DNA of 64,000 nt from the NCBI GenBank assembly GCA_000165425.1, contig CT868022.1:186001-250000 (forward strand), given 5' to 3'. Made by a program: the position numbers and the translations under genes. Shown piece by piece: positions 1-64,000 of this stretch. Positions within the stretch are counted from its first letter, which is position 1. The number at the start of each line of letters is the position of its first letter. A model generated the notes under the pieces. That model saw nothing but the letters and a program-made list of their open reading frames with translations, ran no database searches and was not told where the DNA came from. This stretch comes from Paramecium tetraurelia (Eukaryota).

Positions 1-1248
1 CAATTATACAGACATGCTTGTTTTGGACAGAGTTTCTCTTTCTATACAAATCAAGCCAAATAGCTAGAGGACAAGGCAATGTTTTTGGTGTAAGATTTAA
101 GATTTAAAGTTATGAAAGATAAGATCGATTTGGAAAAGGTGTTTATCAAATATGACAAATCAGGAGATAACTCACTAGATATGAAAGAGTAATGTGAGTG
201 ATTTTATTAGATTAACTTTGTTATTGCATGAGATAGACCCGAAATTGGATAGAGAGGAGATCGAATACATCTTCAACAAAATAGATCTGGATAGCAGTAA
301 CTCTATTGAGTTGAATGAATTCAAAAAATGGTTGGAGGAGAATCAAGTCTAAATGTCCATGAGAAACTAGTCTAAACCACACATCTAAAGAAAAGGAACT
401 GTAGAGATGCCAAAGGTTTATCCTAATAATTCAGAACAAGTAATTCCAGATTTTGATAATACATAACATGTATAACATATAAGTCCTTAATAATAATAAT
501 AGTAATAAATAGGAAGTCAATAATAATAGTAATATTAGAAATAATATACAAATTAATAATCATAATAATATCCATAATAATAATAATAATAGTAATAATA
601 AGTAGGAACTCAATAATAATAATATTAGAAATAATATTCAAATTAATTATCATAATAATATCCATAATTACCATAGTAATAATAATAATAATATCCACCA
701 TAATAATATTCACAATAATTTTAATATCCAAATTCTCCTGGATAATAAGGTACGGCTGGCTCTTAATAACAGTATCAAATGTAATCTCAACCCTTTCCTC
801 AAATGAACAATTCATAACAATTCAATTAAGGCTTTTATCAACAACCTCCAGCCTATATACCTAATCAGTAACCTCAGCCACCCCAAAATTTAGCTTAAGA
901 GAGAGCTATGTTGACTATCTAAAAATTGGTTATTGCAATTGAGAAATACAACATTAACATCTACGATCTATTTAGAAAGTATGATAAAACTGAATCACAG
1001 TCGTTGGATATGAAAGAGTTCGGAGTGATGCTCAGGTATCCCAATTAAAACTAATCTTTTACCATAGGAAAATCGATAGTCAATTGACTGATCAAGATAT
1101 TAATCAGGCCTTTTGGATTTTTGACGTTGACAGAAGCCAAGAAATCACTTTCAAAGAGTTCCAAGATGGAATCGTTTCGTACTTAAATCAATGGAAAGCC
1201 CAGGTTAATTAATAAAACAGTGTTGGTTACCAATATTAAAAATATTGA
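1..1248 (+). CDS. EF-hand calcium-binding protein with central Gln-rich low-complexity region (5' end outside window)
   Basis: Code-6 translation shows EF loops DKSGDNSLDMKE, DLDSSNSIELNE, DKTESQSLDMKE, DVDRSQEITFKE; introns 189-210 and 1036-1067; TGA 1246-1248. Confidence 0.85.
488..720 (+). repeat. (TAA/TAG)n poly-Gln tract containing a 93-bp tandem duplication
   Basis: GGAAGTCAA at 512 and GGAACTCAA at 605 start two similar 31-aa units, G(S/T)QQQQQYQKQY(T/S)NQxSQQYPQ. Confidence 0.85.
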
Positions 1249-1268
1249 ATTATTAAAAATAGTTTAGC

Positions 1269-2657
1269 ATGTTTAAATTATGTTATAGATTCACAAAAAC
1301 CCATTTACCAGTCTTTAAGCAATATCCCTTGCATCCTAAAATATTAGAAATCTTGGATACTAAAGGCCTACACACAGCCACACCAGTTCAAGATATGATG
1401 TTCTCATGTTAAGATAAAGTAAGATTATTAATTGGACCCACAGGAACAGGTAAGACTTATGCTTATCTCCTACCAATCTTGGGAAAATTGAAACAAGAGG
1501 AAGAGGAATAAAACAAAATATTGACTGAGTAGAATAAACCAAGAGCAATTGTGGTTGTATCAACCAAAGAATTGGCAGAATAAGTGGAAGACGTAAGTTA
1601 AGAGTTCACTAAAGCAATGAAGCTCAGCACAATAGCATTGGGTAAGGGCACTTTTAAGAGGGAATAAAGTTATTTGTAAGAAGGAGTCGATTTGGTTGTC
1701 ACTACATTGGAAAGACTGTAGAGACATAGAAGTGCCTAATCAATATATCTCTCAAGAGTATAACATTATGTGGTTGATGAGATCGACACACTATTGGATG
1801 CGTCTATGTAGGATGACTTAAAAAAATTGGCTACTTATTTCAAGGATAAAGATGCCATGACCACATATTGTGGAGCCACTTATAGTACGAAAGTTAAGAA
1901 TTTTATAGAGAGTTAATACAAGAAGGATATCGCTCTCTTAATTGAAAAGCAATCGCATATGCATCTTGAAAATCTGTCTCATGATTTTGTACACTGCACT
2001 ACTCTTGATAAAAGTGAACCCTTTATAGCATTATATAAGGAATGCTAAACTAAATTTAAAGGTTCGATCATTATATTTTGCAATGAAATTACTAGTTGCC
2101 ATTTTCTAGAATTCTTTTGCAAAAAGAATGGAATTAAGACTGTTTCCTTACATGGTGATTTACCCAAGGGAATGAGATCCTAAAATGTCGCAGAATTTCG
2201 AAGTTAGCAATGTAAGGTGTTGATTACGACTGATTTGGGAGCAAGAGGTCTGGATTTCCCATTTGTTGATGCTGTAATTAATTTTGATTTTCCCAATTCA
2301 ACAAGTGATTATCTGCATAGAGCAGGAAGAGCAGGAAGAGCTGGAAAGAAAGGATTCATTTACAGTTTGTATCATAATAGCGAATAAAGTGTAATTGATG
2401 AGTTAAGGAAAGCTAATGAAGGTGAGCGACCTATAAGGATTGAAGAGTCAGCTTATAGTAAAACTAATAAGGAAGATTCACCAAAAGAAAAGGTAGTCAA
2501 ATCAAAATCTTAATAATAATAATAATAATAATAATCACCCAAATCTAAGACTTAGAAACATTATGTCAAAGGGTATAAGCCTGCTTAAAAATAAACTAAA
2601 TAGGAAAGAACTTCTTCTAAGAGTTACTTTAAAAAGGTTCATGAAGGCAAAGTGTGA
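1269..2657 (+). CDS. DEAD-box RNA helicase (DEID variant), possibly mitochondrial
   Basis: Intronless 462 aa; [36 protein letters not shown] motifs. Confidence 0.9.
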
Positions 2658-3187
2658 TATATTATATTGTATATATTTAAGATTAATCTGTGATTATATA
2701 TAAATATTCTAAATATGAAAATGAAGAAAATTCTAATTAATTTAGAAACAAAAGTATTGTAAATTAAACTAAGCACTTAAAGTTTGCATATTTTATTCTA
2801 AATTCATAAACGTTTTCATATAAATTAACTGGTTAAAAACTATAAAGTGAATTTATAAATACCTCATAGATTTACAAAATTTTTGATCAGTAGATTTATT
2901 TTCTTAAAGATCAATAGACTTAGAATGAGGGATATTAACTTTGCTGAATGATATTATCAATAAATTGGAAGTCTATTTAAATAAATACTAAGTTAAGATG
3001 GCTCACCTATAATAAGCCTATTTCAAATCTTGATACATAATTTTATAAAACGAAATTAATAATACATCTAAAGCAGCCAGTGTGAAATTAAATAGATAAT
3101 AAAAAATATAAGAATAACAAAAAAATGTGTTTGATTTTCTATAAATAAGTGTAATTATGAAATACTTAGAAAAATATCATCAATATT

Positions 3188-6100
3188 TCATTTTTAATTT
3201 TCTACACAAAAAACATGGTTTCCAGAATCAGAATAATCAACACTTTTACTATTACTTTTTTTCTTTTTTTCATTAATTTATTATTAATCTTCTTCATTTT
3301 TTGACTATTCTTATTCTTCACCTTAATCTTATTCTCCTTCTTATTCTTATTCATCATCTTATTCTTATTCTTGTTCTCCTTCTTCTTCCTCTACTTCTTG
3401 ATCTACTTCATCATCTTCCCCATCCTCTTCTCCTTCATCCATTTCATCTTATAACTTCTATATTTCAGCATTGTCATTAACTATACAATCACTCATTTTC
3501 AATCCATATTTTACAATAGGTGGTAATTAATTAGGTATTAACCAATCCATATTATCTCCTTTTTCAATCTCTTCAATTTCTTCAGCTCCATTCATTTAAT
3601 AGTTTTATTCTTCAATCAAAGCCTTTTAAGCAGCCTATCTATCATCAATATCTTCAACTTGTTTGATGGCTTAATCCATTTTCTCATCATCAAAGAGTTA
3701 AAAGGATTTTAATATTTATTCTGGACTGAACATACCAGATTGCATCACAAAATCATCTAATTATCTTTTCTGCAAAGATTTCAAAAAGATATTCTCTTCG
3801 ATAGTAGAGTTAGTGATCAATCTATATATAGTCACAGGTCTAACTTGACCAATTCTATGACATCTATCTTGAGCCTGTTTATCCATAGCTGGATTCCAAT
3901 CAGTATCATAAAATATAACAGTATCAGCTCCAGTTAAATTTAATCCAATTCCTCCACTTCTAGTTGATGAGATAAAGCAAGTGATATTCAATTGATTAAA
4001 ACTTTCTACTATCTTTTATCTCATCTCGACTGGAGTAGATCCATCCAATCTCAAATAGGAAATCTTACTCAGAGATAGGACTGCTTCAAAAAGATCGAGC
4101 ATCTTAGTCATCTATGTGAAAATGATGATTTTATGATTCTGTGATTTTAATTTATAAATTAAAGAGACCAGAGTATTCATTTTACCACAATCATATATCA
4201 ATAGTTTCTTATTTGGGAAAAGCATCCTTTATTTTTAGATCATATAAAACAAAGAATCGACACCTCTAGGTATAGTATCTTGCTATTATGCTTGATAAGG
4301 ACTATAATAGAGTTGTTATGGCAAAGCATCAACTTTTCTGATGACACAACTGAATTCATTAAGAGTTTCTTGCATTTTTTCTAATAAGTAATCAACTGTT
4401 GGCATCAAGAAGCTTTTAATTTGTTCTTTACAACAAGTAAGCATTTCAGGATTGTATGTCAATAAAGCGTGGTAGAATACTACTTTTCTATAGCTATTTG
4501 ACATATTTGATTTGAATCTAGATTAAACTTATGAATTTTCTAATTCAACCCATCTTTTACCAAATTTTGATGCCTTTTTATTCATAATTCGTTATTCAAT
4601 TATGTTTGAATAGAACTATAAGACTTCTTAGGAGGGGAATCTTTGTTTAATTTATGTAACATGTAATTTGATTGGAGATTGTCTTAGATTTAATTAAACT
4701 CTTTTTGGATATGTAAATTTGAGAGCAGGGAAAAAGAATGGTTATTCTACTGGTCTTTATTCAAACAGTTCAGGATGATTACAGACTTTTCTTAATTATT
4801 ACACTTTGTTCATCATGGTAACAAAATCTGTTCCTTAGATTTCGAAGTTGCCAGAAGATTGAATGAATTCATCATATAAATATTTCTATCTTCTTGACAA
4901 ATCACATTTCACTATTATCTCCCTTTTCTCTGGCAATTACTTCTCTACATCCTTCTTCAACCTCCTCAAAACAAAGGGTCTCAATATATCATGCAATTAT
5001 CTTAAGACTTCTTCTGAAATTGTTTTATTTTCCTAGATGGCTTTCTCTATACTCATAAACCATTGTAAAAAATCTTAATGACTGTCAAAAATTGAGGGCA
5101 TTAAGAAATGAAGTAAACTCCAAATTTCACCTAAATCATTCTAAAGGGGAGTTCCTGTCAAAAGCAATCGACTTCTTGTATTAAAATTCAATAAGACTTA
5201 CCACCTTTGAGATTTAAAGTTTTTAATATGTTAAGCTTCATCTAATATCATGTAATACCACTTCTTTCTTTTAAACACTTTGCTATCCTATATCACAATC
5301 TTATAACTTGTTATACAAACGTGGAAACTGTTCAATTAACTCCATCCTTATCTTTTTAATTTCCTCTCTTTGGGTGACCCAAAGTAAGTCATAATTTTAA
5401 AAGCAGGACACCATCTCTTGAATTCAATTTCCCAATTCATCAAAATACTTGTAGGAACAATAACTAAGTGAGGACCCCAAATTTATTTATTTGCTGCTAG
5501 GTATGCTAATAAAGCAATAGTCTATATTGTCTTTCCCAAACCCATCTCATCTGCCAAAATTCCATTCATCTGTTATTGATGTAAACTTGCCATCCAATGA
5601 ACTCCTACCAATTAATATATTCTTAATTGTCCATTCAATAAAAATGGTTACTATTCCAACAAACCTAAATTTATGATATTCTGTTACTGTCTTCTGCTTC
5701 GAATAGAAATGGGAATTATTTAGATTTTTTAAGCACCTTTAAACATTTGTCTGCATCCAATATACTCTCATCCACTTCTTCATCTTTAGACTCAACCTTA
5801 GCTATTTCATATCTGTCTTGCCCCACTTTTATGAGATCAATTACAATATCTGATTTTAAATGAGTTAAATAATACTTGATTAAACTGACTATATTTATTT
5901 TTTGAAGCCTGGCCATGCATTTTATCTTCGTTTTAATTCATAATAGAGTGTTTTGAATTTCTCAATTGGTATCAAGTTGGTTTCATCTTCTTATTGTGCA
6001 TTTTAATATTGGGATAACTTCTATCCAATTTCTTCTGTAACTTCTTTTAATCTAGTAACTATGTCTCCTAACTTCTATTTTTGAGTCTCCTATTTTATTT

Positions 6101-6584
6101 TGTCATCCTTGAATTATTGCACTTGCTTTCGTATTTGCCACACGTATTTCCAAAATTCTCTCTATACAGTTTTGGCTACTTTTTGTAATTGTCTAAATTG
6201 GTTCTTTTCTTCATTCTTTATATTATTTTCACTTGTACCTTCTCTTTTTCCTTAATTGCCTCATAATATTTTAACCTTTTATTAATTGCTTATTCTGCTA
6301 ATTTCTTAGTCTTAAATTTGAAGCATTCCAGTCTCCTCGTCATATACTGTTGCATTTCACTCTACTATCACTCAATAAAATACCATCTCATTTAGGATAT
6401 AATTCCATCTATATTGAGTATTAGTTTTGGGCTCCTGCTTTTTTTCAGGCAAATTTCCATATGACTCTTTAATATCTTTTAATTGTTCTTCCAATTTGAA
6501 TTTCTCCTCCAGCATCTGGCTCCTTGACAATTTGCCTTATAATTTTTGCGCTTTTTTTATTGACTTACTTTCTGATTCAGACAT
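3188..6584 (-). CDS. SWR1: SWR1/Domino-type SNF2 chromatin-remodelling ATPase
   Basis: [71 protein letters not shown]; 22-nt intron near 6362-6383 restores frame; acidic tail. Confidence 0.9.
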
Positions 6585-6967
6585 AAATAATATTAAATTT
6601 ATTCTAAATTATTTTCAAGTATAAATAACAACTACAGGATTTGATTGATCGCATCAACACTCCCCTTTAATATCCACCTTACAATTTTTGAACTCCCACA
6701 TTCACTAATTTTCAACCCCCTTAGAATGTCGATCTGTCATTGCAATTCTGTACACATTGTTGTGTATTGGCACCCCTCTCAAAGAGAACGCCTATTGAAA
6801 TTCTTGCACGTTTGTAAATTATATAGAATAAACTCAACTTTCATGTAATATAAATTAAATTTTATAAAAATAAGTATTTTTAAATAGGAGGAGAATTCAT
6901 TGGAAAATTGAATGGAAGCTGAAATACAAAACTATTGACAGCCATTTGATTTGAAATAAATAATTCA

Positions 6968-9223
<2,256 letters not shown>

Positions 9224-9545
9224 AAATTTATTAAATAAATGAATTATTCCCATATTTTAATTTTTTTGATTTATTTGGCAATTAACCATAGCACCTCTCA
9301 ATTCTAGACATCGCTAAGTTTGCCTGAGATTTATTCCTTTGATGAGTCTAGATCCCAGCCAAACTTAGCGAAATCAGAGAATTTGAACTCTTTAATTCAT
9401 CCGTATCAATTATCAATTAATTCTGGTAATCAAAAACAGTTTTTCTAGCGAACTCACAAGGCCATATTCATATAATTTTAGACTTAATATAATTAATAGC
9501 TTATTTTTTAATTCAAGTAGTGTAATTCAATGTTTAATAAATTTT

Positions 9546-11135
9546 ATGGCATAATTAGCATAAGAGGCTGAAGTCAGCCAATAAATTCAAAAAGTGCTTA
9601 AGCAATCTGTATCCAAAAGGGAAAAGCAGTCACTGATCAAATCTATAAAAAAGAGCTCAATCGCTCAAACTGGCAAGGCGTCCTCATTACAAACCATAAT
9701 CTCTGTCTCCAACTCAATGGTGGGCACCAGCACGTTGGTCTTCCCAGTGCTATTTTGTCAATCAGGAATTGGATTGGGTATTGTTATCGCCATAATCATT
9801 GGATTGATTTCATGCAGAACCACTCAATTATTGATTGTACATAATAAATCAGATGAGGTATAATAACACAATTCATGAATTAATAGATGGACTTGCCAGA
9901 TACCTTACAACGAGTTCTGGGTCCAAAGTGGAAGACCATTTTTAACATTAGTAATGTAATCCTCCTGTGGGCCAGTGGGATTATCTATATGATCTTGATA
10001 TGCAATCAACTTTATCCCTTAATTTAAATAATATGTGATAATATTGGCATAGAAAGCGCACCACTAACTGACATCACTCTCTCCAAGCTATCATACTAAT
10101 GGATAGGAATTGGTTACACTCTATTTATTCTGCCAATGTTTTTCTAAAAGAAACTGGGAATCATTTTGCAACTCTTACCCTATGGAATTATTTCAGTATT
10201 TTCATTCATCTTATTCACAATATATGAAGGAATCTATATGTTAGTAACTGACCATCAAGGAGTGGTAGATAATTTGAAATGGTTTAGTTGGGATGTATCC
10301 ACAATGGCTGGTACATTTGCATTGGCATTGTTAATATAATCTATGGTTGTACCGATAATGAAGAATAATATGATTTAATAAAATAACAACCGAGATATTG
10401 CAATTGGATTTGGATGGACATGGTTTGTCTATTGCATGGCTGGCACATTTGGAGCTTTTGCAGTTGCTGGAGCTTTGGCAAATAATTAGAAGTAAGAGGG
10501 CAAGAGTGGATCTACTCTTTTAGATTATTATCCATCGGACAACCCCTTGGTCATAATTATATAGGTTCTACTGTTTCTATAGTTGACTCTTGTCTTTCCA
10601 GTATTACAATTTATCACAAGATCCTAATTTTTTGGTCTCATCTATGATTTGGAAAGATAACCCAAATGGTAATTCTACGCATTCTCATTGACTTATGCAA
10701 TAACTTGCTTAGTGGTTCAATGTGTCGAAGTTGATTTGTCCTTAATCATTAGTTTATGTGGGTACTGTGATTTGATTTATTTTTTACAGAGCTGTTATTG
10801 GATTATTTCAAGAATACATCATCCCTATTACTTTGCATTTGAGTTGCTTGTATGCCAAGAAGGGTTCCTAAACTCCCAATTAGCCCAATTATAATCAAGT
10901 CCAAGCTAGTGTGGAATCAACAGAATATTTGGTAGATTAGGTCGATTTCACTAAGTTCTCACTCAATGATGAGGTTTACTTTATATTTTATGGTTAATAG
11001 GAGGATTTGAAGTGCAATGATCATTCAGACTTGCTAAAGCGTATGCCTAAGAATTTACGAATATCCTTATATTCATTTATTTTAGTGATTGGAGTCGCTA
11101 TTGGAATTGGCAAATTGATTGATATATTTAAATGA
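9546..11135 (+). CDS. Amino-acid transporter (Aa_trans family, SLC38A9-like)
   Basis: SSLQTIISVSNSMVGTSTLVFP TM1 signature, many hydrophobic helices, tiny introns, TGA 11133-11135. Confidence 0.8.
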
Positions 11136-11288
11136 TGTTTATGTATATAATTATTTCATTGAAATTATGATCTCAATATAGAAAAATGATGCAATCAATA
11201 AAAGGGAAGTTAACGCTTGATTTCTGCGTGCAAAATTCAAATTTTTATAAAATAATTGTAACAAGTATTAATAATTAAAATAAGTTTA

Positions 11289-12763
11289 ATGAAAGTAAAT
11301 TTTTATTTATTGATATTTGGTTACGTAATATGCCAAGTATCGAGCGATAATACTTTTGCCTATCACAATACTGAATAAGCTTATCAATTTCTGATTGAAA
11401 ACTAGGATGAGTTAATACTTGGTTAATGGACAGCAAGTTCAGAACACTTGGTTTACTTAAACATAGTTTTTGACAACAAAAATTTACTATTGTAAGTCTA
11501 CCCAAGACAAAACAACGATTACGGAGACACCCACTATTTCAGATTGAGTTACTCATTAAGCAATAGCTCCTATCACTTTGATTCAGTCAAAAAGTATTTA
11601 TTGACAATTAACTTTTAGGCGAATGACATGGAACAATACCTTAACTGAAGTTACTCTACAAAGTAATAAGGAAAGTAACCATTTTTAGTGCTCTGCCACT
11701 ATTTAATTAGAAATCCAAAAATCTTAGAATTCCAAAAATCTTAATATTTATAGTGAATTTGAAGAGGGTTGTTAGATGAATGAAGAGAGATTATAACTAT
11801 TGATGTTTAACAATTCGAAATATTCATTAGATCTTTAATCCTACACTGCTCTTATCATATGCATTTCACTATTTCAAATAATCAATTCACATTACTATTT
11901 AAATTCGGATTGTGTTCCAAATTAAGGTGGTTCACTCACAATCTCCATAATCTTGACTCAAGACATTTACATTTGCATATTTAGCTCATTGCTGTTTGAC
12001 ACACCTAGATTTTACTATTTCATTCCCTGCTTGCTTTCTCAGCTGATTACTATTTTATGTGATCTCAAAATGAAAGCTAAATTAACTGTAATTATATTAT
12101 TAATAATTTATAGTAAACTGAGAATTACAGTAAGAAAGACATACTTGTACTAATTATTGAAATGACATCCACTTCATTCCTATTCCTTCAAATTAAATAC
12201 TGGTATGGGATGATCCTTCTGAATTTGTTTTTATTGCCCCAAATAATATTCACCTTTTTTACAGGAAACCGATAGAAATTCAACTTTAATTATCTCGGAA
12301 CAATTTTCCCAAGAGTCCTGCTCTCCTTATACTTTACAGCCTATTCGAATAACATTTTACTATTCAAATATAATTTAATTGTTGTTGGGATAGTCTTACT
12401 CATATCTATCACCTAATTCATTTTGTACTTTTGCCAATGTCAATACGGATTATTCATCCTCTAGACTATGAAATTTAATTACTTCGTCAAATCCACAGAA
12501 GATCATTCCCAATTAGATTGTTCAATTTGTCTTGATAATTTGAAAAACACCTCAGAATCCTACAACGTAACCTCTGAGGAGCCTGTTCTTGTTCAGACTT
12601 TGAACATGGCCACTCAAAAATAACTATTGATGAACACTCCATGCGTAAGACTTTTTCATTATATTCCTAGAACCATGTATTTCATCCTTCATGTTTGATA
12701 TAATGGATGTAAATAAACCTTACATGTCCATTGTGTAAGAGTTCACTTCCATAAATATGCTGA
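11289..12763 (+). CDS. Multi-pass membrane RING-H2 E3 ligase (Tul1/Dsc1-like)
   Basis: Signal peptide MKVNFYLLIFGYVICQVSS, TM helices, CSICL...TPC|NHVFHPSCLIQWM..TCPLCK; intron 12645-12670. Confidence 0.8.
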
Positions 12764-13012
12764 TGGAAATCATGAGCTTTATTTGTATATATTTGATTAA
12801 AACAGATGATGTTCAAATGTCGTAATGTATTATAACATATTATTAAAAAAATTCTTAAATTCTTAGTCCCTTTTTTAATTAAATTAAATATTTATTTTTA
12901 TTCTCTCCCCTCAATTACGAATCATTTCCATTCTTCCGACCCCAATCAAATCTCATATGCATATAAATCTCTTATTTTTATATTATTATTAAATTTTAAA
13001 TAAACACTAACT

Positions 13013-13432
13013 TCAATATAAATGATCATCATTAAAATCCTTTCCCTTCAAGACCTTTTATTTTATCTTAATCTTCACTTAATCTGCCTACTTTTCCTAA
13101 TAAATTTGTCTCGCAAAGTAATATTCAGGAGAATAGTCCCTATCGTAATTGTATTGTGTTTTGTAGTAAATATATTGTTTTAAAAGTTTTTACTCTTGTT
13201 TCTAATGAGATATATAGTCATTATGAGGACATCCCTCTTTATGAACAATGCCTTTCTTAGGATCAGGATCCTTTTAACAGTCACAATCTTTCAACCCTTT
13301 TTGTAAGGCTTCGTTGTAATCATCTAAACTTTTTGGAAAACAATTTTTAAGTTTATCAACGGCAAATTTTTTTTATTTGTCTTTATGATGCTTCTACCTT
13401 GCATATTCTTCTCTGTTTACTTCTTTTGCCAT
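13013..13432 (-). CDS. Hypothetical protein, 139 aa
   Basis: Uninterrupted code-6 ORF MAKEVNREEYARQKHH...DDHLY*; no recognisable domain. Confidence 0.65.
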
Positions 13433-14967
13433 TTTAATTAATTAAAATTTTATTGATTAAAACTGAAAAATTAAAAATGAATGATCCGTCTCTGTCAGTA
13501 ATCATCAAATCTAGTAAAAATGATCCATTATAAAATTGCCAAAATCGAGCCAACATACGCCCTCCTTTGATTCTGCTATTGATTTTAATTTGATTAAATT
13601 AAGATGAAAGGTTTACCATCAATAAATGTGTAATAGACAAAATTATTAATCTTAAAGCAAACCAATTAACCTCAAATTATATTTTTTTATATCTTTGGTT
13701 AATCATCTTTTGAGTATAAATTTAAAAATAAAATTATAATTAGACAAAATAATTTAAATACAATCACAAAGAAATATAGATTCAATAAATCTCTTTCAGT
13801 AATTGATTATTCTTGGGATTATTTTCTCTATTCTAATTCAAATCTTTTTTTGTGCGTTTATTGACTAAGTATTTTCTGTATTCTTAGTGGATGTTATTAT
13901 ACAAAGTAGCGTATTTTATATTGAAGGCTGTTTTCTCCTCTTAGGTCATTTAGCTTTTCTTTTCCATTTAATTGAGGAAATCTTTTTCATTAACTATTTT
14001 TGAAATCAAATCCTCTTAGAGCAATAATTTAAATGCTCTTATCCTTTTGTTTATCACATATTTTTCCTTTTTATTGAACTATGATCTATTCTCTTCCTTA
14101 TACATTGTTTTTAGATAAATTATTAATATGAAATAGAAAGCTTGCTGGTGAATTTAAATCCCATTTTTAATTTCTTTATTAAAATGATAATATATAAGAA
14201 ATAATTAGGCTAATAATTAAATAAATTATTGTTATAAGTACTAGAAGCCAATAATATTTATTTAGTTATAAGAAATGCTTTCAACACAAATCCATATGTA
14301 TCAAAATATACAATTTTCATTGTTACTCTAATTATGATGGAAAACTGGATTTATGTTCCAATATAGTCAGTAGATGTTTTAAAGGTTTATTAAGAGGAGG
14401 TATTTTCTTTTTTTGTCCCTCTTGTTGCCTATTCTGATTTTGTTGATGCTGAATTGGGTACCTATCCTCTTGAAATTCTGCTTAGATCAAAATGCTTTCA
14501 CTAAATTTTAACAATTTCCCAAAAAAACTAGATGGACATTTCTAACAAGGATTGCTACTGTTTAATTAAGGTTTATTCTTTTATTTCATAGAAGACTTTA
14601 ATTTTTAAATGTTATTTTTATTATATCTAATATAATTCATATCCTAATTATAATGAAAAAATATTTTAATAATTTGATTTAATTAAAGATTTATAGGAGT
14701 TATTTTTATTATTCCAATGTGAAAACAGGAGGCTATTCAATCTTAGTCATCATATTTGAATTAAAGGGAGTAAACATTTTAGAATTTAAGTAAATCAACA
14801 TAAATTAGCTTGAATGAATTACATCAAAAATGCGATGAAATTTAGAAAGACAAGCTCATTTAAATCATACAGTATTATTGATAGTTGTGGATATAATGCA
14901 GGAGAATTAATACTACATAAAAAGAGGTGCATAATAAATGCTATGAAAAATTAACTTAGTTATTTTT

Positions 14968-15882
14968 ATGAATTAATTAATTTAAGAATTAGAATGCCGC
15001 CATTCAACAGCAATTCCGATTGTTTATAGTTTGCTTTCTAGTTGTTTCTTCGCCTTGACTGCTTTGACTATAAAATTAGTGCCAAATGTGGCTCCAACTT
15101 AGGTGTTGTATGTTAGATCATTGTTCACAATAATGATGCTGAAATGGATTGCCAAGGACAAAATTGATAGTTATCCATAAAAATAGATAAATAAATTGTA
15201 ATGGAGAGGATTGTGTGGAGGATTGGGGACAGTGGCTTGGTTTTGTGCAGTTCGTTTGATTTAGTCCTCAGAAGTTATTGTGCTATCGAAGATCTCACCA
15301 TTGTGGACCGCCTTGATAGCTGCATATGTCACAAAGACGGATAAATTAACATTAAAACTTTTAATAATAATTTTATTGTGTATCATCGGAGTGGCTTTGA
15401 TAGCCAGACCTCCCTTTTTACTAATGGTTCTAGGTTAGACTGTGGATGCAAATAAAGAATACGATATGCACATGTTAGGAGTGATGTTGGCATTGACATC
15501 TTCAATCACATAATCAATAGTCTAAGTGATCATCTCTCACTTAGCAAAGTCAGTGCATTAGATTGCAATACTCCAATACTTTTCCTTTTACACAATCATA
15601 TTGCCAATGCTTTTTGAGTTGTATAATTAATCATAGTTGGTATTCCCAACAAGTCAAGAATGGGTGTTTTTATTGATGAATAGTGCGTCTGGAGGACTGG
15701 CTCAGTTTTTCATGAATCGATGTTTTATATTGGGGAAATTGAATAAGATGTCACTTGTGGGACAGTCACAGGTTCTGTTTAGTTATTTTTTCGATATCGT
15801 GGTGTTGAATGAGAGTATCAACAATTTAAGCATTATTGGGAGTGTTTTAGTTTGTGGGTGTTTGATTAGTGTGATTTTATGA
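14968..15882 (+). CDS. EamA/DMT transporter (SLC35G-like)
   Basis: 304-aa intronless ORF, about 10 TM helices, QVLYVRS and GVALIARPPFL motifs. Confidence 0.8.
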
Positions 15883-15892
15883 TTGTTAATTA

Positions 15893-16330
15893 ATGAAATA
15901 AATTATTTTGGCAATTCTACTTTTTGGATTATGTGTCCATGCACAGACAGACAGACATACCTTACAGGGAGCATTGAGTTTACTTGAGAAGGCATAAACC
16001 GATATGTCTGTATATGATTAACAAGAGCCAAGATTATACACTTGGTTTTGTTCATTCAGAGATGGGGTTTAAAGACTATTCCAACCCATCACAGAGAATA
16101 AACTGGCCAGTCAGTATGCTCTGTTTGGATCAGTGCCAGGAGTCATCCTTATGGCTGGAATAATGCCCATGATACTATTAGTCGTTTTTAGTTACGGCAT
16201 GTTCAAATTCATTACTTATGAACCAAAGAAGATGGAGTTCAAATATGCTAAATTGCCAGTCAAGGAAATTCAGAAGTCTTAGAATAAACAACAACAATAT
16301 CCACCATTTTGCGTATTTGGCTTTATATGA
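15893..16330 (+). CDS. Small protein with signal peptide and one TM segment
   Basis: 145-aa ORF MKQIILAILLFGLCVHA...GVILMAGIMPMILLVVFSYGMF. Confidence 0.7.
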
Positions 16331-16372
16331 ATGTCTATTCAATATTCTAAATATATTATATATAAGATGTTT

Positions 16373-17299
16373 TCAAATGGCTTTTCTACATAGTGGGCAT
16401 GTTGAATTTACATTCATCCAACTCTAGCAGTTTAATATCAAACCAATATACCATTATGCATGATTCGTGGAAATGATGGAACTTGCTGCAAGTCAGTGTT
16501 AAGATATTCTCTCCTAATTCGTATGCACATCTGCAAATAGTACATTCAGGATCGCCTTCAACACAATTGGGTTTGTAACTCTAAATGTTCAATCTTTCCA
16601 TAGCTTCTCTTTTTTACTGTCTTTTAGTGCAACTAAAAATCATTTGTATAAAACTTACTGTGAGACACAATAATATATCAAAAACAAAATCAAAAATGGT
16701 GAAAATAGAATACAAAATATTGCTATGATGTATAAGTCTATGTATTAATAGATTGAGAGTATGAGGATTGTGCACAGGAAATAGTATTAATAATATTCAC
16801 ATCCTGTTCTTGATGTTTCTTAAGATAGAAATATTGCTAAGCCGTATAAGAAGAGCAATTAGTATATAATGCCCAATAGACGACTATACCATTTACCACA
16901 TAAGACTGACTTTTAGACTTCATATTTGATTTATCTTGTCAAAATGCTTATTTATTTTGAATCCTCAATAAAATGGGCTTAGAATTGTTCTTCTTAATCT
17001 CGTATTTAATCCAACTTCTACGCCAAATTACGTCGGTTTTCCTCTACATTCATGTACACTATCTAATTGAAATACAAGATAGTATTTAATATCGAATGAA
17101 GCACTATCCAAGCTATCCATTTATGCAATGGGTTTTCATAGTAGAATTCAGAAAAGGAAGTGTAATTGCATTGTTGGGTAGGTAAGAGTAAGTATGTTCC
17201 AAAGCTTATTTTGGTAAAACAATAGAGTAATTGGAGGGAATTGCTAACATTAAAATGATTAGCAGATTTCCTGTACAATTACGTTTCTTGCATCTGCAT
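16373..17299 (-). CDS. Membrane RING-H2 E3 ligase
   Basis: TM helices then ECTICRC..LTCSKFHHFHESCIM|SWMNVNSTCPLCRKAI*; 28-nt intron in RING, other intron positions unresolved. Confidence 0.8.
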
Positions 17300-17332
17300 T
17301 TATATAATTATTAAAATAATATAAAATTTAAG

Positions 17333-17884
17333 TCATCCTATTATTTTTCTCTAATCTGAAGGATCGATGGTTTCTAAATTTTTGCTGATCTTCACTTCCT
17401 CATTCAATTGGATCTCATCCCCCGTCTTGGACAGATTATCCAACAACACTAATTTGCTTAGAACTTCAAAGGTCTCCTATCTAAATTTGGGTTGATCAGC
17501 CACTGGATTTCTGTACACATTTAATTGAGAAAGATGATTGAGCAAAGCCAACTATTTGATATCCTCAATAGAATCGAACTGATTATCCATGATCGACAAG
17601 GCAACCAGATTTGGGTAGATATTCAATTTGGACAATTCCTTCCCACTCAATTGATTGTGATCCAAGCATACTCTGATTATTGATTTCGAGTCGGGTAAAT
17701 TGGAGAGACTCTTTAATTTGCACTTATTCAATTGAAGAGACAGAAGACTAAACTTCTCCAATTCAGCCTTGATAGAGTCTGGAATACAATCCATCTCAGC
17801 ATCCTCGATGATTATTTCTTCAGTTGAATCCTTGGCCAAACTCCTAAGAAATTTTAATAATTATCTTTCGGTTTCTTCAAACAT
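17333..17884 (-). CDS. Short leucine-rich repeat protein (ANP32/U2A'-type LRR plus LRR cap)
   Basis: 183 aa; LQLNKCKLKSLSNLP, LDHNQL, LNVYRNPV..FRQETFEVL...LLDN. Confidence 0.75.
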
Positions 17885-17992
17885 ATAATTTAATTACATT
17901 CTCAGTGATTCAAGACAGCTTTTTATGTTTTTAAAATCATGCTAAAATTAATCAACCTAAAATATAATTATATTATTTTGTAATAATATCTT

Positions 17993-19108
17993 TCAAAATC
18001 TATGGTACTGTGGTGATAAGTAATGCCGAGGAGGATATTGATGCATAGAAGGATGCACAGGATAAGGATACATACTCTATGAATTTGGAGGGGGACTTCT
18101 TTATGCTCTAACATCCTAGACAGGTGATTTCCGATGCTCAAATGATTCAAATTAAGTCTTCTTCTCTGGAATTGTGACACGTAATGGTTCCTTGATTCTG
18201 CTGCCTTAAAAAGAACTGATTTTAGTGCTCTCAGTAACATTAGTGGTAGGCAATTAATGAATGCCAATGAAATCAGGGATTGAAGTGTGTTGAACTTGTA
18301 TTATTGAACTCAGAAACACACTCAACTCAGATCTTTTGATTATTATAAATTAGGTTACGCTCTGTGTTAATCAATTTAGACCTCGCTACTGACAGTTGGA
18401 AATGCGTTTATGTACTCCCCTATCTTCTTATAGTAAACTTGGTTGTCCTCTTAAAAGGTTGTTGTGAAATAGGGTATGAGTGCTGTTAAACAATCTGAAC
18501 TCTAAAATGTATTCAACATCTATTTCATTGATCTCCATCTATCTTCAATCATCGATAGTAAATGTTTAGCATCTCTCTCTTAATTATTCACATTCTTCTT
18601 CTGTTTGTGTTAGACTTCATTCTCTAAACCATTGAAGAATTGTTCAACAACATCCTACATCCGTTTCTTAATTTCTCTAATCTTTTTAATTGTTTTATCT
18701 GCATGAACCTCGAAAGTATTCACATGCTTTTTGATATCGTAATATGAGTTGGTGAATTTCTTCACTAAAAAGAATAGAAAACTAATGTTTACATTCATTA
18801 TTGACATGATCGCTTGCTTGATTTAATAAGACCTCCAATGATTCAAATACTGGGTATGTGCCTTCATTGACATGTTCCTTAGAATGAAGATGTATGCAAA
18901 GAGGACATAATGGTATTATACATTGAGGTGCTCGACACATGTTAGAGATATAATAACCTTTATGGTAGTAGCATTCCACTTAAGGTAGGTTGTTGGAATC
19001 GAAGAAGACTGTTCTGGCTAGATTGTCTGATAGTTTTTCAGGCTGTTGATAGGAATCTTGTCTCCCTTCATTAAATTCGTCATCTACATGTTGTACTATA
19101 TTATCCAT
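17993..19108 (-). CDS. B-box-like Cys/His zinc-finger, coiled-coil protein with Pro/His/Tyr-rich tail
   Basis: 371-aa ORF; CYYH..CRAPQCIIPLCPLCIHLHSKEH. Confidence 0.7.
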
Positions 19109-19155
19109 TAAAATAGTTGTTAAAATTAACGAATAAAAGCAAATTAAAAAACAAT

Positions 19156-20706
19156 TCACAGCTCTTCTTTTCTAAAAGTAGAGTGCATTTTCTTAAATGT
19201 CCTTCCTCCTCCAAGCACATCATCAATGAATGTTATGATTTCGGTTGGTTCTATTGAATTCTACACAGCATAAGTTTATCGCTTAGGTTTTATAATCACA
19301 GCATAAGATTGAGTTTGCTTTGCTTCAAATTTGGATGTCAATTACCTATCATAAGAAAATAAAATACTGTAGAGATCCATAATAGAAGGAAATGTTTTCA
19401 TTTTAATATTTATGAGGGATTTTGGATACCAACTCTAAATCTAATTCATTTTGTATCAACAATAAGAAACATAACCCGTTTCCTTTTACTATACATTATT
19501 CATAATTTTATCCATTCAATTTCTGAATCTCCTTCACTTAGACTTCCTTCCTTTGTCCATAGGCAAATTATCTAAGGAATTTAACAATATTATCTTTCTT
19601 GAATTCTGATTCAAACACCTTGAAATCTTGATCATTCTTGGCAACAATCAAACTTGGGAATTCTGTAATCTTGAAAATTGAAGATAATTGTCTTTCAGAT
19701 TATCGAATCATTGCAAATTCCAATTTCCCCTTGAATTCTTTTGAAAGAGCCTTGAACAAAGGAGGAGTTGATTTTTTATTGGTAAATAGAATAACCTTAG
19801 GTTTTGACTTTTCAATATACTCCTAGAAATTGAATCCGCTCAAGATGATGACAAAATCCTCCATCAAATCAACAGCCTCCTTTGCCAACTCATTTATTTC
19901 CCACTTCCCTTTGTACTTAATAGGTTCAGCAGAGAGACGAGATGCATAAATGGAAACAGAAGGATACCGTTTCACAGAGAATTCATCTTCACACAATGCT
20001 TCATCATCTTCACAATCAACAGCTGCGACTCTAAAGATGCCAGCATATTTCTCAGCCAATTCAATGATTAGTTTTTTGTGCTTCTATCCTTCCCCATTGG
20101 GCAAATAGAAATATATTACCCAAACCTCTTCTCTTCTGTAAAATCGAGAGAGATTACTCATATCAAGAGTATACACATCTGTATTCTCAAACAAATTGTC
20201 CTTCTTCCTTTGAACTTCCTCCTCTTGATTACCAAATCCACCGCCACCTTGATTTCCAAATCCTGATCCTCCAAAATTAAAATGGAATTACTGGTGACCC
20301 CCACCACCACCACTGCCTCCTCTAAAGAATTGTGAGAACATCTCATCAAATCCACCTCCGAAATTTTGGAATCCTCCTCCACCACCTTATTGTTATTGTT
20401 GTTCATGCTTGTTTACACCCTCTTCACCATATTAATCGTAAATCTTTCTTTTCTCTGAGTCTTTTAAGGTCTCATAGGCATTCACTATTTTTTAGAATTA
20501 TTTCTGAGCCTAAACAAAAATAAGAATAATTGATTAACCTTCTCCTCATTTCCCTTATTTTTGTCTGGGTGGTACTTGAGAGACTATTTCTTGAAAGCCT
20601 TCTTGATTTCAGCGTCACTTGCCCCCTTCTTCAATCCTAGCAATTGGTAATAATCTTCTCCAGCCAATACGAGCAACAAGAAAATTGCCAGCAACACGAC
20701 TTTCAT
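19156..20706 (-). CDS. ER-luminal DnaJ protein with thioredoxin-like domains (ERdj3A-like)
   Basis: Signal peptide, EDYYQLLG..KYHPDKN J-domain, G/F-rich linker, VAAVDCE..LC..FSVKRYPS Trx-like fold, C-terminal KEEL*. Confidence 0.9.
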
Positions 20707-20756
20707 TAACTTTAATTTATTCTAGAATTTTATTTAAATAACAGACAGAATTTAAA

Positions 20757-22531
20757 ATGTCTACTTCCCCTACAGGTGCTCACCGTCATGACAATTCTCC
20801 ATATGTCACCAAAAAATAATTACCACAATATCCCATCCCTCAACAATACCAGCAATCAACCCAGCAACTCAATCAGCCAGATTATTATTAAGATGAAAGG
20901 TATCGTGAATTTGAGGAGCGTGAGGAACAATACAATTATCAAATCCAAAAAATGAATGATTATATTCAAGTATTTAAATCTAATCATCTTAGCAATTGTA
21001 ACATGATTTGGATGTATCCGAACATGCCAAACAAGGCTTTGAATCAGATTACCTTAAGGCAGCCCATGAATTGCAGCTCTACAAGGATCAATTGAAGAAA
21101 TTATACACCATCTACCAACAATAAACTGCTCAATTTGAAACTATTAAAAAGAAAACCCAAGAATCTAATCTAAATGCTGAAAAAACATATGAAAAGCAAT
21201 TTGAAATTAAAAACGATGTGCAAAATCTCATTTTGGACAGAGATCTCCTTATGAATAAACTAGAACTGGGCGATAAACAATACAATTTTGATGTCCAAAG
21301 CTTGACTCAGTAACTTAATGACAAGAATGCGGAGATCTAAGATCAGAGAAAGAGAATCAACGAATTAACTGAATTGAAAAGAAAAGCTGATGAAGAAATT
21401 GCATCCTTGAGATTTACACTTGATCATCAAACTGCTAGATTGGAAGCTGAATTAAGAGAAAAAGTACTGAAATTAGAAGCATTAGACAAACAATTTGCTG
21501 AAGCACTCTATCTCAAAGATAATGAACTAGTTGATGCATTCGATAAGATCAGGATCCTAGAACACGAAGTTAGACGTATCTTAGATTTGAATAGAAGCTA
21601 TGCCCAAGAGTTGAGTATGTTAGCAAGAGACAATAGATTCAAATAGGAAGAAATAGCCAAAGTCAGAGAAGATGCAGTAAATCTATCATATCATTTCTAG
21701 AAACCTGCTATGCCATAGTAAATCAGCGTCTAATCAGGTGGTATGGAACCTAGAATGCCACCAGCTTGGGCTGAGAAATTCCATATCAAAATAGATGCTT
21801 GTTTAGATTTATTTGAAAGGAATCACGCTAAATCTTTGAAATAGTTATGCCTTAATCTTTGGAAGGCAAAAATGGAATTAAAAGCAAGAAACAAATAGAA
21901 CAAAGCCATGGTTGAAGAAAATTCAAATCTAGGCAAAAGTGTAGTTGTAGGCGGAGGAACTGATATGAGAGTAACCACATATTTTGTAGACTCTTTTGTT
22001 GCTGCCATTACTTTTGCCAGAGATGCTATATCTAATGTAGTTTTTGATGTCTTTGTCAAAAGTGTTAATAAGGCAAATAATAAAAAACTCAATTCTTTCG
22101 TTCTATTCTTTGAATCTCTTAAAGAAATGTAACAGAAGTCGAGCAAAGGATTGTGGTTGGCCTTAGAAACCTATGCTAAATTGAGAAAAGCTCTACGTCA
22201 TTCTGTGCCGATCCTTATTGATGCAAAAGTTCAAAGTGGGTTGCTCTAGAAAGTAGAGTTAGCTATGGGTAAATTACTTAAGCATGACATGGATTTCAGA
22301 AATAATATTAACAAATGGTTAGAAGGGACCTTAGCCTTTACTGTTTAAAAGAAGGAAGCAGAAGCTTATGACAAAAATAAGGATTATCTGTTCCTGTTTA
22401 GATTATTAACAGTTAAATATAGAATCAAATTCCCACTGTAAGGAAAGACGTTTGAAGTAGATGTAGATATTGAAACCACTTTAGAACACAAGATTTGTTA
22501 TGCCTTAAGAAAAGTGGTTAAATAACAATGA
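20757..22531 (+). CDS. Coiled-coil protein of unknown function
   Basis: MSTSPTGAHRH start, long heptad-rich code-6 ORF, one tiny intron near 20970-20992, TGA 22529-22531. Confidence 0.75.
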
Positions 22532-22734
22532 TTATTAAATTTAATTATAAACCTACTATCATTTTGATATTTTTATTTGTATTCAATCAAACTGAGATGT
22601 CTGGATAGATGTATAAAATATTATCTCCTAGTGATATAGATCATTATATTAAAATATACATATCAAAACCATATGATATACTATGAAATTATTCATGAAA
22701 ATAAAGATTCTCTTATAATTAGATATATATATTT

Positions 22735-24991
22735 TCATTTATTGATACTTAAATAGTGACCAGATTTATTTTTGTAGAAGAGTAAATATGGAGTCTCTTC
22801 ATCACTAAAATATAATGGGTTTAATTTTACATCAATTACGAATTTAGATCTTCACTTGATAGTTCATATTTATTAATCTGAGCATCATCAAAGCAAATCC
22901 AAGTTTCTGGTTTAGACATAGATCTTGCATAGCAAGAATAATGACCTGAGTAACTGTTTTTTCCTAAATGAACGATGAATGCGTATAAAATATATTAACT
23001 ATCCATGGCATCCAGATGTTGTTGTTGGAATACTTCTCTCATGTCAATTAAAAACCTGAGAGGTACCTTGGCCAGGATCTTAGTCATTTATTGCGATTGA
23101 GCATCATATTAAAATCTTGTTAGAATATGATATCATACCTTTAAATGGTCATAAATAAGACAGGGGGTAAATCATTCAATTATATAGATTTTTTTATGTC
23201 ATTTGATTTTCGCTAACACTTCTCACACGTAAATTCAATTTTCTCCTCTTCGTAGACCTATGCAATCATGTCCTTCAATTCAGTATATTTATTTAGATGC
23301 AAATCAATTCCCAAAAACTTTTCAATCTGGCCAAATGAAACATCACAATTCGGACATTCAATAACTGATCTATGCGTTCCAAAGAAGATTCTCTCCAATA
23401 TCTCCTATTATTCTTTTGGAATGTATTTAAGGAGATCTTCTAAAAAATGATGTGCAAATTCTCCAACATCCTGTTGGTCATTTGAATTGCAATATGGAGC
23501 TCTAAGCAATCTCTTTAATTCATAGGGTGAACAAAATCCAGACTATTAAAAATTCAATAACATAAACAATTTTCTTAGGGCATTGTATTGTTTGGCTTCA
23601 GGTATTGAGTTTATTAAAATGAATTACCTAAATCTATCAGTCATGTAAAGAGCTTGCAATATACTATTCATAAAACAAGTGTTGGTAAGGTTCTCCAATC
23701 CCACATAATTGTCATGATTGGGTCTGTCATACAAAGAGTCATCAAAGTTCAAATTTTTCAACTTTTGACAATCCCATACAGGATGATCTATCTAATTAAA
23801 TTAATCGAAACTTTTATCTCTAGCAATATGGAGTAATTTAGAAAATGAATCATGGTGAAGTAATTTATTTTAATACTTTTTATGAATAGCATTCATAAAT
23901 CCATATATTTTATCGAAAATCGATCTATCATTCTATCTCAAATCAATTACTAGTCTCAATCTGTCGCACATAATCGTAATGTAATCATCAGTTAATTATT
24001 CTTGACGTCTTGACATCCCAATCATATAAACTTATAAGAGATCCAGAATGCTAGTATTCTAATGCAATTGAGGCAATAATAACGGTAGAATGACCTCCAA
24101 ATATATTTCACTTAATATTAGATAACAGCTTTAGTTACTATTCTGCTTCATCTGCTCTTCCAGGATATCTGTAACTTCCTACAAGATTGAGAGATTTTCG
24201 CTTAAAATACTGTATTTTATAAGTCCCTTAAATATTTTCACCGATTTGTCAGGATTATCAAAGTAATTGATTAAAAAGTAATTTCTATGTTGACTAATAA
24301 TATGACCCAACTTAGTGCTTCCAATTTTTTTGAATAATATATATAGGCAGATTCCCTATTATTCAATAGCTTAATCAAATATAGTGGATATCAGCATCAA
24401 CCAATCATGGTCACTATTCTAATTCGCATTGTCTTTGCATTGCTAAATCAGAGAATCAGCTAGTCTTTTCAGCAACTCATCGTCCTTATAATCTTTATAT
24501 GCCTTCAAAATTAGTTGCAGCAACTCTGGGTTGTAGGTCATGTCTTTAGGACATAATCTACTCACTAAATCAATCACTATTTCTTTATTCAATTACAATT
24601 TTTCTTCAATGGTCCCCTATTATCTAAACTTTCTGATTAACCTCTCTGCCACATATCCTAATTGCTTGAGCAAGGGTCGATGTGATTCAACACGACAATT
24701 TTGTATTACATACTTTGCATACAGTCCAACCATTTCCAAGTTATCCAAAGATTCTGTAATTCTCTTAAAAACCCCCTCATTATAATCCATGCTATAGGAG
24801 GCCTTGTCTGGAAGAAGACCGCCAAAATTTCGATCCAATGCCTTATCCAATATTTAGAAACCATGTTGTGTTTCTGCATGGATGCTCTTGTATAAGTTCT
24901 CCAGTTCAAGTGGAGCCAATCTCCTGTCTTGAGACCATATCAAATTCAATTTTTCTTGGAGACTTTTTGCTTAGATAAATTTCTGATCCAT
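22735..24991 (-). CDS. Ubiquitin-specific protease (peptidase C19, USP35/38-like architecture)
   Basis: Cys box GLENLTNTCFMNSILQAL, QQDVGEF, His box HLGKNSYSGHY..WICFDD, TPYLLFY; helical N-terminal half. Confidence 0.9.
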
Positions 24992-26043
24992 ATATAATGA
25001 TTATTAATTAAGTTCATAAATAGAATAATAACGTGTAATTTGTCAACTTCTAATTATATTTGTTTGAAAAATGATAAATATAAATCATGTCAACAATATA
25101 AAATTCAGACTAATCAACCTAAATAAGAGATAGATATCGCCAAATCTCGAACCTCTTGCTAAACCACCTTAGTAACTATATATTTTTCTATATCTAGAGA
25201 TCCATCATAAGGGTATCTTCAAGCAAAATGCAAATTTTAAAGTCTTGCTAAACAAGAAAACCAAGACCACCTTACTCAACCTTAAGAATGACCAACAAGC
25301 AAAATAGATGACCCTAAAATATTTTTCGAGTTTTGAATTGCTCCAAGACATACTAACATCTAAAATAGATGCAAATTGCTTAGAAGAAATTCGATAATTA
25401 TGTAATTATTTTTCGAATTGATCATAACATTTTATTTTTCATATATTCGATAGTAACAAGTCAAATCACTTTATTATATATAAAATTAAAAGTAAATTAT
25501 TTCATTTCCAAATACTTAGGGAATAAATGAATTAGGACTTTAATGTTTTAATCTATTTCATTTTGGTTTGAACTAACTTTTTTATTTTGCCTAATTGTTA
25601 TTTGATAAAATAGAATTATAATAAAATTTAAGTTTTTAGAGAATCAAAGAATAGAATATATTTTTATTAGTTATAAAGATCTCAAAAGAAAATGATGAAA
25701 CAATAATAGAATTCTTTAAAGATAAATTAAAAGCAGTTCAGAGAAACTAATTTAGTTCTATTTTGATTATTTAGATCTGATCTAATAAGTTTATATAAGA
25801 TAGAATATAACAAATAAAATTTATCAAGGATGTTTTGATTGAATTATATTACAACTAATAATAAATACCTGAAGCCTTTTATAGAGAATATTTCAGAAAA
25901 TGACTTCATTTTATAATAAGAAATTAATAAATTTAATTCTATTCATATGATTTAATTAAAAGTAATATATTTTTTTGATGATCAAATGTATTAAATAAAG
26001 AGAACCTTAATAAATAATGGATCTGATTAATGATTTATTTTAT

Positions 26044-26927
26044 TCATTCTCCTTACTAATTTTATTCTTCTTTATTAGTGCCTTCTTGATGTTTCTATTA
26101 TTACTAATTTTACTCTTCTTATTCTTATTCTTGTTCTTCAATCTTTTACTTTTCTTCAGAAGCCAAGCCAATCTTTCATTTTCTGCCTTTTCTTACACTT
26201 ATCTTTTTTCTTCAGCCTCTATTTCTTCTTATTTTTTTCGTTCTTCCTCTTCTCTAATTCTCTATTCTTCTTATTCAGCTTAAATTCTGGCTTATTCATT
26301 TTGTTCTTTCTATCTTTTTCTTCCTCATCCCTTTTTTTCATTTAAGTTTAGAAGGTCGCTCTTTCTGTTGCTTAGGAGGTTAGTACTTAACTTCTATTTT
26401 GGTGGCCCATTTGGTTACATCTCTCTTATTTTCAAGATCATCAATGAATTTTTTGATTCGTTCAACCAATAGAGGAGGTTAAGGAAATAGTTATGTATTC
26501 TTCTTCGAATAAATGAGAGTCCCTATCAATGAATTAATCAATGTTGTACCTTTATGTCTAATTTCAAAAGATCCAGTTCCAGGCTAAATTCCTTGATTAA
26601 AAGTGCAATAGCTATTTGGAATGGAACTTTCAATTACTAAAATGATAAGATTAAAATTTACATTGTTGGCATTCCAAAAATAATTTGACGTACTTTTCCT
26701 CATTGTGATGTGTACACCATGCGTGTTCATCACAGTTTTAACAAACTTCAAAGTCAAAGATCAATGCATTTTCAAAAGGAGCTTCTCTAGGTAATATAAA
26801 TGAAACAGAATTTAATCTTAATGATGCCTTAAGCCTTTATTTAATCTATTCTTTTAGTTTGTTATTGAGGATTTTCGGGTTGCTCCTCTTGATTTTAAGT
26901 TTGCTCTAATTGTTCCTGTTCAGCCAT
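26044..26927 (-). pseudogene. Rdx-family (SelW/SelT/SelH-like, CxxC) gene, probably decaying or truncated
   Basis: FEVCQNCDEHAWCTHH...PGTGSFEIRHKG|TLIYSKK..LFP; first intron lacks a typical GT..YAG solution, TGA at 26338-26340, frameshifted Glu/Gln tail behind it. Confidence 0.6.
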
Positions 26928-26982
26928 TTTAATTATAAAAAAATATAATCGATAAAAAGAATAAACATAATCAAGGGACAAT

Positions 26983-27541
26983 TCACTTGTTTTTTGAAAT
27001 GATTTTGGATAGAGGCACTCTTTATTGTTTGTCAACTAAATGTTACTTTAGGAAACTTAATGATTGTTAAGAATTAAGCTTATGATTCACTTCTCTGCCC
27101 AAGGTCTCTATGGATACTTTTTCATTGAATTTCTTGATTACTAAATGAGGATAGATAAGGAAGCTTACTTTTTTTGGATTTGATTTCAATGGGGATAGTG
27201 GTTGCTTATTAAATTTGTGGCATTTTGATGGATTTAATGACTTTCTCAGATAATTTTTCATTCAAATTCCTTTAGAAGGATTCATCAATTTTATTGTTAG
27301 TGAAATGTGATTGAGTGCTACTACTTTGCTCAGGAGGTTCGTCTTCAAATAAATTGGTTTGTTTGGCTTTCAATTATATTTCCTTATCCTTTTTAATTTT
27401 CTGCTTAATTTATTCCTTCTATTATTGTTTTTTTTGGTGTGCTTGGGTTTTCTGCTCGGCCACTTACTTTTTCCTCTCGATCTCGGCTTGCTTGGCTACC
27501 TGAAAGGGTACCATCTCAAGTTCTGAATCACTACCAGACAT
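26983..27541 (-). CDS. Hypothetical basic/coiled-coil protein
   Basis: MSGSDSELEMVPFQVAK...; one 28-nt intron; ends ISKNK*. Confidence 0.7.
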
Positions 27542-27588
27542 TAATAATTAATTATAATAAACAGAATAAATAAATTCATGATAAACAA

Positions 27589-29571
27589 TCATTATGTGTT
27601 AAGAAGGGTTTAATAGTGTTCAATTTGTTCAGCCCAATACCTTTTGTTTTCTGAAATCTATTCCATAAACTCAGCTAACACTGGTAGAATCTATTGAAGA
27701 GTATTATAGTAAGGTAATACCTAGATCACATAAATAGAGATACCATGAAATCTATAAATCCGATCTAGCTCTTTGCAACATTGGTCGTTCTTCTATCACA
27801 CAACATAGTCACTGGAAGTCCCATATCCTTCTCCCTGTCCCCCTATTGCCAAAACTCTCCCAGCACTCTGAAAGTCCACTTCTCATAATTCTTCATTGGT
27901 TTGAAGGGGTTGCTGATATCTGCTGCATGTAGCAGAGTATCAAAGCAGATACCTTTATCTTTGCTTCCTGGATCAAAGTCATTCGAGGCCAATCTTGCCT
28001 TCAACTTATTGAAATCTAATAATGAACTCATTCTCAGACATACCTTTGCCATGCATTGCATTATCTGTACTCAAAATCATGCTTATAGACTTTTCTCTGA
28101 AATACTTGAAATCCTATATTGAGAAATTCGAAAACAGTTCAGTTTCTCGTATACATTTGAATAGAGTAGCAGCATGATGTTGTTCAAGCGAGGATTTATC
28201 ATTGTAAGTCATTGCCAATTCATGTCTTGTGTTGTTCAAAAAGATGTTATTCAATCCTGGATGATCGACATCATGGGCAGCTGCAGACAGCAATAGTATT
28301 GAATAATCTAATTTGGTCAATTTCCCAATTTCTTTGAAATTGCATTTCTCAATAAAGAAATAGACTGTGTGGGTGACATCGAAAGCATGAATTACATTGT
28401 GGTAGAGATTCTCTTTGTGATAGTTCGATCCCAATTGATCCATACATTTCTTAAAAGAATCTGGAGATATCTTTAGAGTGCTAAACAAATGTTCCTTCTC
28501 AAAATAATAGCACATCAGATGAGTTAAGATGGCACTATCATATCTGTCAAATAAAGAGAAGTAATCATAATCCAAATTGAGGATGTTCTATGCGAAGTCT
28601 TGTCTTAATTATTCAGGCAACTTTGTATCGTTTGAGAAGATAATCTCTATTGAACTTGATTTCTTTGATTCCTAAGACGCCATCAACTATTAATTTTGAG
28701 GCTGATTCAACCAACCTAGTGCTTCGCTTTTCCTCCCCTCTATTATTGGCTCATAAACAGTATTATTGGAAATATGAGTGATTCCCCAATTTAACTACTT
28801 GATTATGTCTGAATCTTCAAATTGATCTGCCAGATCACGCATTATTTCGATCACTTTTTCAACCGGTGATCTTACAGTGTATCTTGTGCCCGCATTATTG
28901 ATCTTTTTCACTTGATTATACTATTGTTTGGTTAGTTAAGAGTATTACCTTTCGAAATACTAAAAACAATCTCAAGAATCTGAAGATACCTCTCAACACT
29001 TTACTGATAGTTGTAAATGCGTCGCCCTGTAGATTCAGATCCAAAACTATTAAGACTATGGATGCAACGATTATCAATGCATCAAAAAAGGACCAACAAT
29101 CTGAAAAATATGTCTAAGTTCACAATCAATATAATACAATAAAACCATTTTAAAAGCATCTGATGGATATTTCCAAAACAAATAGAATTAGTATGACCAG
29201 TTCTATTATCTTAGTCACAAATAATGTCTTATCTATGTCGGGATCCTCCTTAGCATCGTTGGCTATTTTTTCAACAAGACCTTACATGTGAATGAGAAAT
29301 TGATGAAGACCAGTAGAGTGAATATCAAAACTAATGCAATTACTGCCTTATCTATCAAAGGGATTCCCTGATGTTGCTAATCAGTAATTCTTTCATAGGA
29401 TGTTCAAATTTACTCATCTGCAATAACGCGATCGTAACCTTCAATATTATATGAAGACCTTCGATCCCCAAAAATATTGGAGATCTCCTTTGAACCTCTC
29501 GGAACAACTTTAGCAGTAGCTTATCCCAGATTCCTATTAGTATCTTCATTTAAGTTCTATTGTTCAGTCAT
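27589..29571 (-). CDS. Class I 3',5'-cyclic nucleotide phosphodiesterase with N-terminal voltage-sensor-like (S1-S4) domain
   Basis: Catalytic motifs YHNVIHAFDV, HDVDHPGLNN, LEQHH, ILSTD, HAADISNP, EFWQQGDREK, QIGF; N-terminal LFVLEISIR, YFSDCWSFFD, KVLRGIFRFLRLFLVFRK; six tiny introns. Confidence 0.9.
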
Positions 29572-29741
29572 TTTAATTATATTTTATAAATTAACTTATG
29601 TTAACTGATATCATGATGGTTGAATTCACCGAAAGAATCAAATTTACATTCAAATCGGTCCCATTAATTGCCTAAACCCTAATTGAATAACTAGTAGAGA
29701 ATAATTCTAACAATGAATATATATATATGCATTTATATTAT

Positions 29742-32693
29742 TCAAAAGTTTTATTTTTATTATTTTTTGGAAAAGTTCCCTTAGATTTCAAAATAACCTC
29801 TAAAATAATGCATAATAATAAAATATATACCTGATTAGACTTGTTTCAGGATATAGCTAAGTCACATTTTCTATTGGCAACTGTTCAGATCTAACTACTA
29901 TGGATAGATAATTCCCTGGTGTAAGGTGATCTATCTTACGAGATACACACTTATCTAAATTAACATAAAGATTATCATTACAATTCGAATCATCCAAAAT
30001 CATTTAGTCCAATTTGCTAATGTCTTTTTCTTGTTTGATTTGGAATTTCCCCAAATCTATTTAAAGCTCAGACAATTTGACTCCTGCTTAAAATATCTGG
30101 AGATACTCCTTCTCAGTGTATTTCATCTCCAAAAGATCGTTGACTAACTTACTGTAAAACTTCCTGATGTTAGAATATATGCATAACTTCCAACTATTCT
30201 ATTTTAATTGAATTATCTGCTAATTCTTGTACTTCTACTTCTTCTTATTACTGTAAGCATCCACCAACTCCTAGCCTATCCTTCGAAGCTACTCCACTGC
30301 ATCCTCATGTAATTCTCTGTTGTTCTCAATCTCCACATAATAAAATGTGTTGGAGAGGTATTTCCCAAATTTGATCAACTTGTTACACTCTAGCTCCTGA
30401 TACTTTTCTCCTAAGAAGTTTAATTGCTATTATGACAACACAATTATTATCTTATTTCTGATGCACACCTCCGATAGAGCCATAGATTCATCCAACTCCT
30501 TCAGACGACTATTGATTAACTTAGTGACCCTCTGCTGTATGTTTGTATCAAAATAGAGATAATTATACAATTCCATAGCCAAATAACGACCCCTATCACT
30601 GACTTGCAATTCTTCATATTGCTATTTAGTAATTAATCCAGTCTATTAGAATGTGGTTTGTTTTGATTCTATTTGATAAGAATCCTTTAATTGATTTCTA
30701 AAATCCTCAGAATTTCTATTCAATTGCATCACAACATAAATTGTCCCTGCAAAAAATTAATCACAAATAGTAGATACTTATTGATAATTCAGTTTAGTAT
30801 TGATTGTTACTGAATCATCACATACAATCAACTCTAATTAATTGACTTAAATATCTTAGCTCTACAAATAACTTCTTAAACTTGATTCCCAATCTTTTAA
30901 ATGCAATACCGTCGACTCCTTCACTCTGTAAACAATTGACTTCCTATCAATCCCCAACTATAACACTTGCCGAATAAATTGCTGAGAAATATGATGAATT
31001 GAAATCAATTAGATGAACTTCTCCTCTTCGATGACTTTCTTATGTTTGTGTTTATTTCTATTCTGTTATGATGAGATTTCGTGACAAAACTCCTGCAACT
31101 CATTTATGTCACTGATTTCACTACTATCAAGACTATCGTAATTCCTTCTGAAAGATTCCATTGAATTGATTGTTCCATCGTTTTGATATCCTGATTAATT
31201 TAGTTATTACTAATCATTCATTTAAATTCTGCAAGGCTACTCAATATTTTCCTTGGATGCCCTCGACTTTTGATCACTCGAAAAACTGCTTTGATGTTGG
31301 CCCTACAAGGCATTTTTCAAAGCTTCTATTGATTTTAAGTCTAAATGAATACTTGAATTAAGTTTGTTTTCACAGTATTTAGAGGTTAAATCTGGAAGCG
31401 CTGATTTGCCTCTCCATTCCTAAGGAAATAATTACGATGAGGCAAAGTCCTTCTCTTTTTGTTATTAAGGCATGATGCCAGACTTACCGTATTGGGAATA
31501 TAGCAAGGTAGATTTGCAACTTTGAAACGATTATGATAATTAAGACATCTCCAATTGCTTGTTTTTCATTACTTGATTAAATTTTAACCTTAAGTCAATA
31601 AGATCTTTAATTATTTTGAAAGCCTAAGTGTTGTCTCTTTACTTAGAAAAAAACAAACATTATTTAAATCCTAGACTAAACACATAGTTTTGAATTTTAG
31701 TGTCAAACCTTCGGTCAATCTCCTTCACTAGGGATAGTATAGAATTGAGTTTATACAATCGAACTGTCCGATTGCACTTTTTCTTCAATATTCCTTCCAA
31801 ATCATCAATGAACTTGTCAATATTTTCACATAAATCAAATAATTCCATGTTAAACAATTCCAACTATTGTTAATTCAAAAAATCGCTTATGTTTTGTTAA
31901 GCCTATTGGCAATAGAGTAGATTGGATGAATATATCTTGAATTGAATTTTCCATCCATCATCAACCAATTTAATTAGGATTTTATTTTGTAATTAGAATT
32001 ACTCGACATCATTCTCTGAATAGAAATGAATAAAATCAATATAAGTCATGGCAATTTACTGGAGGGGATCCGCATCATTAAAATACTCTCGATTAATCGT
32101 TGGTCTCAATTCATGTTTGGGAGTAAAATTAATCGATTGATTATACTCAGTGATCCAGCTCTGAAATAATAGCGTAATTTTTTATTCCTTCCTCTTAGGG
32201 ATCCAGGCGACCACAAAGGACTCATACTGTTCCAGATCGAAATCCTTCAGGTATCCAGTTTACTCCTGCAATTGTCGCTATTCCTTAATCAACTTGTCTT
32301 TCACAAACAAGCAGGTTCCCCTGTATTTGGTATAGAGTTCTTTGTAGTTTTTAGAGTAGAATATAGATGTGTAGGGTTTGTAGGAGACGTGAGTTCGGCG
32401 ATCCTTCATCACGTAGATCATTTTGAATTCCTAGTAAGCTATGTATTCTATTTTGAATTGAGCAACACGCAATTATTCCTCATCGTTGCCTAAGCCATAT
32501 CGATATTTGGAATACCTGCCAAATATATTTCAGTGGGTTCAAAAATGAGATGGGTGTTGGTGTTTTGAAGTATTCCTGTGAGGATGTTGACGAAGTTCAT
32601 CCAGATGAATGTTTCTGTGGACAAGTTGAGCTATTTCTTGTGCAAGATCATGCGATTTGCGTAGGCTCCATTATGGTTATTTTTATGAAACAT
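29742..32693 (-). CDS. Large alpha-helical hypothetical protein
   Basis: MFHKNNHNGAYANRM start, 26-nt intron at about 32490-32515, long code-6 ORFs, terminal 31-nt intron then TGA; internal introns unresolved. Confidence 0.6.
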
Positions 32694-32794
32694 TAATGTA
32701 GTAAGTGTGTGTTGAGGTTGATTTGCACAAAAATGTGAACAAATAATTTGGGATGGTTTTATTTAGGTGTTTAATATAATAATTATTATAATAT

Positions 32795-33832
32795 TCAATC
32801 AAATTGAGGACGATCTTCTATTTTACCATCTACAACTAAGGTAATTGAATAAGTTACTCATATCTTCACATTTCATTTCCATTTGCATATCAGCGACGAC
32901 TGGCATTTGGAATGGGAAACCAACACGAAATTGTGGGGGTATTTGCAATGCTCCATATTGAATCATCTGATTTAGAGGATGATATTGAAAGTAGTATGGC
33001 TGAGGGAAGTATGTCTGAGGAGGAGGAGGAGGTGGAGGGGGTTATTGTTGTCGCACTGGCATCAATACTTCTCTCATTTGTGGCTGGGTTTTTATTCGCT
33101 TTGCTGCCTGAGGTTCAAGGGGTTTCCTCCCTCTCTTTTTTGGTTCTCCTTGTTCCACTTGGACTTTGGGCTTGGGACCTCTCTTTTTAGGCATCACTGC
33201 CTTTGGAGTGTAGGTACTGGAGTCGTTTTAAATTTTATTTTCGTCTCTTGATTTATAATCTTCGTCAATTATTTTTAGAATCACATGAACAAAGTCATGT
33301 CTGTTAAAGCAATTAATGTGATCTGAAGATTTTATGTGCTATGTTTTAGAGATAACAATATTACTTCCAAGTAATCAGCATAAGGTTTACGACACACTCC
33401 ACAATACCTATGCTTGCGACCTGGTTTCGGAATTTACTAAACTTTACTATATATATTACCAACTTAGTCTTCTTCATAGTGTATTCTTGTATCTTTCTTT
33501 GATGATCCTCCTTGTATTTTTGCATGCTCCTCAAGTAGTCATTCTAATTGAAATAACATACAACCAATTCTTACTCTGTCTACTTCTAAAATGAAACCAG
33601 GCAAGCATTATTGTTCATCTTAATTAAAGACTGGAACGATATTTTGGAAACAGGCCAGCTAAACATTATATTATATATCTGTTACAGCATCGTTGTACAA
33701 GGGACAGAAATCAATGTTAGTTGATTACTTTAACCAACACTTTAAACTTTTCGGATGGAGATTGAACTAATGCTCTGGGCATCTTGGTTGACACTTGCGT
33801 TTCCCCTATCCTGAAATTTTCTCTCCAGCCAT
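32795..33832 (-). CDS. DBF4-type zinc-finger protein with AT-hook motifs and poly-Pro tail
   Basis: RYCGVCRKPYADYLE|HIKSSDH; KKRGPKP and KKRGRKP; PPPPPPPPQTYFPQPYY; several tiny introns. Confidence 0.7.
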
Positions 33833-33949
33833 TTAAATTAATTATATTATATTTGGATACGATTTTTCCCTTTTTTTCTTAATCATTAACCCTTTGCGTA
33901 TCATTAATTTGTGTCATTCGATTCAGTTTAGCATCATCTCATATAAGAA

Positions 33950-35290
33950 CTCGCTTTAAATATTTGAATTTTAATAATATTGTAATATTTTGATCAAGTA
34001 AGTACAAATTCAACCATTTCAAAGTCGAAGGCTGTTAAAACTAACTGATCCTTCCAGCAACTAAAACTACATAAATCAAAAATCAATCTGTCCAATAAAA
34101 ATAGGAATTTGATCAATGATTTGAAAAGAACATTGAGAAATTCACAATCTTCAAAGCAGATTGGGACTGTCTCATTGTTTTAGATTCAAAAACTAGCATG
34201 CTGATTAAAATTCTTGATCAATTAGCAGAGGGAGTGAGTTTGGCAGTCGATCTTCATGAAAGGGATACAATTCAGTATTCTTTGATTCATTAAGAAATTG
34301 GGAGTTATTTCTGCCCAGAATTGAATATGACATGTAAATGAGTACTCATGACTCTTATATGAAGTTAAACATAAAGAATACAAAAGGTCAGTATGGTTAA
34401 AGGAATCCTTTATTGAAAAGAGTAATCTGGTATATGATGAGCACAATAAGTTCTGAAATCAATAATTAACATTAAGAAGTTCGAAGGAGCCTTCTATATT
34501 TCAGAGAGTTTGTTGTAGTTTATTAATTGTAAAATTGGGTATGATTAGAATAATGGATTGTCAAATTCATTGAAAACAATTGTAGCAATATACAGATTAA
34601 GATACAAAACGATTTACCTATGGAAAAACAGTATTTCAGGAAATTTGAAAGCCAATCAATATGAGAGATCTTATTGATGAATTTATCAAATGAACGTACA
34701 TCAAAGAAGCAAATAATTTTATTCTTTAGTTTTATCCATGGAAAATTATTATAGGAAATAGAATATCTGAATATTCAATAGATTGCACAGAGTAAGCACA
34801 TGAGAGTAATTCAATAGAATTACAGAATGATCATGTATTTTAAAAAAATGAATGACCTTATTATCATGAATGTGGATTTAGTTGATAAATATAATTTAAG
34901 ATTTACTAAACTATCATCGTTTAATTTTAAATGCTGAATTTCAAATCAAATAGTAAATACTTACTTGATTGTCATTGATAGGTAATTTTAAAGCCAAGCA
35001 ATAGGCAGCAACTTTGAAAACATTAATTTATTTTTATTATTTAAGTTTCACATCTCTAGTGCATTATTAACCCTATTCAATTAAACTTATCAGCATTAAA
35101 CAAAGGAACCAATATTTTGGAAATCATTTATTGACTACATTCAAATGATAATAGAATCTGGAGTTTCTCAATCATATGATAAATCAATTCACCATAATTA
35201 CAGATGGCAAGCAAAATCAAATCATAGACAATTTTATCTACCCAAAAGCGAGGTGTTAATGTTTTCAGATAAACTGAATTTAATCAAAAC
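33950..35290 (+). pseudogene. Degenerate gene remnant (fragments resembling MORN-like G-Y/G-W repeats)
   Basis: Coding-like purine bias and fragments such as KGQYGQ and GYDQNNG, but frequent TGA stops. Confidence 0.35.
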
Positions 35291-35329
35291 TAAATAATAT
35301 ATTATGATATAACGATAATTAAATTTAAA

Positions 35330-36876
35330 ATGTATTCCCTTTAGAAATTGGTGCCTAATAATAAAACTCAAATCTAACCTGGAGCATTCTCAAAACATCA
35401 GAACTTAAATAAGAGTGTTGATGGCATACTGCCTGTTAATTAAAAATCAGCATCATAACTTTAAACTCAGATCTCAAATGCTAACAAAAAAGAATCGAAG
35501 AGATAGTTAAATAAAAAATAAGAACTATTGTAAATACTAGAAAATGCATAACTTAATTAAGGATAAACCAAATCTGTATCACCAAACACAACACCACAAA
35601 AATAAAAAAGTACCAGAAAATTGAATTTTAATCTTATTACAGAATAAGATGCACACTTTCTTAATTCTAGCAATGCCATGGCCAACATGATTATTGAGAA
35701 TATACTTAATAAAGATGATTATTATGACAAAATTCGTTAAGAAAATCAGGATTTGAAAGAGTTATCCATTTAATTGCAATTAAGTCTGAATGAATAGAAA
35801 AAGAAGTAATAAATATTGGAGTAAACTAATAAAGATCTCAATCAAAATCTACAACAAGAACGTCAACTCTATCAGAATCAATTAATCAACATAAATGATC
35901 AAATTTAATAGATGAAATCAATGAAATTTACTCTTCAGAATGAACAAAAGAAAACTGAATCCCTAACTAAGCAGTTGTAGGATTAAATTGCAATCAACAA
36001 TGGCTTAAAATCATTTATTTGTGATAATTGTTTAATCTGCATAGAGTTCCTATCCTTTTTTTAGAAAATTGTGGAACACTTCCAACCCTAATTGATATTT
36101 GCTTATGAATCTCTTATCTAGTTATCGAAACATTCAACGGCCTTTATTTTGGATTTCATTTCCAAAACATAAAATCTCAATTTGCCTGCCTTAAGGAATT
36201 GTTTATTACCTGAAGAATTTGATGTGAATGGATTCTTCATGGCTGTTGAATCTCTAAAGTTTAATTAATCCTCAGAATCATCCTTTAGAAATAAAAGCCA
36301 TAATGCTTCAAAACATTAGATTTTAACAACAAATAACTCATCCCCTCCTCATGAATCTCCAAAACCATTGAGAAATGTATCATTGCAAGAACAATTTAAC
36401 TAATTTCTTAACACTAGTGACCCTTAAATAGGTAGCCCTTATTTTACTGGTTTAGAAATAACAGATAAATAAGGAATTTTAAATAAAGACATGAATTAAT
36501 TGCCTTTACAATTAAATGCAGCTAAGAGAGCCACTTAAGAGACTAGTGAAAATTCATTTTATTTTCAATCATTTAAATAAACCAATGAGGATGAAACCAC
36601 TCAGTTGGATTAGCAAGTATTAAGAGATTAAGGCAAATAAACAAAAAGAAATAAGGAGAACTAGCAATCTTATTGTTAATATGTGATTGCAAAGTATGAT
36701 TACAAAGCACAAAAAGTAAAGTTATTTAGTGATATTGGTAGGATATAGATTTAAGCTTTAAGAAAGGGGATCAAATCAAATTGTTAAAGAAAACAACTAA
36801 TGGATGGTGGTATGGAGAAGATAAGAATTAACTCAAAGGATACTTTCCTCATAATTTTGTTTAAGCAATAGGATGA
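35330..36876 (+). CDS. Coiled-coil protein with C-terminal SH3 domain
   Basis: YVIAKYDYKAQK|DIDLSFKKGDQIKLLKKTTNGWWYG...GYFPHNFV; intron 36716-36741. Confidence 0.88.
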
Positions 36877-37263
36877 TTGTAATTTAATAATTTTGATCTT
36901 TTTATCTAAAAACATCTTCATTAACAATAATATGCATGTCTTTTTAAATTGATAATTTATTACCATATTTGTTTCTTACTTGCATTAATCTAGAGTTGTG
37001 GTATATAATAGCATATTTTCAGGGTTACATCAAAATAATTATAGACTCAGAGAAGATTTTAGATAAAGATTGAGAATTCTTTCTTTTGTAATCTAATATT
37101 AAATCTAGTGATGCATGCTCGACTGAAATCTTTAGAGGAAAGAACTATTTGAATTTCAATCTCCAAATTAACATTGAGGGTTGCAACTACTTTCTAACTT
37201 TTTACAAAAATCCCTTATTAACATTGCCTAAAACTTATATATAAATAAGTATAATAAATTATA

Positions 37264-38481
37264 ATGAACAATCTCATTCTATTTGTAATGAGCTTTGCAA
37301 TTGTGTATAGCCTTGAATTTCCATCATTCTATCATCGTTCTACAGTATTATTCAATTCAAACATCCAATTTAGGATATTTATATCGAAATTGCTTAGGCA
37401 ATTGAAAAGTGTGAAGGAGTAGAGATGGAAATGGTTAGAGATTTTCCTAAATTGTCGATGGTCACTCTAAATAAGAATTAGAATAAACCAAATAAAGGCT
37501 TTGTACTTTTTGGAGAGCATGCAAGAGAATTAATTTCTCCAGAAACGGGTTTGCATTTTGTTAAGAAACTCTGCAGTCAAAATGAGGAAATGAAATCAGT
37601 CAAGGATAATTATGAATTAAGAATGATGGTCAATGTAAATCCATTATCCAGAGAGAAAGTGGAATCTGGAGATTTTTGTAAAAGAGAGAATGAGAATGGA
37701 GTTGATTTGAATCGTAATTACAAATCTCATTGGACTAAAGTATATTACACTAATTACTCAGGATCATGATCCAGAAATGGTAAGAACTGCCCCTGGACCA
37801 TTTGCATTTTCTGAAGCTGAAACCTAAACAGTGAGAGATGAACTCAAGAAATTCTCTCCACACGTCTTCTTCTCCATCCACTCTGGAACCTTGGCACTTT
37901 TTACTCCCTATGCTTATAGCAAAGAATAACGTAAACATCAATTCTAAACTTTAGCAACTGAAAACATTTCCAGTATGATGGAAATTCTTACAGAAGTTAG
38001 AGAGAAACACTGTGAAACTTGTAAAATGGGATCTTGTGGCCATGAAATTGGTTATCTATCTCCCGGGACCTCAATGGATTACGCTTATGATGATTTGAAA
38101 GTAAATTATTTTTAGTATCAATTTTAGATACCTTATTCATTTACATTTGAAATTTATCATGGAGGTTTAGATGTTAGAACTAAAAAGCATGCCACTAAAT
38201 TTTTAGAAGTCCAAACTTCTCACAACAAACACAGAATCACTGATGAAGAAAAATTAGATTAATTGCTAAGAGATCATTCCTGTTTTGCCACAACCTCAAC
38301 GTAATTCTCTCTTTATTGATATATTAGCAAGGAAATGCCACCTGATGAATGTTTCAAATATTTTAATCCTGAAGAGAAGGATTAATACGACTTCTATGTT
38401 GAAAATTGGACTTAAGCTATAACATTATCATTAAACAGAGTAGCTGAATAAAGACAAGCATAGCAATAATAATAATAATGA
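37264..38481 (+). CDS. Secreted zinc carboxypeptidase (M14)
   Basis: Signal peptide, GEHARE, DLNRNY, LSIHSG, SFTFEI; multiple tiny introns. Confidence 0.9.
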
Positions 38482-39104
38482 TACATTTAAATCAATTCAT
38501 ATCAATGTTTTTCCCTTTTTATCTCTAATAATGTCAAAATAGATAAAGTAAATCTGAAGTATACTATCTTAGGAAATTGAAAAAATATTATTGTGTTGTA
38601 GTACATTTAGATATACAACTCTCTCAACTTTCTTGAGGCATTTATATGAGCAATATCCATTGATAAAGTCTTAGAATCTTTTGCAATCTATGTATTTGAG
38701 AATCAAATGAATTTATCTTTATAAAGACTCATAAATCTAAATTTTCTGAATTCTACTAAGTTCAATATATCAAATTATCTTCATATCTAATATCCATTCA
38801 GTAGTCTATGTTTCATGAATTAGCCGTTAAAATGAAATTATATAATCTAAGTTATTAAAGCAGGAGATCTAATATGCAAATAGTGTATCTAAAACAACAT
38901 GATAAAAATATTCTACTTTGAATGAGATACCTTATCCAAAATTTGATTCCATAAACAATTATTTTTTATTATGCAAAAATGATCATTGTACATAAATACA
39001 TAAAAGATTTCACCAATAACCATCATTAAATTAAAAGTATGATATAAAATAAGAGTGATTTTATATGATATATCTATATATATTACGATATTTTGATATT
39101 CATT

Positions 39105-40863
39105 TCACATTTTATGCCATCCTTTAAGATCGTCTTCATCAGAATCAAGCTCTTTCTAGGAATTTAATATTCAGAGAAATACCTTTTTAGAAGTCTCCTG
39201 CTAGTTTTAGATATTTATTTATCTCTACAATATGTCATTCTATATTTCTTCCTGTTATTCAATCTTTTTGTCTCTCCATTCCTTGGGTAATTACCAAAAC
39301 TAAAAAATGAATAAAGCTTAATACTTTCAAAGATTTTTCCTTTCCACTGGTTACTAACATGTGTTTGTCTTCATACCATTAGAGTTTGGTGATATCTGTA
39401 TTATGAGCCTTAATTACAACTAAGAATGTTATAGCTAAAATGTACATATTGGTGCAGCCTTTTTCGCACTCCAGACGGTTACTGTACCATCTTTATTTCC
39501 TACCAGACATTCTCCTCTGGAAGGTGACCACACGATTTCTCTCATTTGCAATTTGCCTTTCAAACTTGCAGTTTGTTTTGTAAACTTCTCTCTTCCAGAT
39601 TTACCAACTTCAAAGATACCAATTTCTCCTTGATCGAATCCAGCTGTGAACAAGTAGTTCTTGACAGGATCGAAAAAGATGCCTCTTATAGGGGAGAGTG
39701 TTTAAGATGCTACTGAGGCAGCCAAAGATGGACCCATGGTTGCAGAGGTGATTTCAAAGACATGAACATAGCCTCCTTTATCTGAAACAAATATTCTTCT
39801 GTTGTCTTTATCAGCTGCTAAACCAGTCAAGGGATGTTAACTTGGTTAGAGCTCTGCGACTGTGATTTATCTTTAAAAGTCAAGTACTTTGTATTTCTTA
39901 TCTTCTGATACAGAATGAATATGTGAATTTATGGAATCATAAAAAACACCCATCACTCTACCCTAATGTGCCTTGATATCTGCTTGCTAAGGTTGATAAA
40001 TGATTGAGGTACTTCATCGTATCTGATAAATTGACTTTCTTGAGGGACTTTGAGCAAATTCAATTTTCCCTCATCCAATCCAACGATTAGAGTTGACGTC
40101 ACTGCATCCCAATACAAACATATTGCTTATGATGGATAGGTTTTATTCCACATTCTCTCATACTTGAATTCGTTCTCGTCATTAGTTTTGACCCAACATT
40201 CTAAACATCCAACAGCCAATAGAGTTGGAGGGGCTTCCTTTTCCCAAGGCATTTTCATATTGGTCAAATAAGCATCCACTCTGCTGGCTACATTCATATC
40301 AGATGATAAGACAAATATGACATCTAGAAAATTGTTAATTGATATTTTTACTCTACGATCTCTCTATATAGAAATCCCTTAATCCGTGAATGAAACCTGT
40401 AATTTCTCCCAACATCTTGGGTGGATTGACCACTTGTTCTTGAGCATGCTTCTCCAACTATAAAAATTGTTTCATCGACTCAGAATTGAAGACATCTGAT
40501 CGTTTTAATAATTCCTACTCTTATACATATCTTTTTACCTTAATGTAATAATCCAGTCCCACTCTTCGCTTCTCGATATCGACATGTTCCTTCAACTTAA
40601 ACAATGTTTTCCCTGGCAATGGAGGCAAATTCGTGAACACCTAGAATGAAACAATAATTATGCATACCTTCTTTAAGTTAGTATTCAGATCGTCAAATTC
40701 GGAGTACCTCTTTTCCAATGACCATTACTATCCATCCCTCTTGGACACCGACAAGATGAATAGAATGACATTACTGTCTATTTTGCTCATTTGATACTCC
40801 TTCACCTCAGCCTAACATTATTGAATTTATATCAACCTTTAGAGCCACTGCAAATTAATCCAT
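39105..40863 (-). CDS. PX domain plus WD40-repeat protein
   Basis: WSLEKRYSEFDDL..LPPLPGKT PX signature followed by WD repeats; ends DSDEDDLKGWHKM*. Confidence 0.85.
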
Positions 40864-40876
40864 TAATTAATATATT

Positions 40877-41548
40877 ATGTATAACAAACATCTACTTTCT
40901 ACCAAGAACCTGGACGGCCCAAAATTAGATACAACTCAAGTTCGTCGTAAAAGCTGCGTTTGTGATCAATGCGGAGAGACTGCACTCAAGGAGAATCAAT
41001 TACCTAATCAATTATGCGAAATAGCCTATCACAAGAAGGAAAGATTGGCTGATGTTTTTCTAAGCAAATTGGATGGAGCTCGGAAGTATATGAGAAATGA
41101 TCATAAAAAAAAGAATTTCAGAATCTACGCAAGAAATCCCCTATTCATTTTACGATCCAAACCAGACCTCGACGAAAGCATGCACTTACAAACTTCACCC
41201 ACCAAAACCATTTCACCCGAATAGTAAAGAATCAAAACTGAACAACCCCAAATCGTCCATTCTCGCAGTCATAAATATGTCCCTACTTCGAATTGCTTCC
41301 TCCAAAACATCAAATAATAGGTCTTGCGTCAAGAAAAAACCATCAACAGACTGCTCAAGGATCGCAAAGCCATCCAATCCGTTTAATTCTCCCCTTGCGA
41401 AATTATACCCACTGCCAAGTCTCCTTAGAAAAACAAAAAAATCTACATGAAACAACTCAAACCCCTACCCAAATAAAAACAACTGCAAACCAAGTTTAAT
41501 TGTCTCATAAGAGAGTTCTTCAACTCCTCCAAATCAAAACAATACTGA
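40877..41548 (+). CDS. Hypothetical basic protein, 223 aa
   Basis: Uninterrupted code-6 ORF with RRKSCVCDQCG motif. Confidence 0.7.
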
Positions 41549-41589
41549 TTATTGATTATATAATTTTGTGTTTATAACTTAATAAATCA

Positions 41590-43074
41590 ATGCAAGAAAC
41601 CGAGAAATCCGAAAAAGATATGATAGGTTCTCTGCTAGACGGTAACAAATCTCTCATCTAATTAGAGGACGAATCAAAATGTTCAGAATTCAGATCTTCC
41701 ATCACCAAATCCCAACAACATTCTCAATCTCAATCTGTAAAACATTCTCTCTCTATCCATCTAGCCCATCAAAAGCTTTAAAGACCTCAAAGAAGCCAAA
41801 GAAATCCCACTCCTCCTTGATGATGCAGAGTATTATCATCCATATTAAACCAGTTAATAAGAATTTCCTTCCAATGACCCAAACAACTTTTATTTTACTG
41901 TCTAATCCGCTTTTATTCAACAGCGACAACACTCAATGAGTCATGAGTTCCATCAATACATGGTCCCTCAACCTCCACTCTATTACCCTTGCTAAGACGG
42001 ATTCTTCTCCTAAAAGCGAACCAAGAAATTGCAATCCTCCACAGATTCAGAATAAACCATTGTAATTTTCTAATTCTTATTAGAGTCACAACAATGCCAA
42101 GATCAATATGCATCTCTCAATATCCAATAGTCCTTTATCCAAGGAAACGATTTTTAGAAAGATAAAATATTTAAAGCCTTAGTCGATGATTTGCCACTCC
42201 TCTCTAAACACAAATTTGGGAATTATGTCATTCAAAAAATAATCGAAAACTCCAATCAGAACATCAGAACCCTCATCTTTGAATAGCTACATCCTTTCAT
42301 CATAGAGATGTGCTATGATAAATTTGGATGCAGAGTCATCTAAAGATTACTAGAATTCATTTAAAATCACCAAAAAATACAATTAATCTAATCAATCAAG
42401 AGCCAAGTATTGAACCTAATATTTGATCAATGTGGGAATCATGTAATCTAAAAGATCATCGACTTGGCATCTGACGCAGAGTTTATAATTGACATTGTGA
42501 CAAACAATGTTGATCACATTGTCTCTCATTCCTATGGCTGCCGAATTGCCTAGAAATGTCTAGAAATATTTCCTAATCAAAAATTGCAGCAACTCTATGT
42601 TTCCCTGATTCCTCTGTGTGAGAGGCTCTCGTTCTGTCAATACGGAAATTATATAGTGCAGCATATGATCAATTAAGGACCGCCAAAAGGATTGGAAGTC
42701 ATTGGGAAGTACATCAAAGCAAGAATCGTGGAAGTGAGCTAAGATAAATATGCCAGGTATTTTTGTAGATTGATAATCAAGCATTGTAGCTTAAAAATAC
42801 ATAACAGTGGCATCTGATGATGATATTGCAAGTATTTGCAAAGTCCTCATTAATGATTGCTATCCTCCAATGTTACTAATTTTAATTAACAATTAATTTG
42901 GAAATTATGTGATGCAAAATTTCTATTAAAAATGCAATGACAAATAGAAATAATCAATTTAGATCTAAATTAATAAATTTGAGGATCATCAATTCACTCA
43001 ATTTGGTATGTCTCAAATATCTTATTCTAGGTCGACATTTCTTATAATTTTTGGCCAGATGCCATGCTTGTTGA
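41590..43074 (+). CDS. Pumilio/PUF RNA-binding protein (8 repeats)
   Basis: Repeat cores SLNIQ, NYVIQ, CRVIQ, NHVIQ, CRIAQ, NYIVQ, SIVAQ, NYVMQ; tiny introns. Confidence 0.9.
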
Positions 43075-43220
43075 TTGTTTTATCTATATTTTTAATTATC
43101 GTTAATATTTTATGGATATCTGCAGTAGTATAATAAATTATCACTAATTTTTCAATCTGAAAAAAATTTATTCAAATATGAATTACAATAATTCTAGAAT
43201 TTATAATAAATAATTTATTT

Positions 43221-45022
43221 ATGTCAATTTATAAATTTTTAGCTTGGACATCTCCAGGGTTATAAAATATTTTAATTGAATAACTAGCCCAGTTCAATAT
43301 TTCAGCAAAACGGAGTAGATTACGTAAATCATTTTTAAAAGTCTAGCCATTTATCCAAGCTCAGCTGTGTTTTTTGAAACTTCTATGGACAACCTGAACA
43401 ATATATTGTACAAGCCTACATGCATTACATATCTGAATATTAGAATAAATAAACCTATACAAGCAAGAAACGTTAGGGAATTTATGAGGAATATGCAGAA
43501 GGTGTAAGTTCATCCTTACATTCCAATGAATGCGCATCTTGAAATTCGACTCAGCATTAAAAGATGCTTGAGGAATCATAGTGATAATTGGAGGGATGTA
43601 ATCAAGAATTATCTCTTGAATAATAATAAAACCAGGAAATTGCTGACTGAGAGAAAATAGCTACTATTGGGAAAGGAAGAACAACCATAAGATTATATCA
43701 GTGAGACATATTCGCCCAAGATTCCACTCTTAATAAATACGTATCTCTATCAGAATTACCTGACCATGTACGTTCAATTGCATCTCGAAAGTTTGCATAA
43801 ATTTGGATTCAAGAAATATATAGGGAAAGCAACATTATCTGAAAATATTGCTGATGCTCTGCTACATTATTGTGATATGAGAAAAGGAGTTACTGTGTGG
43901 GATCCATTTTGTGGTACAGGTACAATTATCTTGACCATGCTCATACGCAAATTTAATAAAAGCATAAGAAAAGGGATGTTTTTGCCTCTTTATCAAATGC
44001 CCATATTTAAGGATACTTTTGTTGATAATGAATTGAATGAGTTAGACATCAACATTTTGGCCAATGATATCAATGAACAATAGTTGAGAATTTTCTATAA
44101 AAACTTGGATTGGTTTAGCAATTTAAAAAGAATTATACGTCAATAATCACCACAATTAAGAAGTAAATCTTATGAAAATTTGAGCATTGCTTAATTAGAT
44201 TTTGTAAGCATGCACAAAGAATTCATCAAGGGCAAATTGTAAAAGGATGATTTGATTGTCATTACTAATCCTCCTTGGGGTAGGACAGTAAATTTGGATA
44301 AATTTAATAAAATGATAAAATTCTTAGAAACCAATTGCAATTAGTGTTATTTGTTGATTGCCAGTGATCAATTCTAGTTTTTTGATAAGAGAAAGTGGGA
44401 ATTATTGGCAGAGCCTTTAGTTGGGGGACAATGGACTAAAATTATTAGGTTTGACAGAAATAGAGAGATTCCACTTATTACATCATCAGAGATAGTTCCT
44501 AAAGAGAACAATTAAATCATCTCTTAATCCACAACGACAGATGTGATAGCAAAGGATCTCTCCTATTAGAGAGATATAGAAGAATATGAAAATAAAAAAA
44601 TTGTGGATTTATCAAAACATTTGGGAGCCCTTTCAAAAAAGTTGAATAATTAAGATTATTTGAAACACTTAAACAAGGAGACTCGAACTGTTGCAGAAAA
44701 GCATGCAGTATTTCTTAAGAAATTAAATATTGGAACAAAAACAAAAGTAAGATCAATAATGTTGAGGAGAGCAAATGATTTATATAAGACCAAAATAAGA
44801 AATTTAAATTTACAAATAAACAAAATTAGAGAACAAATTAAAAAGGAGAAAATAGAATTAAAGAAATAAGAAGTTAAAGACAAAGTAATCTTGGATAAAT
44901 ACTCTTTGAAATAAGAAGACTTAGAGAAGATTCAAAAGGTTTTGGATGAAAAGGCAAAGAAAAAGAGTTTGAAATTATTAAAATAAGAGAAAAAGAGATC
45001 TCAGACAATTCCAAGATGGTGA
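43221..45022 (+). CDS. THUMP/RlmL-like (UPF0020) RNA m2G methyltransferase with Lys-rich tail
   Basis: FLAWTSPGL N-terminus, ATLSENIA, WDPFCGTGTI SAM motif, ITNPPWG. Confidence 0.8.
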
Positions 45023-45043
45023 TATTAATATTTTATGTATATA

Positions 45044-46536
45044 TCAATGGCTTGATGATTAAGGATTACTACGTAATTGTCTAGCCTTGACTGGATGCTT
45101 GGCATGGTAGTCTTCAATTCTTTCCTCAATTTCTTCTCTATATGATCTGATCAATCCTTAAACTGGCCAAGCAGCAGCATCTCCGAGAGCACAAATAGTG
45201 TGTCCTTCAATTTAATATGTTAATTCCTTTCAATAAATAAGATTTAATGTACTTCTAATTAATCAATTTCAGCAAAATCAGCATTTCCAACTTTCATTCT
45301 TTCCAACAAATCAACCAACCATGAAGTACCTTCTCTGCAAGGTGTGCATTGACCACATGATTCATGTTTGTAGAATTTGCTCAATCTTAAGATGGCATCG
45401 ATAATATCAGTAGATTTATCAATGACAATGACAGCAGCAGTTCCCAATCCTGATCTAACATCTCTCAGAGCATCAAAGTCCATAAGCACTGTCTCACAGG
45501 TCTCCTTAGGTAACATAGGGACTGATGATCCTCCAGGAATAATGCATTTAAGATTGTCCCAGCCTCCTCTGACTCCTCCACAATGTCTTTCAATCAATTC
45601 TTTAAGGGGAATGGACATTTCTTCTTCAACAGTGCAAGGATTGTTAACGTGACCAGAAATACAGAATAATTTAGTGCCTCTATTGTTGGGTCTGCCAAAA
45701 GATGCAAACCAATTAGCCCCTCTTCTAAGAATGGTTGGACAAACTGAGACTGTTTCTACGTTAGTAACAGTAGTTGGACAACCCCACAAACCTGCATTAG
45801 CTGGGAAGGGTGGCTTGAGTCTTGGTTTTCCTGGCTTTCCTTCTAAGGATTCTATCAAACCCTATTAATTTTTATTAATTGATTACTGTTTCTTCCCCAC
45901 AAATGTAGGCACCTGCACCACTGTGAACATAAACATCGAAATCATATCCACTTCCGCATGCATTTTTACCCAAAAATCCCTTTTTATAGGCTTCATCCAC
46001 TGCTTATTACAAAGCATTGGCTTCTACCCAGAATTCTCCTCTGCAATATATGTATGCTGCTCTGGCTCTCATTGCAAATCCAACACACAAGGCTCCTTCT
46101 ACTAATTTATGAGGATCGTGTCTCAAGATTTCTCTGTCTTTGCATGTGCCTGGCTCAGATTCATCTGCATTTATAACCAAGTAAGAAGGTCTTAATTTGA
46201 TAATTGCATTAATCAACATACCTTCCATCTGGATTGACTTTTGGCATGAATGAGTATTTCAAACCACTTGGAAATCCAGCACCTCCTCTGCCTCTAAGAC
46301 CACTCTTTTTGATTTCATCTATAATCCAATCTTAACCCATAGTCAATATGTCCTTTGTTCTATGCCAGTCACCCTATGATAATGAATATTCTTACTCTTT
46401 TCAAGGCACCTTGAATATAAGGATCTCCATCGCGATAGACATTAGTAAAGATACGATCTTGATCTTTCAATCCTCCGTGATAGTATCTGGGTTGAGGGAC
46501 CCATCTCAGAAATAGCTGAGCTTATCTAATAATCAT
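45044..46536 (-). CDS. NDUFV1: NADH:ubiquinone oxidoreductase 51-kDa flavoprotein subunit
   Basis: [58 protein letters not shown]. Confidence 0.97.
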
Positions 46537-46560
46537 TTTAATAATAATAATTATGTTTAA

Positions 46561-47307
46561 TCATTAAATCAAAACTAATTTCCAATAGTTGTTCTTCCCC
46601 TCATTGTCATTTAAGCAAACCTACCTATTATGTGACAGCGATGCTTTTTTATTTAAGAAGGATAAGTATTTAGTAATTTCATTATGTTTCAATTCAAATA
46701 TTGCCCCATCTTTTAAAATGTTATCTTCAAATTCAATAGTCCAACATCTATTTGAACCATACCCACAATAAACTATGCCCTCTTCATCGAGCTCAGTTGC
46801 TAGAAGATATCTTCCTGTCAGAACATGTACCAACTGAATCATTACAAGTCAATTTACATCTATTTTATCCCCAGAACTAATGGGCAACTTGTCTGCCTCG
46901 AGATGCCATTCACAATAGCAACTCACTTCAGGATTAATGTTGGTTAAAGATACTTCATATGCATGGCTTCTTGTATTTGTTAGTCTCGTTATAATGATCT
47001 TAATACTTAATGGAATGCGACGAAAGTAATTTAGATAAGTAAACATTCAAGATTTAGAGTTTGTTATTCCCACTAATTGCACTTCCCAATATTAATGTTT
47101 GTCTCTACATTACTTAGAGTCCATTACTTGAGTCTCTGGATTCTGATAAAACTAGCTAGCTGTAAAAACCGAGCGATCATATTAAGAGTAAATTACGGAG
47201 TCCTCCTCAGGAATTACCGTGAAAGTTGCTCTTGGATTGGAACCTCTCGGATTGCTTTAGCATGGCCAATTGATAATGCCATCCCCCTTCTAACACACAG
47301 ATCCCAT
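46561..47307 (-). CDS. MIR (beta-trefoil) domain protein with N-terminal MGxxC
   Basis: ISSGDKID|LVHVLTGRYL and LKDGAIFELKHNEITKYL MIR-like motifs; introns needed, model approximate. Confidence 0.55.
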
Positions 47308-47482
47308 TTATTTTAATTAATTCTTATAGTTATGAGCAATTAACATTTCAATTTAAATCAATGTTATAATCATACTCTCCTACCATGTTCAAGGGATTCT
47401 TCCAAAACCTACTGGATGATTATTAGATTTATAAGATGATATAGAACAATAAAAATGTGAATCTTATTCAATCATTTCTTTT

Positions 47483-48624
47483 TCAACAAAAAATTAGATG
47501 TTATATCATATGCACCAGGTCCAGGCATATATGTATTTTCAGAGCAACTCTAAGATCTCTTCTCTCTTCCAAACACAATACTCACTTAAGGCTTCTTAAC
47601 TTTTATTTCGGTATCATATTCTCCTGGTCCCTAGAATTACTCAAATACTATACGGGTATCTATATCTTATTTTAACTATCTCTTTTAGCTTGTCCAAATA
47701 TTATGCTTTTGGTTTCTCTAAACTCCCCTATGGTATATGATTAGGGTCCAGGACCTGCATTTTCAGTCTTTTCCCTATATCTTTAATAGATGGAGTATTT
47801 GGGAGCATTACTAGGTTTGTTGGGTTTATAAGTTCCTGGTCCTGGCAACACCTCTAGTTTCGTATCTTATCTTTATCCTTTGCCTATTGTATATCCAACA
47901 CTTTCTTTGATTGCCTGGACTTCATAATTGGCAGGACCTGGAGATGTGGACTTCTAATAAATCCCCTCTCTCTTGCTAGTTCCAATTTTGAATGACTTAA
48001 CTCTTTCTTATCTGAGTTGCTCGTAGGCATCAGGACCAGGAGTGATCATGGATACGGTTTTTTCTCGACGTGGAATCATTTTAAATCCTCCGTCGGTTTT
48101 TAATAATGAAGGAATCTCGTATTGTCCAGGACCTACATGATTACTATAGATTTTTCCTGATCTGGTCTATTATCCAATGATATAAGAGGTAACATGATTT
48201 TTCATTATTAAATGATAATCTCCGGGTCCTGGTGACAATTTTTTTTCGTCCTTGTATCTTTTTTCGCTGCCAATTTTGAATCCTGTTCTGGAGAGCTGAG
48301 AAATTTCAACTTTGTAGGTTCCTGGACCTGGTTTCTGTTATGCTTCCTTGTCTATTTGATAAGCCTTTCCATAAATTAGGGTCTTTCGTTAAGATTCGGG
48401 CAATTTGACGTCGTATTATCCTGGGCCGGGAATGTTTTTGATGATGGGTATCTCTCTGGAGTTAGTTCCACTCATTGTCCATCTGGGTGCATTTGCATGT
48501 GAAACCTCCATTTTAGGTTCGTAGCTTGCTGGGCCTGGAAGACCTTGATTGGTTGTGGTTGTGTGATCTAAAGAAATATGAAGGAGAAAGAACTTCTTTT
48601 GGAATTTCTTGATGGGGCCGACAT
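47483..48624 (-). CDS. SHIPPO/STPG (PGPGxY) repeat protein, ODF3-like axonemal protein
   Basis: About 10 repeats such as LPGPASY, IPGPGQY, KPGPGTY, SPGPGDY, each followed by F/Y-x-I-G segments. Confidence 0.88.
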
Positions 48625-48778
48625 AAGCAAATTAAATGCTATTATATTGTCAGATAAATAAATATCTAATTAATTTATTGAGTTGTTAGAAAAAAGTATA
48701 AATGTTAGGAGTTAGAAACTTTTAGTGTTTAAAAACCCAAAAATTTAATATTAATTAATAAATTGCGTTTTACGTAGT

Positions 48779-50407
48779 ATGAGTTCTCCATAAGAAGGTG
48801 ATATTAAATTAGTAAAGGCATTGATGTAATTAAGGACTAAGACGCCTTCCGTAGTGGTCTACAGATCTTGGGTAATCTGCTGAAGGAGAACTTGGATCTC
48901 CTGGACACCTTCGCCAAACTCTTTAGGAAGATGTAGTCAATCAATGAATTTTTCGATCTTTATGAAGCGTTACATTATGAACTGAAAATAAGGTGCGAAG
49001 AAACCTTAGTCATCATCGGTTAACTCGACAATCCCTCTCTCCTCGAGAAAAGCAACGAAATACCTAACATCATTACCAATGATCAAAAGCCATCAATCCA
49101 AGAGTATAAATTAATAGATACGCAAATATATGACTTGGTACTTGACATAAACATGAGTTCATCATGGAAGGTAGTTGTTAATCCACTATTTCAAGTTGTT
49201 GGTGAACAACAATGAGCTCAAAGGTGCTAGAGTTGCAGTTCTTGGTTTATACGACAAAGGTAAAACGCACATTCTAAACCAATTAACAAATCAAAATCTA
49301 CCCACAGGATCCAAAATAACAACCAAAGGAGTCAGTTTAAAATAATGCATCGTTGACAAAAACAATTCATTTGTGTTGATAGATACAGCTGGTAGTTATG
49401 CACCTGAAAATCTTAAAAATCTGAAAGAAAAATAATAAATTGAAAATGCAATCCTTGAAATTTCATTCGAACTGACAGACTACTTTATATGTGTCGTAAA
49501 TGATTTTACAAGCATTGAAGTTAGATATCTTGATTAGTTAGCTCGTAAATTAAGCACCTCTCTTAAATAATTTAAGGAAATAATTGTAATACACAATCTC
49601 AAAGATATCACTAATCCAAATCTCATTCAACATGTTTGGTCAGTCCAAATTGAAAAAATATTAGAAGGGAATATCTAGAAATCAACTGTCGAAGCCATGA
49701 ATCCCTTTACCAATCAATTGGAAGAAAAGTCTGTTATGTGGTTTAATACTGAAACAAGTAGACACATCTGCATTGTAAATGACAATTCAGATTTGGGTAA
49801 GAGTATTAATCCATGGACTTACAGTCTCCTTAAATATTGGCTTAAACTTGTAGTTGTCCCTCATCAAAGTAAAATATTAAAATATAATGACATTGTTGAT
49901 GTTTGTTAACTGAAAATGAGTAATCTCTTAAAAAAACAAATTAAATTAACTGTTCAAGACACCCATTTACCCAATGAAAAAAGGATCCTCAAATAATAAG
50001 CAACATCACCCAAATTCAATCTAACCTTAACTACTCCAAAATTGACATCAACACCTATCAACATTGAAAACGAAGAAGCTGAGGAGTATGAGCCATCAAT
50101 AGACATTATTCAAGGAACTCAATATATAATACTGATTGATCTGCCTGGGGTTTACCTGGAAGAAGTTGAAATCTATAGATAGAATGTTACGACCATAGTT
50201 AGAGGGCATAAGAAGATTTCGATGTATACTAATAAATCGACTTATCTTAAATAAGAAAGAAAGTACGGTCCCTTTGATCTAAGATTTAAAATTCCAGATG
50301 AATATGATCCTAAATGGAAATACTATGGCATGAATAATGGAGTTCTTGGGATTATTTATACTCTTGATTCTGAAGAGTCAATTCTACCAAAAAAGAATTA
50401 ATTTTGA
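48779..50407 (+). CDS. P-loop GTPase domain fused to C-terminal HSP20/alpha-crystallin domain
   Basis: VAVLGLYDKGKT (G1), TTKG, LIDTAG (G3); C-terminal PSIDII..LIDLPGV..ERKYGPFDLRFKIP..NNGVLGI. Confidence 0.8.
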
Positions 50408-51404
50408 TTTTTCTATTCATATAATTATTAATAATGTATGATCTTCCTATTGTATAGATTGGAAATAGCAAATTGATAAATGTGATTGATTTTTGACATT
50501 TTAAGCATAGTTTCACCATTATATGAAATAAAAATAGACGTTTCTTATTCTAAAAAATTCTAGTTTATTAAAGTGCTATCTTTTTGATTGAGGTTTTCCA
50601 AAATAGTAAATGTAGTTTTCAAATATAATATAAAATACAGTTTACTTAAAAGTTGGATTTTAATATTTTAACCCACTATTATAAATATTGAATATCTTCT
50701 TTCTTCCCTATCTCTATCCCTTTTTTTTTGATAAAATCTTCAATTCTATTAATAAACAATTTAATGATCAAAAAGTAAAAGCTGAATTGTAATTTTCTAT
50801 TTTTGATACAAATATAAATCTAAACGGAAGTTATGATTCTGTACAATAGAACTTTATCAAAATTATTAAAAGATGGTATTAGTTACTTCTAAGATATTCA
50901 AGAAATGTAAAGTATCAGTAATTAGATTTATTCCATTGAAAACTAAATCCAGAAGTATTAAATTATCTTTAGAAAATACTAATTAGTTATAGAATAGTAA
51001 TAACTATTTGAATATGTTGTGATATTTATGCATTTATAATTAGTATTCAGCATTAGAGTATATGTTTAGATTTGAAAATGAAAATATTAAGTTAAATTGC
51101 AAAGATTAATCAAAAGTAAAATTGATCATTTATAATGATCAATAAATTTTCTTCTAAAACATCATAAGAATTATTAAATCTATCATTTACTGCTGATATT
51201 TATTAGATTTAGATAAATAATTACAGATTTAACAATAAAAGCTAAAGTACATAGCATCATATGCTATTTAAGTTTAAAGGAATCAATCAGTTATAGAATC
51301 CAATCAATGATGGGTATTTCTTTTCAAATGGCATTCAATATTTCGATAAAGTCTGTAAATTTATAATTATTTACATAGATTATTTGATTTATTTATAAAA
51401 TAAA

Positions 51405-54400
51405 ATGTACACCAACACTGCATGGATGCTCGATGGGGCATTTTGTTGGGTTTCGATTGATGAGGAATATTCAAGAGGACACATCTAAAAGTTGCTCAAT
51501 TAGAGAAGTGTTGCTAGAGTAAATTTAGCAGACAACAAAACTATAGATGTACCTGTTAATTAGATTTTAAGAGCAAGTAATAGCAAAGCTATAGATCTAA
51601 CTGAATTGCCACATATAAGTGAACCAGAAGTCTTATTTAAGATAAAAAACACAATTTATTTAGATAGGCAGATCCTCTTGTAAAGTGTAAATACTTCATT
51701 AGCAGATTTTGTGCAATATAAAAAATATATTGATGAGAGATTGATTGTGAGTTCCATTCCACCTCACATCTTTTCGACGTTATTTTATGCGTATCAAAAT
51801 TTAGATATAGGCAAAAATTCGCAGATTATTGTAACGGGAAACAAAGGATATGGCAAAACTTCAATTATTAATGATATGATGAATTTTCTGAATAAAGACA
51901 CAATCATGTATTACAACCTAATAAAATCATTTATAACAGACAACAATGGCCATACTCAAGGAGTGATTAATTATAGATTCATTTATAAATAAAGAAGACT
52001 GATTGGACTTCTATTTCAATCATATTATGTCAATTTGGCTGAGTATTAGAATGCTTCATTCTTCACGCAGAAATGGGAGGAATTACAAAATGCAGAGATT
52101 CTTAAATTAATCCAGACTGAAAAAATTGAGAATGCAAAACAATTTTAAAATATGTTTGAAAAGATAATCCTGATAATCAATGGGCTGGTTCAATTGAATG
52201 ACAACATATAAATGATCAGCATATTGGAGTATCCAGGAAGGTCAGATCAATTGTCGGAGTACATCTAAGAAAAGATTGAATAAATATATATCTAGAGTGT
52301 GTTTAAGAATTGTTAGAACTAATTAATCTAAGATCAATTGCATGAATTAAATAAGCAAATTTCATTTGAAGACAATTTATCCGTATTGGAGGAGCTAGAA
52401 ACTAAAGTGTAGATACCCTCCAATATCAGTAAGCTGAATAACATAATGACCAAGGATACTTAGATGCTATTCATAAGGGTCATTCAAAACAAATAGGATT
52501 TAGTGCAATTTAGAATCTTCGACTCAATTAAGTTCTTTAAAAATAGCTATCCCTATCGATTAACATTTAATGACTTTTATTAAAGATACCATCATCTTGA
52601 TGTATTCAATAAAAAGATTTCTCTTTAAAAGCATATCAATAGCAATTAAGACATGAAAGCGTTAGTCACTGAAATATGTAAGCGATTGACATAGTCAAAG
52701 GGATTAGTATTTGGGTAGTCTTAAGTTTACTTCAAAAAGGAAGCCATTGAAAATTTAAATAAGTTGTTATGTAATTACAATTTAAAACTGAGTGTTTTTG
52801 CTAAAATTATTTAAAGAGCATATAGAATTAGATAATTTAGAAAAGTAATATTGGCTTGTGTTAAGAAAATTGCAAAAACCAAATCAATTGAATAATAGGT
52901 CATATCTGAGAGTGAGTTGGCACAAATAGAGAATGAAATTAGAAAATAGAGCTAATCTTAGGTAAGAGAAGAGAAAGAAGAGGAAATTATAATTGAAGTT
53001 TCAGACGATGAATCTTATATGCTGCTTGAGAAAACTTAATAAGAAGAATATAAGAAGTTAAAGAAGGAACATATAAAAAAGAAATAGCATAGTCTAATAA
53101 ATGGGTAAATCTATGAAGAAGTTTCAGATGTAGCCTATAGTCTATTAACTTAAGAATAATAAATACAGAGGAAGGATAACATTAATAAGAAGAAGATAGA
53201 ATAATAATTGAAGGAATTGGAAGTAATATCAAACGAAGCATCTGACCCTGAATCTTTTTAATTATTGACATAGGAATAGAAATTTCAGTACTTAATTATG
53301 AAAAAACAAAATCAAACATAAGTTGCATATAGATTGTTGGATCAAAATCAATAATTGAAAATTAAATAATAAAGAAGACTAAATAAAATAAAAGATTTTA
53401 AATAAAAGTATTATGATTAATTGGAGCCATTCTTAAGTGATTTAGAGGCATTCAAATAATTAACGATTGGATAGTAGAATGAATACAAGAAGAAAAAATT
53501 ATAAAATTAAAAGAATGTTGCTTTATCATTATTAAGTGAGCAATAATAACAAAACAGGAGACAATATTTAGTCTAATAAAGGCCAAGACAAATTTAGAAA
53601 AAAAGATTCTTGATGGAAGATCCTCTATCAGATTAAGAGGCATTTCTTTTGTTGGAGCCAATATAAAAAGAGAAATATAAATAAGAAAAGTTGAAATTTA
53701 AACCATTACTGCTCTTGTAAAGTAAGGCCAGATTTGGTGTTGATGTGGAAGTATCAGATCCTGAATCATTTAAATTACTTGACAACAATAAAGACACCTA
53801 TATTAGATACAAGGAAAAATTAAGATTGTGTAAAGACATATCAGATATCGAGGCATATCTTTCCATAGATGATGTAAATCAGTATCTTCAATTAAAGAAG
53901 GAAGGTCAGAGTGGGATTGCCAAATAAATGGCTAATCCTAAGAAATATGAAGAATTGTATCAATTAAGATTATAAGCCTAATAGAGATTGGATGAATTGG
54001 GATTGGTTAGATATGATTTATTGGATTCTATTGCTTTTAATCTTTTAAATGAAAAACAATGGAACTAAAGAAGACAACAATTAAATGATTATTATCAAAG
54101 GAAGAAAAGCATGAATGACATCGGCAACTTTTGTTATGATTTAGACTCTTTGGCTTATAAGGCCTTGACCATTGAGAAGAAAAATGAGAGAAAGCAGAAG
54201 GAAAAGATGTAGATTCTTTTAAAAAACATCATAAACCCAATCTTATTTGAAAACCATTTGCATCCTAATTCTAGTGTGGCATTTAGATTATTGCAGAATA
54301 AGGATGCTGTCTATGGTAGAGTCTCATTAGCATATATCTTATTGAAAGATAAGACTGTTAGAGATTAACAATTGAAGGAACTCCAGGTTTATGATTGGGA

Positions 54401-56632
54401 AGACGTTAATAGTTTACAATAGAAATAACAATTGCTATAGGAAAAGATTAACGTTTATGAATAGGAGAAGGAGAATTTGAAGAAGGAGGAGTTTTCGGAT
54501 TATGAAGCTTACAAATTATTGGATGAGGATTAGTTGTTGGACTATCAAGCAAATGCTTATTCTTTTCTTGATGATGAATAGAAGCAAGTTCACAGAAGAA
54601 TCATCAAGGCTAAATTAATATCGAATTAAATTCATTCAGATTTAGATTCATTCGAAATGCTTAGTGATGACTCAAAAGAGAAGTATAAATAGATGAAGAT
54701 GGGGGATGTTTCTGACTATTGTGCTTTTGAGATGTTGGAAGAGAAGATGGAGTACTGGAAATAAAAATAAAGAAAGAGAGAATTATTAGAATAAATAGAG
54801 ACTCAGGGATTCAAAATATATTTTGGGGCAACACCACAAGTGATGATAAAGTGTGAATATGAAAAGTTTGTAAAACAGAAGTTGGCCATTCAACAAAAGA
54901 TTAAGGATGAGGAGATGAGCTTTTTGAAATAACTTTAGCAAGAATAGATAGAGTAATAGAAGAAATCAGAAATTAAAAAGACCTTCATAATACAGAGACT
55001 GATCCAGAATCCAAAATCGTAACCATATATAATATATGAAAATTGCTAATTGAATAAGAGAATCTTGGACATTAGATCAGCTCCAGACAAGAATTTGGGT
55101 TTCTTTTTGGACAAGGAATTTATGGCTAGAATGGAGAAGCACAAATTTTATGATTATTGCTAACAAGTATTGAATCACGAAGGTAAATAAGTTCAAAAAA
55201 TTATGAAGTGTTAAAGTGAAAATCTGAAACACCCATTGACTAAGCTATAAAATGAAACTACTGCTCTCAATGTGTTTCGTAGTATTACCAAATTTGCCCA
55301 TATGAAAAGATCTCGTCAATCAGCAAAGTAGCATTTAGAGAAAATTTTATGCGCATTGATCGGGAATGACGCATAGATTGAATTACCTCCAGCTCCAAAG
55401 AGTCTGCTCAAAGCCAAAACAATTGATATTGATGCTTTAAAAAAATCAATCTAATTAGAGACTGCAGGGAGAAGATTCAGCAACTAAGAAGATTATGAAT
55501 GCAATCAAGAAAATAGAGAAGAGATACTATTACAGATATTTAAATAAATTGAAGGGAATAAAAAAGAACACTTGCATCATTTATTGAGATTATGCATTGT
55601 CATCACTCATTGTATTTCATATTATCATCCTATTCCTTATATTTAGTATTTGGTGGACAAAATTGAGAACCCAGAAAATAAATTGTTTAAGGACCCTGAG
55701 ATTTATAAGTACTGTAAGTAATTAATTAAGAATCTTGCTCTCAATACAAATGAACAAGTGTTTAAAAATGAAATAAAAATACCATTATGTCCTAGGAAGT
55801 ATCTTCCAAAAGCAGATGAAATCTAATTGATGTTTGAATGTAAATAATCAATAGTGAAATTATTTATTCATAGTGACACTCCTATATGGGTTGAAGTAGA
55901 TCATCATTTCAGTGTGAAATCAGTTATTAGAAGTGCATGTAATTATGTAGGATAATAAAACAATTGGAATCACTTTGGATTAATTGTGGTGCACTCCAAA
56001 TTTGACAACATCTACAATACCACTTGGCTCGATGAATCTGCTAATTTCTTTGACATTCTCAATAAACTTGAATTTCAAGAGGAAATTAACAACAATGTGT
56101 ATAAGTTGAATAAAAGATTTGAAATCTATTTGACTATCAAAGAATTTTTTTAATTCAATAAATAAGATTAGGATATCCTTGACCTTGTCTTTTATTAAAT
56201 GGTCTTCGATGTAAAAAGAAACAAGATTCAATTAAAGGCTGAAGACTTGTTAATTTTGTCAGAATTGGAAATGTATATCAGATACGGCGATAACATCAAT
56301 AATTAGAAGTATAATTTATAAGATAAAAATATGGCAAAGTATTGTAACCATTAATACATAGGCTTGAGTATTTAAAAATATTGCGATTAGCTGATAGCAA
56401 TTCAATTCCAGATATAATAATTTGATATAAATAATATGATGTCATTTATTACATTAAAGTAATTCAATTTCTTATTTCACCAAGATAAGAGATGTGTAAA
56501 ATTCAGTCAAATTCTTAGTTATTCTTTCATTTAATGTTTGAAGTTAGTCATATAAACTTAATTAACTTCAAGCATTTATTTAGTTTCTTTGACTAAATTC
56601 ATATTACGAATTTAGATAATAATAATTTATGA
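51405..56632 (+). CDS. Highly divergent myosin-like protein: degenerate short motor, IQ, repeat-rich coiled region, MyTH4-FERM-like tail (3' end approximate)
   Basis: DLTELPHISEPEVL, PPHIF, QIIVTGNKGYGKT, YPYRLTFNDFYQRY, FGQSQVYFK, IIQRAYR; REEILLQIFKQI and PRKYLPKADEI (MyTH4-like). Confidence 0.8.
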
Positions 56633-56715
56633 GAATTATGGATTATTTAAGAAATTAGTTCATAAATAGTTGCTTGCTTTCTAAATATATATATATATAT
56701 ATAAAGATAGAATAA

Positions 56716-57419
56716 TCATGATGATGGTTTTGTCTGTAACTGTAAGATCTTCTCAAATTAGGATTAGATTTTCTGTTTTTCCTTGACTTACATGATTTAT
56801 TTTCCAGATTTCAGATTATTTTAAGTTTATCCAGAATTTTCATAGGTTGGCTTGTTGCCAAAATTTTGTAAATCGGAAATGGTGAAATCGGTGTACTGCT
56901 TATTTCTAACTTTATCTTCTGTTTTTTTGAATTCCATATTGATGATATCAAATATTTGTTCTGTTTCTTCTTATTCATAATCCCACCAACCATCTAGCCA
57001 GCCCTTCGATTCTAATTCAGGATAGACGTATCCATATTTTCTTTTCATTTCTACCATTCTTCTTGGTATGGCAACGTTATGAATATACCAAAGTAAGACT
57101 AAGGCAAATCCCATTGGATAGATGAAAGCAAAAGTGAATTTTTTAGGAGTCATTCTAGGAGACCAGAGAATGGAATTTTTATATTTTTCCAGCTATTCAA
57201 TTTAATCTGCAACAGCCAACTCATATGGTATTTTGTAGGGATTGGTCATTGAATTTCCTCCTTTTATTCTAAGCTTAGGATTCTTATTCATAACGTGCAA
57301 CACAATTGCTTTTCTAGTCTAGATTTACATTGAACAATTACTTCGACAGGCAAATTAGCCTGATAATCATAAATAGTCGGTGTTTTGATGAGTACCTTTT
57401 TAGGATTTAATTTAAACAT
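56716..57419 (-). CDS. Single-pass membrane protein of unknown function (possibly mitochondrial)
   Basis: One 23-nt intron; TM FTFAFIYPMGFALVLLWYI; ends TKPSS*. Confidence 0.7.
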
Positions 57420-57449
57420 AATTATTAATTAAATAAAATACAATAGATA

Positions 57450-58690
57450 ATGTAAAAAGAAAGAGAGATAATTGATAAAACATTTTGCTGAAGCTAAGTA
57501 TTTTGATACCAATGATGAGAAATTGATAAAGGAGTAAGCAAAGAAAAGAGGGAGATGAAAAAATCTAATAGGATTGAATAGTTTTATATAGAGAATTGGG
57601 AAAATAACTCTATTTGGAAATTAACAATCGTTTGTTAGATTATTTCACAAAGTGTTAGAGCAGTATTAGTAAATGAGATTAATATCATTAATGAAAAGAA
57701 CTGAGATTAAGAAAATAATAGAATGATTACTTCAGTTGATTTATGATAATAATAAAATATGAATAAATATACTAATATAGTATTAGGTGAAACAGATCAA
57801 AAGTTTAGTTGGAATGTTAATGCATGAAATTTCTTTAAAAAATTAATAATTGAAGTGCAGGGCTTGAATATTTGGAGTGATAAATTATAATATGAAAAAA
57901 CTTAATTATAAATCAATTCAATAAAATGTCAATTAGTTAATTGCTACATATATAGCTTCAAGGTGATTGGATATTAAGAATTTAAGAACTCTCTATTTTA
58001 TATTCCCTAAAAAGGTTCCTGATATTTATAACCATCAAATTCTAAATACCGTAAGAACATGAAATTTTCTTGTGGTTGCATATTCAGTGATGTGGATATA
58101 GGATTTGAAACTTTCTATATGTTACTAAGAAGAATTGAATTATCAAGACAAATTGTACAAGAGAGAATTAGATTGAATTACAAATTTGGATGATCAACAT
58201 AAATGGTGAGAAAGAAAAATAAAATAGTCTGAGATCATGAAATTCTACATTAGGCTCTTAAAGATGGAACAATTCGAAAGTAGTTTGGATTCGATGAAGA
58301 AGAGACCAAGAAATAAAAAAAAAATAAAAAAAAATAGAATAATCCAGGAAAACTAGAAAATCTAGTAAAAATTCAAAATCTTCCCCTACTGTGACTTTGG
58401 CTGAACCTAAAATGACTATTATTTGATAATTTAGATGGTAGGATTTTCAACATAATGAAAATGATGAAAATTAAGCTTCCACTGTAGCTATTTGATAATC
58501 AAAGAGGGATCAAGCCGCATAGTATTTTTAGGAATATATGAGATGATAATTAAGGAGCTGGATTCAAATATAACTGTTTGGCTTAGACTACTAATAGGAA
58601 AAGTGTTGTTAAATTTGTGGATGATGCCTAATATTAGTCTAATGAGCAGGAGAAGAAATAATGTGATTCTTTATTTATATATATGATCAT
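57450..58690 (+). pseudogene. Degenerate gene remnant
   Basis: ATG at 57450 followed by coding-like fragments broken by TGA stops and frameshifts. Confidence 0.35.
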
Positions 58691-58782
58691 ATAATAATGA
58701 GAGGGCTATGCTTAGTTTTAGTTTATAATGCGAACATTTTGAAATAAATTAAAAAAGATTTTAATTTTTTCTTGAAACAATT

Positions 58783-59691
58783 ATGGTAAAAACTATGTCG
58801 ATGTCAATTTTAGGCAAGAGGACCAAAGAAACACATGAAAAGAATCACAGCACCCAAAAGTTGGATGCTTTCAAAATTAGGAGGAAATTGGACCACAAGA
58901 CCATCATAAGGACCTCATAAATTAAGAGAATCAATTCCACTTTCTGTCATATTGCAACATAAATTGAAATATGCCTTGTATGCTAGAGAATCTACCATGA
59001 TACTCGCTGATAAGGACGGCAACATTAAGGTTGATGGAAAAGTGAGAACTGATAGTGGATATCCAGTCGGATTATAGGGTATCTACTTTTCATATCATCC
59101 TTATAGATGTCATCACAATTGATAAAACAAGAGAAAGTTATAGAGTTTTATATGATGTTCAAGGCAAATTCATCTTAAAATCCATCAAACCAGAAGAAGC
59201 TAAATTCAAGCTTGTTAAAGTCACCTAAAAGAAGGTTGGTCCAAACAATGTCCCATACATTGTCACCAATGATGCCAGAACCATCAGATATCCAAATCCA
59301 GATATTCATGTTAATGACACTCTTAAAATCGATTTAGAATCAGGAAAGGTTGTTGAATTCCTCAAAGAAGAACCAGGTATTTCAAAATTACTATTCATTT
59401 TAGGAAACTTATGTTACATCATTGGAGGTAACAATATTGGAAGAGTTGGACTCATTCAACACAGAGAAAGACATCTTGGATCATTTGATATTGTCCATGT
59501 TAAAGTAATCATTCATTTCAACATATCACTAGGATTCTAACGGAAAACACTTCTCCACCAGAATCAATAATATCTTCACTATTGGTAAAGGCAAAAAGTC
59601 ATTGATCTCCCTCCCAGACGATAATGGTTTGTATTTGACTGCACTTGAAAAAAAATAAGCCAAAGATCACTAGGAAGTTGGAAAGGAATGA
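58783..59691 (+). CDS. RPS4: 40S ribosomal protein S4 (eS4)
   Basis: [31 protein letters not shown]; first coding exon is only ATG (intron 58786-58813); three further tiny introns. Confidence 0.98.
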
Positions 59692-59873
59692 TGATTCATT
59701 AAAACATATCAGTATAGTACAAAATTATCTATCTAATCATTTATCCTTAGTTTTCTATTCTCTTCATTAATATTATTAGACTGTCTATCTGTCCATATTT
59801 TTAAATGAAAAATAGAGAAATAGATTAAGGGTTTTCAACTTGATCTTTATACAATTAATTAATATATATTAAA

Positions 59874-60844
59874 TCATTTCTTAGATCTTATCCAAAGTGT
59901 TGTTCCTAACACTATAAATATTGAAACTTCAGAAAATAAGAAATGACAGTAAGTTTCGATGAATCTAATTATTATAATTAGTTAATACTGCTCTTGGTAG
60001 CATAAGTAAAAAAAGAAACAAAGAAGGCAAAATTAACTCATGAGTACAACGAACATGATCCACTTCTAATTTATGATTCTTTTAAATGTCTCATTTCCAT
60101 TACTATAATATTTTGAGCATTCTAAGTTCAGTTTTGATATTTGGTATAGTTCATTTATACCCAAATAGAGGAATAATAGGCTGCCATTAAATAAAATGAG
60201 TCTAAATATTGTTATTGTAATAATTACTTCACAAATATTAGTACTACAGTCATAAAACTTTCAAGTAATCTTAGTGAATAAACAATATTTAATAACATAA
60301 AGATTAATAAGGAGATCTTCATCATAATGTTTGCAGAGCACATCAATTTGTTGTGTTCTTTGTAATTTTGCGAACATATCCAACAAAACTCATATTAACA
60401 TTTACATGTCATATGATTACATCCCCCATTTTTAAAAATTCTTCTTTGGCATTTCGGACAATCCTTTATAGTGATAAAATTCAAAAATATGCTTCTTAAA
60501 TTCCAATTCTCATCTTTTAACTTGAATTGATATCCGCATTCACACTCAAATTACTAGCAATTATTCTTTATTATTCCACCATATTAGCAATCATTTCGAG
60601 GACATATTCTTATATCCTAAGTAGTTTTAATGTATTTCTCAAGCATGAGATCATTTAATCCCTCCATGTTTTGCATCAATCCTTATACTGAGTGTTTGCT
60701 TTGGCAAGAACCGGGACAATGAATTTCCTCAATCACTTCATAATACTTTGCATCAATTGATTTAAGCATACAGCATTAACAGATTTGACAACTGCATTGC
60801 AATTCCAAAAGTTCTGTCGTATCACAACAAATAGAGCATTCCAT
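59874..60844 (-). CDS. RBR (RING-IBR-RING) E3 ligase with C-terminal TM helices
   Basis: MECSICC RING1, IRICPRNDC IBR, CPKC..KNGGCNHMTCKCQYEFCWIC RING2. Confidence 0.88.
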
Positions 60845-61189
60845 TTTATTCAGAATAAAACAGAATATATAAAATATAAATTTTTTGAACTCTTATAATT
60901 CAATTAAAAAACTCTAGCATTCTACCATTATAGGATAATAACATATCTAATTAATTAACATCTTACTGTTATAATTTATCGCCTATTAAAATCTCAAAAA
61001 TTATCTACAATTTTATAGTTTAAAAATTATCATAAGACAAAGAAGAATTTTGATCAATTGTGCAATTTTAAAGACCCTATAATTAAACAAAAATAAACTG
61101 AAAAATCTGATATTATAATAATAATAGATAATAAAGATTTTTAATTTAGCGCATAACACATTCCATTTGTTCAATAATTAAATAAAAGA

Positions 61190-64000
61190 ATGAAATAATT
61201 CTCTAAAATGTTAAAGCCTCATGATTTAATTAATCTTTAGAATATAGATTCAAATTTTCAGAAATACTAATTAGTTAGAAATTGTTTTAGATTGAACATT
61301 AATAAGAGTCATTTTGATTAACTACAATAAATCTTAGGATAAACATAGGAATTATTGAATTCTTCTGACTTAGGATTAAAGAATCATCTTCGAGGAGGAG
61401 GCTGTTTAGTTTGCAAGTGCTAAAATACAAATATTAAATATTAATATCCTTCTCATTCCCATTCGTAATATATTACTTAGGTGAATGAACCTAAAAAGAT
61501 TTTGGAAGTTAAAGAAATCAAAAAGAAATTAATCGAACATTTCAATTAGAATTCCTAGTTCAAATAATTCATATCAGCGGTAACAAATTGTGATGATGAT
61601 TGTGTCATTTTTACATATTAAACAATATCGATTTATCTTGAAATGTTGTAGAAACAGGAATTTCTCAAAATAGAAAAAAATCAACTCTTTCCAATTTATG
61701 AATCTATTTAATAAATATCTTAGGATACAGAATGGAAAAAAATAATGTTTTAATTTTATTTCGACTTGTTACAATAAGCAAATGAATTTGGAACAAAATC
61801 TAATGATCAAATATATGGGCTACTAAGTGACTTCAGTAAATAGGAATAATACACTTAAAACTAATGGGATTAATTAAAAAAGCAAAAAGACAAGTTTAGC
61901 TCTTATGAAACTTTTTATTTTTATTAAGCATACCTGAATAAATTAATCTAGCCTAATAATTTTGGAATTTCGTTGGATACTTTTGCTAATGATTTTATTA
62001 ATAATTAAGATTAAAAGAAATAGATAAATAGCTATCAACTTTTGATAGCAGCATAACTTAATTTGATGTATATATTTAATTTAACAAAATAAAATTAGTA
62101 GTTAAACAACTTTATAAAAACAGTTTATGAAGTAAAATAGATAATTACAAAAGATGATGAATACTTTGTCAATTCGATCATAAAATAATAAGACAAAGGT
62201 TATGAAGAAATTTAGATTTGGTTATCATATCACTTTCTCATTCTAGAACATACTTCCATCCTTAATAAGAGTATTTAAGACCATATTACACAATTTTTTG
62301 AGATTTTGAAAATATATAAAGATAAGGATTTTTTGGAGTAATTGAATTGTATGAAAAATAGATTGGATTAAAAAAATAATTAATTATAAGTAATTAATCC
62401 ACTTGTAAATATAGTTAATGATGGTTTTAAATAGTAATTGAATTATAAAGATTAATTGGATATTGTACGCGAAAAAAAAAAAGACCAAAAATACTAGTAG
62501 AAATAATATTATATAACTCCTTAAATTAATATCACAACATCTACATCTAAATTAGAGTCAACTTTTGATGAAGAAGTAATAAAAAATCTGTTTGAAGCAT
62601 AGGAAGAAGATATATATTGGTTGTTTGGGAAATTTAAGTCTGGTAAAACAGATTTAACAAAGAAAATAATAGACTATTTATGGAAAAATTCTGATTAGAT
62701 CCCAATTTATTTCGATTTAACTGATATAGAATAAAATAAAGAGAAACCAGCTGAATTTTTAAAAACATCTCTAAAATCTGAACCATTTAACCTTACAGAT
62801 TAGTAGATTTAAGATTGTTTAAACGCAAATGAAAAATTCGTCATCTTTTTAGATTATTTCGATTAAATGAGCTTAGGGTTTAGAAATAGTAATATCATTA
62901 ACATGCTTGGCTATAAAGATAAGAAGATAAATTAAAAATTGGTTATAATTACTAGAGAATAGGTGTAAGACCTGCCATCATATCAGCCCTTAATTTAAAG
63001 AATGATTCGAATTGAATTAAAAGAATTTGATGAAGGGTAAAAGAGAAAATATATTTAATATATCATGAATAAGGAAATTTAAAGCAATTAGATTAACATT
63101 AATGTTTAGTAAATGATTAGTATCAATTTTAATGATGTCTAAATTTTAATCCAGGAAGACCATGTTAGACAGATTAAGATGTAATTAACTCAGGAGAATT
63201 AATAATCCATTTAAAAAATGGTGCAAAATATGTTATAATTAAACTCTATGATGAAGGACTTATTTGTATCTTGTTTTTCCTTTCATTATCAGTTCAAATT
63301 GCTGCTTAAATTAATTACTTAAAAGAACTCTGAAAAATCTCCTTAAAGATTCTAAGAATATAATAAATCCAAAAATTTAGTTGCTCAGTATCAAGAATAA
63401 CAGAAAAAATAATTTAAATAACTATTAGATAGTAATAGTAATTCCTCATCCGACACAAATTCACCCTCTTCCAAAAATGAAGAACCAATTGGGATTAATA
63501 AAATTTTAGATTCTATACTGACAAAAAGCAATCAGAAATATAGACCTTAATAAGAAGACATTTAAAAAAAATAGATTTTAAATCCTTAACTTACAAAATT
63601 TGAATATTTTAATTCTCTTGTTGACTAATATATCTAAGATTCTTTTGAAGCAAGGGAATGTATTTGTTCAACTTATAAAATAACTAAAAAAAAAGTAAGA
63701 GAGTTTTAATCTAATCTGGCATTACTAATTTAATAAAAAGGAAATAACGATTAAGAGTCTTAAAACGAATTAATAAAAATATTTTGTCTATTAAAGTCAG
63801 ATGGAGAAAAGGAAATATTCATCGACGAAAAATTCAAAGATTTTTTTATTGCAAATTTCGTATTAAGTAAAATTAATCAATTTACAATTGATAAGTCAAT
63901 AGAGGAACTTGGTCAATTTAATAATTTGAATTTATGCCAAAACGCTTATGCTGAAGCAGTAGCTTTACTTTCAGATTAACTCTTATTAATATCTGAAATT
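61190..64000 (+). CDS. NACHT/STAND-type NTPase (runs off window)
   Basis: One open frame; Walker A LFGKFKSGKT, Walker B VIFLDYFDQ, VIITRE, IELKEFD, winged-helix-like FIDEKFKDFFIANFV. Confidence 0.75.

Follow-up and report, generated by a model that had tools for sequence, protein, structure and literature searches.

The gene at positions 27589–29571 of the window (the whole 64,000-nt stretch of Paramecium tetraurelia contig CT868022.1 analysed here), on the minus strand, encodes an integral membrane enzyme in which a voltage-sensor-type domain and a cyclic-nucleotide phosphodiesterase (PDE) are parts of one protein. A cytosolic N-terminal segment and four helices (S1–S4) come first; a basic linker and a conserved helical hairpin then lead into a class I PDE domain, which is complete. 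Because the sensor is joined to an intact PDE in a single gene, membrane voltage may control the enzyme directly. Voltage control of the PDE by way of S4, linker, and hairpin is the preferred reading here, with a rough probability of 0.55.

Translation with the ciliate code (table 6, TAA and TAG read as Gln) after removal of six introns gives a single open frame of 610 codons plus TGA, running from the ATG at 29571 to 27589 on the minus strand. Its seven exons are at 29571–29414, 29389–29286, 29262–29138, and 29113–28949 (exons 1–4), and at 28920–28044, 28015–27744, and 27720–27589 (exons 5–7). The introns are 24, 23, 24, 28, 28, and 23 nt long, and all six start with GTA and end with AG. Intron 1 (29390–29413, GTA..AAG) contains an in-frame TGA, and homologues are continuous across its position (..VIADE/ITDQ..); removal of intron 2 (29263–29285) restores the frame, with homologues continuous across FSFT/SNDAKED. 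Intron 3 (29114–29137) separates S2 from S3, and intron 4 (28921–28948) lies immediately behind S4. Introns 5 (28016–28043) and 6 (27721–27743) are within the PDE domain, where homologues continue across AMHGK/DFNKLK and IDFM/VLPYYN, respectively. All of the exon junctions are common to eight annotated Paramecium homologues, which are at most 93% identical to the window protein.

The sequence-only reading had proposed four helices with voltage-sensor hallmarks, and the peptides it quoted are all present in the spliced protein: AVIALVLIFTLLVFINF in S1, IELVILILFVLEISIR in S2, SKVLRGIFRFLRLFLVFRK in S4, and the sequence YFSDCWSFFD. Their conservation was followed in 44 family members, which have only 24–38% identity outside Paramecium. 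S1 (residues 68–86, 29290–29346) has a hydropathy of 2.69, is a helix in both orthologue AF2 models, and contains neither Asp nor Glu (AVIALVLIFTLLVFINFSF). S2 (residues 101–124, 29153–29224) carries E108, F115, E118, and R122 in the pattern E-x6-F-x2-E-x3-R; the first is acidic in 41 of the 44 members, the second is Phe in 39, the third is Glu in 42 and Asp in two, and the fourth is Arg or Lys in 40. The W-x-x-F-D motif of S3 (residues 131–155, 29036–29110) supplies D140, which is Asp in 43 members and Glu in one. F115, E118, and D140, plus an outer E108, make up the S2 aromatic and acidic and S3 acidic residues of a charge-transfer centre. S4 (residues 165–184, 28949–29008) contains K167, R170, R174, R177, R183, and K184, which are invariant throughout Paramecium, P. 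bursaria included. Over the whole set, R177 is found in 44/44 members, R174 in 43/44, a Lys or Arg at 184 in 42/44, R183 in 27/44, and R170 in 23/44, so the S4 arginine conservation on which the proposal depended is borne out for R174 and R177.

These two arginines have the expected three-residue spacing, and R183 is in register with them at +9. Relative to the same pair, positions −3 and +6 are Gly and Leu, and K167 and R170 are one residue off, which leaves fewer rungs than the S4 ladders of Kv or Nav sensors have; with charges this sparse, to judge from sequence, the gating charge may be small. In Kyte-Doolittle plots, hydrophobic segments are found at S1, S2, and S3 only, S4 being amphipathic. 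Since the maximum hydropathy beyond residue 190 is 0.91, there is no S5-pore-S6 region, and the protein does not have the S5, pore loop, and S6 of a complete Ion_trans channel.

The Pfam Ion_trans profile (PF00520, cut-off 25 bits) matches all six of the Paramecium homologues scanned, whose sensors share up to 94% identity with that of the window protein, with 40.3–47.5 bits and always over profile positions 2–121 of 241. Among more distant relatives, 42 of 50 pass the cut-off, with matches never extending beyond position 132 of 241; of the other collinear relatives, seven give no match to Ion_trans at all and one scores under the threshold. Confinement of the matches to the S1–S4 half agrees with the hydropathy result, as had been claimed. 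The window protein was scanned exon by exon, the spliced sensor being represented by its homologues. Taken by itself, the S3–S4 exon gives 21.9 bits with E 1.1e-4, which falls short of the 25-bit cut-off, and exons 2 and 3, scanned singly, have no Pfam match; together with the PDEase_I hits and the homologue scores, the resemblance is greater than chance would give. With the PDEase_I profile (PF00233, cut-off 24.8 bits) also above its threshold in the six homologues, the combination of profiles expected from the first reading was recovered.

In sequence searches of the PDB, the sensor matches Cav3.2 repeat IV (24.2 bits), Hv1 (3wkv, 24.2 bits), and Ci-VSP (23.7 bits, E 5.8e-4). A closest relationship to Cav repeat IV was considered and rejected, as the score of the best single repeat (24.2 bits) is level with those of Hv1 and Ci-VSP; the low E-value of whole Cav chains is a sum over four repeats. 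A Protein Atlas search with orthologue residues 40–245 gave top scores of 0.75–0.79, at most a lead, and its named clusters are Ion_trans.

Two orthologue AF2 models have pLDDT values of 70–89 over S1–S4; the second of them, of sensor and linker folded alone, has 75.6. In Foldseek, the sensor model is matched best by 4g7v_S, the sensor of Ci-VSP, at a probability of 1.00 and E 0.036, and all 46 matches listed are voltage-sensor or six-TM channel proteins; none of them has E ≤0.001, the values being at least 0.036 throughout. In VIA-align comparisons the sensor model superposes best on Ci-VSP and Cav sensors, with Z 13.3 against 4g7v_S (rmsd 3.2, 128 of 136 residues) and likewise Z 13.3 against Cav1.2 repeat IV, and the predicted structure in this way fits the voltage-sensor assignment made earlier. 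De novo designed four-helix bundles also reach Z 12–13, so the fold alone does not discriminate, and weight was given to the make-up of the Foldseek list together with the VIA-align Z and the sequence evidence. With the full-length orthologue model, Foldseek returned PDE catalytic domains only.

The catalytic domain occupies approximately residues 357–589 (27655–28404, split by introns 5 and 6). The two large exons of the window gene reach 136.4 and 90.6 bits for PDEase_I; the profile scores 246–268 bits in the Paramecium homologues, where it covers the entire 238-position profile. The characteristic motifs are YHNVIHAFDV (28375–28404), AAAHDVDHPGLNNIF (28240–28284), LEQHHAA (28168–28188), LLHAADISNP (27906–27935), and KSQIGFIDF (27747–27773), all on the minus strand, and HNxxH, HDxxH, ExxH, and HAAD are all present. 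In this enzyme family the His, Asp, and Glu residues bind metal and the Gln clamps the substrate. Among the 44 sequences the former do not vary at all, and conservation of the Gln is at least 90%. The suggestion of an intact class I enzyme with its His/Asp motifs and Gln in place was correct, and on sequence grounds this is a predicted complete class I cAMP/cGMP phosphodiesterase. The PDB sequences that match it best are Schistosoma PDE4A and human PDE1B (~2e-53 to 3e-53) and PDE4B (2.6e-52). An orthologue model compared with PDE4D gave a target-normalised TM of 0.89–0.94 at 30–33% identity.

Between sensor and enzyme are two distinct elements. A basic juxtamembrane linker (residues 185–201, YNQVKKINNAGTRYTVR, 28870–28920) continues S4 as a single helix in both AF2 models (159–191, orthologue numbering), and its KK positions are Lys or Arg in 21/44 and 25/44 members. 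It is followed by a two-helix hairpin (residues 202–242, SPVEKVIEIM..LNWGITHISNNTVYEP, 28747–28869), with helices at 202–216 and 220–234 in the predicted model. The hairpin has a family consensus of SPxExVLxIL...WxIxxIxSxxLYE (Pro 34/44, Glu 32/44, Val 40/44) and is conserved among ciliates, a dinoflagellate, and a rhizarian; it has no match in Pfam or, by sequence, in the PDB. The residues SPVEKVIEIMRD..LNW..VYEP, which had been read as a PDE8-like linker, are present in the window protein, but the likeness did not hold up: a 140-aa linker query gave six PDB hits, none of them a PDE and all with E of at least 0.25. PDE8A matches the catalytic domain only (8e-40), more weakly than PDE4, PDE1, and PDE9, and neither a REC nor a PAS family was found by Pfam in the window exons or Paramecium homologues. 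A likeness of the hairpin to UCR2 is not claimed either; long-form PDE4B aligns over ~430 columns, but with an rmsd of 8–10, and the sequence match begins only at residue 281.

In the proposed mechanism, a change in membrane potential would move S4, whose two invariant arginines would lie opposite the charge-transfer centre formed by the conserved Phe, Glu, and Asp. By way of the hairpin and the unbroken S4–linker helix, this movement would be transmitted to the catalytic domain and would switch cyclic-nucleotide hydrolysis there, in a coupling analogous to that of sensor and phosphatase in Ci-VSP.

The main competing explanation, rather doubtful but the one that survives best, is that S1–S4 does not respond to voltage and either anchors or targets the protein, or else senses a lipid, ion, pH, or ligand, like the sensor-like domains of TRP channels. 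The PDE would then be constitutive or regulated in some other way, for example by phosphorylation at an RRxS site in the cytosolic N-terminus (GDRRSSYN, residues 35–42, 29446–29469). The R-R-S-S is invariant in eight Paramecium homologues, is inferred from sequence to be a site of basophilic-kinase type, and could serve as an alternative control point. The sparse and partly out-of-register S4 ladder would also suit such a role, as would the presence of TRPM8, TRPV5, and other non-voltage-gated sensor-like domains among the fold matches, and the seven of 50 collinear relatives without a detectable Ion_trans domain. For an anchor, however, the sequence is unexpectedly constrained. The full charge-transfer set, made up of Phe and Glu in S2, Asp in S3, and two Arg in S4, is invariant or close to it among proteins with 24–38% identity, and the sensor is conserved as strongly as the catalytic domain (94 and 95%, respectively, in the nearest homologue, and 58 and 56% in P. 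bursaria), while the N-terminus and linker are less conserved between species than either. The resemblance also goes beyond fold, in that the sequence passes the Pfam model for voltage-gated channels.

A second alternative to voltage control of the enzyme is that the sensor itself conducts protons or ions, in the manner of Hv1 or an omega current, with the PDE attached to a small channel as its cytosolic regulator or effector. The match to the Hv1 structure 3wkv, equal at 24.2 bits to the best from a single Cav repeat, is in its favor. Hv1 selectivity depends on an Asp in S1. There is no acidic residue in the window S1 or in the S1 consensus of either 11 or 44 relatives, and 39/44 members retain the Phe that forms the hydrophobic plug, all of which makes a conducting sensor quite improbable.

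Both of these readings, like the preferred one, take the two halves to be a single protein, and the transcript evidence bears on this. An RNA-seq contig of 2051 nt (run X3) covers 27427–29529, with the sensor and PDE halves both inside. Introns 3 and 4, on either side of the S3–S4 exon, which is 165 nt long and in phase, are exactly spliced out of the contig, as a 24-nt gap at 29114 and a 28-nt gap at 28921. The intron confirmation that had been called for was in this way obtained for two of the six, the other four, intron 1 among them, being unspliced in the contig; support for those four comes solely from reading frame and homologue agreement, and no splice joints are listed from the raw 58-nt RNA reads. 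Stranded oligo-dT reads along the gene are from one strand, with troughs at 29587–29667 and 27562–27642, which correspond to the predicted gene ends. Single ORFs with both domains are also found in transcriptome-derived sequences from Oxyrrhis, Protocruzia, and Mataza, and a split of the membrane and PDE parts between transcripts, which would have told against the original proposal, was not what the RNA contig and these ORFs indicate. That two adjacent genes, for a small membrane protein and a soluble PDE, were misread as one is the least credible of the alternatives: the direct RNA confirmation of just two introns of six, a near-empty bin of raw reads at 29020–29100 (S3–S4 exon) in both runs, and the continuation of the contig into the downstream gene leave some room for such an artefact, but the intron removed at 28921 fuses S4 in frame with the linker, there is no stop, start context, or intergenic spacer between the halves, and collinearity over sensor, linker, and PDE is seen both in eight independent Paramecium annotations and in ORFs taken from transcripts of Oxyrrhis, Protocruzia, Mataza, and Chromera.

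Among known proteins, the closest parallel in organization is with the voltage-sensing phosphatases (VSPs). Ci-VSP and TPTE/TPTE2, like the Paramecium protein, have an N-terminal pore-less S1–S4, a basic linker continuous with S4, and a cytosolic enzyme. Their effector, which acts on a membrane lipid, combines a C2 domain with a phosphoinositide phosphatase of the PTEN type, whereas the Paramecium effector is a class I cyclic-nucleotide PDE with a soluble substrate. No phosphatase family was detected by Pfam in six of six homologues or in the window exons. The protein is therefore not a member of the VSP family, although it may work in a VSP-like way. Since the sensor sequence is no closer to that of VSP than to Cav or Hv1 (23.7 vs. 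24.2 bits), it looks like a fusion that arose independently of VSP.

Other comparisons share one half of the arrangement. Paramecium, Tetrahymena, and Plasmodium have ion-channel-like adenylyl cyclases, in which S1–S6 with a pore-like region is combined with a class III cyclase. These likewise join a channel-type membrane module to a cyclic-nucleotide enzyme, on the side of synthesis rather than degradation, but they carry S1–S6, while the sensor–PDE ends at S4 and bears a PDE; no PF00211 domain was found in the Paramecium sensor–PDE proteins scanned. PDE4 is regulated by the soluble modules UCR1 and UCR2. The Paramecium protein differs from it in having no UCR (PF18100), its N-terminal regulator being a predicted membrane voltage sensor. 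In the sperm Na+/H+ exchanger SLC9C1, which is among the fold matches (8pcz), a voltage sensor also governs a non-channel protein; its effector is a transporter that shares the membrane with the sensor and carries a cyclic-nucleotide-binding domain, in contrast to the soluble-type enzyme domain here.

A similar domain pair has been described in Toxoplasma, where the phosphodiesterases TgPDE4 and TgPDE16 are reported to have an "ion transport domain" (PMC7720076, PMC8809380). In the available text of these papers, the two proteins have a partial PF00520 followed by a C-terminal PF00233 (PMC7720076, PMC8809380). The Paramecium family shows the same order. In that text the domain is termed ion transport or cation channel, the word "voltage" occurs 0 times, and no functional test of TgPDE4 or TgPDE16 is reported (PMC7720076, PMC8809380). 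Kinship with the Paramecium protein, compared by description only, is presumed; Chromera, a relative of the apicomplexans, has a member of the family, and no Toxoplasma protein was among the sequences listed for a search begun from it. The sequence-only reading's statement that it knew of no characterised VSD-PDE thus stands as regards characterisation, and does not as regards the domain pair itself, which was already in print for these two proteins, at least in the text available. A full-text literature search, its scope excluding subscription-only papers, found no protein named as a voltage-sensing, voltage-gated, or voltage-dependent phosphodiesterase or VSD-PDE, and no electrophysiology or enzymology of any family member was found in the literature.

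No enzyme family other than the voltage-sensing phosphatases is known to be driven directly by a voltage sensor. The broader proposal, that S1–S4 directly gates cAMP/cGMP hydrolysis by way of S4, linker, and hairpin in a second class of voltage-sensing enzymes, forming an old SAR family, is at present evenly poised. A voltage-driven PDE would show the voltage sensor to be a general-purpose actuator for enzymes, and in excitable single cells it would open a path from voltage to cyclic nucleotides that needs neither channels nor calcium. Membrane potential, cAMP, and cGMP determine how Paramecium swims; there, such an enzyme would tie voltage directly to cyclic-nucleotide breakdown, and would supply a missing degradation arm in the long-studied relationship of membrane potential and cAMP/cGMP to ciliary beating. 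It would also suggest a purpose for the "ion transport domain" of the apicomplexan PDEs, and a compact, genetically encoded tool for lowering cyclic nucleotides in response to voltage could follow.

The sensor–PDE architecture is widespread among SAR protists, with members in Tetrahymena, Ichthyophthirius, Protocruzia, Oxyrrhis, Chromera, Mataza, and an oomycete, a range that takes in ciliates, dinoflagellates, chromerids, rhizarians, and oomycetes, and probably apicomplexans. Its distribution among PDEs was examined in a FastTree reconstruction of 215 PDE domains, 103 with the sensor and 112 without, from which 79 rows too short upstream had been excluded. A single origin of the fusion was considered and is not established by the tree: only one split takes in every one of the 103 sensor-bearing rows (support 88), and 29 sensor-less rows, GAF-type and soluble PDEs among them, fall inside it as well. 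The fusion is, all the same, strongly clustered in the PDE tree, with seven changes of sensor label compared to a mean of 70.8 when labels were shuffled, and none of 500 shuffles as low.

The minus-strand gene at 27589-29571 encodes, in one polypeptide and in this order, a pore-less, channel-type voltage sensor whose charge-transfer centre is intact, a conserved linker, and a complete class I phosphodiesterase (PDE); purifying selection acts on this protein in distantly related protists. The window is AT-rich (GC 0.23-0.37), and the gene region is open only if TAA and TAG are read as glutamine. From a start ATG at 29571 to a stop TGA at 27591-27589, removal of six introns (24, 23, 24, 28, 28, and 23 nt, each GTA...AG) leaves 610 codons. 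The rebuilt model coincides exactly with the interval at which the sequence-only reading had placed a voltage-sensing PDE, and every peptide cited there is found in the spliced protein. With the largest exon as query, 18 of 1363 candidate proteins matched at E ≤ 0.001. Among them are eight annotated Paramecium proteins, 592-609 aa long (three from P. pentaurelia, two from P. sonneborni, and one each from P. primaurelia, P. tetraurelia, and P. bursaria), the only ones among these matches with both PF00233 (PDEase_I) and PF00520 (Ion_trans). Overall identity to the window protein is 52.5-92.6%, with a P. pentaurelia protein at 93%, and all six exon junctions are unbroken in the eight homologues. 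Taken with the tiny introns and the ciliate code, the 93% identity points to an aurelia-group Paramecium as the source of the window.

Hydropathy analysis of the window protein detected S1, S2, and S3, and no hydrophobic segment after residue 190. S2 carries E108-x6-F115-x2-E118-x3-R122, S3 has D140, and S4 has K167, R170, R174, R177, R183, and K184. With Pfam, run exon by exon on the window sequence, the S3-S4 exon by itself reached 21.9 bits for Ion_trans, below the 25-bit cut-off, and exons 2 and 3 scanned singly gave no match. All six Paramecium homologues scanned did match (40.3-47.5 bits), exclusively over profile positions 2-121 of 241, corresponding to S1-S4 without the pore. A PDB search with the sensor region of the P. 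tetraurelia homologue returned 63 distinct sequences at E ≤ 10. The best whole-chain value, E 1.2e-10 for Cav3.2, sums four repeats; taken singly, the strongest of these repeats (IV, 24.2 bits) is level with Hv1 (3wkv, 24.2 bits, E 4e-4) and Ci-VSP (4g7v, 23.7 bits, E 5.8e-4). Judged from these matches the sensor is a bona fide superfamily member, and because of the tie its nearest branch is not clear.

An AlphaFold2 model of the nearest orthologue, made with 44 aligned relatives, has a mean pLDDT of 80.4 (70-89 over S1-S4) and four long helices, with S4 continuing into the linker up to residue 191. A sensor-plus-linker model (pLDDT 75.6) gave no Foldseek match at E ≤ 0.001; the Ci-VSP sensor ranked first, at E 0.036 with a probability of 1.00 and a target-normalised TM of 0.58, and all 46 matches listed were voltage-sensor or six-TM channel proteins. 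In VIA-align (48161 chains), Ci-VSP (Z 13.3, rmsd 3.2, 128/136 residues) and Cav1.2 repeat IV (Z 13.3, rmsd 2.4, 115 residues) were tied for first place. Designed four-helix bundles also reach Z 12-13, so the fold by itself proves little.

PDEase_I scored 136.4 and 90.6 bits on the two large window exons. The 44 aligned relatives show no variation in the metal-binding His, Asp, and Glu columns and at least 90% conservation in the Gln column. The nearest solved sequences are Schistosoma PDE4A (2.1e-53) and human PDE1B (3e-53), with PDE4B next and PDE9A (4e-46) and PDE8A (8e-40) more distant; the orthologue model fits PDE4D with a target-normalised TM of 0.89-0.94. Between sensor and catalytic domain, S4 is followed by a basic stretch, YNQVKKINNAGTRYTVR, and then by a hairpin of two helices, SPVEKVIEIM...LNWGITHISNNTVYEP, which is kept across the family (consensus SPxExVLxIL...WxIxxIxSxxLYE), as would befit a coupling element. 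This hairpin matches no Pfam family, and a PDB sequence search returned six hits, every one at E of at least 0.25. None of these linker-region hits is a PDE, and the earlier description of the linker as "PDE8-like" is therefore dropped. Toward the N-terminus, GDRRSSYN (29446-29469, minus strand) holds a putative basophilic-kinase-type RRxS site whose R-R-S-S is invariant in all eight Paramecium homologues, P. bursaria included. It recalls the PKA site through which long PDE4 forms are activated, and could provide cyclic-nucleotide feedback on the Paramecium enzyme.

A profile of the eight Paramecium proteins matched 16201 of 1.84 billion cluster representatives at E ≤ 0.001, for the most part ordinary PDEs. 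Among the best 150, 149 were examined further (one row being a query sequence), and 41 of these matched a Paramecium-only sensor profile. Fifty relatives, picked from the best rows for collinear or sensor matches, were scanned with Pfam: Ion_trans was above cut-off in 42, sub-threshold in one (20.2 bits), and not matched in seven, and never extended beyond profile position 132 of 241. Members include Ichthyophthirius, Protocruzia, Chromera velia, Mataza sp., Oxyrrhis marina, Tetrahymena thermophila, and the oomycete Globisporangium splendens; among the 120 matches listed in the search that yielded the oomycete, 25 have both families. Conservation was counted over 44 members, those outside Paramecium being 24-38% identical to the Paramecium protein. 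The outer S2 acidic residue is found in 41, the S2 Phe in 39, the S2 Glu in 42 (Asp in two), and the S3 Asp in 43 (Glu in one). In S4, R177 is present in all 44, R174 in 43, K/R184 in 42, R183 in 27, and R170 in 23. Within the genus Paramecium, conservation of the sensor equals that of the catalytic domain and exceeds that of the N-terminus or linker. On a FastTree phylogeny of 215 PDE domains, sensor presence requires seven changes, where shuffling gave a mean of 70.8; the clustering is strong but stops short of demonstrating a single origin.

The reading preferred here, with a probability of about 0.55, is that voltage controls PDE activity. The continuous S4-linker helix and the hairpin would relay motion of S4 to the catalytic domain, and voltage would thereby set the rate of cAMP/cGMP hydrolysis as the Ci-VSP sensor sets that of its phosphatase. 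In its working the Paramecium protein may resemble a voltage-sensing phosphatase, but it does not belong to that class, having no PTEN-like domain, nor is it a channel, having no pore. The main reservation is the sparse S4. Just two invariant arginines are consecutive and in register, Gly and Leu occupy positions where adjoining charges would be, and both K167 and R170 sit one position off the arginine register; for K167 this results from V168 (28997-28999, minus strand), a one-residue insertion of the Paramecium proteins absent from 36 of the 44 members. The main rival, a tentative and rather unlikely one, is that S1-S4 form a voltage-insensitive anchor or sense another signal. An Hv1-like conducting sensor is highly improbable because S1 has no acidic residue. 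Overall, the observation made in the sequence-only reading is confirmed and its interpretation, direct coupling of voltage to cyclic-nucleotide breakdown, is partly supported; the protein, a putative voltage-sensor-coupled enzyme, lends itself readily to experimental tests.

No paper that names a voltage-sensing or voltage-gated phosphodiesterase turned up in a full-text literature search, and a term search for "phosphodiesterase" gave no occurrences in a voltage-controlled-enzyme review and a voltage-sensor sequence survey. The Ion_trans/PDEase_I pair is not itself new, since both families are already present in public annotations of Paramecium, Tetrahymena, and Chromera proteins, and Toxoplasma TgPDE4 and TgPDE16 appear as "ion transport domain" PDEs in Vo et al. 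and Moss et al. (PMC7720076, PMC8809380), neither of which uses the word "voltage". PDEase_I and Ion_trans genes are described as "always adjacent" in a Euplotes genomics paper (PMC8670190), and gene calling may there have divided the same fusion in two. The new element is the interpretation as a stand-alone voltage sensor that keeps its gating residues, along with the breadth across SAR.

A gene-fusion artefact is nearly excluded, and the one-gene model is independently supported by single transcriptome ORFs from Oxyrrhis, Protocruzia, and Mataza that are collinear over sensor, linker, and PDE. Support at the RNA level is incomplete. Two stranded oligo-dT runs have reads on one strand only along the gene, covering 26 and 29 of 30 bins, with nil or minimal coverage at the predicted gene ends and no splice joints at the listing threshold. 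Depths are 0 and 0.02 at 29020-29100 (minus strand), inside the S3-S4 exon (28949-29113), with neighbouring exons covered; this gap could be chance at low depth. Skipping of this in-phase, 165-nt exon would preserve the frame; no skipping joint is listed in the oligo-dT reads, and a 2051-nt contig from RNA-seq run X3 (27427-29529) includes the exon. Introns 3 and 4 are exactly absent from this contig, joining S2 to S3-S4 and S4 to the linker. The other four introns are retained and it continues into the downstream gene; since it mixes spliced with unspliced or genomic sequence, contig evidence from run X3 calls for caution.

Elsewhere in the window, a long open frame at 23084-25042 (minus strand) scores 81.2 bits for a ubiquitin C-terminal hydrolase (UCH) domain. 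Three further long table-6 (ciliate code) frames, 29788-32529 (minus, 913 aa), 35180-36952 (plus, 590 aa), and 20960-22531 (plus, 523 aa), match no Pfam family at E ≤ 0.001; the first stops about 215 nt short of the PDE gene start, on its upstream side. A small gene without a Pfam match lies downstream of the PDE gene on the same strand (27122-27540, minus), beginning only about 50 nt after the stop. Read depth over it, 12.6 and 23.8 in the two oligo-dT runs, is several-fold higher than that of the PDE gene bins (roughly 1-13).
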